From a virus (lineage: Duplodnaviria > Heunggongvirae > Uroviricota > Caudoviricetes), in IMG/VR virus record IMGVR_UViG_3300012943_000028, positions 176,642 to 240,641 of that record: 64,000 bases of DNA. One strand, given 5' to 3'. The translations under genes and the position numbers were made by a program. Under the pieces are notes generated by a model that searched no databases, was not told the origin of the DNA, and saw only the letters and a program-made list of their open reading frames with translations. Positions 1 to 64,000 of this stretch are shown piece after piece (the stretch's first letter is position 1; every line of letters starts with the position of its first letter).

Positions 1-655
1 CATAACGGGCACCACGCACGGCCTTTGCAGGGTGCACGCTGTACACCTTGCCATCAATGATCTTCAGCCTGCCAGCAGCGATGGCCTCAGGCGGAATCTT
101 GTCAGCGTCAAACTCAACTTCCTTGAGCACCTCCTCATAGCCGAAGATTTCGGCCTTGAGGTTCTGACAGCGCTCCTGATCCGTCTTACGGATGAAGCTT
201 GGGAAGTAACCTTCAGCCTGACCCGCAAGTTCAGCAGACATTGGTGCTTCGTACTTCTTGATGCCGAGAAGCTCGGTGAAGTCCATCTCAAAGATGCTGG
301 TGCTGATCGACACGGTTCCAACCGCATCGAAGGCAGCAAGAATTTCAGGGAACAGGCTAGTTGGCAGTGCCAACCCCTGGCTGAGCTGACCACGCAGCTT
401 GATGGTGCGCAGCTTGTGGCCGCGTGCTCCCTCAAACTCACGAACGCCGGCCTTCATCAGGAACGCATAGCGTGGATCGCTCTCAGGTAGGAAGCTGTCG
501 ATCTCAAAGTAGACGCACAAGTCGCCAACCTTGAACTCTCCCTTCTTCACCACCAACTTCCATGCGCCAACTGTAGCAACCTCGATGAGGTCTGCTCCTT
601 CAATTGGGTCCAGCGCAACGATCTCACGAACCGTTACAAGCTTTCTTTCACTCAT
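1..655 (-). CDS. RNA ligase, DRB0094/Rnl5 family (N-terminal part; truncated by window edge)
   Basis: Not in the ORF track. Manual translation from ATG at 655: MSERKLVTVREIVALDPIEGADLIEVATVGAWKLVVKKGEFKVGDLCVYFEIDSFLP...LRTIKLRGQLSQGLALP...FPSFIRKTDQERCQN, the typical OB-fold N-terminus and FPxFIxKTDxER motif of this family. The frame is open to position 1. Confidence 0.9.
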   Translation of the reverse strand, partial: MSERKLVTVREIVALDPIEGADLIEVATVGAWKLVVKKGEFKVGDLCVYFEIDSFLPESDPRYAFLMKAGVREFEGARGHKLRTIKLRGQLSQGLALPTSLFPEILAAFDAVGTVSISTSIFEMDFTELLGIKKYEAPMSAELAGQAEGYFPSFIRKTDQERCQNLKAEIFGYEEVLKEVEFDADKIPPEAIAAGRLKIIDGKVYSVHPAKAVRGARY

Positions 656-840
656 TATTTTATCCTCATGCTGTCCAACAGCCGCTGCATGTTGCCGCTG
701 TCTTGAAAATACTGCTTCAGCGCAAACTTGATGTAACCATCATTGCCACCAATCAATGGCGGGTCCTGCTCTTTCCACGAGCGCTCGATGAATTCTTCCA
801 CCTCTTGGGCGGTTATCGGATACTCTTTGATGTTCCGCAT
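655..840 (-). CDS. hypothetical protein (61 aa)
   Basis: Coupled on both sides; TAATG overlap with the ligase start. Confidence 0.7.
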   Translation of the reverse strand: MRNIKEYPITAQEVEEFIERSWKEQDPPLIGGNDGYIKFALKQYFQDSGNMQRLLDSMRIK

Positions 841-1187
841 CAGCCTCTCCTCATTCTCGAAATTGCAACTGCATCTTCCTGCTTGAAAACAGGAACGTAG
901 TTGCTCTTGTGCATCAGCGCTACACCCAATAGGTTTTCACCAGTGTAGCGAGGTGCTTCAATCTTTCCAGTCGCACACGCGGATGTCTGCAGCGATGGGA
1001 TTCGAACGGTGTCCAACATTCGTGGACTTAGGTTCGGGCCCTTGTACTCACCAAACTCCGTCGAACGCTTCTTCTTCGGGCCTACTGCGAGGTAGTGAGC
1101 CTTCAGTAGCTCTTGCCTCTCCTTGAGCTTCCGGGTCATCAGCTCTTGGCGTCGCCGTTTTGACATCATAAGGACTTTTCTTGTCAT
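840..1187 (-). CDS. conserved phage hypothetical protein (YTG..GxAxMHKSNxVPV motif)
   Basis: Basic N-terminus, C-terminal YTGENLLGVALMHKSNYVPVF motif that I recall from T4-like and jumbo phages. Start placed at ATG 1187 (MTRKV). Confidence 0.7.
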   Translation of the reverse strand: MTRKVLMMSKRRRQELMTRKLKERQELLKAHYLAVGPKKKRSTEFGEYKGPNLSPRMLDTVRIPSLQTSACATGKIEAPRYTGENLLGVALMHKSNYVPVFKQEDAVAISRMRRG

Positions 1188-1470
1188 GCTTTGACACCAT
1201 CCCACGGCCAGGGTAGAACAGGCAGTCGGTCCAGTCAATTCCAATCTTGTAGTCGAAGCAGTTCAGCGTGAACGTGCGGCGATCAAGCTCTTCCTTGGTG
1301 ACGTAGCGGAAGATTCCATATCGTTGTCCATCCACACCAAGCGTTGACGACCACACAAAAATACGTGGACCAGCGCCAAGGCTGTACAGCCGGCCTTGCT
1401 CACGTCGAAACGTTTCGTCAAGCGCCTCCTGTGGTGAGCGCTGAAAGATCTTCCAGATCGATTCGCTCAC
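1048..1470 (-). CDS. hypothetical protein; 3' end overlaps the next gene by 140 nt
   Basis: Start overlaps the Rnl1 stop. The C-terminal ~45 aa look like read-through into the next gene's alternate frame. Confidence 0.55.
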   Translation of the reverse strand: MSESIWKIFQRSPQEALDETFRREQGRLYSLGAGPRIFVWSSTLGVDGQRYGIFRYVTKEELDRRTFTLNCFDYKIGIDWTDCLFYPGRGMVSKHDKKSPYDVKTATPRADDPEAQGEARATEGSLPRSRPEEEAFDGVW

Positions 1471-2648
1471 TCAGCCTCCGCTACCGACGGCACGAGGTTC
1501 AGCTGGTGCAACGAGTACAGCTTCAGCATGTGCTTCTCGAAGAACTCGACATAGTTCGGTTCCTTTCCAGAGTAGCGCTGCATCAGCATGCCGAACAGGC
1601 TGCCAGCCTTCTCACGGTACTTGAACACGAACTCCTTGCGGTCCATCTTGTAGTCCTCTTCAGGAGCGATGAGCTTCACAGCACCCTCGAGACCACGGAT
1701 GTCAGACAACACCCGCTGCTCTACCTCGAGCAGAGGGAGGATGTCGATGCCGTCGCCGACCATCAAGGCCTTCAGGTCGTCCAGCTCCTGAGCGATGACC
1801 ATCGCTGCGATGTCGCGTGGGCGCAGGAACGTCATTGCCCTGTGGCGCCGGAGATACCAATCAGTCTTCACCTTGAGCATCTCACCATCGTCAAGCTGAA
1901 CGATCCAACCCTCAATGTTCTCACGGGTCTTTGCGGCATCCATCATTCGCTGGATGTTGAACATGCAGAGGCGCTCTTCACCCCAGTAATCGTAGAACTC
2001 TGTGACTTCATCAACGAGTGGAACACCGAAGTCCTTTGCCAACTCCTCAAGTTCGATGATGTTGAAGTAGCGGCCGCTTACGTTCTCACGAACGTGAAGC
2101 AGGCGCATCTCGGTGTCTGGATAGTACAGCACGATGCGGGCACTAGGTGACGTGTACTCAAAGATAGCCGTGCAGTTCTTGTTGCACAGATACGTGAGCA
2201 GCGCCTGGTATTCACGCTTGTCATACAGCCAATTCAGGGCGGCAGATGCCACGTCAGACTCGAAGGACTTCTTCGACTTGACACGTGCAACCTTCTTGTC
2301 AGGATGACTGTCGTGCGGTACGATCACCGTATGAATCATTGAGCCGTCACGCTTTTCCATCACGCGAGCCACCATACCCCAGTTGATCTCATTTACCTGG
2401 GTTTCGGCACGCTCGTTGAGGTTGAAGAACTTGTGCAGTGGTCGCCCAGCAACTGACCCGTCAGCGGCAAACACAATGCCACGACACTCACGTGACCACG
2501 CATCATCGAACGTGCTGTCACCAGCGATCATGTAGCAGAAGGTCTTCATGCCCTTCATCTGCTGGCCATCACCAGCATTTGCTTCACGAATCTCTTCCTT
2601 GTGAGCAACCTTTGAACGTAGCTCTTCGATGTTTGAGATGTTCAGCAT
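1467..2648 (-). CDS. T4 Rnl1-like RNA ligase
   Basis: KFFNLNE, motif I EKRDGSM, motif III FEYTSP, motif IV/V EGWIVQLDDGEMLKVKTDWY. Confidence 0.88.
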   Translation of the reverse strand: MLNISNIEELRSKVAHKEEIREANAGDGQQMKGMKTFCYMIAGDSTFDDAWSRECRGIVFAADGSVAGRPLHKFFNLNERAETQVNEINWGMVARVMEKRDGSMIHTVIVPHDSHPDKKVARVKSKKSFESDVASAALNWLYDKREYQALLTYLCNKNCTAIFEYTSPSARIVLYYPDTEMRLLHVRENVSGRYFNIIELEELAKDFGVPLVDEVTEFYDYWGEERLCMFNIQRMMDAAKTRENIEGWIVQLDDGEMLKVKTDWYLRRHRAMTFLRPRDIAAMVIAQELDDLKALMVGDGIDILPLLEVEQRVLSDIRGLEGAVKLIAPEEDYKMDRKEFVFKYREKAGSLFGMLMQRYSGKEPNYVEFFEKHMLKLYSLHQLNLVPSVAEAE

Positions 2649-2968
2649 GGCTCGGCCCTCTTCTTGAAGATCACGTCATCCGAAATGAGACAACAAAGCA
2701 CAGCAAGCTGATCGTAGTACTCGAGCGTAAACTCGGCAATCTTCTCTGCCTGATCCTTCGTTGCCATGAACCGTACTGGAATCATCCTCTCTTCGAGAAG
2801 TGTTCCATCAGGAGAGACCCACTGCCCCTTCGACGGCGCAAAGATCGTGAGACCACTGCTGATCTCTCGAATGCGCTGGTCCCACACACGGTGGTACCGT
2901 GTTCGATACGGCTTACCCGCTCGACTTACGGTAGGGACAAGGATTTCCCACAGTTTCTGGTCACTCAT
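2642..2968 (-). CDS. hypothetical protein
   Basis: Coupled to Rnl1. Start placed at MSDQKL (2968), just downstream of a TACAAT -10 box. Confidence 0.7.
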   Translation of the reverse strand: MSDQKLWEILVPTVSRAGKPYRTRYHRVWDQRIREISSGLTIFAPSKGQWVSPDGTLLEERMIPVRFMATKDQAEKIAEFTLEYYDQLAVLCCLISDDVIFKKRAEPC

Positions 2969-3002
2969 GACACATTGTATCATGAACCTGCGCCAGACAA
3001 AA

Positions 3003-3335
3003 CTACTGGTCGAGGAACTTGATGAAGGCCTGAAGCTTCAGGTTGATGTTCCGGGCGCCAACGGGGTTCTGGCTGTGGACGGTGTAGTTTCGAGGAAATG
3101 CAATCTGCCACTTCTCGACATTCAAGCTGAGAAGATCGAGCGTGAGATTGATCAGGTGATCGATGTAGATCATCGAGGTGTCATCACCGCCGAGATCGTG
3201 ATCGAAGCTGATGTAATCTGGAACTCCTTGATTCTCGAAGATCGAGATGGCCTCTTCAGAGGATCGAGCAATGACCCACTTCCGCCCATCATCAGGCGGA
3301 AAGCGCTCATCATCGATGAAGAGATTATAGCCCAT
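3003..3335 (-). CDS. cyclic-phosphate-processing receiver domain protein
   Basis: LFIDDER...ISFDHDLG...VHSQNPVGARNI signature; adjacent to RNA ligases. Confidence 0.82.
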   Translation of the reverse strand: MGYNLFIDDERFPPDDGRKWVIARSSEEAISIFENQGVPDYISFDHDLGGDDTSMIYIDHLINLTLDLLSLNVEKWQIAFPRNYTVHSQNPVGARNINLKLQAFIKFLDQ

Positions 3336-3371
3336 GCGTGGATAGTATCACGCGCTTCAGCCTAGAAAAAC

Positions 3372-3743
3372 TTAGGCTGGTGGAGTTGGCCACACTACCG
3401 TGGTTGGGTCGGTATACGTCTCTGGTAGGTCACGAAGCTCTTGACGGTAGGTCGCATAGTCGGCCTTGAGCTGGGCTGGAATATCAGAGCCCTGAGTCCA
3501 ATCAGATGCGACTAGCTTCTTGTTGCGGATGAAGCGCAGCTTTGTCATCGTCATGACTGGAACAAATGCCCTTGACTTTACGATGCCATCATTCTCATCG
3601 AGGTAGACCTCATCGCCGTTCTGACGGGCGTTGACGAGAGTTTCCCACTCGTTGTCTGTGATTGCAACCACATCCTCAGGCATGGATGGGTGGACCAGCG
3701 TGTGGTAGAACGAAGTTGTTGATGGGCTGAAGAAGTAGCTCAT
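3372..3743 (-). CDS. tail fibre assembly chaperone-like protein
   Basis: MSYFFSPST..FY start; RNxxLxxSDWTQxxD...YRQELRDLP...WPTPP C-terminus; directly downstream of a fibre gene. Confidence 0.85.
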   Translation of the reverse strand: MSYFFSPSTTSFYHTLVHPSMPEDVVAITDNEWETLVNARQNGDEVYLDENDGIVKSRAFVPVMTMTKLRFIRNKKLVASDWTQGSDIPAQLKADYATYRQELRDLPETYTDPTTVVWPTPPA

Positions 3744-3744
3744 G

Positions 3745-5247
3745 TTAGAATCCTACTGCAATCCAGGAGATGCTCTGGTTGCTGTCGACTGCACTGTACA
3801 CTGTAAAGTTGTTGACGGTAGTTAACACAACGGTTGGAGAGTTGTCCTGTGCGTTGTCGCTCTGTGGACCACCATTACACACGCAACGTGAGAACGAAGA
3901 GAACGCTAGTGGGTAGGTAACGACGGTGCTGTCGTTAGAGTTTGCCGTACCAGTACCCCACATGATCTTGAAACCGTTCGTGAACGTGATGTAGCCGGTA
4001 CCGCTGTTGAGCGTGGCTGACACAGCAAGCGGTGCTGAACCGTTTGCGATGCTGGTGATTCTACCGAAGTTGTCAACGTTGAGGTTGACTGGGTTTGCAT
4101 ACGCACCACCGATACCGAAGTTCGGCATTGCGATGCTGATCGTGCCAGTGCTGGTGATTGGACCGCCAGTAACGTTGAGCTGACCAGAAGAGATGTTGAC
4201 TGACGTAACGGGCGTGTTTGCGGCTGCAGAGGTAACACGACCCTTTGCATCAACTATGATCGTTGCATAGCCGTACGTGCCTGGCGTTACGCCTGAGGCG
4301 GCAAGCGTTGCAGCAAATGAACCAGTTCCAGAGCCGGTGACATCACCTGTAAGTGTGATCGTCTGGTCGCCAGTGTTGGTACCTGACGATGAACCCGAGA
4401 TGTTGCTTGCTGTGATCGTGCCAGACAACGAGATCGAAGTTGCGCTAGCGGCTGCAGTGATGCGACCCTTCGAATCGACAGTGATGTTTGCTGCGTTGTA
4501 GGAACCAGCCGTAACACCGCTGTTTGCAAGGGTTGTTGCGAACGTGCCTGTACCACCACCAGTTACGTCACCAGTGAGGATGATAGTCTGGTCACCAGTG
4601 TTGGTGCCAGTGATCGTACCAGAGATGTTGCTGCCTGTGACAGTGCCTGATGCAGCGACAGATGTAGGAGTGATTGCACCCAGACCGATGGTGAGGGCTG
4701 GAGTCGTCGTTGGGTTGAGAACTGAAACCGAAACACCGTTGTTTCCAGTGGCGCCAAATGAAGTTACTGCCGGACCATCAGCCGCCGCAGTGACACGACC
4801 TTGCGCATCTACGGTAATGTTGGCACGAATATACGCACCGGCGGTTACGCCCGTGTTTGGAAGGTTGATCGTGATGTTGCCAGCAGACGTGATTGGAGAA
4901 CCTGAAACGCCAATAGTGCTTGACGTGATGCCAATCGAAGTTACTGTACCACCTGCGCTGTCGACGCCATACCAGAAACCGTCGGCCTTGTAGACCTTGA
5001 GAAGCTCGTTGGCAGAATCGTACCAAATCTGGCCGACAGTTGGGTACGATGGAGAGTCTTGAGAAGCAAAGTTCTCAAGCATGCGAATGAAGTTTTCCTG
5101 CTGGTACTCGCCAAAGCCGTTGACGTTCTTACCAGTCAGAACGAGTGAGGTGGCAGTAGACACGATCGCCTTGTCGGCAACAGTGATCGCTCCCTTGTTC
5201 GGGATGCCTTCGAGGTTGTTACTGGTCCAGTCTACTGTGTATGGCAT
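3745..5247 (-). CDS. virion fibre / tail-associated structural protein
   Basis: N-terminal LxLTGKN..G...QENFIRMLENFA...PTVGQIWYD anchor; repeated GVTAGxYxxANITVDxxGRVTAA units; a duplicated ~65-aa TGDQTIxLTGDVTG block; C-terminal GYITFTNGFKIMWG..YPLAFS tip domain. Confidence 0.8.
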   Translation of the reverse strand: MPYTVDWTSNNLEGIPNKGAITVADKAIVSTATSLVLTGKNVNGFGEYQQENFIRMLENFASQDSPSYPTVGQIWYDSANELLKVYKADGFWYGVDSAGGTVTSIGITSSTIGVSGSPITSAGNITINLPNTGVTAGAYIRANITVDAQGRVTAAADGPAVTSFGATGNNGVSVSVLNPTTTPALTIGLGAITPTSVAASGTVTGSNISGTITGTNTGDQTIILTGDVTGGGTGTFATTLANSGVTAGSYNAANITVDSKGRITAAASATSISLSGTITASNISGSSSGTNTGDQTITLTGDVTGSGTGSFAATLAASGVTPGTYGYATIIVDAKGRVTSAAANTPVTSVNISSGQLNVTGGPITSTGTISIAMPNFGIGGAYANPVNLNVDNFGRITSIANGSAPLAVSATLNSGTGYITFTNGFKIMWGTGTANSNDSTVVTYPLAFSSFSRCVCNGGPQSDNAQDNSPTVVLTTVNNFTVYSAVDSNQSISWIAVGF

Positions 5248-5285
5248 GGCTCGGCTCTATCCGCTAGATGGACTATTTAGTGATT

Positions 5286-6776
5286 CTAGAACACCTTGAC
5301 GCCGTACTTGGCCTGCCATCTGTCTGCGTCCTCAACCGAGTTCACCAGCGGTTCTCCCTTGATGTTGAGGGAGGTGTTGAGGAGGACTGGGCAACCTGTT
5401 CTTTCGTACCACTTCTCAAGGATGGCCCTCAAGATTGGAGATTCCTCGTCCACAGTCTGAACTCTGGCCGAGTTGTCGATGTGGGCAATGGCAGGAAGTT
5501 CCTCAGGCTTGAGCACCTTAACGACGTACTGCATGTATGGGGCAGCCGTCACTGTCTCTGGAAACTGGAAGTAAGTTGTGGCATGCTCCTTGAGAACGGC
5601 TGGAGCAAACGGCCTGAATTTCTGGCGGTGCTTGATCTCGTTAACCTTGTCCTTCATGTCTGCCCTGCGTGGGTCAGCAAGAAGCGAGCGGTTTCCTAGG
5701 GCGCGTGGGCCAAATTCGGCCTTACCGCTTGCGATGCCGCAGATACCAGTCGTGAGCAGCTCGTTAATGACGGCGTCGATATCCAGAGGCCGCTTTATCT
5801 CGTGACCGAGGAATGGTCCCTTCCACTTCAGCTGCTCACCAATATAGAACGCAGCAGCACCAAGAGAGTTGCCGGCGTCGCCAGGATTTGGCATGATCCA
5901 GGTTTTGTCGAACAACTGCGCAACGTATGAGTTAGCGACACAGTTCAGCGCCACACCGCCAGAGTAGACAAGGTTTCGGCTCTTCACCATTGTGGCTGCC
6001 TTGAACATCAGGCGGCCAATGTGTGCTTCGACTATCTTCTGCGCCGCAAGCGCAATTGAGAACCTACCAATTTCTGTGAAGCAAAGACCTTTGAGGGTTG
6101 TGTCATGCCTGACACCCTTATGGAAGTTGAAGCTCTGGTTGATGACGTTCTTGTCGCTCTTGAAGTACGTCGCCACGATGTACTGAACGATGTCTAGCGC
6201 AAGTGTTTCATCACCATACGCAGCCATTCCCATGAGGATGTACTCCTCCTCATTTGGCTTCAACCCAACAAGGTCTGTCATGGCGCTGTAGAACAGGCCA
6301 ATAGAATCCGGGTACTTGAGCTCCCACTTCTTTACTATGGAATCACCACGCCCTTCCCAGATGGAGGCCGTCGTGACCTCGCCTATTGCGTCAATGACAA
6401 GAATTGCTGCATCACTGAAGCCACTAGTGAAGTAACCGCCTGCGGCGTGCGAGCCATGGTGATCTGAGTAGATGACAGAGATGTCTTTACCAAGCCACTC
6501 GCTCAGGTACTTCTTAGGAGACTTTTCAAGGAGCAGCTTGTACTGACCGCTAAGAAGGTAGCGCAGCTTTCTGCCCCACGGGTTTTCAAACCACACGATC
6601 TTGTTAGGGATTCCAAACTGCAGAGCATCTTCAACGAGCTGCCAGTTTAGCTCAGTGTCGTTCTTCGTGCGGCTATACCGCTCAGAGTGACCAGCGAACA
6701 GAATCTCCTTTGACTCTGAATCCACGACAGAGATGGAGGCGTCGTGGTTCATTGCGTTTACGCCCCACACGATCAT
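5286..6776 (-). CDS. carbamoyltransferase, NodU/CmcH/TobZ family
   Basis: NHDAS, HHGSHAA, VIDAIGE and SGGVALNC (Kae1-like); AEFGPRALGNRSLLADPR, RQKFRPFAP and LLNTSLNIKGEP (YrdC-like). Confidence 0.95.
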   Translation of the reverse strand: MIVWGVNAMNHDASISVVDSESKEILFAGHSERYSRTKNDTELNWQLVEDALQFGIPNKIVWFENPWGRKLRYLLSGQYKLLLEKSPKKYLSEWLGKDISVIYSDHHGSHAAGGYFTSGFSDAAILVIDAIGEVTTASIWEGRGDSIVKKWELKYPDSIGLFYSAMTDLVGLKPNEEEYILMGMAAYGDETLALDIVQYIVATYFKSDKNVINQSFNFHKGVRHDTTLKGLCFTEIGRFSIALAAQKIVEAHIGRLMFKAATMVKSRNLVYSGGVALNCVANSYVAQLFDKTWIMPNPGDAGNSLGAAAFYIGEQLKWKGPFLGHEIKRPLDIDAVINELLTTGICGIASGKAEFGPRALGNRSLLADPRRADMKDKVNEIKHRQKFRPFAPAVLKEHATTYFQFPETVTAAPYMQYVVKVLKPEELPAIAHIDNSARVQTVDEESPILRAILEKWYERTGCPVLLNTSLNIKGEPLVNSVEDADRWQAKYGVKVF

Positions 6777-8185
6777 GAAGCGAGCCTCTTGTCCCTGATC
6801 TCCTTGCCGATCTTGTAGGTAGTCTCAAGCTCTGGGAACGTGGCGAGGAAGTTGGTGCTACGACGGCGATCATACTCATCAAAGAACCCCACCATCGCAT
6901 CGAGCTGCTGCGGGTCTGGTGGGACCGAGTTCATGAAGTCCACGAGGCGCGAGATGCGATCTGCTTCCTCAATGGTCATGATGTTGTTGGCATCTGGATC
7001 ACGGTCAGTGCGATGCTTCTTGATGCTTGTTGCCATGCGAGCTGCAAAGCGGCGCTTGCCCTCTTCATCGAGAAGGGTGATGGACATGTGACGCGGCCAA
7101 CGGAGGTAGGCAACGTCGTAGCCAACCCTGCGACGGTGTGGGCGACCACCATACGCGAGGCGCAGCTCACCGATCCAGTCGATGAACCAATCAAACTTTG
7201 GTACGGACAGAATGTTAACAGTCGTCATCACCTGCATGCGCACGGCTGGTGGCGTGTTCTCGAGGAAGTAGTTGATGTTGTCATTGAACAGCTGCCAGTC
7301 AAGACCGAAGCGTGAGTACTCGAGCTGTTCACCTACAGATTCTGCAGACGTGTAGATCACGATCTCTCTGATCTTTCCATGCAGCTGGTTGATCTTGCTG
7401 CACAGCTTTTCGATCAGCTTCTTTGGCACACCCATGTTCGTGTTGATGCCGATCTTGAAGTCAGGGCGTGGGTTCTCAATGACGTAGTCAAGAATCTTCC
7501 ACGTGTTTTCAGACAACAGCGGCTCGCCGCCAGTAATGCGGAACGTGTCGAGAGACTTGTACAGCTCAGGCCACCATTCCCAGAATGCATCGATGTATGG
7601 ATTCTGTTCCTTCCAATGGATTGGGAAGCGGCCTGCCTTCTTCATCCACTCTAGGTCGTGATGAGTACCACCGTCTGGCATCTTGTAGCCGCCGTGCTTC
7701 TCAACCTCTTCCATCCAGCGTGAGCTGACATCAGGTGAGCAGTATGAGCACTTGAAGTTGCAGACATTCTCAAAGGCAACCTCGAGGTAGGCGGGAGCGA
7801 TGCTCTCACCGAGACCTGATGCCAGCACGTCATCGAACTTCTGCCAGATTCCCATGCCCTCGTTTGCAGACTTGTAGTGGCGGTCTGAGAAGTGTTCCTC
7901 AGGAAGGTTCTCGATGTTCCAGCAGTAGTCGCACTCCTTCGTCTGAATACCATTGAGCATGTCATCGCGTGCAGCGAGCTTCGTAGGTGTGTTGTGAAGA
8001 CCGCGTGGGTTTGCCTTGATGTCCTCAACCTTGATCTTGTGGGCCGACGGGTGGTGGCACGAATGTGTGAAGCCGTTGTAGAGCGTCGTGGTAGACTGTA
8101 GCCACTTAGCAAGGCAGAACGAACCGCTGACTGAGTTCAGCTTCGATACGCGTTCCTTCAGGATTTTCAGGTGTTCTTCGTTCAT
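6773..8185 (-). CDS. radical SAM protein with extra Cys motifs
   Basis: CNFKCSYC (CxxxCxxC) and ITGGEPLL; N-terminal FCLAKW..SCHH..CDYCW suggests an auxiliary cluster. Confidence 0.92.
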   Translation of the reverse strand: MNEEHLKILKERVSKLNSVSGSFCLAKWLQSTTTLYNGFTHSCHHPSAHKIKVEDIKANPRGLHNTPTKLAARDDMLNGIQTKECDYCWNIENLPEEHFSDRHYKSANEGMGIWQKFDDVLASGLGESIAPAYLEVAFENVCNFKCSYCSPDVSSRWMEEVEKHGGYKMPDGGTHHDLEWMKKAGRFPIHWKEQNPYIDAFWEWWPELYKSLDTFRITGGEPLLSENTWKILDYVIENPRPDFKIGINTNMGVPKKLIEKLCSKINQLHGKIREIVIYTSAESVGEQLEYSRFGLDWQLFNDNINYFLENTPPAVRMQVMTTVNILSVPKFDWFIDWIGELRLAYGGRPHRRRVGYDVAYLRWPRHMSITLLDEEGKRRFAARMATSIKKHRTDRDPDANNIMTIEEADRISRLVDFMNSVPPDPQQLDAMVGFFDEYDRRRSTNFLATFPELETTYKIGKEIRDKRLAS

Positions 8186-9150
8186 TTGTCAGCCTCGATC
8201 TCAGTCACAATCGGATTGTGCGTGCGCTTTGGTGCCTCATACACTTCTTTGAAGAACGCCGACTGCTGTGCGTTCATGTCAGCTATCTTCAGTCCGAGGT
8301 TCTTGTAGAGAGTGTCAAGCAGCTTGGTGCTTTCTGCTTGGAGAACCTTTTCATCCCATATGAGACCAGTACGGCGACACTTCTGAGAGCCGTCACCGAC
8401 AAAGCGCTGCGCAACGGCAGGACCATTGAAGTACTGCTTGAACCAGTCGTAGTCGGAGATCAGTGAGATGTCAAAGTTCTTGTCGATGTTTGCGGCAAAG
8501 ATGCCGAGGCGGGTGCCGTAGATCGACCAAAGACCATTCTCAACGTCCGCACCAACAGACGCCCAAATCAGAAGGCGCTTGAAGTTCTTTTCATGTAGGT
8601 GCTTTGCAATGACACCATCACCTGCCGCCTTACCACGGTCAAGCGTCATCTTGACACCCTCACGAAAGCCAGCTCTAAATGCCTGGAACGGTGAGCCGTT
8701 CGGACAGGTATCTGAGTAGAGGTTGTTAAGCTGAATGTACTTGTCGTCCCAGCAGAAGTCCACCTTCTCAGCATCCGAACTCGCATTTTCATGCGTGCGC
8801 ATGCCGAGAACGAATGACTTAGTCCACAGCTTGAGACCACCATTGCCGTAGCATAGGCCATTGATGACGTTGCGCCCAGCCCAGCTGAGCGAGCAATCCC
8901 TGAAGCGATCAGGAATGTCTAGCTCGAGATCAAAGAAGTGTGGGTAGACGATATTATCGCCATCGACCGTGATAAAGCGCTCTGTCTCAGAGGCCATGGC
9001 ACAGGCCTTATGTGCGCTGTCAAAGCCCTTGACACCATCAACACGTTTGGCCCATGGAGCTAGCTCTAGAAGCTTGCCCCAAAATTCTTCTTTCTGTGGT
9101 TCATCGTACGAGAGATAGAAGATGTCGAACTCAGTAATTGCTTGCTTCAT
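8182..9150 (-). CDS. putative GT-A fold glycosyltransferase
   Basis: FYLSYDEP, VDGVKGFDSAHKACA, DxD-like TVDGDN, YGNGGLKLW. Start placed at MKQAITE. Confidence 0.62.
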   Translation of the reverse strand: MKQAITEFDIFYLSYDEPQKEEFWGKLLELAPWAKRVDGVKGFDSAHKACAMASETERFITVDGDNIVYPHFFDLELDIPDRFRDCSLSWAGRNVINGLCYGNGGLKLWTKSFVLGMRTHENASSDAEKVDFCWDDKYIQLNNLYSDTCPNGSPFQAFRAGFREGVKMTLDRGKAAGDGVIAKHLHEKNFKRLLIWASVGADVENGLWSIYGTRLGIFAANIDKNFDISLISDYDWFKQYFNGPAVAQRFVGDGSQKCRRTGLIWDEKVLQAESTKLLDTLYKNLGLKIADMNAQQSAFFKEVYEAPKRTHNPIVTEIEADK

Positions 9151-9814
9151 GTCTTTTGATAGCCATCTTGATGCCTGATCTGATCGAGTAGACCGAGATG
9201 TCATGCGCGTTGTTGAGGTTCAACACGATTGGATTTGGCCATTCAGCTAGGTTGTTTTGGCCAGCGATCTCGCTCAGCGTATTTACGTCAAGCGTGAACG
9301 CACATTTCAGGTGACCTGGGTCCCCCTCAGCCGTGAAATACAGTTTTGCAGGTCGAGACCAGTTTGGAACGGTGGCCCCATTGTAGTGGATCAGAACTGC
9401 GTCGTCTACTGCGCCGACTTCGATTACGATGTCTGGATACGCAAGCTTGTCAGCTGGAGTCGTGATCTCGAAAACCTGCAGGTCATTGACACGCTCAGCC
9501 TTCTCACGCTGGAATTCCACCTCGTGCATGATGCCATACTTGTCATCACGCAGCACGACAACCCAACGCGTGACGTTTTCGACTCCAAGCAAGAACTTTT
9601 CTGCGAGGTCGTAGTCAATCTCAACGCTGATCACGTCAGCGTTTGCAGTATCAGCGAGCTGCTGCGGAGAGATTGCGACGATGGTCTGCTGCTTCTTGTC
9701 GATGTGAACGTAGAACTGTGGTTTGGCAGGTGCGGTAACCTCTATCACCATTGTCGTCGGCACCTCTTCATCAAGAAGCTTCGCAAGGGCTTCCTCATGT
9801 GCAGCGATGCTCAT
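9131..9814 (-). CDS. hypothetical protein within the modification operon
   Basis: ATGA-coupled to the upstream gene; no recognisable motif. Confidence 0.75.
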   Translation of the reverse strand: MSIAAHEEALAKLLDEEVPTTMVIEVTAPAKPQFYVHIDKKQQTIVAISPQQLADTANADVISVEIDYDLAEKFLLGVENVTRWVVVLRDDKYGIMHEVEFQREKAERVNDLQVFEITTPADKLAYPDIVIEVGAVDDAVLIHYNGATVPNWSRPAKLYFTAEGDPGHLKCAFTLDVNTLSEIAGQNNLAEWPNPIVLNLNNAHDISVYSIRSGIKMAIKRHEASNY

Positions 9815-10665
9815 ACGCCCACCTTCTTCTCCATGAACTCGATCATGCGATCGCTCACAAAGTCTTTAATGTGGTAGTGAAGTGGTAGATACTGACGGTA
9901 GTTTCCAATCTTGATCTCACAATCACGGTTGAAGTGAGATGGAATCATCTTCGTCCAGTCTTCGATCATGTACTTGTCGTTAGGCCAATCCTGCAGCTGG
10001 CTCTTCATGTGCACGAACGTTGGCATGTCTACATGCGGCAGCTTGTTGTATGAGCCATAGTCCATGATCTTGGATGCAATGGCAAACACCACGTCAGTGG
10101 ACACGTAGCGAGGGCGGTGGTCTGGCAGAAGGAACTCGTAGTAGCAGCGTTCCCAGTTGTTGAAGATGAACTCAGCGAGCTTGAACAGCTCGAAGTTTAC
10201 GTCATTCTTCTTGAAGTAGAACATGGCAGTGTAGACGTTCGGCAGCCCACTTTCCGTGAAGGTCTTCCTGTAGAAGTCGCTTGTAACCTTGTCACCACGG
10301 TACGTGAAGGCGTTGGTTGCAAATACGCCATCGCTCTGTGAGAGATAGTCCCACCAGGCGCTGATGTTTGACGGGAAAAGCATGTCAGCGTCAAGCTTGA
10401 TTGTCTCATCGTACGGCGTCATGTAGATGGACTTCCACTCGTTCTCAAGCTTCCACGTGGAATCCTTTGCAGCATCTTCCCATGGAATTGTGATTACGTT
10501 GTCGAACACTGCTCTGTATTTCGGGTTGAGCTGCTCTCCAGCTGCAATACCGATTGACAGCTTCGATAGCTCTTCAGGCTGAGACAGCTTCAAAGAGAGG
10601 GCGAGAGCATAGGCAAGACGATGGTACATCTCGCCCTGTGCGAGCGTGAAGAACCCACGGCTCAC
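9811..10665 (-). CDS. putative glycosyltransferase (GT8/mannosyltransferase-like, DxD)
   Basis: TPYDETIKLDADMLF, DVVFAIA and late HMK/HYH motifs; paralog of the next gene. Confidence 0.7.
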   Translation of the reverse strand: MSRGFFTLAQGEMYHRLAYALALSLKLSQPEELSKLSIGIAAGEQLNPKYRAVFDNVITIPWEDAAKDSTWKLENEWKSIYMTPYDETIKLDADMLFPSNISAWWDYLSQSDGVFATNAFTYRGDKVTSDFYRKTFTESGLPNVYTAMFYFKKNDVNFELFKLAEFIFNNWERCYYEFLLPDHRPRYVSTDVVFAIASKIMDYGSYNKLPHVDMPTFVHMKSQLQDWPNDKYMIEDWTKMIPSHFNRDCEIKIGNYRQYLPLHYHIKDFVSDRMIEFMEKKVGV

Positions 10666-11546
10666 TTCAGCGTCTCCATGATGTCCGTCATGTTGTTGAG
10701 CAGCGAGACCTTGTTCATGCAGTGAACGTTAAGATCACGTGTACGAGAGACGAAGAACTTCCAGTTGTCCTTCTGGTCGTTGGCAAAGAAGTACATGTCA
10801 GTTGGGCTCTTGATGCTGAAGAATTGGTCGGTGTCGAGAGCGGTGAGCAGCACTGGATCAGGGAGAGGTGCAACGAAGTCGCCTTCAATGAAGGCGTTGA
10901 GGATGTGGATGGCGATCGAGAACGCGTAGTCATTGCGGTACAGGTGGCCCGGAACGTCGTACGTTAGGCGATAGAAGTCCCAGTTTTCCTTGATGTGCTC
11001 GATGAGCTTGAAGAGCAGCGCTGCCTTCTTTCCCTTCTTGAAGTAGACGACAGTCGCCCAGTACATCTTTATGCCGAATGGGTTCAGCCGAAACTCTGGG
11101 CCAGTGAATGGCTCATGGAATAGGTTTGTTGCGGCGCTGTTGATCATGATCTCTTGATCACTACCCCAACAGCAGTTGAGAATTGGGTTGGCGATCAGGT
11201 AGTCACAGTCAATGAGAAGCGTTTCATCGTACGGTGAAAGATCATAGATGAGAGAGCGTGACTCATTCTTGAAGGTGTCTTCGAAATGGTAGTAGCGCGT
11301 GTCCTTGTAGGTGCGCCGATTTTTGAAGAGCTGCTTGTCAGTTTCTATTAGGCTGAAGCTGGTGAAGACATTTTCTATTTCCCAGCAACCCTTTTTATCC
11401 TGCCACGCCTTGCTGCCTGCATCGGTTATCAGGTGGATGTCGGTTTCGGGCATGTTCTTTCTGATGAACGACGCGCACATCACTGCCAGCTGGACGTAGT
11501 CCACCTTCTCGTTGTTGACGCCATAGATCACCACGCCGCGAGACAT
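10662..11546 (-). CDS. putative glycosyltransferase (GT8/mannosyltransferase-like, DxD)
   Basis: SPYDETLLIDCDYL and RNDYAFSIA; both paralogs start MSRG. Confidence 0.7.
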   Translation of the reverse strand: MSRGVVIYGVNNEKVDYVQLAVMCASFIRKNMPETDIHLITDAGSKAWQDKKGCWEIENVFTSFSLIETDKQLFKNRRTYKDTRYYHFEDTFKNESRSLIYDLSPYDETLLIDCDYLIANPILNCCWGSDQEIMINSAATNLFHEPFTGPEFRLNPFGIKMYWATVVYFKKGKKAALLFKLIEHIKENWDFYRLTYDVPGHLYRNDYAFSIAIHILNAFIEGDFVAPLPDPVLLTALDTDQFFSIKSPTDMYFFANDQKDNWKFFVSRTRDLNVHCMNKVSLLNNMTDIMETLK

Positions 11547-11548
11547 GC

Positions 11549-11929
11549 TTAGACTCCAACGGCTGACTTGGCGTTGCGGGCCTTGTTGATGCCCTTCACT
11601 TCAGTCAGGTACTCGTTCATGCACTCATAGTACGTGTCTGAAATGTTGTCTAGAAAGTCCTCGAGGTTTTCGATCTCGATTGGGCTTTCATTGACATCAA
11701 GCAGAATGGTTTCCTTGCGCCCGCGCGCAAGTAGAGATGACACAAAGGAGATGAGCTCTGGCGTTACACGGAACGTGCCGCCATTGATCGAGAACGTAAG
11801 GTTCTTTTGAAGCTTGAGACGAGCGTTCTGCTTTTGGATGTTGAGCGTGGTGCGGTAGTTCGCCGCAGCAAGGGCTTCTTCGAGGCGCTTATCAATAGCG
11901 ACCTGAAGGTCTGGATTACCCTTTGTCAT
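11549..11929 (-). CDS. conserved phage hypothetical protein, first gene of the operon
   Basis: Helical ORF with INGGTFRVTPELISFV; follows a TAAATA box. Confidence 0.75.
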   Translation of the reverse strand: MTKGNPDLQVAIDKRLEEALAAANYRTTLNIQKQNARLKLQKNLTFSINGGTFRVTPELISFVSSLLARGRKETILLDVNESPIEIENLEDFLDNISDTYYECMNEYLTEVKGINKARNAKSAVGV

Positions 11930-11988
11930 TTGATCTGATTCCTTATGATGGGGAGCGTAAGCTCCCCATATTTATCAGGTCAGACCAA

Positions 11989-13461
11989 TCATGGAGCCGT
12001 GATGAATGTACCGCTCTGAGCCACTGCTGGCAGTGGGATCGATGGGAGGTTCGTGTTCAACGAGTTCACCGAGTATGCGGTGATGTTTGAAGAAAGCGTA
12101 CCATCGAGCGTCACATCGACTGGCTCGCCAGTGATGTTCTGCAGGTAGTACTCGATCTTGATCGTCACGACGTAGTTCACACCAGTTACTGCTGACATGG
12201 TGACAATGATACCACCATCAGTTGGCGGGTCCGATGAGTAGAGACCGCCGCCGGGAGTATCGAGCACGCTGCGCTCGAACACCTTAAGGTCTGAGCCGCT
12301 GTCGAGAACGTGGTAGTAGCCACGAGTGTACTCACCAGGAATGTATGGCTCGTAGAAGTCGTCAAGCTCTGTGCCGAAGTAGTCGAAGTTGAGACCAGTA
12401 AATGCAAGCAGGAAGTTCTTCCAGTCAAGCTCAACGTCAGTCTCTGAACCGATGTTGCTTGGCGTGAATGACCAGTTGAACTGAAGCTTGCCGCCAGCAT
12501 TGAAGAACGCCTGCGCCTTTGCCTTGCTGAGGAAGGTGAGCTGCACCTGGTGAACGTACGTGCCAACTGCTGATGGAACACCGAGCGACTGGCCCGGCGT
12601 TGTACGCGCCGCCGTGGCAAGCGAGTTGATCTGCGTTGACGTAGGAGCAAGTTCGAAACGAGCAGTGTCGAGGTTGTTGAGCGCAAGCTTCGTTGCGATC
12701 ATGTACGTGGTGACGGCCGTGATGCCAACTCCGTTCCAACCATCAGTAATGTTTGCGATGGTGCCCTGATATGGTAGTGGACCAGTGTTGATGTTGTTGT
12801 AGTAGTTTGCAAGCGTGTTGCCTGGTGCCAACGGACGGCCATCGAAGATGAATCCGACTGGTGAAGTCAGCGCTTCATCATGTCCGACCTGGCGCATTGC
12901 CTTACGAAGGCGTGAGATAAGAATTGCCCAGCTCGAGTTCGTGAAGACCGGTGGGAACGTCTGACCAGGTGGCAGCGCACCCTCTGCTGAGAGCGATGCT
13001 GCGTCGAGAGTGCCGTTTGCGTTGTACGTAGGTACGAGGTCTGTCTGACCCCAGCCGTACGCCTCAGTCGTGTCGCTGCCAGAATAGACAGGAGAACCGA
13101 CGATGCTGTTGAGCAGCGTGGCCATTGGCATGTAGTCGGCGAGGCCGCCAACTGGAATTGGAGTTGGCGATGACTGGTCCCAGCCGTTGTAGAACGGGCC
13201 TGCACCAGTGTAGAGGTACATGATGCGCTCAGTTGAGTGGTACCAGTTCTGACCCGTTGTTGGGTTCGATGGTGGCTGAGTGCGTGCAAAGTTCTCAAGC
13301 AGGCGGATGAAGTTTTCCTGCTGGAAGAGACCATAGTTGTTGAGGCCCTTGCCTGTGAGTGTGACTGACGTTGATGAAAGATCAGACGTCTTGTCAGCGA
13401 TCGTGATAGATGACTTACCACCTGGATCGCCAGTGCTGGCCCAGTTTACGATGTAGCTCAT
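11989..13461 (-). CDS. virion structural protein (fibre/baseplate-associated)
   Basis: N-terminal TLTGKGLNNYGLFQQENFIRLLENFA..PTTGQNWY is paralogous to 3745..5247; TAAATA upstream. Confidence 0.7.
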   Translation of the reverse strand: MSYIVNWASTGDPGGKSSITIADKTSDLSSTSVTLTGKGLNNYGLFQQENFIRLLENFARTQPPSNPTTGQNWYHSTERIMYLYTGAGPFYNGWDQSSPTPIPVGGLADYMPMATLLNSIVGSPVYSGSDTTEAYGWGQTDLVPTYNANGTLDAASLSAEGALPPGQTFPPVFTNSSWAILISRLRKAMRQVGHDEALTSPVGFIFDGRPLAPGNTLANYYNNINTGPLPYQGTIANITDGWNGVGITAVTTYMIATKLALNNLDTARFELAPTSTQINSLATAARTTPGQSLGVPSAVGTYVHQVQLTFLSKAKAQAFFNAGGKLQFNWSFTPSNIGSETDVELDWKNFLLAFTGLNFDYFGTELDDFYEPYIPGEYTRGYYHVLDSGSDLKVFERSVLDTPGGGLYSSDPPTDGGIIVTMSAVTGVNYVVTIKIEYYLQNITGEPVDVTLDGTLSSNITAYSVNSLNTNLPSIPLPAVAQSGTFITAP

Positions 13462-13549
13462 GTTGTCTCCGAGTTGCGCCGGCTCAGCAGTGCAGGCCCT
13501 GCCGGTTTAGTACGGGCGTGCACCTGTATTTATCCTACGGAGCAAAGTA

Positions 13550-13583
13550 CTGAGGGACCGTCCACCTCTGTACGGTCCCTCAG
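13550..13583 (-). terminator. hairpin downstream of phoH, probable terminator
   Basis: Perfect 12-bp inverted repeat CTGAGGGACCGT / ACGGTCCCTCAG with a 10-nt loop; only a weak U-tract (TACTTT) on the minus strand. Confidence 0.55.
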
Positions 13584-13644
13584 GTCCAGTTGAACTTACG
13601 TCATGCTAAGGATGTAGTGCGGCCTCACGGCCGTCTATGAAGCC

Positions 13645-14388
13645 CTAGACAGACCCCTTTGGAGAGTCCGGAGAGTCGAGCAACGTTAGAATTGTCTTCA
13701 CGATCTCAGAACGGACCACGTCCTGGTTTTCGAATGCAATGTAGTTGATCTGCGAGTCCCTCCCTGTAAGTTTGCGGATAGCGTACTGAAGCCCATTTTC
13801 CCACACGCCGGTGTGGTCTCTCGGCTTCTTGAGATCGGATTGAGTAACATCACCGTTGATCGAGAACGTGCTGCCGTGACCGATGCGGGTCAGGAACATT
13901 CTCATCTGTTCGATGGTGGTATTCTGTGCTTCGTCAAGGATGACGAACGCATTGTTGAAGGTTCGGCCACGCATATAAGCCAGCGGGGCGATCTCGATCT
14001 TCTGATCCTCGAGCAGCATCTTTGCCTTCATTGGGCCAACATGGTCCTGAAGAGCATCAAAGAGCGGGAGGAGATATGGATCGAGCTTTTCCTCAAGCGT
14101 TCCAGGTAGGAAGCCGAGGTCTTCACCTGCCTGAACAACAGGGCGCGTAACGACAATGCGATTGACTTCGCGTGAAAGCAGTTTTTCGAGAGCTACTGCG
14201 GTGACGAGGAACGTTTTACCGGCACCTGCAGGGCCACCGCAGATGGTAAGAGTCGCATTTCTCAGGGACTCGAGATAGAGCTCTTGTCCGTAGTTTCTGG
14301 CTTTGATAGGCTGTTTGATGTGTACTGGCTTACCTTCATGCTCGACGGCAGCATTAGGTGGGTATTTCTGCTTCTTGCGCTTAGGCAT
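13645..14388 (-). CDS. phoH: PhoH-family ATPase
   Basis: GPAGAGKT, IVVTRPVV, LGFLPGTLEEK, LAYMRGRTF, ILDEAQN, FLTRIG, GDVTQSD. Confidence 0.96.
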   Translation of the reverse strand: MPKRKKQKYPPNAAVEHEGKPVHIKQPIKARNYGQELYLESLRNATLTICGGPAGAGKTFLVTAVALEKLLSREVNRIVVTRPVVQAGEDLGFLPGTLEEKLDPYLLPLFDALQDHVGPMKAKMLLEDQKIEIAPLAYMRGRTFNNAFVILDEAQNTTIEQMRMFLTRIGHGSTFSINGDVTQSDLKKPRDHTGVWENGLQYAIRKLTGRDSQINYIAFENQDVVRSEIVKTILTLLDSPDSPKGSV

Positions 14389-14494
14389 ACGAAGTCCCTT
14401 GTGTGTTGGTTAGTGCCAGTCACCGGGTAAATGTCATCCGTGAGAGTGCGCTGTTCTCCTTGCAGTGGTTGGGTTTGGGAGGGTTGACAAGAGC

Positions 14495-14890
14495 TTAGTC
14501 TTGCTTCTTAAGCACCCACTGAACCCACTCTACCGTAGAGAGCGCTGGGTTGCAGGCGTATGGGTTTGCCTCGAAGTTTGCTGGACGCTGAAGCTCGGTG
14601 AGAAGCCAGGTTGAAACCTGTACTGACAGCTCAGGCGTGAGAGACTTGACCTGTTCGATGAGGTCTGCATTGGTGTTCATGCTGTATGGAGCAAGCTCAC
14701 GTGGCCAGCTGTATGGGCCACCGTTCTTGAACATCTCGATGAGAGCAGCCATGATGAAGTACTGCACGTTGTTCGTAACACCACCATCACGGACTACCTG
14801 CTCGAGGGTCATGGTGATGTGGACTGGGATCACGCCTTCCTTGAGGTCGACTGAACCAGCAACAACTGTCTTGATTTCATTGAGTCTCAT
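14495..14890 (-). CDS. hypothetical protein
   Basis: Start at MRLNEIK, 32 nt downstream of a TATAAATA box. Confidence 0.7.
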   Translation of the reverse strand: MRLNEIKTVVAGSVDLKEGVIPVHITMTLEQVVRDGGVTNNVQYFIMAALIEMFKNGGPYSWPRELAPYSMNTNADLIEQVKSLTPELSVQVSTWLLTELQRPANFEANPYACNPALSTVEWVQWVLKKQD

Positions 14891-14922
14891 GATATGTCCT
14901 TTCTGCCTTGTGGGCTCTTCGG

Positions 14923-14954
14923 TATTTATACGCACCGCCTGCCAGCACTAAATA
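14923..14954. promoter_or_regulatory. back-to-back divergent late-type promoters
   Basis: TATAAATA on the minus strand (14923-14930, the exact T4 late consensus) and TAAATA on the plus strand (14949-14954), between divergent genes. Confidence 0.7.
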
Positions 14955-14987
14955 CCATAGGTCCCAACCAACACTCCCAGGAACATC

Positions 14988-15410
14988 ATGTCACGCTCAC
15001 TTCTGAAGATCATCAACGAGTCGATTACAGGTTCAACTGTCGACACCGCTGACATGAAGCACAGCAAATTCATTGATCGCCTGGCAGATGAGCTTCACGA
15101 GAAGCACTTCCCAGATCACTTTAAGCTGACTGTGAAGACGTCTCATGGTCATGAGATTCCTCTGACGTTCAAGCTCTCCGGCAAATCGATCAACGACCAT
15201 CCAGGCTGGCACCAGCTGAAGTTCACGTATGAGCTTGACAGCGACAGCCACAAGCGCAAGTTTGATCTTCTGCGCAAGGCTGAGCATGATGAGTCTGACA
15301 CTGAGGGCGAGAAGTACGATGAGCTCTCGCATGAGCTAAGCTTCGATCAGCTTGATGTGTTTGCGGAGATGGGTAAGGAAGTGGAGAAGGTATATGGACA
15401 CCTCACCTAA
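14988..15410 (+). CDS. hypothetical protein
   Basis: 140-aa ORF with a CAGGA ribosome-binding site, after a plus-strand TAAATA. Confidence 0.75.
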   Translation: MSRSLLKIINESITGSTVDTADMKHSKFIDRLADELHEKHFPDHFKLTVKTSHGHEIPLTFKLSGKSINDHPGWHQLKFTYELDSDSHKRKFDLLRKAEHDESDTEGEKYDELSHELSFDQLDVFAEMGKEVEKVYGHLT

Positions 15411-15639
15411 GAGCGAAGAGGCCAAGATCATTCCACGTTCTGAGTGGAGCAAGCTGTCAGTAAACCAGCTGTACGACAACCGCAACAAGCTGATGGACCT
15501 TTACTACAACATGCGTGGGGCAAACGCAACGTTTGCCGAGCAGTACAAGAAGTTCATCACTGAGATCGATGCGCTGATCAAGCGCCGCGAGTCAGAGCAG
15601 CTGAACGAGCAGCTCGCAGAACAGGCCGCTAACCGTTAG
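15394..15639 (+). CDS. hypothetical helical protein
   Basis: Overlaps the upstream stop; start placed at MDTSPK. Confidence 0.65.
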   Translation: MDTSPKSEEAKIIPRSEWSKLSVNQLYDNRNKLMDLYYNMRGANATFAEQYKKFITEIDALIKRRESEQLNEQLAEQAANR

Positions 15640-16135
15640 CCTTAGCCTCTTCTTTGAAGTAGGCTTCTAGGCGGGCATAGAGACCACGCTCCAACCCATA
15701 CGCTTCAACTTCCCACTTTGAAAGATAGTAGTCGACGTCGGTCGACTTCTCAGGGTACGGGCTTTTCTCTCCACGGAACACGGTGCAGGTGGCCAAGTCC
15801 TTCAGCTCTCCACGAGCGTACTGCTTGACATGCACCAACTCGTGACACAGATCACGCATGATGTTACCAAAGCGCTTCTGAAGTTTCTCGGAACGCTTTG
15901 AGATTCTCTTGTCGTTCAGCCAGATACGAGCGTACTTGCCAGTTTCAGTCTCATCATACCCACATTCGGCCTTCGTCTTTTCACGGCGTTGTTCGTCGTT
16001 CGGTGGTGCCAGTTGGATGATGACGTTCAGGTTTTTTCTTGCTCGTCTTGGGAGCAGGAAGTCGAGTGTGTAAACCGTAGCCTTGCGCAGAATGTTGCGC
16101 TCTTCGTCAGACATGTTACCAAGAATACGAATCAT
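15629..16135 (-). CDS. putative zincin-like metallopeptidase
   Basis: HELVH (HExxH) followed by WEVEAY. Confidence 0.6.
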   Translation of the reverse strand: MIRILGNMSDEERNILRKATVYTLDFLLPRRARKNLNVIIQLAPPNDEQRREKTKAECGYDETETGKYARIWLNDKRISKRSEKLQKRFGNIMRDLCHELVHVKQYARGELKDLATCTVFRGEKSPYPEKSTDVDYYLSKWEVEAYGLERGLYARLEAYFKEEAKANG

Positions 16136-16145
16136 TGACCTACCC

Positions 16146-16790
16146 TCATGTCCATAGGTATTCTCTGATAGCGATGACGCGTTGAAGCATCTTCTCGCAC
16201 ATCAGCTTATGTTCTTCTTCTATCTGATGAAGCTCATCCCATGTGATAAGCTTTTCCTTACCATTAGGAACCTTGGTCAACTTACCATCAACAAAGTCGT
16301 AGCGCTCTCCAGTCTTCTCGTACAGGTCGAAACGGTCGAGATCGTACTTTTCATCCTTGTACCATTCGTAGAGGTTGAAAATCTCGATGTTCTTGTTGTA
16401 GTAGATGTTGGCCGATTTTTCGAGATCGCACAGCTCGTCAACGCTCATGCCCTCGTATGGAGGCTTTAGCAGCTCGAGGCGGGACTGCTCAATAAACTGC
16501 GCCATTGCAGCACGGTCAGTGTAGCGCTTCCCCCACCACTTCGTCTCCCAATCCTTGAACGGCTGCTCAAGCTCGACGAAATCGACGAGAATCTGGAAGA
16601 CGGCGTGGTACATGATTGCATCACGGTCAGACCATGATCTTGGGAGCGCATGAACTGTGACGACATTGTGAGGCTTGAAGAAGCAGCGAATGTCATAGAT
16701 GACAGAGCGCAGCCAGCTGCGCTTCGAGCGTACCCACAAGCTCAGCAACTTGGTGAGATTCTTCTTTGCCTTTGGCTCGTTCACGTTCAC
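16146..16790 (-). CDS. hypothetical protein
   Basis: 214-aa ORF preceded by tandem early-type and late-type promoter boxes. Confidence 0.7.
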   Translation of the reverse strand: MNVNEPKAKKNLTKLLSLWVRSKRSWLRSVIYDIRCFFKPHNVVTVHALPRSWSDRDAIMYHAVFQILVDFVELEQPFKDWETKWWGKRYTDRAAMAQFIEQSRLELLKPPYEGMSVDELCDLEKSANIYYNKNIEIFNLYEWYKDEKYDLDRFDLYEKTGERYDFVDGKLTKVPNGKEKLITWDELHQIEEEHKLMCEKMLQRVIAIREYLWT

Positions 16791-16856
16791 AGTCTCTGTG
16801 GTACCTGGTCCGGACAGGTGTATTTACCCAGATTCTACCATCTGGCCGGCCAAACG

Positions 16857-16880
16857 AAAACGCCACCCGGAGGTGGCGTT
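16857..16880 (-). terminator. rho-independent terminator
   Basis: Minus strand reads AACGCCACC-TCCG-GGTGGCGTT then TTCGTTT, 21 nt after the 16902 stop. Confidence 0.8.
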
Positions 16881-16901
16881 CAGGTTGAATTCAGATTGAG
16901 A

Positions 16902-17327
16902 TCAGGTGGCAGCGGGTCGGCGATGGCCGAAGACGTGGAAGCTCACTCGTGCCAGCTTGAAGAAGACCACAGGCACCCAGACGTGGAAGATGATGAGCGG
17001 GATCGAGACGTACTGGAACATCAGCACCGCCCAAAGTTTGGCAAGATAGAGCACGACCTTGAATGGGAAGTAGAGGGCCATGTAGAGCTTGTCACCCACT
17101 TCAGGGGTGTGCACGGTCAGCAGGCTGGCTTCGAGGTCCTTCCAGTACGACCCGTCCACGTAGAAGAACATGACGAGACATCCCATGATCGTGGCGAAGC
17201 CGATGATGAAGGGCGTGAGGACCGTCCAGATCGCCAGCAGCCGGGAGTTCTTCGGGCCCGTGAAAAGGCGGAAGAAGAAGTACAGCGCAACAGCGACGCA
17301 GACGATGTAGGTGATGCCGACAAACAT
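16902..17327 (-). CDS. integral membrane protein (about 3-4 TM segments)
   Basis: Hydrophobic throughout; start at MFVGITY after a GAGG ribosome-binding site. Confidence 0.72.
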   Translation of the reverse strand: MFVGITYIVCVAVALYFFFRLFTGPKNSRLLAIWTVLTPFIIGFATIMGCLVMFFYVDGSYWKDLEASLLTVHTPEVGDKLYMALYFPFKVVLYLAKLWAVLMFQYVSIPLIIFHVWVPVVFFKLARVSFHVFGHRRPAAT

Positions 17328-17331
17328 TGTG

Positions 17332-17820
17332 TTACCTCTTGTTGGCAGCGAAGAGCCGCTGGAGAACCAACAGGTCCTTGCGCAGCTCCTTCTCGGTGTA
17401 GTTGACGGCGTTGATCTGCTCGAGGACCGCCTTGCGGGATTCGGAGTCCTTGATGCCGACGGTGGCGAGGGCAGAGCGGACCTCGTCGTAGTGGGCGCCG
17501 GTTTCCTTCCAGACCCAGTCACCGTAGTCGATGTACTTGAGCGTATCGTCGGTCAGGTCTGGGAAGAGGATGCGTGCGCGCGCTTGGGTGAGCATGCGAT
17601 CACCGACGTACTCGATGACACGGCTGAATTGGTAGGAGCGGCGAGGGTAGAAGCCGTCGAAACCCTGGCTGACGGGATCGACGACCACATCTGCTGAGGT
17701 GACGTCTTTCCAGTGATCACGAGGACCGGAATTTTCCCATGCACCATCGCTGATCTGGCCCATCAGCTCGTTCTTCAGGAGCGTGGCTTGGATGGCGGTG
17801 GCAACTCGTATCTGCTTCAT
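17332..17820 (-). CDS. early hypothetical protein
   Basis: MKQIRV..GQISDGAWEN; first gene after the 17847-17876 promoter. Confidence 0.75.
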   Translation of the reverse strand: MKQIRVATAIQATLLKNELMGQISDGAWENSGPRDHWKDVTSADVVVDPVSQGFDGFYPRRSYQFSRVIEYVGDRMLTQARARILFPDLTDDTLKYIDYGDWVWKETGAHYDEVRSALATVGIKDSESRKAVLEQINAVNYTEKELRKDLLVLQRLFAANKR

Positions 17821-17846
17821 GGTGACCTCTACTACAACGTAGGGCC

Positions 17847-17917
17847 ATAGTAAACTGCAACCTAGGAAAAGTACAATTTCCCAGTCCATTTAACATAACG
17901 GGGATTATGTTAAATGG
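17847..17917 (-). promoter_or_regulatory. early-type promoter plus 13-bp inverted repeat
   Basis: TTGTAC-N18-TACTAT. Upstream CCATTTAACATAA-N6-TTATGTTAAATGG is a perfect inverted repeat (17886-17917). Confidence 0.7.
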
Positions 17918-17926
17918 CAGTCCGGA

Positions 17927-18694
17927 TCACTTGAAGACGACCTTGACCTTCTTGAGCTTGAACAGCTTTGGCTTGGCCTTCGGCTTGGAGACCTTAGCCT
18001 CTGCCACCTTGACTCGCTTTTTAGGAGCGACATCGACGGCCTTGAGAAGACTGCCGTTCAGATCGCTGCGAATGCTAGAGACGATGTCCTTGACCATCTC
18101 TTCACGCGTAGGTACGTTGATCTGCACCTTCGTTGCGGCCTTGGTATCTGCAGGCTTCGTGTCTGCTGGCTTTGCAACAGCTGGCTTACGATCAGCCGCC
18201 TTAGTATCTGCAGGCTTCGTGTCTGCTGGCTTGGAAACCGCGGCGGCTTCCACGACCGGTTCGACGATAGTCTCTACAACTGGCTCTGGCTGAGGTGCAG
18301 GCGCTGGAGCCACTTCAACTTCTGGCATTGGTTCAACTGCTGGAGTTGGCTCAACTGCCGGAGTTGGCTCAACGACTGGCTCTGGCTGAGGTGCGGCAAC
18401 AGTTGGCTCTGCTTCAGGGAGTGGTTCGATTGAAGCAACAGTCTTGAACGGTGTGAACAGACGGTTGTTGAGAACGATCGTGATGCCTACCTTCACCTCA
18501 CCAGCACCAAACACGGCGCCAGGATTATCGACGCGCGCCACCCAGTCATCGCCCTTCTTGACAGCTGCGTAGCTGAGCGAACGTCCGTCCTTCTCTAGTA
18601 CGAGCGCAACCGATGATGGAGCTGACTGGGTACCAGCGATGCCAACCTTGAAGGCAAGCTCAACTGGGTTTGAGTGTGGGAATGAAAGTAGCAT
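17927..18694 (-). CDS. protein with Pro/Glu/Val-rich linker and KPADT repeats, basic C-terminus
   Basis: PEPVVEPTPAVEPTPAVEP and KPADTKPADTKAA x2; 35-nt DNA repeat at 18138-18172 and 18198-18232 with 1 mismatch. Confidence 0.75.
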   Translation of the reverse strand: MLLSFPHSNPVELAFKVGIAGTQSAPSSVALVLEKDGRSLSYAAVKKGDDWVARVDNPGAVFGAGEVKVGITIVLNNRLFTPFKTVASIEPLPEAEPTVAAPQPEPVVEPTPAVEPTPAVEPMPEVEVAPAPAPQPEPVVETIVEPVVEAAAVSKPADTKPADTKAADRKPAVAKPADTKPADTKAATKVQINVPTREEMVKDIVSSIRSDLNGSLLKAVDVAPKKRVKVAEAKVSKPKAKPKLFKLKKVKVVFK

Positions 18695-19338
18695 TAGCCG
18701 TTACGAACCTCAAATACGATCTCAAAATCTGGGCAGTCGTACAGCATGTTTGGTGTGATCTTTCCGTACTTCTTCAACAGCGCCTCAAAGTTAGCGTAGT
18801 TGGTGTTGTAGTTCGGATCGGCCTTCAATGCGTCTCTGATGAGCTCAATGCAGCTCAACTTGTTGTCACGCGCAAAGTCAAACAGCGTGTCATACTTGCT
18901 GCCAACGTAACCTTTGGCTCTGTCCATAACCTTCGTCCATTCTTCCATAGAGAATGTACGAGGCTTTAGCAGGGCGACTGAGCTTGCATTCTTGAACACC
19001 TTACGGAACGAGTTGTACGATACACCATGTCGAGGTGTTGCCTCAACAAGTCTAAAGTCATCGTCGCTCTGAACCTCATCCTCAAGGTTCATCAAGCAGT
19101 GTGCGTAGAAGCCAAACTTGCCAGTCATCCACCAATCGGTCAAACCAACCATCCATGCTGAGAGAAGATTGCTTGAGCGAACGCAGATCAAGTAGTAGTC
19201 CTTGGTCAGCATCTCTCTAATCTTGCTCAGGTCTTCATCTGAAACCGGGTCCTTCTGTTTCCAGCGAATTAGATTGATCAGTCCGACGACCGCAGTGGTG
19301 ATCCAGCCAAGCAGCCTTCTGAAGAAGGACTTGATCAT
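18694..19338 (-). CDS. permuted papain-like NlpC/P60 (YiiX-like) amidase
   Basis: His (FYAHC) precedes Cys (KLSCIELI); VEAT and GSKYDTLFD. Confidence 0.75.
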   Translation of the reverse strand: MIKSFFRRLLGWITTAVVGLINLIRWKQKDPVSDEDLSKIREMLTKDYYLICVRSSNLLSAWMVGLTDWWMTGKFGFYAHCLMNLEDEVQSDDDFRLVEATPRHGVSYNSFRKVFKNASSVALLKPRTFSMEEWTKVMDRAKGYVGSKYDTLFDFARDNKLSCIELIRDALKADPNYNTNYANFEALLKKYGKITPNMLYDCPDFEIVFEVRNG

Positions 19339-19343
19339 GGTAC

Positions 19344-19736
19344 TTACCCCTTAAGGAGCCGAATGTCAGAGATATTTACAGATTCCAGAACGCTGTCGCT
19401 GATCTTCAGGTTGAAGACATTGATCAGTGGGATGAGCGACTCATCACCACGATCGATGGTGTGGAAGTACGTCTGTCCGTTGAACTCAACAGACACTGCA
19501 ATGCTTGGCAGCTCCAGGGTGTTGACATCAACCGTGTTATCCTCACGTTCGTGATCACGACGGAAGATGTTAGGCTGCTGGTAGGCTGGGCCATACGATG
19601 GGTTGACGTGCTGCTGCTGACCACCGCCAACTGCCGTTGGCACAAATGGTGGAAGCACGTTGATGTTGGCCTGTCTGCGGTAAGAGCAGAGGTCATCGAT
19701 CTGCGAGCAGTTGATTGTGCACGCGTTGATGGACAT
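19344..19736 (-). CDS. hypothetical protein
   Basis: TAATG-coupled to the upstream gene; start MSINACT. Confidence 0.65.
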   Translation of the reverse strand: MSINACTINCSQIDDLCSYRRQANINVLPPFVPTAVGGGQQQHVNPSYGPAYQQPNIFRRDHEREDNTVDVNTLELPSIAVSVEFNGQTYFHTIDRGDESLIPLINVFNLKISDSVLESVNISDIRLLKG

Positions 19737-20335
19737 TACTGCTCCACGTCTTCCCATACGACAGCGTTGACTGCCGCAACTGACGTCATAGTGAGAATCG
19801 TTTCCTTGAGAACGTTGAATGTCTGAAGGATGGTAAGCTTGAAGATAGCACCATCATCAAGCACCTGACGGAGCTGAGCATACGAATGCAGGAGGTAGGC
19901 CTTTTCACCAGTGCTTGGATCACGGCTTGCATAGTAGATGGACGTACCGTCAGGATTTCCAGTAGATGGTGACGTAGCAAGAATGCAACCGAGCAGGTTT
20001 GCCTGATCCTCAAGCTCTGCGTCATACCTGCGTGGATATCCGAGAGCGCTCGATACCACGCCGCTTGTGATGTTGTTTCCAGCTGCGATGCTGCACTCAG
20101 CGATCTTTGCAACGATGGCCTCATTCAGCAGACCAGCATCGGTGTCCATCTCTTCATTCGTCATTGCACGAATGTTGTTCTCACCGTAGAAAACCCAGAA
20201 GCGCGGGTTAACGGCTTGACATGCCGCAAAGTCGTCAAACACTGGGTCGACGACGTACTCCTCAGGGTTTTCAAGCGTCTCTATATCGTCGACGCTGTCC
20301 CATGTGAACTTGGTTTTGTGGAAGATGACTGCCAT
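19736..20335 (-). CDS. DUF4376-like fibre assembly/accessory protein
   Basis: SSALGYPRRYDAELEDQANL...HSYAQLRQV...AAVNAVVW pattern; follows a fibre gene. Confidence 0.6.
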   Translation of the reverse strand: MAVIFHKTKFTWDSVDDIETLENPEEYVVDPVFDDFAACQAVNPRFWVFYGENNIRAMTNEEMDTDAGLLNEAIVAKIAECSIAAGNNITSGVVSSALGYPRRYDAELEDQANLLGCILATSPSTGNPDGTSIYYASRDPSTGEKAYLLHSYAQLRQVLDDGAIFKLTILQTFNVLKETILTMTSVAAVNAVVWEDVEQ

Positions 20336-22224
20336 TAGAGTTTCTCAATGACGTGGTAGTTCTTAACCCAGCTGTTGCTGCCAGCCGCACTAAAGCCGAT
20401 AGTAAACGTCAGCGCCTGCGCTGACGCGCTATTGACTGCTGATGTTCCGTTGATGATTGCAAATGAGTTAATTGTTGCTGTGCCCAAATCACCAGCAGTA
20501 CCAGCAAGAACCGCGCCTGTGCCGCCAATTCTAATAGTGCCGTTCAACATCTGCGCGTTGGCGCTGTTGTTTGATGACAAGATTACATCAATGTCCCACG
20601 CGCAGTCAGTGTTGCCAGCGCCTGAAGCTGACGTATCTGACCACAGAACCGTACCACCATACGTAATTGAAAGCGTAACAGTTTTTGCAGTACCGCTCTG
20701 TCTAGCCCATGTTCCGCTTGCTCGAATGCGCAGCAAGTTCGTGGTTCCGAGCGTTCCACCAGGAACTGTGTAAGATAGAAACGTTGTCGGTGATCCCGTT
20801 GTACCAGCAGTTGTGGTCGATGATACTACAGTCTTATCGATGACGCCAACGCGCTGTGCCCATACACCGCCACCAATATACTCTTCATTCTGTCCAAGCG
20901 ACGTGTTATAGCGCTGCATGCCAACTGCGGCTGTTGGGCGCTGCGCTGTAGTACCAGTTGGAATGCGAAGGAACTGTGTGTCAAGCTCCATCGTAGGAGT
21001 GTTTGCGGTGATGAGCGAGTTGCCGTTCGTGTTTGCACCAATGTGCCACGAGAATCCAGACTGGTTACCGCCGGTCCTGCCGCCGTAGGTGCCGCGAGCA
21101 CCGAACGTGCTGACATACAGAGGGTTGGTATAAGTACCAGTTCCGATCGTGTTGAACGAGATATATGGTGGATCATCATCGGCGTCTACTAGACGAAGGT
21201 ACGGCGTGCTTCCATCGTAAGCGTACGAGATGTAGCCACCAGTAGCCGCTGAACCCGAGTTGAAGTAAACAAGCTGACCGTCCTGGTCTGCGTTGCTGGT
21301 TTCAATATAGACAGTAGCAGGACCGGCGGAGTACTGCGCAGCAAGGCCTGAAGCGGTGTATGCCGGGCCAATGCGCAGCTGGTTCGTTGCCGAAGTTCCA
21401 ACAACTGACACGTATGGGTTGGCACCAGAAACAAAGTTGAACGCGTTGCTACCGCCTAGAACGCCAGAGTTGTTGTACTGAACGTTGGTATTTGCGCCAG
21501 CTGGAACAACGTTGATCGTTACGGCGCCAGTGGCGCCAGATACTGAGATGTTGTTACCAGCAACGGCCGACGTTACACCGGTGTTTGTGATTGTTGGGTT
21601 GCCAGCAACACCGTCACCATTGCTTACGCTAATGCCTGTACCTGCTGCAACAGAACGCTGTGCCCAAGTATCTGCGGCTGTACGTACAGCAATGCCTGTT
21701 GATGACAGCGCTTCAAGGGCAGCGAGATCATTTGCAAGGGCAAGCGTGATCGAACCAGACGATGTGATTGGACCACCAGATACGGTGATGCCAGCAGCTG
21801 GCTGAGTGATGTTGACCGACGTGACAGTACCAACACCAGCGCTACCGTTCGAAGCTGCAGTTACACGGCCTTGTGCGTCAACAGTGATGTTAGCGTTCGT
21901 GTATGCACCAGCAGACACACCACTGTTTGGAAGATTTACAGTGATGGTGCCACTTGAGGTGACTGGTGAACCAGAAACAGTGAGGGTCGATGATGAAACA
22001 CTGACAGACGTGACAGTTCCCTGCAGCGCGAGGTTGAGCCATGACGATCCGTCATAACCTTCGATTGCGCTGAGATCAGTGTTAAAGCGAACTGTTCCGC
22101 CCGATGGAGATGCTGGGCGAGCAGAAGTTCCACCTTCTGGGAGCTCAAGACCGGCGTTACCACCGATCGTCAGAATCTGCGTAAGGTCAGGCGTGATAGT
22201 TTCTGTTGTAAAATCGAAATCCAC
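20335..22224 (-). CDS. virion fibre protein
   Basis: S/T/G-rich; SGSPVTSSGTITVNLPNSGVSAGAYTNANITVDAQGRVTAA module; GTTAQRP..RYNT modules. Confidence 0.8.
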   Translation of the reverse strand: MDFDFTTETITPDLTQILTIGGNAGLELPEGGTSARPASPSGGTVRFNTDLSAIEGYDGSSWLNLALQGTVTSVSVSSSTLTVSGSPVTSSGTITVNLPNSGVSAGAYTNANITVDAQGRVTAASNGSAGVGTVTSVNITQPAAGITVSGGPITSSGSITLALANDLAALEALSSTGIAVRTAADTWAQRSVAAGTGISVSNGDGVAGNPTITNTGVTSAVAGNNISVSGATGAVTINVVPAGANTNVQYNNSGVLGGSNAFNFVSGANPYVSVVGTSATNQLRIGPAYTASGLAAQYSAGPATVYIETSNADQDGQLVYFNSGSAATGGYISYAYDGSTPYLRLVDADDDPPYISFNTIGTGTYTNPLYVSTFGARGTYGGRTGGNQSGFSWHIGANTNGNSLITANTPTMELDTQFLRIPTGTTAQRPTAAVGMQRYNTSLGQNEEYIGGGVWAQRVGVIDKTVVSSTTTAGTTGSPTTFLSYTVPGGTLGTTNLLRIRASGTWARQSGTAKTVTLSITYGGTVLWSDTSASGAGNTDCAWDIDVILSSNNSANAQMLNGTIRIGGTGAVLAGTAGDLGTATINSFAIINGTSAVNSASAQALTFTIGFSAAGSNSWVKNYHVIEKL

Positions 22225-22267
22225 TACGCTCTCCGATGAGGGGATGGTTGCCCATCCCCTAGTTCAT

Positions 22268-24712
22268 TTAGTTCGTCACCTCAGCGGTACGAACAGTTGC
22301 GACCCAGCGGATCGTCTTGCTATTCTCACCGGTGACGGCGATACGAAGGTTGCCATTCGTAGTGTCGGCGGTAACCGTTGCATCCCATGCGTTGTTTGTT
22401 TCACCAACAACCGTCTTGGATACTGCACCAACGATGGTGTTGGAACCGGCGGTGCCGTCCTTCTTGATGACGCCGACGAAGCGGTAGCCTGCGCCACCAC
22501 CAGTTGCGTCAGTACGACGTGCGGCGATGAGGATGTCGAACGTTGCGACTGAGTTGTTTGCGAACACCAGGCGCTGCGATCCGCCAGCACCGTCGAGGAA
22601 CAGCTCCGTCTGGGTGTTGTTGGTCGTGATGGCGCGCAGAACGTAGAAACCTTCCTGTGCGTCGCCTGAACCGGTGAAGTAACCGCTTGCGTGAGCAAGG
22701 CCACCCTGGTTCGTCTGAGCTGAACCGGAACCAAGAGCGATTGCGTTGGTACCAGTTGCAGATGGGGAGACAGGCGAAGATGCATTCTCTGCGTAGAGCT
22801 GCAGGCCAGCATTTGCTGGAAGGTCTGCTGCGACAAGCGCGCGGAAGGTTGGAGCTGCTGCACCGCCAGCCGATGGACCAGCAAACACGAGGTTTGCGTT
22901 CTGGTTTGCAAGGGCGAGGGTGAGAGTACCAGTCGTAGTGACTGGCGAACCCGACACGTTGAAGATTGATGGAGCTGCAAGCGCAACGCTCGTTACACCA
23001 GTGTTGGCGATCGTGATCGAACCGGCGCCGTTGGTGACCGAGATACCGGTACCAGCGGTGAGTGCTGCAGCAACTGGCGCGCCACCGGTAGAACCGATGA
23101 GGAGCTGACCGTTGGTTGGAGCTGCAGTGGTCGAAACGAGACCACCCGTACCAGAGTACAGGAAGCTGTTTGCGGTGTTGCCGCTGACGGTGAGTGTCGT
23201 GGTTGCAGTGACGCTGCCTGGAGCAATGAAGGTGCTTGGAACGCTGAGCGTTACAGAACCAGTTGCAGCAGATGCGGTGATCTGGTTAGCAGTACCAGCA
23301 ATTGACGTGACACCAGTGTTGGTGATCGTGACATCACCAGTCGATACGTCGACGCTGATGCCCGTACCAGCAATTGCTGACGTCACACCCTCGTTGTTGA
23401 TCGTGATGGTGCCAGAACCATTCGTGACGCCGATTGCGGTGCCAGCGGTGATGGTTGCAAGCGAGTAGTCAGTGCCGTTACCGATGAGGAGCTGACCGTT
23501 TGTTGGGGCAGCTGAAAGGTTCGTACCACCATTGGCGATAGAAACTGGAGCGTCGAGCGAGAACTCATTGCCGATGAGCTGCAGACCGTTGCCTGCAGTG
23601 TATGAGCCGGCGCCGGCAAACTGAGACCATTCAATGTCATCAGAGCCGATGGTTGAAACTTCGTTGATCTGCGTCCATGCAGTGTTGGCCCACGTAGCGC
23701 CTTCCTCAACGAATGCAGCTGCACCGTTGATCTCGTTGATTGGCGTCGTTGCGTCCATGTCAACAGCACGTACTGCTGCACCTGAAGCCTGAACGATGTA
23801 GATGCCGTTCTCAGTTGCAACTGCCTGGTCCTTGACGAGGACACGATCACCAGTTGCGAGCGTTACGCCATCAATGGTGTCGCCATCTTCAAGATCGCTT
23901 ACGAGGCTGATGCTTACGGTCGTTGCTACACGTACGGCCTGCTTCCATGAGAGACCGTTTGCAACGGCGTCGACGTAGCCCTTGTTGGCGACATCGTCGT
24001 CGTTGACTGGATCAGGGATGCCGTTGATCGTTGCGCCACCAGTGAAGGTAAGGTCGCCCGACATTGAATCGCCAGTTACGTTGACGTAGGTACCGTCGAC
24101 GAGCGTGGTGATGTCACCGGCAACGACGGCTGAGGTTGCCGTTACACGGCCCTTGGCGTCAGTCGTGATCTTGACGAATGAGTTAGAAACTGGGGTGCCA
24201 GCGTTGACGAGGTCAATCGTTGGATTGCCAGCAACGCCGTTGCCGTTCGTGACGCTGATGTTGCCAGCGGTGCCAACGATTGTGCGGTCGACGAAAGTGT
24301 CGACGCCAGTCTGAACAACGATGCCCGTGCCTGCACCTGCAGCGAGGGCCGATAGGGCCTCGAGACCTGCTGAGAGGTCAACGGTGAGGGTACCAGTGTT
24401 GGTGATTGGACCACCACCAACGCTGAGACCTGCTGAAGAGGTGCTGATGTCGACGCTGGTTACCGAACCAGAAGAAGTAGAGAGCGTTTCCCAGGTGGTA
24501 CCGTTGAAGTACTCGAGCAGAGTCGTCTGCGAGTTCCAGCGGAACATACCACCAACGCCAGTTGGGCGTTCAGCGGTCGTACCCTGAAGGAGCGTAAGAG
24601 CTCCGGTACCTACGAGGGTAAGAACACCAGCAACACCGCCAAGTGGTGGGGTGGTGGTGCAATCGATAGTTTGGATGGTATCGATTAGGCCAGTGTCGAA
24701 ATTGAAATTCAT
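22268..24712 (-). CDS. virion fibre protein
   Basis: GTTAERP N-module; ANKGYVD..VRVATT..GDRVLVKDQ..ENGIY module; paralogous C-terminal domain ending TIRWVATVRTAEVTN. Confidence 0.8.
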   Translation of the reverse strand: MNFNFDTGLIDTIQTIDCTTTPPLGGVAGVLTLVGTGALTLLQGTTAERPTGVGGMFRWNSQTTLLEYFNGTTWETLSTSSGSVTSVDISTSSAGLSVGGGPITNTGTLTVDLSAGLEALSALAAGAGTGIVVQTGVDTFVDRTIVGTAGNISVTNGNGVAGNPTIDLVNAGTPVSNSFVKITTDAKGRVTATSAVVAGDITTLVDGTYVNVTGDSMSGDLTFTGGATINGIPDPVNDDDVANKGYVDAVANGLSWKQAVRVATTVSISLVSDLEDGDTIDGVTLATGDRVLVKDQAVATENGIYIVQASGAAVRAVDMDATTPINEINGAAAFVEEGATWANTAWTQINEVSTIGSDDIEWSQFAGAGSYTAGNGLQLIGNEFSLDAPVSIANGGTNLSAAPTNGQLLIGNGTDYSLATITAGTAIGVTNGSGTITINNEGVTSAIAGTGISVDVSTGDVTITNTGVTSIAGTANQITASAATGSVTLSVPSTFIAPGSVTATTTLTVSGNTANSFLYSGTGGLVSTTAAPTNGQLLIGSTGGAPVAAALTAGTGISVTNGAGSITIANTGVTSVALAAPSIFNVSGSPVTTTGTLTLALANQNANLVFAGPSAGGAAAPTFRALVAADLPANAGLQLYAENASSPVSPSATGTNAIALGSGSAQTNQGGLAHASGYFTGSGDAQEGFYVLRAITTNNTQTELFLDGAGGSQRLVFANNSVATFDILIAARRTDATGGGAGYRFVGVIKKDGTAGSNTIVGAVSKTVVGETNNAWDATVTADTTNGNLRIAVTGENSKTIRWVATVRTAEVTN

Positions 24713-24794
24713 TGCTGCTCCCTGACTACCGTGTCAGTCTAGATGCCCGTATTTATGGATGTGGGCCTGAAATGACAGGCGCTGGGATGCGATT

Positions 24795-26024
24795 TTAGTT
24801 AGTGATTTCAACAGTCTCTACGACGGCCAGCCAACGAATAGTCTTGCTGTTCTGGCCCGTAACTGTGAACTTCAGAGCGCCGGTGGCAGTATCTGCAGTC
24901 GCCGTTACGTTCCAGGAAGTGTTGCTACGGCCGATAACCTGTGAGGATACCTTGCCCTGGATTGCAACGGTGCCTGCACCTGCTCCACGGTAGATGACAC
25001 CCTTCAGCTCCCATCCGCCATGACCATCGCTTGCATCTTGACGGTGTGCAGTGACAACCGCCCTGAACGTCCAAGTTGAATCATCTGGAAGTGCTAGTGG
25101 CAGTGAACCACCAGGACCATCTAGAAATAGAACCGTCGGTGAGTTGTTGATGGTTGATGCACGGAGAGCGTAGTGGCCCTGCTGAGCATCACCTGTCGTT
25201 GAGAACCGGCCTGTAGCCCACGCCTGCTGTCCACGAAGACGTGTGAGCGACTGCGGACCGAGTGCGATAGAATCCTGAGCCTGTGCGGCAGAAGCCTGAC
25301 CGATGGCGACAGCGTTATCGCCAGTTGCGGATGGTGCAGATGGAGAAACAGGGTTCTCAGCGTACAGTTCAAGTGAGCTGCCACCACCACCGCCAGACGA
25401 TGAGATGGTGATAGAACCGATACCATGAACGATTGAGACGTTTGAACCAGCAACAATGCTCTTGTACTCAAGAGCGTTGCCGGCCGCATTCATTCCAAGA
25501 ATCTGATTTGCAGTTCCAAGATCAAGTGAGATCGTAGGATTGCCCGCAATGCCATCGCCGTTCGTAACGTTGATGAATGGGTTGCTTGAAACGATTGAAC
25601 GAACTGCGCTCGTCGTTGGGCTTGTAATGACGTAGATGCCGCTGCCAGCAATTGAGTTGAGGGCGCTGACTGAACCACCGTCTTGACCGCCGTAGATGAA
25701 TGACTGGTGAACAGTTGCTGCTGTCATGCGATGGTCAACAAGCGTATCGCCTGCTGGCCATGCCAATGCGGTCGTATCTTCTTGCGCGCGAACGAGGCCG
25801 GTGAACGTATCACCAGTGCGACCCATTACCTTGATGATTTCACGCGCTACTGGAGCGTTGACATCTTCAAGAGTGATGAGGAAGAACTCGCCTGGGTTTG
25901 TTGGCTGCGGGAACTTTGCGCCAAGGCCGGGCTGAACTGTAAGCGTTGTATCGCTTGCTCCAATGCTGTTCTGCAGCAGGGAGATAGCGTTGTTAGACCA
26001 GAGTTGGAGAATTACCTGGCTCAT
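24795..26024 (-). CDS. virion fibre/tail protein
   Basis: SNNAISLL..TLTV..FP..EIIKVMGRTGD..RAQEDT tail N-terminus; C-terminal domain paralogous to 22268..24712. Confidence 0.78.
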   Translation of the reverse strand: MSQVILQLWSNNAISLLQNSIGASDTTLTVQPGLGAKFPQPTNPGEFFLITLEDVNAPVAREIIKVMGRTGDTFTGLVRAQEDTTALAWPAGDTLVDHRMTAATVHQSFIYGGQDGGSVSALNSIAGSGIYVITSPTTSAVRSIVSSNPFINVTNGDGIAGNPTISLDLGTANQILGMNAAGNALEYKSIVAGSNVSIVHGIGSITISSSGGGGGSSLELYAENPVSPSAPSATGDNAVAIGQASAAQAQDSIALGPQSLTRLRGQQAWATGRFSTTGDAQQGHYALRASTINNSPTVLFLDGPGGSLPLALPDDSTWTFRAVVTAHRQDASDGHGGWELKGVIYRGAGAGTVAIQGKVSSQVIGRSNTSWNVTATADTATGALKFTVTGQNSKTIRWLAVVETVEITN

Positions 26025-26718
26025 TCGATTGTGCCTCCGAAGACGGCAACAATCTCAGCGAGTTGAGCCTTGGTTGAAGGCTGCTTCTCTTCAGCTGAAG
26101 CTTCAAAGTCAGCGGCCTTCTCTGCAGGAATTACGCACGTGGCACGTCCGATGCCAAGCTCCGCCTCGTACACTTGGTACTTCTTTTTAGGCGGTGCCTT
26201 CTTATCTGCTTCGAGGCCCGTGATGAAGTCGTAGCGCTTCTTCGTCATTGTGGTTTCTTACTTCAGAATTGCTACCACAAGGGCGATTACCGAAACGATA
26301 ACGGCGATCGTTGAAGAGCTAAGGTGGAGCTTATGCTTAAGCTCTGCTGAGCCGAGGCGCTTTTCAGCGGCCTTAACTTTTTCCTTGAGCTCGCCGATGA
26401 CCTCATTCTTGAGTGCTTCGAGGTCGGCCGTCGTTACGATGTCATGTCCAAGCAGCTTCATTATCCGCTCCAATAAAGTATGCGTGAGCGCCTAAGAGCT
26501 CACGGATGAGAAAATGCCAAATGAATTCAGACCTGGTCGTCTAGATCGTCCAGCTCTTCGTCTAGCAGCTCTTCTTCCAGCTCCTGCATGTAGCGCTTGA
26601 AATTGATGCGTGCGTTACGGCTGTCACGTGCATCTTCTGAGAAACCGCGTGAGCGGTGCTTCTTCTTGTCGATCTTGCGAGGCTGGTGGTGATCGCCACT
26701 ATAATCCTGGTTGGCCAT
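26021..26718 (-). CDS. three small genes (26021-26248, 26258-26473 with C-terminal TM helix, 26527-26718 basic then acidic)
   Basis: ORF track; TAAATA at 26750-26755 precedes the first. Confidence 0.65.
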
Positions 26719-26759
26719 TTTCTCCTGTCCTAAACAAATAGGGCCTACGTATTTATGCC

Positions 26760-27293
26760 CTAGGGGAGTCGGAAGGTGTTCAAATCGTACTTGTGGGCAC
26801 GTAGATTCGGCACGTAGGTGCCCAGCCGGATTCCAACGGTCCTGTAAGCTAATTTCCAGTCATCTTCTAGGCCGGGGATGCTGTCTATCGTGTACTTGAG
26901 CTTGGTGTTCTCTTCCGCCGAGGTATAGTGAACCTGACGGTATTCGTCTACGATGGCCTTGATGGCCACTGGGTCGACTGACATGGTAGAAGACACGTGC
27001 TTCAGGCATTCGTCTCCACCTTTCTGGCGGCCCATAAAGTGCTCGTTCGTCTTCTTAGAATGCCCATTCTTGATGCGCAGCTGCACACACTCAGCGCTAA
27101 TGAGCCCTGAATGGAGCGGTGTCATCTCATAGAGGAGGGTGCCAATGATGCGGGCGTACGTGTTGAGAACGACATGCTCGTCCATCCGCCCATCGTGCTC
27201 TCTTAGATAAGACCAGCACGCATCTAGGATTCTTCCAAATCGAATGTCATCGGCACGGCTATCGTAGTAGCCTGTTTTTCTTTTTGGTGCCAT
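26760..27293 (-). CDS. hypothetical protein
   Basis: 177-aa ORF; NEHF and HYTSAEEN are weakly reminiscent of a His-Me nuclease but are not assigned. Confidence 0.65.
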   Translation of the reverse strand: MAPKRKTGYYDSRADDIRFGRILDACWSYLREHDGRMDEHVVLNTYARIIGTLLYEMTPLHSGLISAECVQLRIKNGHSKKTNEHFMGRQKGGDECLKHVSSTMSVDPVAIKAIVDEYRQVHYTSAEENTKLKYTIDSIPGLEDDWKLAYRTVGIRLGTYVPNLRAHKYDLNTFRLP

Positions 27294-27322
27294 GCCGTAT
27301 CTATAGGCACAGCAACCTACCT

Positions 27323-27784
27323 TTACTCAAGAAGCCAGAGCGTTCTCGTTACGTCTTGGTAGTTCTCGAAGGCTGAGTCAATGATGTCAGAGATGACTGC
27401 CCAGTCTCCACCACCAAGGCCAGCGCCGATGAGCGGGTAGTGCACCTGCAGATTCGAAGAACGGGACAGCTCGGCGATCTGAGTGAAGCACTTGTGCACT
27501 GCCTTGTAGTTGACGTAGCGTGTGCCTTCGGTCCTTCCGAAGTTGTCTTGCGTGATGGCGTTGATGATGTAGAGGTTCCACTTTACCTCGTGCACGATGA
27601 TCTTGCCGAGCCGCTCTTCGTGCGGTGTCTCAAGCACAACTGCTTGATAATCGTGGAATGCGCCAGGATATTTGTTCTTGACGGCAAGAGCAACACCGCT
27701 GCCCATCACGCCCTGTGCGTTGCAGCCATGGACAATGAGGCCGGCTTCTGCCGTCAGCATGTCACCAAACTTAACGAGCTTCAT
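27323..27784 (-). CDS. Macro domain protein (ADP-ribose hydrolase)
   Basis: LIVHGCNAQGVMGSGVALAVKNKYP, IINAITQ, YPLIGAGLGGGDW. Confidence 0.92.
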   Translation of the reverse strand: MKLVKFGDMLTAEAGLIVHGCNAQGVMGSGVALAVKNKYPGAFHDYQAVVLETPHEERLGKIIVHEVKWNLYIINAITQDNFGRTEGTRYVNYKAVHKCFTQIAELSRSSNLQVHYPLIGAGLGGGDWAVISDIIDSAFENYQDVTRTLWLLE

Positions 27785-28706
27785 TGATCATTCTCCTTGC
27801 AAGCGGCTCGATGTTCTCTCTACCACGAAGCCGCTGCAACCATTCGTTTGGAATTCCATCAACACCGTGAATGAGACCAGCCAAACCGCCGGCGATGCAG
27901 GCAGTTGTGTCAGTATCGCAGCCTAAAGCGATTGCGTTCTTGATCGTCTCCTCGTACGTCTTGCTGATGCGCACGGAATAGATGGCGCTCCAGAAGCTGT
28001 TCACAACGTAGCCGCTTCCGGTCGGTTCATTTGCCTGCGCTTTCTCGATGAAGTCAAGCTCAGCCAATTCAGCATCGCCAAGCTTGATCATGCTGTTGTT
28101 CCTGACCACACTGAAGGCCCGCTTTACTGCGATATCAATGTCGCCAATGTAGTTGAGCAGGTAGTAGGCGGTGACAGCGTAGACGCCGCATGTCAGTGAG
28201 CAAAGATAGCTTGGGTGGGTCGGCTGCGACTGTTCGTACCCATTCATGAATGCTTCAACGTCAATACGAGCCGTAAGGGCAGCCGGCAGGCAGCGCATGA
28301 GAGAGCCGTTGCCTGACATCTCGCGCATCATGAGCTCTTCACGAGTCGCCATTCCATGGAGGGCCATGCTGGTTTGGTTGCCTATGTCGAAGGTATTGTT
28401 GTCGACCGACATGTAGCCCTCATGGGCCCAGCGCTTCAGCGAAGCGAGTAGGTCTCCAGCTGTTCCCTTGTTGAGCTGCACCTCGAGGTGACACAAGAGC
28501 TGCGCACCATCGTCAGAGTACGTTCCGATCTGGATGTTCGGCCACGTCCTGTTGAATCCCTTTGGTGGAATCATATCAAGCTGATCGAACGGCGGAAGCC
28601 TGTTCGGGTGGTTGAACTCGTACGGAACGCCGACGGCATCGCCGACGAGAGCCCCATACAGGCCACCAAGAAGCTTGATCCGCTTTTCTTCAGTCAGAAT
28701 AGGCAT
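27771..28706 (-). CDS. ADP-ribosylglycohydrolase (DraG/ARH family)
   Basis: GALVGDAVGVPYEF, YSDDG, FDIGNQT, GNGSLMR, DTDTTACIAGGLAG. Confidence 0.94.
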   Translation of the reverse strand: MPILTEEKRIKLLGGLYGALVGDAVGVPYEFNHPNRLPPFDQLDMIPPKGFNRTWPNIQIGTYSDDGAQLLCHLEVQLNKGTAGDLLASLKRWAHEGYMSVDNNTFDIGNQTSMALHGMATREELMMREMSGNGSLMRCLPAALTARIDVEAFMNGYEQSQPTHPSYLCSLTCGVYAVTAYYLLNYIGDIDIAVKRAFSVVRNNSMIKLGDAELAELDFIEKAQANEPTGSGYVVNSFWSAIYSVRISKTYEETIKNAIALGCDTDTTACIAGGLAGLIHGVDGIPNEWLQRLRGRENIEPLARRMINEAR

Positions 28707-29635
28707 TCTTAGATTCTCTTGCTCGTTGCTCAGATTGCTTCAGCTTCTTGCTGGCGTAGTCGTTGATGGTTGTAATCGACAGGAGCTGCTTGCTCGCGTC
28801 TGATGGAAGCGCCATCTCTTCATTGATCACAAAGCGAGTGAGAACGTCCACGATCGGTTCATCAGTAAGCACGACATGGCCAAACGGCACGGTCCCACGG
28901 GCTGCGCTATCACGCAGTGATTTGACCGCCTGCTTTGAAGAGAACTCAATGTCTTCTGGGCATATGTAGATCCAAAAATCATAGGTCCGCTCGGCGCTGG
29001 GCCGAAGCAGAAAGGAAATACCGCCCCTCACTTGAGGGATTAGTCGATGACTTTTGTAGTCGTACCAGTGAGGGCGAACGTGGCGGAAAATCTCACTCAT
29101 TGCGCTCTAGCTGTTGGATGGTGCGCTGTAGCCTACCACCAGCAGTGTCATACAGCTCGAGCCCACGCTCAGCACGGAGCTTGCTGATGACTGCGTCGGC
29201 ATGAGCATCTCCATTCACGAACTTTGACCCGTGCTTGTAGTCAAGCTCACGCTCAACGAGCGCTAGCTCATCATAGAACTTCTTCTCAGCTTCAACGAAG
29301 CTGCCAAGGTCGGTGGCGGCGTTGACAAGGGCCAGATCAGATGTGCGGAAGTTGCTGAAGCCCTCATCCCACCAGAACTTCACGAAGTCCGGTTCACTCT
29401 CTACACCGAAGGTGAGAATGCCTGGAGAGCCAGCCGAAAAACCGATTACAGACAGTCGAATACGGTTCCCATCATAACTGATGTCCTTATCGGTCTGGTG
29501 GAAAAGCGTGATATTGAGGCGCTTTTCCATAGTGCGAAGCCACTCAAGCACCTTCTGCGGGATAGACCTCAGCAGCTGCTCAGAAAGCTGGTCGTTAGCG
29601 TAGTATTCGTTTAGTTCGTCCATATTCTTCTCCAT
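28690..29635 (-). CDS. two hypothetical genes (28690-29100, 29093-29635)
   Basis: Overlapping start/stop coupling in the same operon. Confidence 0.7.
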
Positions 29636-29907
29636 CACACGTTCGGATCGGCATGCCACTTGTAAAACAGAGCACGCTTCTTTTCAGCTCGCTTCATGAT
29701 GGCCTCTTCGTCGAGGTCCCACACGTCAGCAACGAAAGTTGAAATTGCGAGGACATCAGCAAGCTCTTCTTCAAGTCGAAGCTTCATAGAGCCTGCACCA
29801 TCTGGGTGAACGTCAGTGTTCATGAACGCCACCTTCTTAGCAGCGATTGCGGTGAGTTCACCGCATTCTTCCATGAGCTTCGTGAGTCCGTTGTTAGACA
29901 TTGTCAT
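29635..29907 (-). CDS. MazG-like nucleotide pyrophosphohydrolase
   Basis: LTKLMEECGELTAIAAK...LEEELADVLA (EExxE..ExxD). Confidence 0.78.
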   Translation of the reverse strand: MTMSNNGLTKLMEECGELTAIAAKKVAFMNTDVHPDGAGSMKLRLEEELADVLAISTFVADVWDLDEEAIMKRAEKKRALFYKWHADPNV

Positions 29908-30603
29908 GCGTTCTTCCTCGGCCAGATGTTCAGAGCACGAATCCACGGTTTGATGCCCTCATTGCACCAAATGCTGAGCCATGATGTTGTGTAGAACATC
30001 ACTCCGCTCCTGTACGAACCGTAGTAGTTTCTAAACGAGCGAACCTTCTTTAGGTCTTCGTTCTTGAGCCAATCAATGCGCTCCAAGGTTTCACCCTCGC
30101 CACGAACGATAGACCATCCGCTCACACCATTGATGATGTACCACTCGGCACCACGGTAGATCACGCGATCTCCGAGGTTGAGCTGGAACATCCACTGAAG
30201 TGCAAGCCAGCGGATGTAGAGCATGTACCAGAGCTTCGTCATGACTTCACCTGCACTTCCTTCAGATGGTTTCCCTTCTCGAGGCATTCGGCACAGAAGT
30301 CTACACGCTGGCCATTCCACTTAGAGATGGCACCAGTCAACCAGCCATACTTCTTGAGAAGCTCCGTAAGGGACTCGCCCATAGGAAACTCCTCGTAGTT
30401 CTGACAACCGTTGCAACGTATCTTCTGGTAGAGGCTCATGGTGCCTGCTCTGCTTCTGACAGTGGCTTGATGATGTAGTCTTTTACAACTAGCGGCTTCT
30501 TTGGGATGTGCTCGTCGCAGTTACTCCCAAGGTATGCGTTCGACGCAAGCGCACGTATTTCATGGGCTGCATCGCTCTGACATTGAAGCCAGGTACACCT
30601 CAT
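29904..30603 (-). CDS. three small genes (29904-30242, 30239-30439 with CxxC..CxxC, 30436-30603)
   Basis: All ATGA-coupled. The 55-aa 30436-30603 ORF (MRCTWLQC...) was read manually and fills the gap before thyA's stop. Confidence 0.6.
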
Positions 30604-31469
30604 ACCGCCATCTCTGCCTTGATTGAGTCGTATGACATGTAGCCGTTCAGGGCGATGTCCGACATTGTGAAGCCGTCGATGTCCTTGACATCTGGATTCA
30701 GGCTCAGCGTTGGCAGTGGATACGGTTCACGCGTCAGCTGCTCCTTTACCTGGTCGATATGGTTCAGGTAGATATGCGCATCACCGATGTTGATGATGAG
30801 CTCTCCTGGGTTGTAGCCAGTTACCTGCGCAAGCAGGTGCACGAACAGAGCGTACGACGCCATGTTGAACGGCAGGCCGAGGAAGAGGTCGTTCGAACGG
30901 ATGTACACGACACAGTTCAGTTCCTTCTTCTCCTGCGAGACGTGGAACTGAGCGAACATGTGACATGGCGGCAGCGCCATCTGGTCCATCTCACCAGCAT
31001 TGAATGCCGTAAGAACCATGCGGCGATCTGCCGGGTTGGTCTTCAGCGACTTCACGACGTTTGCAAGCTGATCAATCTCTGTAACGTTCGTGATGTCAGG
31101 AGTTGCCTTTCTCCAATGACGCCACTGCACGCCGTAGACGCGTCCAAGGTCTCCCTCGAACTGAGCCTTTGGCTTCCAGTAGTCCGCATTTGCGTTTGCT
31201 GTCCAGATGGTCGTGCGAGCTGGATCACGAGTACCGTAGGTGATCTCGGCCAAGCGACGCTCATCTGAGCCGCCCTCGATGAACCACAGCAGCTCACCAA
31301 CTACAGGCTTCCATGCCACCTTCTTGGAGGTGATTAGAGGAAAGCCATTCGAGAGGTGGTGGCGGATCGTTCGCCCGAACACTGAGAGAGTGCCAACTCC
31401 GGTGCGATCGATCTTCTTCTCTCCGGTCTCGAGGACTTCGGAGAGGAGGTCAAGATATTCGTATTCCAT
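30600..31469 (-). CDS. thyA: thymidylate synthase
   Basis: DRTGVGT, DLGRVYGVQWR, LPPCH, RSNDLFLGLPFNMASY (dUMP-specifying Asn kept), DAHIYLNH. Confidence 0.97.
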   Translation of the reverse strand: MEYEYLDLLSEVLETGEKKIDRTGVGTLSVFGRTIRHHLSNGFPLITSKKVAWKPVVGELLWFIEGGSDERRLAEITYGTRDPARTTIWTANANADYWKPKAQFEGDLGRVYGVQWRHWRKATPDITNVTEIDQLANVVKSLKTNPADRRMVLTAFNAGEMDQMALPPCHMFAQFHVSQEKKELNCVVYIRSNDLFLGLPFNMASYALFVHLLAQVTGYNPGELIINIGDAHIYLNHIDQVKEQLTREPYPLPTLSLNPDVKDIDGFTMSDIALNGYMSYDSIKAEMAV

Positions 31470-31542
31470 GCGGCTCCTTAGAGCTCTTTCTTATGTGATG
31501 TTCTATTTACGTCTGCAGGTTGACGTTCGGTTGTGATCGGCT

Positions 31543-31878
31543 TCAGTACGCCCGTTCCCAGTCAAACTCACGGTCGACGACACCGTTGAAGTACTTCACG
31601 GTCCTCTTGAACTTGATCGGCATGCCGACCATGATCGGACAACGGACGTGCATGAACTCGCCAGACTCCATCTTCACCATCGCTGTGCCAGGGTTTGAGC
31701 CGCTCCAGCCGCTGTAGCCGGAACCGACGCACTCGCCGACTTCGGCGATGATCTCGGTCTTTGTTTCCTGCTTGTACTCGTACTGAGATGCGTTTGTGAT
31801 CTCACCGCATCCTGTCAGCATGATGGCAGCGATGAACGATGCGACGGCAACAGCAGATAGAATCTTAATCATTAGCAT
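31543..31878 (-). CDS. putative lipoprotein
   Basis: Signal peptide with lipobox LTGC. Confidence 0.6.
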   Translation of the reverse strand: MLMIKILSAVAVASFIAAIMLTGCGEITNASQYEYKQETKTEIIAEVGECVGSGYSGWSGSNPGTAMVKMESGEFMHVRCPIMVGMPIKFKRTVKYFNGVVDREFDWERAY

Positions 31879-31881
31879 CTC

Positions 31882-32190
31882 CTAATCATGAACAACGAGC
31901 GCTACGCGCCCATACACGTTCTTCAGCGTGGTCCAACCGTTGATGAAGCCGCTGGCGTTGGCGATCTGGTATCGACCGTCTGCGCCAACAGCAGAAACAA
32001 AATGTAGGTACACATTGCCGCCAACCTTTGCTAGGACGATGTCACCCTTGACGGGGAGGTCCACACCAATCGGATGGAGTGTGACCTGATTGCCGCTCTC
32101 GATGTGGGGCCGCATTGAGTTGCCGCGTGGGCGGAACGTTACGTCCTTCCCATTCTTCAGCTGCTCAATGTACTTGGCGGCCCAGCTCAC
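31882..32190 (-). CDS. S24/S26-family peptidase-like protein
   Basis: FRPRGNSMRP..GDIVLAK...YLHFV. Confidence 0.7.
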   Translation of the reverse strand: MSWAAKYIEQLKNGKDVTFRPRGNSMRPHIESGNQVTLHPIGVDLPVKGDIVLAKVGGNVYLHFVSAVGADGRYQIANASGFINGWTTLKNVYGRVALVVHD

Positions 32191-32932
32191 AGATACCTCC
32201 GACCCTCCAGCGCTCTGTTGAGAATCTTCTCCCTGATGGGATTTTGCTCTTCAGAGAATCCACGGCAGGCGACGTACTCAGCATAGAGCTTGGTGTCAAT
32301 GGCGATCAGCTCTTCAGGACGGCAGCTGCTGGTTTCACCCATCGCCTCGCCCTTCACGTCCTTTCCGTAGTTCCAGCGAACGTAGTAGCCGCCGTAGTGG
32401 TTCGGCTTGATGATGGTTCCCATTGAGCCATTGCGGCTCCTGAACATCACGGGAGTTCCATCAGCAAACATCAGACGATCTCCACCTTGGCGCAGTACTT
32501 GCCCTTCCAGGACTTGTACCATTCAACGATGAATGATGGAGGCGGTGGAGGTGGGCGAGGGATCAATCCCTCTTCAATTGCATATGCACGCTCGCGTCGC
32601 TTTTGCTTCACATGTTCGACGAAGCAGGCGATGCCAATGACGGCACCAACGATGACCTCTACCCAGAAGATCATGACGCCGAGGTTGTATGTCTTCACAC
32701 CACCGAAGCTCCACCCAAAAAGGATGTCGAACAGCGTGTTGAAAGGCAGAACTACGAGGAAGAAGAACGCAGCGACTGCAACGCAGCCAAGGAGAAACGT
32801 TAGGAACGCACCCCACATAACGGCGCGCGAGTACGTGCAGATGTCTTGGTTGCTGTGGCGGCGATGGAATCCACCGAACGTGCTTGCGCACCAGTAGTGC
32901 CACGTGCCGTCTTTGATCTTGATGGTATTCAT
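32187..32932 (-). CDS. two hypothetical genes (32187-32471; 32471-32932, membrane protein)
   Basis: Coupled ORFs; the second has two TM segments and a poly-Pro stretch. Confidence 0.68.
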
Positions 32933-32936
32933 GCGA

Positions 32937-33482
32937 CTATTCTACCTCCGTTTTGACCTGGAGTAAACCGCGTGCCTTCAGGTTTGTCAGGATGCCGGTT
33001 ATGATCTTGATCGTGATTGAACAGTGATATTCAGGTTGAAGGTGATTGCCTGCCACGTTCAGTGTGGTCACACAGTTCTCGATCAACCAATCGGTGGCAG
33101 CGTCGATGACTGCGCTAACATCGATGGTTCTCTCCTGAGAAACCTTGATCACGTGAAACGGTTTCTTACGCTCAGCAATGAAGCGAAGCGTGAGCGCCGT
33201 TCCAGGCGAGCTGACAGATGAGGCGATGATCAGCGTTGCATCGGCCGCCTTGACGTTTGCGTCTGTCCTTGGCGGATAGTCACGTGATGGGTGTTCCTGC
33301 AACCTGAACTTATCACGAAGCAGATGGTCTGAGCCACGAGTCGTTCTCCACCCGCGCGGAGCCCACCCACCAGTCTGAACGTTCATTGCACGAGCGGCCT
33401 CAAGCGCTCCACGGTCCACACCGTCCTGGCCGCCAGAGATGACGGTGCGGAGCCCAGCGTAGTCCATCTCAAGCAGCGTCAT
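32937..33482 (-). CDS. SLOG-family protein (MoCo-carrier-like/YpsA-like)
   Basis: ISGGQDGVDRGAL, GGWAPRG, YPPRTDANVKAADATL, LNVAGN. Confidence 0.82.
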   Translation of the reverse strand: MTLLEMDYAGLRTVISGGQDGVDRGALEAARAMNVQTGGWAPRGWRTTRGSDHLLRDKFRLQEHPSRDYPPRTDANVKAADATLIIASSVSSPGTALTLRFIAERKKPFHVIKVSQERTIDVSAVIDAATDWLIENCVTTLNVAGNHLQPEYHCSITIKIITGILTNLKARGLLQVKTEVE

Positions 33483-34431
33483 TCTTCTCCGCTCCAGCAA
33501 GCTGTTCATCAAGTGCGGTCTTGAAGAGCTTGAGCTCTTCAGTTGTGTATTGGTTGAGTGCCTTCACCTCTGGGAACACTCGAAGCAGGCAGTCGCCACG
33601 CTTGATGGCGCGCGAGTCAGTCCAGTATCCCTTGTCCTTCAGCTTGAGCAGCTGCCCAGTTCCAAGGCCAGATGGCACGCGAACGTTGAGAACAGAACCG
33701 TCGATGGTCTTCACCTCGATGAAGCCGCCGCTGATCATCGTCAGTGCGGACACGATCACGTTCTTCAGGATGGTTCCACCTGGATAATCCGATGTGCCGT
33801 ACTGCACATCATACTCGGTCATGATGCTGACGTGAACACGAACAGTTGCGTTTGACGCCTCGAACTTCTGAGCGAGGCCACCATGGCTGATGCCTGGCGG
33901 AATCTTCACCTGCATTGGCCGACCAGAGATCGAGCCCGGGTCTGGGATGCTGATGTTACGCACGCAGCCGGCGAACGCCTCTTCGAGCGAGATGGCCATC
34001 GTGTGGATGATGTTCTGGAACTTGTTGTACTCGTGGTTCTTGGCGCCAGGACCTGAGGCGCCCCAGCTGTTGCTGTACTCCTCGCTGTTTCCCTCAGGCT
34101 TTGGGCGATTGTCAGGGCCTGGACCACGCCCATTGCGGAAGTGCCGCCTCAAGAACTCTTCGAGGTCTGACGCATCGGTTGGGTCCATGCCCTCAGACCA
34201 GTGGCGCTGTTGGCTGCGGCCTGGGCCTGCACCTGGAGGTGCATTGCTTGCCTTGCCGCTCTCGATGAGCTCGTAGGCCTCTTTGATCTCCTTGAACTTT
34301 GCCTCTGCGCCCTCTTCCTTGTTTCGGTCTGGGTGGTACTTCATGGCAAGACGACGGTACTGCTTTTTGGCGTCATCGTTCGATGCGCCTGGAGCAAGCT
34401 CAAGGATTGCGAATGCCTCGTCTCTTGTCAT
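33469..34431 (-). CDS. J-domain co-chaperone, class B (DnaJ/CbpA-like, no Zn finger)
   Basis: YRRLAMKYHPDRN..FKEIKEAYE, a G/P-rich linker, then ISLEEAFAG..VKIPPG..LKLKDKG. Confidence 0.9.
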   Translation of the reverse strand: MTRDEAFAILELAPGASNDDAKKQYRRLAMKYHPDRNKEEGAEAKFKEIKEAYELIESGKASNAPPGAGPGRSQQRHWSEGMDPTDASDLEEFLRRHFRNGRGPGPDNRPKPEGNSEEYSNSWGASGPGAKNHEYNKFQNIIHTMAISLEEAFAGCVRNISIPDPGSISGRPMQVKIPPGISHGGLAQKFEASNATVRVHVSIMTEYDVQYGTSDYPGGTILKNVIVSALTMISGGFIEVKTIDGSVLNVRVPSGLGTGQLLKLKDKGYWTDSRAIKRGDCLLRVFPEVKALNQYTTEELKLFKTALDEQLAGAEKNDAA

Positions 34432-34890
34432 GGATAGTTGAACCAGCGAACTCGCATGGCCTCGAGAAGTTCTGCGTTCAACACAAACGCAGGATCGTTG
34501 TCAGGTAGAACTGCGTCGATGCCGCAGTATGGACAGAACGCCGTCTGCTTGTTGTCCGTCCATGAAAGAAAGCGGACGGGCCTGATGCGCTGCCCACAGC
34601 TAAAGCACCCACACAGCTCGCTACTAAGCACTGCTTCACGGTGATGCGAGCAGCGCTTGTGAACGAGCTTGAGGTGTTCGTCTGTGAACATGTTAGGCAG
34701 TGGCGTAGCTGCCAAGCTTCTTCTTGAGGTTAGCGACGTCTTCCTGGGCGAGCTCGAGCTTGCGCTCATAGCCCTGCTTCTGGTCGGGGTCTTTCGTGGT
34801 TGCCACGAGCGTGCCGTAATCGGCTACGTTCTTTTCACGGCGAAGAAGGGCGCCCTTGCGGCGGGCCTGAACACGGACGTTGTTGCTCAT
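34428..34890 (-). CDS. Zn-binding small protein (34428-34691) and coiled-coil small protein (34693-34890)
   Basis: CGCFSC...CPYCGIDAV in the first. Confidence 0.68.
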
Positions 34891-34969
34891 TGAATTTCCT
34901 CCAGCACCAGATGATGCCTTCTTTGGTTGATGAAGAACAATTGTATCTATCGTTGACGACCCAGTAAAC

Positions 34970-36271
34970 TCAATCGCAGGTGATGGTCACCTTCATCAGC
35001 GTGCCAAGCGACCTGCTCAGGTTGCACCACGCCAGCACCTCGTCGACGGTCCTGAACTGCGGCAGCTCGAGCGCTTCAGCTCTTGCCACAGACCCGTAGC
35101 GGGCACGATCGGAAGCAAACCATGAATTTCTTCCGCTGTAGATACAGAACCTGTCGGTGCCAAGCACCAGCGAACCGAGGTAGCTGCGAGTTATGCTTTC
35201 GTTTGATGACACTCGTGTGTGGTTGTCGAAGTGCTGAGCGAACAGCTTCCCGCCAGACGTGTACACGATGTAATCGGGCCAGCTGTTGAAGAAGTGCATC
35301 TGCCCAGCCGACTTCGACACCTCGCTGCGGAAGTGGCTTGCCATACGCTCGACATCTTTCAACTGCTTCTCGAACTCCGCATCGGTGAGGGCACGAAGCG
35401 CATAGCGCATGTTCTTCGGCTCTTCTTCAGTGACGAGGCGAATCTGACCAGACTTTGACGAGGATGCGTAGCGCAGATCGCCATTGAACGCCGCTTCGGC
35501 CTGGCGTGAGGTGATGCTCTTGCCGGTCGGAGAAATGAGCGGCGCCTTCTTGTAGAAGGTTGCCGTCTTCGTCTCTGCGCAGTACACGGCATCGAAGATT
35601 TCAGGTTCGAGGATGCGCCGAGCCGAGGCTTCACCGTCAACAAGCGTACCACCGACGCTGACGACAGGCCGCTCTTCAGCATTGTCGTAGTTGTCAGCAA
35701 CCACCCACCGCTTGCCGAGATAGAAGGCAGAGGTGCCGTCGAGAAGCAGGTATTCCTTGCCGATCTCGCCTTTGCCCATCTTCGGCTTCTTGAGAGTCTC
35801 GGCGGCCTGGATTGCGTTCTTGTACTCCTCGCTCGATTCATGGAGCAGCACGTTTGTGGAACCATCACGACCCCACACGCAGCTACCAGGAATCTCGCCA
35901 CCGGCATTGATGCCGCATGAGAGCAGCAGCGCCATCAGGTTCTGCGACTGGATTTCCAGCTCGTACCCGTACGGGTCCCACACCCTGAAAACGACGTTGC
36001 CACCGCCCCAATAGACACGCTTGACGTCGTCGGTGATCTTGAAGCCTGTGCGTGGAACGTTGTCGACAATCTTGGTAATCGGCTTCGGCTTGTTGCCATT
36101 GCCGTAATAGTAACCTGCAGACCATGTGTCCACGGTTTCCTGCCGCTTACGGCCTGCAGCGTTGTCCTCGTACGGTGTGGCGAAGCCAAGTAGTTCCTCG
36201 TTGCGGCCCTGCTTCTTCATGCCGACGTAGAGCTTGGAGAACACCTTCATCTTGCGGTTGAGTTCGAACAT
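34970..36271 (-). CDS. hypothetical protein (433 aa)
   Basis: Long clean ORF; no motif recognised. Confidence 0.8.
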   Translation of the reverse strand: MFELNRKMKVFSKLYVGMKKQGRNEELLGFATPYEDNAAGRKRQETVDTWSAGYYYGNGNKPKPITKIVDNVPRTGFKITDDVKRVYWGGGNVVFRVWDPYGYELEIQSQNLMALLLSCGINAGGEIPGSCVWGRDGSTNVLLHESSEEYKNAIQAAETLKKPKMGKGEIGKEYLLLDGTSAFYLGKRWVVADNYDNAEERPVVSVGGTLVDGEASARRILEPEIFDAVYCAETKTATFYKKAPLISPTGKSITSRQAEAAFNGDLRYASSSKSGQIRLVTEEEPKNMRYALRALTDAEFEKQLKDVERMASHFRSEVSKSAGQMHFFNSWPDYIVYTSGGKLFAQHFDNHTRVSSNESITRSYLGSLVLGTDRFCIYSGRNSWFASDRARYGSVARAEALELPQFRTVDEVLAWCNLSRSLGTLMKVTITCD

Positions 36272-36281
36272 CGTAGACCTC

Positions 36282-37025
36282 TCAATTTGCTATCGGTCGG
36301 CTTTGAAGGATGGCGATGTTCCCGCGCGGGTCTATCGCCCACTCGATTTCTTGCGTGCACCCAAAGTGGCGCTCGATCTTTAGCGCATACGACTTCAGCT
36401 GCTGCACCTGTGCGATCGTGATGCTTGGATTTCCATCACATTCGGCAATGGTCTCTGAGATCGTGTCGTCAGTCTTTCCAACGACGAACTGATCAGGTGT
36501 GACCTCGCCGCTCACAAGCCCGGCACCTGAGCCTAGCACCGCCTCGATCATGATCTTGGATGTATCGCCGCTGAGCGGGTCGCAGGTCATCATCACACCT
36601 CCAGCCTTGGCATTTACCATCAGCTGCACGATGACGCCCATCTGGGCTCCAGCAAGGTTCGATTCCATGCGGTACTTGACGGCACGTGGTGACAGCAGGC
36701 TCGCAACGCACTGAACGATGAACTCTTCAACACGAAAGCCAGGCACGTTCAGGAACGTATCATGCATTCCGGCGCAGCTCGCTGTCGTGGTATCTTCTAC
36801 GTTTGCAGAAGATCGAACAGCAAACAGCGTAGCGCCATCAGCATTGAGAAGCTGGAATGCACGCGTCAGCTCCATATCGAGATCACCCATCATTTGTGTG
36901 CTGATGACGAACCCCTCTGGAACAGGGAAGCCGGCACGTATCAACTCTCCAAGCGAAACCGCCTTCCCTCCAACTAGTGGAAGGTCGGCGGTCGTGGTGT
37001 CTTGAAGTCGATAGAGCCGCTTCAT
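36282..37025 (-). CDS. stand-alone PEP-synthase/PPDK N-terminal (ATP-grasp) domain
   Basis: VGGKAVSLGEL, FPVPEGFV, AVRSSANVED..S.AGMHDTFLNV, GVIVQLMV, IEWAID..ILQSRPI; no His-swivel or PEP-binding barrel. Confidence 0.85.
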   Translation of the reverse strand: MKRLYRLQDTTTADLPLVGGKAVSLGELIRAGFPVPEGFVISTQMMGDLDMELTRAFQLLNADGATLFAVRSSANVEDTTTASCAGMHDTFLNVPGFRVEEFIVQCVASLLSPRAVKYRMESNLAGAQMGVIVQLMVNAKAGGVMMTCDPLSGDTSKIMIEAVLGSGAGLVSGEVTPDQFVVGKTDDTISETIAECDGNPSITIAQVQQLKSYALKIERHFGCTQEIEWAIDPRGNIAILQSRPIAN

Positions 37026-37921
37026 TCCTTGGCGGCCTTCAGCTTTGCACGGATGCCGTCGAGGTGCGACTCATCCTGCGGCACGCCAGCGTTGACGTTG
37101 AGGAAGAGCTCGAGCATCTCGGTACGGTTCACGTTCTCCTCCTCGATCATGCGATAGGAGCACATCATGCCGGTGATGGCGTGCTGGTCCTTCCAGTTGA
37201 GCTGCGAGAACTTGCGGCCCTTGTACGCCCACTGGTTGGTGACGTACGAGATCAGCGAGGTGAGGCGCTGCTGGCCGTCGATGATCTCGATGGCGTAGTT
37301 GTCCTTCTTCGGGATGAAGATTGTGTCGCCCTGCAGGGTCTTGTACTCGACGAGCGTCTCGTCGTTCTTGTGAAGGTATCCATGGTTGCGGACGAAGATG
37401 AACCCACCGATCGTCGTGCGGTTGAAGATCGACTCGAGCAGGCGCTCACGATCAGCCTGCGTCCAGACGTAGCCACGCTGGTACTCGGGGTTGCAGACGA
37501 GGCCGTCGTTGCCGTACATGTGGATGATGGAGTCGAACGAGCAGCTCGTCACGGAGCCACGCCAATCAGGGCGAGTGAGAATAGGTGCAGAGTCATCGCA
37601 CTCAGAAACCGCCTCGTACCACCACCAGATTCCGAAGGTGTGCGGCTGTTCCGCCTCAGGGGCAGAGTAGGCAGAGCGTGGCTTCTTCAGCGGCTCATGC
37701 TTGATGAGGAGGGCCTTACCGCCCTCGAGCACCTCGTGGACGACGCACTTGTCGAGGTTTCCAACCTGGACGCTTTGGCCGATGGTGAACGTGCGATCAG
37801 GAGTTGCGATGGCTGAGGCCGAAATTGCCGAGAAGCTGTAGAAGTCGGCGCGAGCCTTCTCGATCAGCTGCTCATCCGTCAGCGGAACCGGCGGTGCCTT
37901 GGGCTTGCGAGGTGCCATCAT
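37022..37921 (-). CDS. DUF262 (GmrS-like, ParB/Srx fold) domain protein
   Basis: NPEYQRGYVWT..RLLESIF..IGGFIF..IIDGQQRLTSL..FLNVNAG, with ~120 extra N-terminal residues. Confidence 0.85.
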   Translation of the reverse strand: MMAPRKPKAPPVPLTDEQLIEKARADFYSFSAISASAIATPDRTFTIGQSVQVGNLDKCVVHEVLEGGKALLIKHEPLKKPRSAYSAPEAEQPHTFGIWWWYEAVSECDDSAPILTRPDWRGSVTSCSFDSIIHMYGNDGLVCNPEYQRGYVWTQADRERLLESIFNRTTIGGFIFVRNHGYLHKNDETLVEYKTLQGDTIFIPKKDNYAIEIIDGQQRLTSLISYVTNQWAYKGRKFSQLNWKDQHAITGMMCSYRMIEEENVNRTEMLELFLNVNAGVPQDESHLDGIRAKLKAAKE

Positions 37922-40900
37922 TCTTCTCCCATCAGAGGTTGTACGTACTTCACGTAGAGCTCGCCTTGCAGCTTGCTCGACTTCTTACCAATGCCGACGT
38001 GCTTTCGTCCCTTGCGGTTCAGCACCAACGCCACCTGTTCCGATTTGATGATCCACTTTGGGGCTCCAATCTCACGGAGCCGTTTCAAGCGGGCCAAACG
38101 TTCAGCTGGCGTGGGCAATGGCTTCTTCATGCGGCCATTGTATCACGGACCACAGGTCAAGTACACCAGACATTATGTTAACTGGTGGTCACCAACCCCA
38201 AGGTCTTCTTGGCTTCCTCGATCAGGGTGCTGCGCAGGCGCCACTTGCTGTGATACGAGTAGTCCCCAAGGGCGACGATCTTCTCGGCGATCTTCCGAAC
38301 CATGTCGTCGTATGGCTGCAGCCCGAGCTCATAGGCAATTCGCCGCTTCTCCTGCTTGAGCTCGTAGGCACGCCGTTTCCCTGGAATCGGGGCGCTCATG
38401 GACTTCGCTGCGGCAGCCAACTTCTGACGGTTCGACTTGCTCGCTCGAACTTGCTCCTCCGTCTGACCGCTCTTCTGCATCATCTGTGTGAGCAGTCGAC
38501 GTTCGGCCTTGTTTGGAATGTGACCAGCCTCGGTCGAACCAACGGCTAGAATCTTCCCAAGCTTCCGCTTTGAAAGGTGCCAGCGGGATGGACGATCGTC
38601 GTAGTCCTCATCAAACATACTTCTGCAGCTCCTTCTCGAGAAGCGCCGTTTCGGCCTTCATGGCGTTGATGCGCTTCGTCAGCGCCTTGCGTCGCAGGCC
38701 ATTGAACATTTCAGCCGCCGCCGTCTTGCTCATCTTCCGCTTGCGTGGTTTGAAGAGCTTGTCCAGCTCTTTCTTCTCGCCTGGCCTGAGGCGATACGGA
38801 GCAGGGGTTGGCGGCTTGATGCCGAGCTTCTTGAAATACGGATCGCGTGACAGGTACGACTGACACATGTACCGCATCTCAGCGTCGGTCAGGTGAACTT
38901 CCGGGTCGAACGGCATGACCGCCATCAGCTGTTCAGCTCGCTTCTTCCCGACGTTCTTCGTGAGAAGTTCAAGCGTCCGCCGCCAGCCATTGGAGATGCA
39001 GACGTGCCGCCCATTCCCATAGGCGTAGGTCAGCGAGAACTCATCATCCTTCCGTTCACCTTTACGGAGGCGTAGGTTTGTGCTGCAGCGGATGTAGCTC
39101 ATTTCGGCTGCTCCTTCGTGGTGAAGCCTTCACAGTTCTCCAACCATGTCGGGTCAAAGTTTCCTGGCCAGTTGAACCAGCCGCTGCGGACGCCGTGCGG
39201 GTTGGCGATGATGTTCAGCTGCCTTGCCGCCTTCACGGCACGCCCATCCAGCAGGGCCACGATGCCGTCGAACATGTCACCAGAGGTTCCGGTTGCGGGG
39301 TGGGCGCATGCAGAGTGCGCATCACCTGGAACGTTGCGGCGGTGAATGCACGCGTAGCAGTTGGCCTTGTTCATGCGATTCTCTCCGCTGGAACAGCTTC
39401 AGGTGCCTCGTCCAGGCTGTCGTACGACTTGATCGGAGGACCAGACGTACAGAGAACCTGGTAGCCGACGATCAGGCCATCGGCCATCAGCTCAGCGCCC
39501 ACACGGTAGAGCAGGTACTTGTTCTCCTCAGTAGCGATGACGAGCTTGTCAACGCCGCTGGTGCGGTTGAGCTTTGCGAGCTTGACCTCACCGCTTGCCA
39601 TCTCGATCATGAGAAGGTAGACCTGCGGGAGCTTCGGCTTGCGACGAAACCAATTCAGAAACTTCATCATGCTGCCACCTTTGCCAGCTCATCGCTGACC
39701 CTGTTGAGGTAGATGCTCTTCACACGAACTTCGGCGTTGCTGAGCTCACCATCACAGGTGAGGTTTTCAGGCGAGAGCTCACACTCCAGCTTTTCCTTCA
39801 GCTGGATTCGATCGTTGCGCGTGAGAGCGTTCGGATCGATCTCCTGGCAGTTGAAGAGCCGGGCCATCGTGTTGTGTTCCTCGATGAAGCGCAGCAGAGC
39901 CAGGGCTGTCGATGGAACGGTGCTCACAGCCCGCTCTCCTTCTGGCGATCGTGAAGGGCGTCGGCCAGCGACTGCACGTCGTTCACGACGCCACTGTAGT
40001 GATCGATCAGCCACTCCATCGGGTCACCGTCGCGCGCCTTGGCGGTTCCGTACGGCATGTGACTGACGTGCCGTTCGAACAGGGCGTCGAAGTTCCGCTC
40101 GACGAACGTTTCGACGTCCAGCGTGCCGGCTTCGAAGCGAGCTTCGTCAGCCTTCAGCTGCGCAGACTGCTGTGAACGAAATGGAATGGTGTTCTGCATC
40201 ATGTTCTCCTAGACTCGTTGTCCTGTTGACGCCTCAGCTTCATTCAGCATCTCGATGGCTGAGTTAAGCTGGCGCTGAATTCGTCTGATCTCGCCTGGCG
40301 TCGTGCCCGCGTTCCTCGCAATGCCGCTGTAATCCGTCAGCAGCGGAGTAGCTTCACGCATGGCCCTTGAAAGCTTGGCGATCTGCTTCTGTGTGAGCTG
40401 CATGTCAGATCACCAACCCGAGAAGTGAGGCACGTCGGCTGGCCTCCTTCAATCGAGGGTCTGGAATCCGACGGCCGCTCGTGTACTGCGCGCCTTCATC
40501 ACCATACCGTGCGATCACCGTCGGGTGGTCGGCCAGCTGGTAGCAGTGGTAGAGGTCGACCTCCTCGTCCTGGCACACGAAGCGCCCGAGGAAGGTACAG
40601 CCCATGCAGTCGTGCTGGTACCGTGGATTCTCCGTCGCCAGCTTCGAGATGTTGAGCATCGAGATGGCCTGCTGCGCCTGCACCTTCAGCTCGGTGCGAG
40701 CTGCCTCGTTGCTGAGGGTGCGCAGCGTCTGGATCAGAAAGTCGCCGTTCTTGTCGCTGACCTTGATCATGCTGCCTCCTGGTAGACCGTCCGCAGAACT
40801 TCGTCGAGCGTGTCCCACGTCTTCGGCGTGATGAAGTTGCACGAGGCGTTCAGCAGCCACGTCATCTCCTGCCGGGTGCGGTGCTCAGACGCGTTGTTGT

Positions 40901-41506
40901 TGATGAAGTCGCCGAGGCGCGTGTTCAGCGACAGCGCCGTCATGTTCTTCGTCATGTCATCGCCGACCAGGTGCCACTGATCGACCGACAGCGTGAGCAC
41001 GACCTTGCGGGTGAAGTTGACGCCGATCATACCGCCGCCAGCTGGTCACGAAGGCGCTGACCGTTTGCAGTGTTGGCGTCGATCTGCTTCTGCAGGTCGG
41101 CTCGCTTTTCCTGCCGCCGCTGCTCTGTGTGCGCCTCGATGCGCTCCATGATCTTGAGCTTGTAGGCGCCTTCACGACCGTCGATGAAGAGCTCGTCGAA
41201 ACGGAAGGTGCCGAGGCAGGAGTCGCTGTCACCGCATGTGCCACGCTCCCACATCTCGAGCGTGCCAGTCGACTCGTCGAACTCGAAGTAGTCGAACCGC
41301 ACGTAATCACGCAGATCGTAGGGCAGCGCATCGTAGTTGTAGCGCAGGTCGAGGTTCATCGCCTTGATCTGCTCCATCGCCACCCTGATCTGCGAGTGGG
41401 CGATCTCACGAACCTGGCTGTCGAAGGGCGAGCGTTCAGCCTTGATCGCCTTGATCCGATCGTTGTGTTCGTTCCACAACCGCAGAGCTTCAACGTTGGT
41501 AGTCAT
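37918..41506 (-). CDS. cluster of 11 small early-type hypothetical genes (37918, 38178, 38611, 39099, 39371, 39667, 39924, 40209, 40405, 40767, 41027)
   Basis: Mostly ATGA/GTGA-coupled 64-163 aa ORFs; 39099-39374 is Cys/His-rich. Confidence 0.68.
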
Positions 41507-41532
41507 CGTGTTTCTCCGTGTGTTCGTCGTGA

Positions 41533-42489
41533 TTAGCCGCTCGTGAGCAGGTATTCGGCACGGCGCTCCCAGTTGTCGCCACGTCCAGCCACCTTCACGA
41601 CCTGGATCAGCGTGCGGAGCGAGAGCTCCTTGGCCTGCGTCTGGAACTTCTCGAGGAAGTCCAGGGCCAGACGCTTGACCTTCATGCTGTAGTCGGGCAG
41701 GAACTCGTCGGACTTGACGAGCGTTTCCATGCGGTCGATCTTCTGCTGCGTCGTCATCGAGAGGTCGATCACGAAGGCGCGAGAGCGGACCGCCTGGTCC
41801 ACCTTGAAGAGCGGAAGGTTCGAGATGAAGATGACGCCGCCCTTGAACTCGAAGCTTCGTGGCAGGTCATCGTCGCCGAAGGACTCGGCGTTCCAGGAAA
41901 TTTGCCGCTTGTCGTAGGAGTCGAGGGCGCCCTTCAGGAGGTTCAGCGCCACCGGATCACGGAGGACCGTGTCGCAGTCGTCGAAGATGATGATGCGGTT
42001 GCGGTTCTCGTAGAGCGTGCGGTAGAGGCCCTTGGCAGTGGAGTAGCCCTTGACGACCGTGTAGAATCGCTTGTCGTCGATGGTCGCACCTTCAGCCAGG
42101 GATTCGAGGTCGATCATCTCGCGGCCGGCCTTGCGCATCGCCTTGTTCACCGTGAAGGTCTTGCCGAGACCGCCTTCACCAGTGACGAGCAGCGAGGGGG
42201 CAGTGCCGTCCTCGACCATGTAGACGAAGTCGGTGAGGAAGTCGAAGCGCTCGTTGATGCCGAACTTGTCGATGTGCTGGACGATCGGCGAGAGGGTGCT
42301 CGTTTCGACCGCACCACCGACCTCCTGAACATCGGTGACACCCATCTGCTTGGCACGACGGCAGTGGCCCTCGCGGATTCGAATGCAGACGTAGTCCTTC
42401 GAGGGAGACTGCGCCAGCACCTTGCCAAGGAACTTGGCCTGCCACTTGCCGGCGTTGTTGTCGAAGGAGAGGGTTGCGACCTTGCTCAT
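41533..42489 (-). CDS. AAA-family ATPase
   Basis: Walker A GEGGLGKT, Walker B IIIFDDCD, FISN and AVRSR; start MSKVATL. Confidence 0.85.
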   Translation of the reverse strand: MSKVATLSFDNNAGKWQAKFLGKVLAQSPSKDYVCIRIREGHCRRAKQMGVTDVQEVGGAVETSTLSPIVQHIDKFGINERFDFLTDFVYMVEDGTAPSLLVTGEGGLGKTFTVNKAMRKAGREMIDLESLAEGATIDDKRFYTVVKGYSTAKGLYRTLYENRNRIIIFDDCDTVLRDPVALNLLKGALDSYDKRQISWNAESFGDDDLPRSFEFKGGVIFISNLPLFKVDQAVRSRAFVIDLSMTTQQKIDRMETLVKSDEFLPDYSMKVKRLALDFLEKFQTQAKELSLRTLIQVVKVAGRGDNWERRAEYLLTSG

Positions 42490-42730
42490 CTGGAGATTCC
42501 TCATCGGTGCTAGAAGGTAGGGCCATTCTATCATGAACCTTCGGAAAGTACACAAAAACCTTCGGAAGCTTCCATTTTACATATTATCGGACCCCGGGGC
42601 TAGGGCCTGGGCCAGACCACGTGCTGCTGCCGGTACCGTAAATAGGTGCATAGCATTCCTATCCTCGAATGCTTCATCATATCAGATCAAACACCGCCTG
42701 CTCTGCCCACATTCGAGGAGACTCTCCAAA

Positions 42731-45361
42731 ATGCTTTTTGACAACATCAATCTGCTTGAAGGTTCAGACATTTCCAACCTTACCGTTGCGGTAGGAGCAG
42801 ACTTCCCTGAAGACGCATCCATTGGTGAGTTGTTCTACATCAGCAGCACGAGCCAGGGCAACCAGATTGGTCTTCACATCTACGATGGCGCCGACTGGCA
42901 GCTTATCGCAGAAGATGGCACTGTTAACGGCGGTGTCTCAAGCTTCAACACCCGTTCTGGCGACGTAACGCTCACGTCTGGTGACGTAACTGGCGCTCTA
43001 GCATACACACCATTGAACAAGGCCGGTGACACAATGACCGGTCAGCTCACACTGAGCGCCGATCCAACGAACGCTTTGCATGCTGTCACCAAGCAGTACG
43101 CTGACGGTATCGCTGCGGGTCTTGACCCTAAGGGTTCAGTACGCGCAGCAACCACCACCAACATCACTCTCTCGAACACTCAGTCAATTGACGGCGTTAG
43201 CGTTATCGCTGGCGACCGTGTTCTTGTCAAGAACCAGTCAACAGGATCAGAGAACGGTATCTACGTCGTATCGGCTGGCGCATGGTCACGCGCTGCAGAC
43301 TTTGACGGCTCACCATCAAACGAAGTAACTGGCGGTGCCTACTGCTTCGTTGAAGAGGGCACTGCAAACGCTGACACTGGTTGGGTTCTTACAACGAACA
43401 ACCCAATCACGATCGGGTCTACCTCTCTTGTGTTCACTCAGTTCACTGGCACTGGTGGTGCCACTGTTGCTGGCTCGAACACCCAGATTCAGTACAACAA
43501 CTCTGGCGCCCTCGGTGCTGACGCTGGTCTTTCATGGATCACCGGCTCAACAACGCTCTCAGTTGGTACGTCGACGACTGGTGGCACCATCTCTGGTACA
43601 GCAAGCTCTGCCGCTGGTAGAACTCTCACGATCATCGGCAGCACTGGCACGACTGGCAACCCTGGTGGTGCGCTCAACGTTGTGGCAGGTTCAGCTGGTT
43701 CAGGCTCGTCAGGCGGCAACCTCATCCTCGCATCAGGCGTGGGCTCATCGGCTGGTACCATCACACTTAGATCGGGTGGCGCATCAGGCAACATTGCAAT
43801 GTCAGTTGCCTCCAACTCTACAGTCAACTTCCCAGGAACTGGCAGCGTCTCGACTACAGTCACAATTTCAGGCAACACCTCATCAAGCGGAGCTCTCAAC
43901 ATCCAGCAGGGTAGCATCCTTCTCGCGGGCAGCGCTGGCACAAACGGACAGGTGCTTACGTCAAGCGGTGGTAACACTCCAACCTGGTCGAACCCAACTG
44001 CATCTGCAACTCTCACAAACACGTATGTCGGCTTCGGCGCCGGCGGCGTTCTTTCAGGCAGCACTGACCTTACATGGACGTCTGGTTCTAAGGCACTCGC
44101 AATTGGAGCAACTGGTGGCTCATCAGCCATCATCATGGGCGCACAAGGCAGCTCATCACCTGTAGTTCAGGGTGGAGATTCGGCCTCAGCTGGCGCATCT
44201 CCTATCACCTTCCGTGGTGGTAATGCGTCGGGCGCATCATCTGGATCAGGTGGCAACGTCTCAATTGCCGGTGGTACTACGACGAACTCTGGTGGCGCTG
44301 CAAGCGGTGGTACAATATCGATCAACGGCGGTGCTAAGATCGTAAACAGCTCAGGCACAGGCACCGCAGGCAATGTCTCAATTACTGGCGGTAACGCAAG
44401 CGTTACCGGTGGCTTTGCAACGAACGCTGGTAACGTGACCATCACTGGTGGTACAACGAACAGTGGTACATGCGGTAGCATCACGCTGACAGCACCAGCA
44501 CCAGCCAACGCTGTCAGCGCAGGCAACATCTCGCTCATCTGCACAAGCGGCAGCATCGGCTCTGGCGGTACAATCACGATCACCGCCGGTGGTTCATCAC
44601 CTAACGCAACGTTCACACCACAGGGTGGTCCGATCACCATCACTACCGGTTCCGGCACATTTGGTGGTGATCTAACGCTTAACGTTGGTTCAGGCAGCAC
44701 GACCGGTTCTGGCACGAGCGGTAGATTTATCGTTCAGACATCACCTGTTAACGGATCACTCACATCACGTCTTCAGATCGATGGTGCTGGCGCATGGCAG
44801 GTCAACGGCGGCACAGGCTCGAACGGTCAAGTGCTCACATCGAACGGCAGTGGCGTTCCATCATGGCAGACACCATCAGGCCTGAACGTCAGGATTATTT
44901 CTACGGCGGCAACGACCACTGGTTCTGGCGGCAACACTGCAGGCAGCCAGACTGATCGCTTCTCACACACGTTTGCAGCAAACACCCTGTCGGCAAACGG
45001 TCAGAGCGTTGAGATTACAGTGTACGGCACTCAGTCGGCAAACACCAACGCTGGCAAGTACATCAACCTCTACATCAACGGTGCGGACGTTTCTGGTGAC
45101 CTCAACTTCACCGGCAATGGTACTGCCGGCGGTTGGGAAGTTAGGGCGACGATTACACGCATCACGGCAACATCGTGCAAGGTCGCATTCACGGCAATCG
45201 TTGAGAACGCCAGCGTGACAACAAGGGCAGTCTACACTACCCCAGCCGTTGACTGGACGACCAACATGACGTTCAAGATGACGTTCAACGGTCCATCAGC
45301 CAACGACGTTGTCGGTCAGCTGTACAAGGAAGTTGTCGTTCCGATTACAACCTTCAGCTAA
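42731..45361 (+). CDS. long Gly/Ser/Thr-rich virion fibre protein
   Basis: Start MLFDNINL at 42731; the track's extension to 42533 is intergenic. Contains the VTKQYAD..VRAATT..GDRVLVKNQ..ENGIY module and many GG(N/T)(V/I)xIxGG repeats; TAAATA at 42639. Confidence 0.8.
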   Translation: MLFDNINLLEGSDISNLTVAVGADFPEDASIGELFYISSTSQGNQIGLHIYDGADWQLIAEDGTVNGGVSSFNTRSGDVTLTSGDVTGALAYTPLNKAGDTMTGQLTLSADPTNALHAVTKQYADGIAAGLDPKGSVRAATTTNITLSNTQSIDGVSVIAGDRVLVKNQSTGSENGIYVVSAGAWSRAADFDGSPSNEVTGGAYCFVEEGTANADTGWVLTTNNPITIGSTSLVFTQFTGTGGATVAGSNTQIQYNNSGALGADAGLSWITGSTTLSVGTSTTGGTISGTASSAAGRTLTIIGSTGTTGNPGGALNVVAGSAGSGSSGGNLILASGVGSSAGTITLRSGGASGNIAMSVASNSTVNFPGTGSVSTTVTISGNTSSSGALNIQQGSILLAGSAGTNGQVLTSSGGNTPTWSNPTASATLTNTYVGFGAGGVLSGSTDLTWTSGSKALAIGATGGSSAIIMGAQGSSSPVVQGGDSASAGASPITFRGGNASGASSGSGGNVSIAGGTTTNSGGAASGGTISINGGAKIVNSSGTGTAGNVSITGGNASVTGGFATNAGNVTITGGTTNSGTCGSITLTAPAPANAVSAGNISLICTSGSIGSGGTITITAGGSSPNATFTPQGGPITITTGSGTFGGDLTLNVGSGSTTGSGTSGRFIVQTSPVNGSLTSRLQIDGAGAWQVNGGTGSNGQVLTSNGSGVPSWQTPSGLNVRIISTAATTTGSGGNTAGSQTDRFSHTFAANTLSANGQSVEITVYGTQSANTNAGKYINLYINGADVSGDLNFTGNGTAGGWEVRATITRITATSCKVAFTAIVENASVTTRAVYTTPAVDWTTNMTFKMTFNGPSANDVVGQLYKEVVVPITTFS

Positions 45362-45368
45362 TTGAAGC

Positions 45369-48300
45369 TCAGGGCTTGCTGGACTCCAAGAGGAACTGCT
45401 CAGCCTCGGCCACAGGAACTTCCTTCACGTGGCCGAAGGCAGACGCCTGCTCCACGACCTTCGGTGAGCACGACATGGCCACACCGCTTCCACCATCCGC
45501 AACAGTGCAATGCTCACCGATCGAGTTGGTGAACTCTGTGACTGAGAACATCTGCACGTCTCCAGAGTACATGTAGCGGAAGTTCAGCCGCTCGTGGCTG
45601 AGGGCGCTGGTGCCTGCCGTTTCCGGCGGTGCGCAGGCGCTGAGGGCGAGGGCGGCGATGATGACGAGCTTCTTCATGTTGTCTCCTTACGAGTAGGGTT
45701 GCGTGTCACGCGTCGGCTTGTTGGTTCCGGCCTTCACCTCGGCGATGTGCTTGGCGATCAGCTCCTTGTCCACGGTCCCGCAACCGTCAGAGACCTGGTG
45801 GCCATCGACGATCAGCACTGTGCCGGGACGAAAGGTCTGGTTGTACCAGATATGCTGAGCAATGTACTCAGACGTGACGCCGTTGTCCTGGATGGAACCG
45901 TTCGGGTAGATGCGACGGCTGTGGTGGATCATTTCGCCCACCAGTTGTTGAAGGCGGCCAGGAAGATCATGATCGACAGCAGCACAGCTGCAGTGTTGAG
46001 CAGGAACGCCAGCGAGAGGAGCTCTGCGAGCTTCTTCTGCAGATCGTTTGGTGCCTGCGCCCGCAGCTCCACGATCTTGCAGCGTGTGAACCACAGCCCT
46101 AGCGACAGAACCGCTGGACCCAGAAAAATCAGCGTCAAGATCAGCTCTTTCATGCGCGCGCCCTCCCAAAGATAAGCCATTCGAGTCGACCGATGCGGAT
46201 GACGCCGCACGGCCCATCCTCAGTGTTGATGTGCTGGTGCGTTTCACCGCCGTTGAGAACCTCCTTTGCAAAGGAGGTTGCTGCCTCAGGAGAGAGGATG
46301 TTCTTCGTGAGCACCTCGTAGGCGCTCTTGCGAGCGATCGTTCCGCAGCGTGCATCAGCACCGTACTCGGCAAGCGCCTTCCGCTGCTCGAGCTCGAACG
46401 CGTGGCCGGCAGAGAGGTTCTTCGAACGGAGGATGAAGATGGTTGATGCCATGTTTACACCCTCACGATGTCGACGCCGTTGCCAAGGCTCTTCACGCAC
46501 TTCGTGATCGTGGGGAAGATGTCACCCGCCAGCTTCGAGCCCTTCGGGCGATACTGGAACTGTCCGTCCTTGTCGGGCGGAGCATCGCCGTAGATGGCAC
46601 CGACGATGCGGTTGTTGAGCTTGACGTTGAAGAGCTTCGTCTTCGGCGGGGCCTTGTCACCGATGAAGACGGTCAGGCCGCTCAGCCCGAAGCCGAGCTT
46701 CTCGATCTGCTGCGACGGGCCGAGCTTCCAGTTCGGGAACACGTCGGTGAGGATTCCCCTGCGCAGGGCGTCTTCGAGCCGGCGAGGTGAGATGGTGAAG
46801 CAGGTCCCGCCTTCGGTGCCGCCCTTGATGAACTCGTTGGTGGCCTTGCTGCGCTGGATCATGGTGGACATGTGTGCTCTCCTTCAGAAGCCGAGACGCT
46901 TGAGGTCAGCGTTCATGTAGCGGCCGAAGACGGCCATGTTGTGGGTGACGTACTTGACGCCAGCAACGTCGGTGGCGATGCTGAGGTTCGGCGTCGCCCG
47001 CTGTGAGTCGATCGCCCGCACCAGCCGCTCAGCGAGCTTGCGATCTTTCGGCGTATCGGGCAGCGAGTAGCTCAGGCGTGGCTGCTCAGCGTGCGACGTG
47101 CAGACGATGTGGACCTTGATGCACGGTTTGCCGGTGTGGTCGTCCCTCTCGACGAGGGTCATCTTGCCGGCGACGGTGATGGGTGTTTTCACGTTGGCGC
47201 TCCTGTTAGTCGAGCCGGCTGCCGGGGTAGGAGGTGATGCCGCACTCGTTGAGGTAGGCGCTGAACGCTCGTGCGTAGGCCTCCTTGCGCTCGATGCTCT
47301 GGTTGCCCTCGCTCACCCAGATGTCCCACCCGCCGTAGTACGCCTTGTGGCCACGGTTGTTGGCCTTCAGCCAGCGGGTGAAGTCACGGTTGGCCTGCGG
47401 TGATGCTTCGTGCTTCGCGGTCTTGCGGCGGTTCGGGATGCTGATCCACGCAAACCCGCACATGCCTTCCGGCTCGTGGTAGACCGTGGCGCCGGGGAGC
47501 GGCTTGCCAGTGAGGATGTCCGTCTGCACCACGTTCATCGGCGTGGGCTTCGCTGCGTTGAGGGCAGCCATACCACGGGCGTGGGCTTCGTCGTAGATGT
47601 CACGGCAGTTCATCTCGTTACCTCCGGTTCAAATCGTAGGGCAATAGTAAACTGCAACCTGAGGAAAGTACAATTCGGCCCGTTATGTTAACTGGGCCCG
47701 TTATGTTAACTGGGCTGGGTGAGCCACTCCTCTACCTTGGCGGCAGAACCCCAGCAACCGGACGGCGTGTAGTTGTAGAAGAACTTGACGTAGTCCGGCA
47801 GCAGCGTGATGTTCAACCCATCCGCCTGCTCGACGGCCTTACGAAGGTCGTTCGAGAGCACCGCCGTCAGGAAGCTGCCAGGCTTGATGCGCTGTACGAT
47901 GTAGCGCTCGATGCCGGCATGCATGTACTCGGGGATGGCAGATGCGGCCAGCTTGTTCCGCAGCGTCTGGATTTCGAGGTCGTGCATCACCTACTCCTTC
48001 TCGTTGGCCTGCATGAAAATCTTCTTGTAGCTCTCCACAGAGCCGATGAAGTTCTTGTGGAGCGGCTGGGGCTGTGGGTTCTTCGGGTCCACCTTCGCCA
48101 GAGGCTGAACCTCTGCGAGAAGGGCGATGAAGTCATCCCACATCTGTTCTGGGGTCTTGCTCACTCAGTAACCGTTGTCGTACGCAAACTCTTCGATCTT
48201 GGCGAGGGTGGACTCGCTCATCGGCTCGAAGCACGCCCCATCGCAACCTTCGACACCGCCAAGCTCCTGCGCCAGGCGCAGGCTCGACGAGCACTTGCCC

Positions 48301-51300
48301 TTGGAGATGAAGCAGCTCGAGACCGGCTGGCCGCCATCCATCTCCACCTCGACCTCCACCTGGAAGCCGTCGATGCGCTTGCTTGCACTGCTCATTTCGA
48401 GACCTCTTTTGCTGCCTTGTTGATGCCACGGTATTCCACGAACTTGAGGTAGCCTGGAGTCAGCTCGTTGGCGTACCACGTTCCAGTCTTCACAGCGACG
48501 ATCCCACCGTCACGGGCAACGTAGACCTCGTCACCGACCTTGAGGTGGAACTGCCGTGCAAACTTCTTGAACGGGCGGACCAGGCGGAAGATGGGCACGA
48601 TCACCGGCGTGCAGTTGACGACGGTGTTGAAGTCGGACTTACGCACGGCGGCGATCTCCTGCTTTGCGCTGCGGCGGGAATTCGGTGGTTGACAAGCTCA
48701 GGCACCTGCCCACGATCACGCACAGCGGGAAGCTGATGGCGAGGTAGGCTGCCGCAGCGAGCAGGTACTTGGTGGGGGTGATGTAGAGCAGGAAGGCGAG
48801 CACGATCAGGATCGCCGCACGTTCCAGGTTCCAGAGCAGGTTCTTCATGGCGTTCTCCAGTAGTTGCTGTCACGCCGATCGTTGTCGGCAACGGCGCACG
48901 AGACGTGCGCAAGCTCGATGTACTTGAGGCTGCCGTCCAGCTCGTACACGTGGTGATCCGCCACCTGGCCGTAGTCGACGTCGATGGTGGCGTCGGCCTT
49001 CACGACCTCAGGGAGAGGAAAGGTGCAGAGTGAGCAGTTGCAGACGTTCATAGTACCTCCGGAGGACCATCATATCACAGGTCCACGGAAAGTACAATTC
49101 AGCCCATTATGTAAAATGGGCTACCCGAACGGGATTTCAGTGTCTGGGTCTGGGCGTAGGTCTGGAACGTCATTGATGATGAGCAGCCGACCAGGATAGC
49201 GAATTGCAACCTTGCTGTCGTCAAGGTAGATGCGCCCATCTTCTATTCTAGTAACTGTGGCGAACTCAAGGTTTGTAGCTCGACCCGAGGCGACAGCACG
49301 GACGATTCGATCTCCTACAAAGAATGGCCGACCGTATGCATCTCGTAGCTCGGTCGCCATCCATGTTCCATAGCTGCGGCTCATACGTGGTGGAGCTTAG
49401 GAAGCGTCCACGGTCTCCTGCTCTTCTGGAGGAGCGGAGAGCTTGTTGAGGCGGAAGGCCTCTTGAAGGGCGGCGTGCCCGTTGATGTCGCTCGCCCGTA
49501 CGAACTCCATTCGGTAGCCGTTCGGGTAGTGTTCGAGGAAGGTCTTGTGGCGGTCGGCTCGAGTGCCGGCATGGACACCGAGATCGCCGAGGACGTATCC
49601 TTCATGCGAGCACCAGTGCGAGCCGAGGACGGTTCCGTCGGCGGCCATCGCATAGGCGATGCCATCTCCACCACCCCGCATTCCAGAGAACGCATAGATG
49701 GCCGGAAGGTCCATGACGTCGACCTCGTTGTTCGGAGCGTAGTAGGCCCAGCGGTTGCCCTCGTAGAGGGACCTTAGCTCTTCAGCGGTCAGCGGCTCGT
49801 ACATCGTGATCTCCTACTTGAAAGGTTCGAGGTGTTCTTCAACGATCTCGCGCATGTACCTGCGGAGGGTGGCGCGTGTCTTGTCAGACAGCTTGATCTT
49901 CAGGTGCGTCAGCTTGGCGTCGAAGTCCTTGTCGATGCCATCAACGATGACCTCGATCTCATCGTTCGTCAGGCTGACGATGCGGATGATGTCAGCCACC
50001 CTTGTACACCTTCATGACGGTACGGGAGAAGTCGTTTGCGTGAAGGGCCTTCTTTGCGTCCTTCTTTTTGAGCTCTACGTCGATGGCGAGCTCGGCTGCC
50101 TCGGCTGACTTGTACTCGAAGGTCATGTATGAACGGCCACTGCAGCCTGACTCCCAGTAGCTGAGCGTGTCCCAGTACGGCACCAGGAACCAGCGCTTCA
50201 CCTCACCCTTGAAGTAGTGGTCATTGCCACTCCTCACCTCGACAACCCTGCCCCTTGGGCCAAGCATGCGCAGCTGGGCGACTGCGAAGAGCAGGAGGAC
50301 GATGGTGAACGGGTTGAAGATTGCCAGCATCAGTCTCTCCAGGAGTTCTCGTAGGCCTCACGTTCCTTACGAGTCATCTGCCGCTTCTTGCAACCCTGCA
50401 CGAGGCCGCGCGCCGTCCAGGCTGGACCACGCATGAGGAAGCAGACGAGGTGAACAACGAGCATGAACGGCCACATGGCGATGAACATGCCACGGTCAAC
50501 GGTCTCCCATGGACCGCTCGCACCTGGCATTGCGCACATGCCGTTGCACTCGAAGAGAGCCGCAAGGGCGATGCCAACAACGAAGTAGGCCATGATGCAG
50601 AGGATGATGAGAGCAAAGGTTGGCATCAGAAGAACTCCTTCTCGACACGCTTCACAGTGTGGAGCGGGTAGACAACAACGGTGCGGTTGATGATGTCCGC
50701 AGGATTGTGCGTGGCACCACCAGCCTTGGCGATACCCTTATTGACCGTAAAGCCGAAGGCGTCCTGGTCCGTCATGATGCTCGAGTGCGGGTACTGCGCC
50801 TCATGAACATCAGCCGTACCATTGACGAGGTGAACGGTGATGCGGATATTGTGCGTCATGGCGTTGAGGTGATCCTTGAGGACTCGAGAGCATACTCTTC
50901 TGTCGGCGCCTGCGGCTCGACGTAGCCGGTGTCGTTCGAGTCGGTGAACTTGTGCTTGCCGCCGACCACCGCCGAGACTGAGCTTGACAGCTGGCACTTC
51001 GTGAAGTAGCGGTAGCGACCATCGTCCAGGAAGCGGTAGACCGTGCAGCCGTCGATGTCGAACAGCTTTTCGACCTTGAACTCGCCGATCGGCGTAGTCG
51101 GTCCAGTTGGCGCCTTAGCGCACGCCGTAAGGAAGAGGATGGCGCCGATCGCCACTGCGACGGCAAGCTTGAGAGCGATGCTCTTCTTTGAGGGAGGTGT
51201 GCCCTCACCGTGCCTGTGCCCACAGCCGCAACCGTCTTCTTCACGCATGGTAATCTCCTGGATTGAGTGAGGTCATTATAACCTGTCAGGTATCTGACGG

Positions 51301-51492
51301 TGCGGTCGACCTGATGGAGGCGTACGGATCGTGAGTGCGGGCGAGAAGTGCTCGAAGCTGTGTTGCAGCCCAGCCACCTCCTGAGAAGTAGCCCTGCTGG
51401 CTCTTACCGAACTCGCTCTCACCGTACTCGAGGAACTGCTCGATGGCGGTGCGCTCATGTCCTGTCAGAACGTTTGGTTTTTCAGCGCTCAT
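45369..51492 (-). CDS. cluster of ~22 small early-type genes, including lipobox proteins (45369-45677 LSAC; 50856-51248 LTAC, DUF4884-like) and conserved phage ORFs (47206-47613, 47706-47990, 49397-49804)
   Basis: Coupled short ORFs; FKVEKLFDIDGCTVYRF resembles DUF4884. Confidence 0.65.
47644..47712 (-). promoter_or_regulatory. early-type promoter plus 18-bp direct tandem repeat
   Basis: TTGTAC-N18-TACTAT, near-identical to 17847-17876; GGCCCGTTATGTTAACTG x2 at 47677-47712. Confidence 0.72.
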
Positions 51493-51938
51493 AGCGACTT
51501 CTCCATGAAGATGCTGTAGCCGTTGTTGGTGTAGCCGTTGAAGGGACCAGTGAGAACGTAACCGAGCTTCTCATACAGGCGCACTGCCTCTGGCATAAGC
51601 GTGCCGGTCTCGAGGCGGACAAGCCAGACGCCCTTGTCCTTGAGGTACCGCTCAAGCGCCAGCATGATCTGGCGGGCGTGGCCCTTGCCACGGTGCTCTG
51701 GAAGGGTGTAGACGGCCTTGAGCTCACCGTAGCCCTCCATGATCTTGGCGGCACCGATCGTGACCAGCTGGTCGCCGTCCTCGATGCCAAGCAGGCACGA
51801 GTTGTTTGCGACCATGTCGTCAGCGCTGTCGAGGTAGCACACCTCAGGAGGGTAGAGGCTGAGGGCGTGCTGGTTCGAGAGCTCTACGAGAGAGCTCGCT
51901 CGAGGATCACGCGGGTCAAGCTGAACGAGCTTTGTCAC
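51489..51938 (-). CDS. GNAT-family acetyltransferase
   Basis: GELKAVYTLPEHRGKGHA (motif A), LETG..PEAVRLYEKLGY. Confidence 0.9.
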   Translation of the reverse strand: MTKLVQLDPRDPRASSLVELSNQHALSLYPPEVCYLDSADDMVANNSCLLGIEDGDQLVTIGAAKIMEGYGELKAVYTLPEHRGKGHARQIMLALERYLKDKGVWLVRLETGTLMPEAVRLYEKLGYVLTGPFNGYTNNGYSIFMEKSL

Positions 51939-54900
51939 GCTTGATCCAGAATGGGGTCTTGTTGTCGCCGGTCATGGCATTCCACTGGCGGTAGTACGCC
52001 TCGATCTCGTGCTTCAGCACCGACTGGTCTCGGCCAAACTCGTCAACGCTCGACTCGAGGGTGCGCAGCATTGACCAGAATGAGCCAATGATGTCCTTCT
52101 GCAGGGACGGCTTGATCTTCTCCAGCTGTACGACCTTAGGCGTTGCGCTCATCTGCGTCCTCCTTCTTCCAGCCCATGACCTTGTACTTGAAATGATCAC
52201 CCATGCGGGCAGCCACATCGCAGTGCGTCTTGTCGATGCCGTACGTGGTGACGTGCTCACCGTACGGGTCAGGCGGTGCACCAACCCGGCGGGCGATGAT
52301 GACCACCTGGTCGTAGCCGAACTGCTTGGCGATCTTCTCAGCGGCCGATATCGGGATCGGCTTCATGGCACGCTCGCTCATGATTTCGACCCCCAACAGT
52401 GAACGCTGTCGAGCGTGTAGTGCTGACGGCCAGCCCGTCGGTACGACCAGCTCATGCGCTTCTCTGAGTCGCTGACACCGATCGAATCGTAGGTGTCGCA
52501 GTCGAACAGGCCCTGCTTGCCGTTGTACGGCCCACCACCGCTGAAGCGAATCCAGCAGGCGTTGAGGGATGTTGAGTAGGGTTGGCCGACGTTTTCGACG
52601 TTCATACTTCTACGATCTCAAGTTGAATCTCGTTGCCGGCGGAGCGCAGCAGCGCAACGAGGGCGTTGATGCGCTCATCGAGGTCTTCGTAACGACCGCA
52701 CTCGGGGTCATCGTAGGCGATCGTCCTGACCGCCTCTCCATTGAGCTCGACGGTCAGGTCCTCTTGCCCCTTGAGAACTCGTATGACGTTCATGAGCGCA
52801 CCATCCTTACGAAGCCGTTGTAGAGCCAGTTGACGTCCTCGGTGAAGATGATGCCGAAGCAGTAAATGACGAGGGCGAGCAGCATACAGATGGCTGTGCC
52901 TGGAGCGTTCGACGCCAGCCAGAAGATACCGGTGACGCCGAGGACAACGCAGGCGATGTAGAACAGACCAACACCGATTGCGACGATCAAGTTCATTTGA
53001 GCGCCTTGACCTCGTTCTTGATCTCATACTCGGCGATGATGCGACGGCTGCCGTCACGGCCTGGCTCTGAGAGCTTCTTCACGAAGGCCTCTGCCTCGGC
53101 GAGGGTGTTGTGATCGGTCTCGGCTGAGTAGCGCTTGCCGAAGTGCTTGTCGACTGGGCGCCAGAAGAACCACTGCTTGCGCTCGACGGTCCAGAACTTG
53201 CGACCGCCTGAGGTGACGTCCTCAACGATGCGTAGGTTGGTCACGTTCATTCGTCGTCCTCATCGCCGAAGGTCTCATCTTCGACGAACTCGATCGTTTG
53301 ACCGTTCGGGCCAAGGTGCTCGATGAGGCTTGAGACGAGACCTTGGATACCGCTCTCGAACGCCTCGAGGCCAGACCAACCAGCCTGGTCGTACGTGACA
53401 GTGGTGATCTTCTCGTCGTTGACGTAGAGGGAGACCTCTTCCTCGTTCCGACGGACGAGCTTAACCGTGATCATGGCAGGTGCATGGGTCGCAGGTTGGG
53501 CAGACGTCAAAGCCATGGTCGCACTCGATGGCGACGGCGCCAGAGACGGCGCGCAGGTACTTGCAGTCTGGTTTGTGGGCAGCGATGTCGGCACAGACGC
53601 AGGCGAAGTGCCCGCAGGTGCCGCACGCGTTGATGGGTCCTTTGACGAAGTCGAGACCCATCTTGTCGGCCACCTGCTGCATCACAGCGTCGACGGCCGG
53701 GTCGGGAACGTTGCCACGTTCATCAAGCGTTAGGGTCCCTCTCGTCATGGCAGATCAGCCTCGCGAGAAGCGACGGCGGAACTCCTGCTTGCCCCAGCTT
53801 ACGATGGCAATACCGATGGCCAGGACCATGAGAGCGCAACCAACGAAGAGAACAACGTTCACGATAACCTCCTTAGTTTGAAGGTTGCATCATATCACAC
53901 TGACGGCCTACGGTAAACCGATCATCAACCTGCGGGTAGCAGCTTCCGAAGGCGGCTGATCTCACCTTCAAGCTCGCTGGCCTTGGCCTCAGCCGCCAGC
54001 CACTTGAGGCGGTAGTCCACGATCTCCTCGCCTTGGCGCCAGATCGTGTCGGTCAGCTGCTTGATGTGGTCGTGATCTTCCTTCGTCAGGCCGCTCATAC
54101 GATCACCGAGCGGAAATAGGTGCTTTGTGTACCACGGTAGTTGATTACCATCGACCAGTCGTGCGGGATCGTGGCAATGGCCAGGCCGCTGCTCTTCAGC
54201 TTGACGTGTGAGTGCGGGGCGGCGGTAAGGCCCTCGATGAGGAGGGCATCTCCCTGCGGTGCTGCCAGCTGGTACACGTTGCCGTGCGGCGTCGTAACGA
54301 CGATGTTTCCAATCTCGCTGTTCACTTGATCTCCTTCATGAGGCAGACGCCATCAGCGCCTAGCCGGGCAATGTATGCGTTGACGTCCTCGAAAGGCAGG
54401 ACGTAGTAGATGCACGTTGGCTCCCAGCCATCCTCCCACACGGTGTCCCCCTCATTGAGGACCATCACGACGTGGCTGGCTCGGTTCTTCTTGCCGATGC
54501 GCATGATGTCATCGATGAGGTAGCGCTGCTCAGGGTCGAGGAAGCGACCGCTCACGATGTCCACTGCCTTCAGGCCTTCATTCATGTTGAAGCGCTTCAC
54601 GGCGGTGAAGTACTGGCTGAGGTCGATGACCTCGCTCATACCTGCTTCCGCTTCGAGTTGAACTGCGCCACGACCCTCCTGCGGGTCCAAGGCACGATGC
54701 GGTACTCACAGCCCTCAAAGTGCATGCAGCCTTTGATGGCCTCTCGTGCGTCTTCCTCGGTGTTGTAGAAGTCGCCGAAGAAGTAGTCCTCCCAGACCTG
54801 CTCCTTCTTTGGGAGGTTTGAGTTGCGTATCTCGATTGTGAAATGGGTCTTCACGTTGTGACCTGGTCGGCCGTCTCTTGCGCCGGCGGCTCTTGGGTCT

Positions 54901-55206
54901 CGAGGGAGATGCCGTGGTGCTTCAGCAGCTCAACCGCATCAGCCCGGTCAATGTACAGGCAGAGCTTGTGGTTCTGCCAGTTCTTGAAGGCTGACTCAAG
55001 CTGAGCGAGAAGTTTCACAGCGTTGGCCTGGTGAAGCTGTCCTTGAAGGCCTCGCTGCAGGCGCCCATCCTTTCGATGCGCTTCTCAGCGGCGGTGACGG
55101 CGGTGCGGACCTTATCACGCACCTTTGGAGGGGTGAGGCCGAACCAGACGATGCCGGTGACAGGTGGGATGGCGATGACGATCGCAGCGATGGCGGCTGG
55201 GGACAT
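51935..55206 (-). CDS. cluster of ~13 small early-type hypothetical genes
   Basis: Coupled 35-120 aa ORFs; several are hydrophobic or Cys-rich (e.g. 53461-53748). Confidence 0.6.
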
Positions 55207-55249
55207 CTTGGGTCCTTGCGTAGGTGTGGGACGAGGGCAGGTACAGGCG

Positions 55250-55320
55250 ATCGTACACCTGCGCTTCTGCCCGGTAAACTTCAACCTGTGGTGTCCGGTG
55301 AGATTGCAGCGTGATAGGAT
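55250..55320. promoter_or_regulatory. divergent early-type promoter pair
   Basis: Minus: GTTTAC(55274-79)-N18-TACGAT(55250-55). Plus: GTGTCC(55291-96)-N18-TAGGAT(55315-20), with ATG at 55327. Confidence 0.62.
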
Positions 55321-55326
55321 TGGCGC

Positions 55327-58300
55327 ATGCCAAAGCTAATCGAACAGACCGAGACCCTCGACCTCCATCACCTTGATGGCACGTTCTTCGATGCCAAGGT
55401 GAAGCTGGACGAGCTTGCCGCAAAGTACGGCGTGCACGCGCGCTTCGACATCGTGTGCACCGACTACGAGTGCTACGACCTCATCGTGACGTACCAGCGC
55501 CCAGAGCTGCCGCACGAGAAGAAGGCCCGCCTTGCCCGGCAAAGGCGGAAGCGCGCGGCATCAAAGGGTGCAGTCGACAAGAGGACGCAGCGCGAGCTGA
55601 TCACGCTGCGGCAGCTGATCAAGAAGCATGGAATCCCAGCCGAGGAGGCAGCATGAAGGCAATCAAGATCATCGGCTTCGTGGCCATAGTGGCGATCGCC
55701 CTCATCATGATCACGCTGGTGCCGAACGGGCCGAGGGAGCTGACCGCAACCGAGCTGGCCAACAAGATCAAGTACGTCAAGGACGGGCATGGCCTCTGCT
55801 ACGCCACGCTCTCGAGCGCCGTCAACGGCGTGAAGTCAGTCACGTCGATCACCGCCGTTGACTGCGAGAAGGCCGGCCTGTGAGCGCGCGCGAGCCAGAG
55901 AGAAAGGTCGACATCACGTCGGACGCCTGCGCCCGCTACGGCAGCGCCATGCGCAACATCAGCTTCAGCTGGTCCAGCGAGAAGAACTTCCAGGAGACCG
56001 TCGCCCTGATGCTGAAGCAGCTCGGCGAGGAGCGGGATGCGTGCCGTGCCAGGCTGACAGTGGTTGAGTCGATCAACGCCGACTACAAGGCCGGCATCAT
56101 CGGCGCAACCGAGTCAATGTTCGCCATCAACACAGCGCTGGAGGCCAAGTGAAGCCGCTGACGAAGCTGATCATCGAGGTCGAGGAGAACGCCGACGATC
56201 ACTCTAGCTGGAGGTACCCGCTGCGGGTGAGGGCGATCGCCTACACCGGAAAAGAGCTCACCGACATCCGTGAGGTGTGCTGTGAGAACGAAAATCAGAA
56301 GGTCCACAACGCAGTTCGGCGCATCTCGCGCCTGATGCTGCACGCTAAGTAAGGAGAACCACCATGGCCTTCCAGGCCTACGCCGTCAAGATTCTGAAGA
56401 GCACGAACTGGCACCCGCTTGCCAGCACGAGGTACTTCCACCGTGACCGCCTGTTCCGTGGCAAGGACGCCAAGAAGAAGGCGACCGCCTTCGAGCGCCG
56501 GTGGCTGCGCGAGTACAGGGCGTGGCGCAAGGCCAAGGGCTACGACAAGAACGGCAACCTCGACCACTGCTTCATCACGCCCATGGTGGTGGCAGCATGA
56601 GTTCAACGCAAAGCTACCAGAGCGTGCTGCGCGAGCAGATTCAGGAGGCGCTGGCCGCCTCACCAGGCGCCCGTGAGATCATCGTGCGGGCGTGGGAGCA
56701 GGAGCGCCGCCGGCTGGTCAATGAGCTCGTCAAGCGGGCTGGCCTGACCGAGAAGGACGCGCACGAGATGATCCACGGCGTGATCTACGGGAGTGCGGCA
56801 TGAAGGCCGACCCGAAGCTGGACCTCGACGATGCGACCTACGTGGTCACCGCCGTCCGGCGAGGGCGCTACCAGCCGTTCGCCGAGGGCAGCCGAGCCCA
56901 GTGCGATGAGCACGCGCTCATCATCAAGGACAGTGAGACCGTCGACATCAAGGTGCGGCTGAAGAGCGAGGTCCTCGCTGAGGGCCTGCACCTGCCAAGC
57001 CCGGCATGATCGACGGGTGGAAGGCAACGCCGAAGCTGCTGCAGCGGTGGTACAACGACCGAGAGGCGCTCGTCAGCGAGATCGCCACCAAGGCAGGGAT
57101 AACGGAGCTGCAGGCAAAGCTCTTCATCAACGCCATCATCGAGGAGTCACATCATGATAGTGGAGAAGGCCGTGTCGAGCATCATTGACCTCTACCCAAC
57201 GATCAAGAAGGCGACCATCGAGATCGCCTACGACAACAACTGCGTGCACCGTGGTCGCACCGAGGAGACGATGCTGGCCGATGCGGCGCAGGTCCTCACG
57301 ACCCGCTCCATCACCGAGCTTGAGGCCGTTGAGCTGGAGCTCAAGGCCCTTGACGAGGAGGAGCTCATGACCCTCTGCTGCGGCGAGCAGGGCGTGATCG
57401 AGGCGACCTCACAGACCGAGCGGCTGCTCACGGACATCTTCGAGGCGATCTGACCACCATGCCAAAGGCCATCACCGTCGTCAACAAGGAAGCGCTTGAG
57501 CGGCTCGCCATGGACGACAAGCTGCTTGAGCTGGCCGTGAAGGGCCTGACGAGGCGGCTTGATGAGCTGGTCGGCGACTGCCTCAACGCAGACGGGACGA
57601 TCAAGGCACCAACGAAGAAGACCCTGATGAGGGCGAGGGCGGCCCTACCACATGGCTACAAGAACTCGTTTGAACAGGCCTCTTGAGATAGCGGAGAAGG
57701 TCCGCTCCATCTACGACAAGGGGTCGAGGGGCGAGCGCCTCGACTGCCTGTGCGCCGTGGTAACGGCCGAGCTCTCGCTGGCCCTGCGTGACGCCCACAT
57801 CCCGCACAAGATCGCCCTCGCCAACCAGGACGAGGGCTCACACGCCTTCATCGTGGTGGACGACACCATCGTCGACCTTACGGCCAAGCAGTTCAACCGC
57901 CGCTACAAGGCCGTGTACACGAAGCCATTCACCGGCAAGGAGCGCTCGTGGTACCACAAGGAGCCGACCTTCTACAACACCGCTGAGGAGCTCGTGAGAA
58001 CGCAGCTCCTCAACTTCTGGCCAGAGTACCAGGTCCACCGCAAGCTGGGCAAGCAGGTGCGGGCCGACCTCATCGCCGAGGGCCACCTCCCACATGGAGA
58101 CGCACCGTGATCCGCTACCCATCCCGCTTTGAGCAGCTGCGCAGCGAGGCCCGCAGCCGCTACGCCACCCGCATCGGTAACCGGTTAAACCCGGCCAAGG
58201 CGAGGGGCATGTCCCGCTTCCGCTTCAGCCAGTACCGGCGCACCGTTGAGAGGGACCTGCTTGGGCTTGCCGACCCACGCCGTTTCAAGCCGAGGCTAGG

Positions 58301-60008
58301 CTGGCGCCAGCGCCGCCTGATGAACAAGCTGCTGAACGCCCTCTCTGCCTGGGGCGAGGCAAACGATTGGAGAACCGAGGAGGACTGCGATGACGTCGAA
58401 GATTGCTATGACCCTAACGAAGGCGCGTGAGCTGGTCCGCCAGTACGAGGACGCCATGGAGGAGTTCGTCAAGGAACACCGCTACATGAACGAAACGCCG
58501 AAGCTGGCCGAGCAGCGCTGGATGCGCGCCTGCCCAGACGGTGTGTTCATGGACTACAACCTCGCCAAGGAGAAGATCGCCCGCAGCCGGACGAAGGGCG
58601 ATGGCGACATCGTCAGGTCGCTGCTGAAGAAGCACGCGCCGAAGAAGGCAGCGTGAGCACCATCGAGATCGAGCGCCGCTTCCTGGTTGACCTGTCAGTG
58701 TGGGCGCCGGCAGACCACCCCTTCCGGTTCATCGAGCAGGGCTACATCTCAATCGACCCTGCCGTTCGAGTGCGCAACGACGGCGCCCAGGGCTTCCTCA
58801 CCATCAAGGGCAAGAAGTCCGCCAAGGGCGCCGGCCTGGAGCTCGAGTACCCCATCCCGCTCGAGCACACCACCCTGCTCTGGCCCCTCCTCAAGGGCCA
58901 CCGCATCGAGAAGCTGCGCTACACCGTCCCGCACTACGCCTACACCTGGGAGGTCGACGAGTTCCTCGGTCTGAACGAGGGCCTCTACATCGCCGAGGTC
59001 GAGCTGGGCGTCGAGGATGAAGACTTCGAGCGACCTGACTGGCTTGGCGACGAGATCACGGCCGACCCTCGCTACTCCAACCTCGAGCTCGCCCTCCACC
59101 CCTACACGAAATGGAGCTATAGATGAACATAAAAGTCTGGATACCACCGCTGGTTGCCGTGGCGATCGTGCTTGTCGCCGTCAACTGGGACAAGTTCGGT
59201 AAGTCGAACTACGAGTGGTGCAACGATCACACGCGCACGAAGTACCCGCACATGGACGAGCGGTTGAAAATTGCCAGCATCAACAACTGCACTGCTTCGT
59301 TGAATGAAGACAGGGCAAACAAGTCCAAGTGGTAGCATGACCCGACAGTCGACCTACATCCCACACAACCCACCCTTGAAGCTTCAAGAGCGGGTTCGCG
59401 TCGTAGCGCTTCACTCCCCGCACCGGGGCCGGGTCGGCATCATCACCGACATCGTTGACTGCCATACCAGCCCAATGCTGCGCACCGATCGCTGGGCATC
59501 TGACTGGTACGCCGTCGCCCTGTTCGATACGCAGGACCACTTCCTTGAGGACGAACTTGCCCGCACCACCCCTACCACCGCCACGCAGGAGCTTGCCATC
59601 ATCAACCTGCTGGAGGAGTTCACCACCATCCACGACTCCCTCAACCGGCTGAAGCTACGCGGTACCGCTCCTGCCCCTGAGATACAGGCCGGCGAGGCCA
59701 TACTTGGTGAATGCTTTGACCGCCTGCAGGTAGCCTGCGGTGGAACCCTTATCAAGGAGAACATGCTGCCATGGTACCGGCGCTATGCCGACAGCCCAGC
59801 CCGTGGTTCAACTGTGGAGACCTTGCCGTAACCTATGGGAACCCTAAAGATACTTGAAACCGACGACTTCGACACCCTCATCCGTGAGGTTCAGCCGTAC
59901 AAGGACTGGATTCTGGTAGGTAAGGCACCGTCGAGAGACGATCCACCACCGTACAGGCTGCTCATGAGAGACCCAGCCAGCCAAGAAGAACTGTACCCTA
60001 CGGAATGA
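55327..60008 (+). CDS. plus-strand block of ~17 small genes (contains the two calls below)
   Basis: Continuous overlapping ORFs from 55327 to the manually read 59835-60008 ORF (MGTLKILE...). Confidence 0.68.
57652..58110 (+). CDS. putative transglutaminase/papain-like Cys-His-Asp enzyme
   Basis: LCAVVT helix, SHAFIV strand and VDLTAKQF in canonical order; start uncertain. Confidence 0.5.
   Translation: MATRTRLNRPLEIAEKVRSIYDKGSRGERLDCLCAVVTAELSLALRDAHIPHKIALANQDEGSHAFIVVDDTIVDLTAKQFNRRYKAVYTKPFTGKERSWYHKEPTFYNTAEELVRTQLLNFWPEYQVHRKLGKQVRADLIAEGHLPHGDAP
58653..59126 (+). CDS. CYTH-domain protein (triphosphate tunnel metalloenzyme)
   Basis: EIERRF, RVR, LTIKG, LELEY, KLRY, WEVDEF, IAEVEL. 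Confidence 0.9.
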   Translation: MSTIEIERRFLVDLSVWAPADHPFRFIEQGYISIDPAVRVRNDGAQGFLTIKGKKSAKGAGLELEYPIPLEHTTLLWPLLKGHRIEKLRYTVPHYAYTWEVDEFLGLNEGLYIAEVELGVEDEDFERPDWLGDEITADPRYSNLELALHPYTKWSYR

Positions 60009-60009
60009 C

Positions 60010-60287
60010 CCCATGGCGGGTGCAGCCCGGGGTAGGCCCCCAGAGGCCCTATAGGCACTTTTCACTTTCCCTGCAGCACCCGGGTGCATACCGGCTAGCG
60101 CCGGGTGCACAGTATGCTATGGCGGAGCTGCCCGGTGTGCTCCTGTACAGGTTTCCTATAGGGAAAGTGAGCTTTCTCGAGGCACAGCGCTGCCCCCACA
60201 CCCCAAAAAGGGCTGCAGCCTTTCGACTACAGCCCTTACGAGCGCTCGCACCACCTCCCTCTCTCGAGGGAAGACTTCAAATTTGGT
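60010..60287. other. palindrome-rich convergent intergenic segment
   Basis: Six perfect 8-12 bp palindromes plus an 11-bp inverted repeat in ~200 bp (see findings). Confidence 0.6.
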
Positions 60288-63200
60288 TTAGCCTTCGTGA
60301 ATCTCGAGGTAGCCTTCAGTCTCCTCCTCGAAGCGCACCTTCACTCCCACCCCCTGACGAATGATCATCAGCTTCGGCGTGAGCAGCTCTCCCTCGAGGG
60401 ACCTGCACTGCACCAACCCTATGTGGTATGGGGTGGACGTCTGCGCTGCCCACAGCGGGCCTGTCATTGGTAGTCTGTCCTTCAAGGTGTTCATACGGTT
60501 TCCCAGGGAAAGTGAGGGGGCCCTATAGGGTTGGTGGGGTAGAGGGGTCTGCCGGGTTCTCTATAGGCGCGCGAGCTTTCTCCTGCTCCAGCACCTTGTT
60601 GCAGATGGCCACGCACTCATCGCAGATGAAGACGGACGGGCCGGCAATCAGGGTCTTCACCTCGTCTTGGGACCTGCCGCAGAAGGAGCAGTAGAGGACG
60701 GTCATACCTTCACCCTCCTGCGAGCTTCCTCGAGCTCTAACCTGCGCTGGTCCTCTGCACCCATTGGTCTTGAGGGGGTGGTAGAGTCTACCGAGTTTCC
60801 ATTAGGGGCGGGAGCTTTCTCGTAGAAGGACTGGACAGGGATGTTCACGGCGATCATCTCAGCCACCACCTTCTCGGCCGTCTTCCTTGGGTCCTGCCCT
60901 TCAGACAGCATGACCATCAAGGGCATCTCACCAATTCCCGTGTAGACGATACCTGACAGCATGCCCTTCAGCACCCTTACCTTGGCCACCACGTTAGGAC
61001 CACGGCTGAACACCAGCAGCCCATTGTCTTCCTTACAGTCGATCATACTCCCAGCTCTCCTATAGGGCCGCTCACTTTCTCGAGACCTCTCAGCAACCTG
61101 TCGGCATCCAGCCCTCTACCCACCAACACAGTCCTTGCTTTCGAGAGGGTGGTATCAAAGTGGGGCAGCTCCTCCCTCGCGCAGCAGGAGTACCGAAGAA
61201 CGGCGATGATGTAGACGGTCCCTACCCTTTCGAGGGAAAGCCTTTCGAGGAGATCATCTACCGTCTGGAACCTGCCGTGGTGAAAGCATAGGTCAAAGAA
61301 CCAGCAGATGTTGGTCAGCAGGTTGATGTCGGTATCCTTATCAGCTGCTGCATAGATGGTATGCAGCATCTCCTCAGGTACAGGACCAAGCAGGTCTTGC
61401 ATCACCGTATCTCCATCATGGGAGGTGGGGGTCTTGGGGCGTCGGGCTTGGGGTTCGGCACGCTTAAGGACTGCGCGCTCACCCCCGTTTTTCTTGGGGA
61501 ATCTTGGGTGAGGGCCGCGAGGATGGCGTCAAGGGTTGGGGACGGTGGCTTCTTGGCCTCTTCAAGCAGGAGGACGAACAGAGCGCTGTTCACGCGCCTG
61601 ATGTAGTTGCCTACGACCTGTTCATCCCTCCTCCGGTGGGCACCCTTCCTTAACGAAGCGGTATGTTCCTCGCTGAATGCGCGCTTTTGTGCTTTTTCCA
61701 CGGGTCGTTCCGGGCAGGTGTGTACACTTGTATTTACCGTGGGCAGCTTCTCAGGTTGTGCTGCCGTTGCCCGAGGCCTGCAAGGCCAGTAGGTTGTACA
61801 GGTCGTTGTGCACGGTCACCAGCTTCAGGACGTCTTCACGGTTGCTGGTCTGTATCACGAACCCACCCACCGCAAACCCATCGGCGTCTGCCTCGTTCTT
61901 GAAGATGGCCACCAGCTCGTTCTGGTCTCCCTCTACCCCGTTGTGGTCTTTACCGTAGTAGCAGTCTAGGATGTAGTGCATGGGTCAGTCTCACAGGTTG
62001 GTGAAGTGCTCGTTGACGTCGTAGAGGTCTCTGTCGGTAGCGTCCTTGATGGCTGCCTTGATCTCGTTGTACCTGATCAGCTCATCCTCTCGCAGCGGTC
62101 TGAACTCATCAGGGCTGGCACCAAATCCTGCCTCCCAGTCCAGCGTCCGTACCCAGTACCCTTCCTTGACGGTCCCTACCTCTACGATGCAGCCTAGCTG
62201 ACCAGCTCTTGCGTACTGCCTACCAGGGTGGTCCTCACTTGGCCCCTCCTCAAGGGTCTTCGTGAACCTGATCATGGTGCCTGTGGTCAGCGGTACGCCT
62301 GCCTCACATAGCGGGCAGGGGTAGGTTGCAGGTGCAGAGTCCTTCTTGATGTACTCAGTCATGGGTATCCATATGGATATATTTTAGATGTCGGTGGTGG
62401 CGACGTTTACCCAGGCATGGGGAGCGTAGTGCCAGGTACGGCGTGCCTCGAACTCACGCTTCCCCTCTGGGTCAGGGCGGCTGTAGGTGGTCTCAACGAT
62501 GCGCAGCACGCCGCTGTCATAGTAGGAGATGTCATGCTCAATGGCAGGGGTGTCGACGAGGTTCAGCTCGTTGTGGTTGGCCAGCCGGACGACGTGTCGC
62601 TTGTAGGAGCTCATGTGATGGGTACCTTTGGTAGGGTGCACGGCCCTGGTAAGGGTGGTGCGGGAATTTACTGGATTCTATGCCTTCTCTGGTGGAAGGT
62701 AAACAACGACCTGTGGGGCGGTAACCCGCCTTGTGGGGACCCGCTGTTAGAAGGTCTTCTCTACGAGCTTCCTTTCCTTGAGCTCTAACCTGAGCCTGAC
62801 AACGTCGGCGACGAGGCAGCAGATGAGGGCGTCGGTGATGGTGAAGGTCTTGTCGAAGAGGCCGATGGCCAGGTAGATGACGAAGGCGATGCCGTAGAAG
62901 AGGAGGATGCCGCCGAGAAACTTGAGAAAGCTGGCCATGGTGTGGGGTCCTTACTTGAGGTAGTCGGGAACGGTGTCCTCGAAGTTGAAGAACTTGACCA
63001 GCAGGTCAGAATCTTCTGGCTCGAGGCCGAGGTTGAGGGACTCCGACCGGCCCTCGGCGATGGGGACGCCGGTTGGGCAGGAGACGAAGCCGGCGCTGAA
63101 GGTGCAGTTGCGGCCAGCGACGTCACGGTGGGTCAAGGCGCTGTCGAAGACGGTCATGCCGTGCTCGGTCTTGATGAACTTCCGCAGGCGCTTGGTCTTG

Positions 63201-63965
63201 AAGAAGTTCTTGACGAGCCGCTCCTGCTCCTCGGTCAGGTCGCCGTTGACGGGGTGCAGGAACAGCTCGTCCTCAACCTGCGTGACCATGCCGAACGGGA
63301 ACTTGCCGTACTGGAGCGGGAAGGTGTGGCCGGTCGGGTAGAGGACGACGTGCTCGTCGAAGATGATGGCGAAGTTCATGGCTGCCTCTCGAAGCGGTTG
63401 AGGGTCTCCATCAGGTCGTTGTAGTCGTCGACCGGGATGGTGACCATGACCAGGCGGTCGGCGCTGAAGGCCTTGATGTGCTTCTCGGTCTGGCGCAGCG
63501 GGGCCTCGGTGAACCACTGGTATTGGAAGTAGTCGTACGGCTCAGGCTCGAAGAACCAGGTGGAGGGGCGGTACCAGCGGTAGGCCGCCTTCTTGGCATC
63601 GTTCTCGGCCTTGCGGGCGGCGGCCTTCTTCTCCACCTCTGCCCGCTGGTGGTCGGCCAGCTTCTGCAGCCGTGGGACGAGGGCGAAGCAGGTGGTCTGG
63701 TCAAGGGAGATGGTCGAGGTTGGTGTCTTCATAGGAGCTCCATTGAGTGGGCCTTGCTGTACTCGTACGAGTCGTTGCCACTCCAGCTGTCGGTCACCTT
63801 GACGCCCTCCTTGATGAGGTTGCGGCGCTCGTCGTAGCGGTCGGACAGGGCGATGGAGCGGTCAAGCTCGTCAGCGATGTCGGTGAGCGGGTCGAACGGT
63901 AGCTCTGGACGGTCGATAGGCATCCAGTGCGTGATGACGTCGATGTCGCTGAAGACGCCCATCAT
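60288..63965 (-). CDS. cluster of ~12 small hypothetical genes (contains the ClpX-like gene below)
   Basis: Coupled minus-strand ORFs; early-type promoter at 62675-62704 and TAAATA at 61731-61736. Confidence 0.62.
60523..60705 (-). CDS. stand-alone ClpX-type C4 zinc-binding domain
   Basis: [36 protein letters not shown]; the ORF stops after 60 aa with no AAA+ module. Confidence 0.88.
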
Positions 63966-64000
63966 GTAGGGGCGGCCGTGGCGCGTGTCACGGACGGTGA

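Follow-up and report, generated by a model that had tools for sequence, protein, structure and literature searches.

A seven-gene operon between fibre genes of a T4-like phage: a conserved glycosyltransferase and radical SAM module that may tailor tail fibres

The 358-kb genome of a T4-like phage carries an operon of seven tightly coupled genes (positions 5286-11929, minus strand, of the 'window', the whole stretch of 64,000 nt analysed) flanked by two fibre-like genes. This operon is a minimal version of a widespread and unstudied phage module. Our best explanation, which we hold with moderate confidence, is that the module, coupled to a chaperone, glycosylates and further tailors a protein made by the phage, with the neighbouring tail fibres as the most likely target. 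The features concerned are:

11989..13461, minus strand: g11989, 490 aa, upstream fibre-like structural protein with its own ATAAATA (13527-13533)
11969..11975, minus strand: ATAAATA promoter-like box (GATAAATA), 43 nt upstream of the g11549 ATG
11948..11969, minus strand: stem-loop, core GGGGAGC-TTAC-GCTCCCC at 11950-11967, directly after the box
11549..11929, minus strand: g11549, 126 aa, modelled DUF4376 fold, tail-fibre-chaperone-like, predicted partner of the first glycosyltransferase
10662..11546, minus strand: g10662, 294 aa, GT8-like GT-A glycosyltransferase
9811..10665, minus strand: g9811, 284 aa, GTG start, GT8-like paralog of g10662
9131..9814, minus strand: g9131, 227 aa, acidic, conserved but fast-evolving, fourth cassette slot
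8182..9150, minus strand: g8182, 322 aa from Met19, GT2-like GT-A glycosyltransferase with a helical C-terminal domain
6773..8185, minus strand: g6773, 470 aa, radical SAM enzyme, NCBIfam NF033640
5286..6776, minus strand: g5286, 496 aa, NodU/TobZ/NovN-type O-carbamoyltransferase
3745..5247, minus strand: g3745, 500 aa, downstream tail fibre with Gp53-like C-terminus (PF21882, phrog_38058)
3372..3743, minus strand: g3372, 123 aa, tail-fibre assembly chaperone of g3745

Operon layout and upstream region

The seven ORFs and their tight junctions are as given in a preliminary description of this DNA. The 11549/11546 junction has a 2-nt gap and four others (10662/10665, 9811/9814, 8182/8185 and 6773/6776) are 4-nt overlaps. 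Read as its longest ORF, g8182 would start at 9204 and overlap g9131 by 74 nt, but the gene calls of relatives and our alignment A1 make Met19 at 9150 (20-nt overlap) the likelier start. In three relatives (L017, L025 and L052) the g11549-type gene overlaps the next gene by 8 nt. The proteins are soluble: none has a transmembrane segment and all carry a net acidic charge.

The flanking proteins g3745 and g11989 do have the common N-terminal domain previously proposed (47% identity over 93 aa, E 5e-20). g11989 (phrog_14394 and phrog_15511; Ser+Thr 19.6%) is homologous to ORF355 of Ralstonia phage RsoM2USA, which lies at the matching position. g3745 (Ser+Thr 26.4%) is preceded by CTAAATA at 5274-5279 and a 38-nt spacer, and its neighbour g3372 matches PF16778 (Phage_tail_APC, 2.8e-17) and several PHROG tail-fibre-assembly families. 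The window encodes six large fibre-like proteins (five had been counted) with 20-27% Ser+Thr against a mean of 13%. Richness in Ser, Thr and Gly is normal for fibres.

A TAAATA at 11969-11974, within GATAAATA, heads the operon. ATAAATA occurs at five sites in the window (0.83 expected), all on the minus strand, and TAAATA at 13 (3.7 expected); neither count was reached in any of 100 shuffles. Genome-wide there are 57 ATAAATA sites, mostly 20-70 nt upstream of an ATG. They include boxes upstream of fibre-like genes at 13461 and 24712, one upstream of a fibre paralog at C1:251660, and one directly after the portal gene (C1:105722) with a gene start approximately 70 nt downstream. A TAAATA box is found at the matching position in seven related loci and in RsoM2USA. 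The late timing read from this box is, however, a resemblance in sequence: the box also precedes thyA (31504-31509, a caveat already raised) and tRNA genes, and three marine relatives (L025, L028 and L035) have there, before the cassette, a perfect TTGACA-N17-TATACT sigma-70-type promoter. In T4-like phages, this promoter would suggest early expression.

The hairpin is real and extends to 9 bp (-16.8 kcal/mol). No U-tract follows it, and it forms either at the 5' end of the operon mRNA or at the 3' end of the g11989 mRNA. Its position is kept, with unrelated stem sequences, in RsoM2USA and four of the seven loci with the box and, in general, hairpins are not enriched after ATAAATA sites.

Conservation of the gene order

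The synteny survey revealed a six-gene core just after fibre genes in RsoM2USA (ORF355-349) and in about 30 uncultured IMG/VR contigs of 32-54% GC, at 25-50% identity. The order is fibre-like genes, DUF4376-like, GT8-like, GT8-like, g9131-like, GT2-like and then one to seven radical SAM genes. In RsoM2USA, the block adjoins sheath, baseplate and virion-protein genes (gene map; PMC8504454). Larger versions of the module include five to nine radical SAM paralogs and further uncharacterised enzymes. The carbamoyltransferase is not fixed in the cassette: it lies elsewhere in RsoM2USA, is absent in one relative (G005) and is absent from the retrieved stretch of two loci (L011 and L012).

Accessory genes are known to pile up in the fibre-adjacent islands of T4-like phages (PMC7029224), which makes mere position a weak argument. 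The link to fibres proposed earlier is nevertheless firmer, because distant phages too carry the cassette behind fibre genes and because its first gene has a modelled chaperone fold and is a predicted glycosyltransferase binder.

The first gene, the glycosyltransferases and a possible host target

Pfam searches gave no match for g11549 or for 14 members of its family. In the Atlas, however, its features (0.91) and structure (TM 0.57-0.63) point to DUF4376/Caudo_TAP clusters, and its AF2 model (pLDDT 86.8) matches DUF4376 proteins in BFVD (E down to 4.6e-4, prob 1.00). On these models, g11549 is a DUF4376-fold, tail-fibre-chaperone-like protein. It is also predicted to bind the first glycosyltransferase, g10662: the complex has an ipSAE of 0.81 (median of three runs; best control 0.00), with at least 87% of contacts in common between runs and a partner pLDDT of at least 82. 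Among solved complexes 58 of 80 attained the ipSAE mark, and among mismatched pairs 2 of 110 did; this benchmark is approximate, as it was run with our own alignments. We know of no solved complex between a fibre-chaperone-fold protein and a glycosyltransferase.

The DUF4376 domain occurs in two tail-fibre chaperones, gp27 of Alteromonas phage V22 and gp9 of A5, which are experimentally required (PMC7289586, PMC10579305). Like these, g11549 is small and encoded directly 3' of a fibre gene. It differs in length (126 aa versus 195-239 aa), in having no DUF4376 match at the sequence level and in its translational coupling to a predicted glycosyltransferase partner; its chaperone role is putative.

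The three proteins with DxD motifs, previously proposed to be glycosyltransferases, have no Pfam or NCBIfam match, but all three are GT-A at the fold or profile level, two GT8-like and one GT2-like. In g10662 the DxD motif is D113/D115, with H275, N278 and K279 as further residues (invariant-residue alignment); its Atlas model reaches a TM of 0.67 to a GT8 cluster and it is 39% identical to RsoM2USA ORF353. Its paralog g9811 (hhalign A4 versus A2, probability 99.7%, E 3.5e-26) has an LDADM motif with invariant D94, together with H219 and K221; it belongs to phrog_1903 and is 51% identical to ORF352. g8182 has a VDGDN motif with D63/D65 invariant and a good AF2 model (pLDDT 91, pTM 0.90). Its best PDB match is the capsid glycosyltransferase A64R of PBCV-1 (2p6w, E 3.6e-4), followed by RmlT, TarP, B4GalT7 and SunS, and its matches in AFDB and Swiss-Prot are GT2 enzymes. 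It has more than 7999 homologs, with Atlas clusters that are 95-100% viral.

For the fourth slot, g9131, no family match was found in Pfam, NCBIfam or PHROG searches. An HMM of its close homologs finds the proteins in this slot of L028, L025, L042 and L035 (E 1e-5 to 5e-4). These are mutually related, and those of L025 and L052 are related to RsoM2USA ORF351.

Mycobacteriophages, PBCV-1 (A64R) and Mimivirus (R699) have comparable viral cytoplasmic GT-A enzymes, which decorate structural proteins without recourse to the glycosylation machinery of the host; in mycobacteriophages the targets are the capsid and tail tube (Freeman et al. 2023, as cited in PMC12619734). The match of g8182 to A64R is weak (TM 0.27/0.37) and confined to the N-terminal GT-A core. 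Unlike the operon, those systems have no radical SAM enzyme, carbamoyltransferase or chaperone-like partner.

The enzymes could instead act on the infected host, altering its LPS (core or O-chain) or some other surface glycan so that superinfection is blocked or progeny are kept from sticking to debris. In the 'host recognition cluster' (HRC) of pelagimyophages and cyanomyophages, an island in the structural region of T4-like phages, GT8-type genes and radical SAM cassettes likewise lie among tail-fibre genes, and its glycosyltransferases were read as modifiers of the host O-chain (PMC7029224). The GT8 and GT2 families are typical of LPS and polysaccharide enzymes, and the sigma-70-type promoters of the marine relatives would fit early expression. 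LPS-core glycosyltransferases of the cytoplasm are also soluble or peripheral. We nevertheless consider a host target unlikely. A host-glycan enzyme set would be expected to track the diversity of host glycans, whereas the six-gene order is constant in phages of 32% to 54% GC with presumably differing hosts, including Ralstonia. Moreover, the operon encodes no flippase, polyprenol-phosphate glycosyltransferase or membrane protein, and a host target explains neither the link with a fibre-chaperone-fold protein nor its predicted complex with g10662.

Radical SAM enzyme, carbamoyltransferase and the question of DNA modification

The radical SAM enzyme g6773, recognised as such from its sequence, is a full-length member of NCBIfam NF033640 (N_Twi_rSAM, twitch domain-containing radical SAM protein; 319 bits versus a cut-off of 170), a family with no characterised reaction. 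Its translation includes an N-terminal twitch-type Cys cluster and CX3CX2C. It is the sole NF033640 copy in this genome, compared with arrays of up to 7-19 in relatives and Bdellovibrionota. Bdellovibrionota have 8-19 copies per genome, adjoining either a carbamoyltransferase and a GT1 gene or a GT2 gene.

g5286 is the carbamoyltransferase already described (PF02543 and PF16861, phrog_1601; PDB matches NovN, 5e-55, GdmN and TobZ). It keeps the Kae1-like and YrdC-like two-domain architecture of TobZ, NodU, NovN and GdmN and their metal-binding and carbamoyl-phosphate motifs, with HHxxH, DAG and EFGPRALGNRS aligned and intact. Its N-terminus is shorter (496 aa in all versus 570-690 aa).

Such enzymes could also serve another phage-made product: a tailored sugar on a small phage peptide or on another virion protein, decorating capsid or sheath, or else a small molecule in free form. 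The substrates of Twitch/SPASM enzymes are often peptides or cyclitols (PMC11002830). A glycosyltransferase, a twitch radical SAM and a TobZ-like enzyme together follow an aminoglycoside-like logic, and the larger module versions resemble a multi-step tailoring line. BtrN is one twitch/SPASM enzyme acting on such substrates. We regard this as somewhat unlikely: the compact operon with its 4-nt overlaps has no space for an extra small ORF, and both the conserved place behind fibre genes and the chaperone fold of the first gene speak for fibres.

Finally, 5-hydroxymethylcytosine (hmC) might replace cytosine in the phage DNA and the operon glycosylate and/or carbamoylate its hydroxymethyl group (giving 5-carbamoyloxymethylcytosine or a glycosyl-hmC), thus evading nucleases. 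The preliminary description preferred virion modification partly because the only thymidylate synthase (TS)-family gene was a canonical thyA. This is correct for the window, but the argument fails: elsewhere in the genome lies a gene for a T4 gp42-like dCMP hydroxymethylase (E 1e-72 to 1b49), and the DNA therefore probably contains hmC. A divergent TS-family gene is likewise present in the close relatives G002, G003 and G015, and for G003 a protein search identified it as a hydroxymethylase (74% identical). In DNA, RNA and dCTP, hmC is carbamoylated by a phage enzyme of the NodU type (Yang et al. 2021, PMC8670742), and phage DNA glycosyltransferases of GT-A fold exist (bioRxiv 10.1101/2023.12.21.572611).

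The preference itself holds on other evidence, and we consider DNA modification very unlikely. The cassette is present in G010 (357,559 bp, 100% complete) with thyA only and no hydroxymethylase, and in G005 (318 kb, 91% complete) with no TS-family gene; it does not, therefore, require the hmC pathway. G010 and G011 have carbamoyltransferases with thyA as their only TS-family gene. The association of radical SAM enzyme, carbamoyltransferase and glycosyltransferase also recurs in bacteria. hmC carbamoyltransferases co-localise with a TS homolog, and such enzymes have glycosyltransferase neighbours on both sides in unmodified contigs (PMC8670742). g5286 shares its family, its phage origin and a genome encoding dCMP hydroxymethylase with the hmC enzyme, but it lies within a glycosyltransferase and radical SAM operon, approximately 100 kb from the hydroxymethylase gene, and has relatives in genomes with none. 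In addition, g8182 has no JGT-like match in AFDB or Swiss-Prot, and the net acidic charge of all operon proteins does not favour DNA as a substrate.

For fibre tailoring, we infer the following target, product and order of steps. g11549 would act like the intermolecular chaperones encoded just after fibre genes and at the same time dock g10662. This enzyme, g9811 and g8182 would use host NDP-sugars to assemble a short glycan on the Ser/Thr-rich fibre. g6773 may then perform radical chemistry on a sugar, and g5286 would O-carbamoylate a hydroxyl using carbamoyl phosphate and ATP. The virion-glycan pathway proposed earlier thus stands in its gene content and its link to fibres, while fibres as target and a carbamoylated product are the probable rather than observed part.

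Only the HRC, which contains the module, has been published, and it was described as a variable, nonsyntenic region with no conserved gene order reported (Zaragoza-Solas et al. 2020, PMC7029224). What is new is a fixed six-gene core (DUF4376-fold, two GT8-like, g9131-like, GT2-like and N-twitch radical SAM genes), which extends beyond the HRC phages to freshwater and soil jumbo phages and to RsoM2USA.

The operon and its control region

The phage genome is complete (358,444 bp, with direct terminal repeats and a GC content of 54%), the window corresponding to its bases 176,642-240,641. The phage is T4-like and carries capsid and portal genes of the gp23 and T4 types, respectively. The seven minus-strand ORFs of the preliminary description (named by window position: g11549, g10662, g9811, g9131, g8182, g6773 and g5286) are all present. 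Their junctions are 4-nt overlaps or a 2-nt gap, except at g8182, whose true start is probably Met19 at 9150, the position called in relatives. The fibre-like gene g11989 lies 59 nt upstream of g11549 and this arrangement is unchanged in related phages. When the operon was compared with the phage collection by megablast, no match was returned. No sugar nucleotidyltransferase (PF00483) was found in the genome, so that a donor-sugar pathway could not be tied to the operon. Overall, the observations made in the preliminary description stand while the interpretation built on them is only partly supported.

T4-type late promoters have a TATAAATA-like -10 element and no -35 element, and are used late with gp55/gp33. 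The TAAATA reported at 11969-11974 is indeed present and forms part of GATAAATA, which resembles such a promoter by sequence comparison. The extended motif, ATAAATA, occurs five times in the window, always on the coding strand, compared with 0.83 expected. Throughout the genome there are 57 sites, mostly located 20-70 nt 5' of an ATG with a Shine-Dalgarno sequence. Its enrichment, strand bias and placement mark the motif as a genuine element of promoter type. The same box also precedes thyA, as had been cautioned, and is found upstream of tRNA genes as well.

In three marine, low-GC phage contigs (L025, L028 and L035), the box and hairpin are replaced by a perfect sigma-70-type promoter (TTGACA-N17-TATACT) located some 60-30 nt 5' of the g11549 homolog, and the genes may be expressed early in these phages.

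The hairpin described beside the box was recovered and is strong (-16.8 kcal/mol). A hairpin occupies the equivalent place in RsoM2USA, a Ralstonia phage, and in four phage contigs (L007, L011, L012 and L041). Since the position is kept while the stem sequences are unrelated, this argues that the structure is under selection. We also considered, and rejected, the idea that hairpins generally follow ATAAATA boxes (mean MFE -5.9 versus -6.7 in random windows): the feature is confined to the operon site and orthologous positions.

Two further boxes occur in this region:
9280-9285, minus strand: TAAATA within g9131, 76-130 nt upstream of possible g8182 starts; possibly an internal promoter, or else a chance occurrence.
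5274-5279, minus strand: CTAAATA in the 38-nt spacer before the tail fibre gene g3745, which may thus have its own promoter in addition to operon read-through.

Predicted enzymes encoded by the operon

Pfam and NCBIfam searches, even with lenient E-values, failed to recognise g10662, g9811, g8182, g9131 or g11549, and PDB sequence searches with g10662, g8182 and g6773 gave nothing useful. Assignment of the three proposed glycosyltransferases (GTs) therefore depends on structural models and profiles. The Atlas model of g10662 matches the GT8 (PF01501) cluster with TM-scores of 0.67/0.62, and g9811 is a paralog of g10662 according to hhalign (probability 99.7%). Both are assigned a Rossmann-like GT-A fold of GT8-like type, g10662 by its model and g9811 through this paralogy. 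Neither matches any Pfam model even at an E-value of 10, PF01501 included, and we claim only a GT8-like fold rather than membership of CAZy family GT8. The DxD residues of g10662, D113 and D115, and the downstream H275 and K279 are invariant in 14 sequences. In g9811, D94, H219 and K221 are invariant and the first Asp of the DxD varies between D and E.

The AF2 model of g8182 (pLDDT 91) includes a GT-A core followed by a helical carboxy-terminal domain. Foldseek matched it to GT2-type enzymes in PDB, AFDB and Swiss-Prot. The best PDB match is the PBCV-1 capsid glycosyltransferase A64R, followed by RmlT, TarP, B4GalT7 and SunS, although its TM-scores are low (0.3-0.5) for the GT2 proteins that have names and its carboxy-terminal half is family-specific. 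The DxD residues, D63 and D65, are invariant. On this model, g8182 is a GT2-like GT-A protein; its family counts over 7999 members, nearly all of them viral. The preliminary description had named non-GT folds of the DxD proteins as a result that would refute its reading, but GT-A folds or profiles were obtained for all three.

A conserved g8182 paralog (approximately 30% identity) occurs at G000:C1:174562-175221 in the genome studied here, about 1.4 kb before the start of the window and near a short gp23-like ORF (C1:175870-175998). It is also located approximately 10 kb downstream of the cassette (the six-gene core without a fixed carbamoyltransferase) in eight phage contigs (L006, L007, L009, L011, L012, L017, L030 and L035), at a fixed distance from it.

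By profile, g6773 belongs to NF033640 (N_Twi_rSAM), the radical SAM family with an 'N-terminal twitch'; as a full-length member it covers model positions 3-397 and scores 319 bits, where the cut-off is 170. Its CX3CX2C motif can be read from the translation as CNFKCSYC at about residues 142-149. Four amino-terminal Cys residues (24, 43, 85 and 88; sequence contexts CLAKW, SCHH and CDYCW) form a putative auxiliary motif. We know of no reaction for this family. The sequence of g5286 identifies it as a two-domain O-carbamoyltransferase of the NodU/TobZ/NovN type: PF02543 (128 bits) and PF16861 (176 bits) both score above cut-off, and the catalytic HHxxH, DAG and EFGPRALGNRS motifs align with those of NovN. 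The remaining protein, g9131, evolves rapidly and has no family match, yet is a conserved member of the cassette.

The first gene and the link to fibres

The structure prediction proposed for g11549 gave one long helix leading into a small alpha/beta domain. Two independent models match DUF4376 proteins at the fold level. A Pfam scan of 14 family members gave no sequence-level DUF4376 match, and Foldseek against PDB with the g11549 model gave nothing below an E-value of 0.2. Two tail-fibre chaperones whose genes directly follow those of their fibres, V22 gp27 and A5 gp9, contain the DUF4376 domain, and experiments have shown that V22 gp27 is required (PMC7289586, PMC10579305). As with tail-fibre chaperones, g11549 is encoded immediately 3' of a fibre-like gene, g11989.

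A predicted complex between g11549 and g10662 passed our threshold with a median ipSAE of 0.81, the best control giving 0.00. Among solved complexes 58 of 80 reach this mark, and among mismatched pairs 2 of 110, counts that are only rough because our own alignments were used. At least 87% of contacts are common to the runs, with a partner pLDDT of at least 82. In the model, the g11549 helix (residues about 5-45) would contact g10662 at residues about 120-144 and 223-272. The model supports binding but does not demonstrate it. A protein with a fibre-chaperone fold that docks a glycosyltransferase would be the most economical explanation for both the constant first gene of the cassette and its constant place after fibres.

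The flanking genes g3745 and g11989 do share an amino-terminal domain, as stated in the preliminary description. g3745 has a Gp53-like tail-fibre carboxy terminus and is followed by a Phage_tail_APC chaperone gene. The Ser/Thr-rich fibre proteins were also confirmed, as six large proteins rather than five (20-27% Ser+Thr compared with a mean of 13%), but this richness is ordinary for fibres. Two small putative genes in the window are richer:
16466-16696, minus strand: ORF of 76 aa, 41% Ser+Thr.
50810-51244, minus strand: ORF of 144 aa, 32% Ser+Thr.

The best reading of the operon is a chaperone-coupled glycosylation and tailoring of virion fibres, which we judge about evenly balanced between right and wrong. 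A more specific version is proposed only tentatively and is itself rather unlikely. In this, the chaperone-fold protein would physically bring the glycosyltransferase to the nascent fibre, so that folding and glycosylation would be a single coupled step, and the glycan would afterwards be edited by the radical SAM enzyme and O-carbamoylated. The mechanism would be common to thousands of uncultured T4-like jumbo phages and to RsoM2USA.

Distribution of the cassette and the possible target of the proposed pathway

The only cultured relative found to carry the operon is RsoM2USA, a 343-kb Ralstonia jumbo phage. Gene order is kept (ORF355, fibre-like, then 354, 353, 352, 351, 350 and 349, the radical SAM gene) and the block adjoins genes for sheath, baseplate and virion proteins. 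The carbamoyltransferase lies outside the cassette, three genes after a second radical SAM paralog. This second locus (L001, 115485-133038) includes the paralog ORF202 (37% identical), two unknown genes and the carbamoyltransferase ORF199. A divergent second gene of the TS family is present in RsoM2USA as well (7739-8398, 85 bits).

The suggested synteny survey, carried out with the radical SAM protein, revealed the same order behind fibre-like genes in about 30 of 80 fetched IMG/VR loci (25-50% identity, 32-54% GC, one to seven radical SAM paralogs), some continuing with a carbamoyltransferase and then PhoH. In the three relatives with clear starts (L017, L025 and L052) the DUF4376-like gene overlaps the first glycosyltransferase gene by 8 nt. 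HMM searches detected no relation to the cassette among the genes between 'fiber' and the carbamoyltransferase in cyanophage P-RSM4.

Two neighbouring genes in the window can be named from homologs in a phage contig (L086):
13645-14388, minus strand: g13645, a PhoH-family ATPase, from a 96%-identical gene with PF02562. A PhoH homolog also comes after the radical SAM array and carbamoyltransferase of marine loci; PhoH thus stays near the module in differing arrangements.
1467-2648, minus strand: g1467, probably a T4 Rnl1-type RNA ligase, from a 59%-identical homolog carrying PF09511. The close relative has an additional RNA ligase gene (PF09414) slightly further along.

The preliminary description had disfavoured DNA hypermodification partly because the only TS-family gene it saw was a canonical thyA. 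This argument fails: outside the window the genome contains a second such gene, for a T4 gp42-like dCMP hydroxymethylase (G000:C1:285091-285675; L004:1537-2280, minus strand; E-value 1e-72 to PDB 1b49), and the phage DNA therefore likely contains hmC. Moreover, a phage carbamoyltransferase that uses 5hmC as substrate is known (PMC8670742). We nevertheless regard DNA as a very improbable target of the operon. One relative (G010; 357,559 bp, 100% complete) has the cassette and carbamoyltransferase homologs with canonical thyA as its only TS-family gene, and another (G005, 91% complete) carries the cassette while lacking any gene of the TS family. A Tet_JBP search gave no match in these two relatives or in the present genome (G000), but its control did not match anywhere either. 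The hmC carbamoyltransferases adjoin a TS homolog, while those of unmodified contigs have GTs at their flanks (PMC8670742); here the hydroxymethylase is about 100 kb from g5286. The same study named W408, G421 and R423 as discriminating residues of the hmC enzymes, although its text links no particular states of these residues to modification (PMC8670742). In addition, all seven operon proteins (7/7) are net acidic and none (0/7) has a membrane segment.

Finally, the carbamoyltransferase recurs most tightly with the N-twitch radical SAM protein, and this pair, which also speaks against DNA, recurs with GT1 or GT2 in Bdellovibrionota genomes having 8-19 radical SAM copies. Three such MAGs, G021, G022 and G023 (the sources of loci L109, L108 and L110), contain 11, 8 and 19 NF033640 copies, respectively, often clustered. 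In L109, one copy is near a carbamoyltransferase gene, a GT1 gene and a gene whose 822-aa product has a pilin-type N-methylation motif.

The main rival to fibre glycosylation is modification of host-envelope glycans, as such islands have been read in print as modifying the host O-chain (PMC7029224); we consider its probability low. It is likewise unlikely, if slightly less so, that the operon makes another phage product. Our literature search for the module found only a descriptive 'host recognition cluster'.

The compact seven-gene operon, together with its homolog in the cultivable RsoM2USA, offers the simplest system for testing fibre glycosylation. If this reading is true, T4-like phages of a very large group, abundant in the environment, would have glycoprotein tail fibres built by a phage-encoded pathway. 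It would also provide a first biological context for the NF033640 family, of which predatory bacteria carry an expanded set of 8-19 copies, and the fibre glycan would have to be considered when interpreting host range, virion stability, the binding of receptors and the recognition of phages by immune or defence systems.
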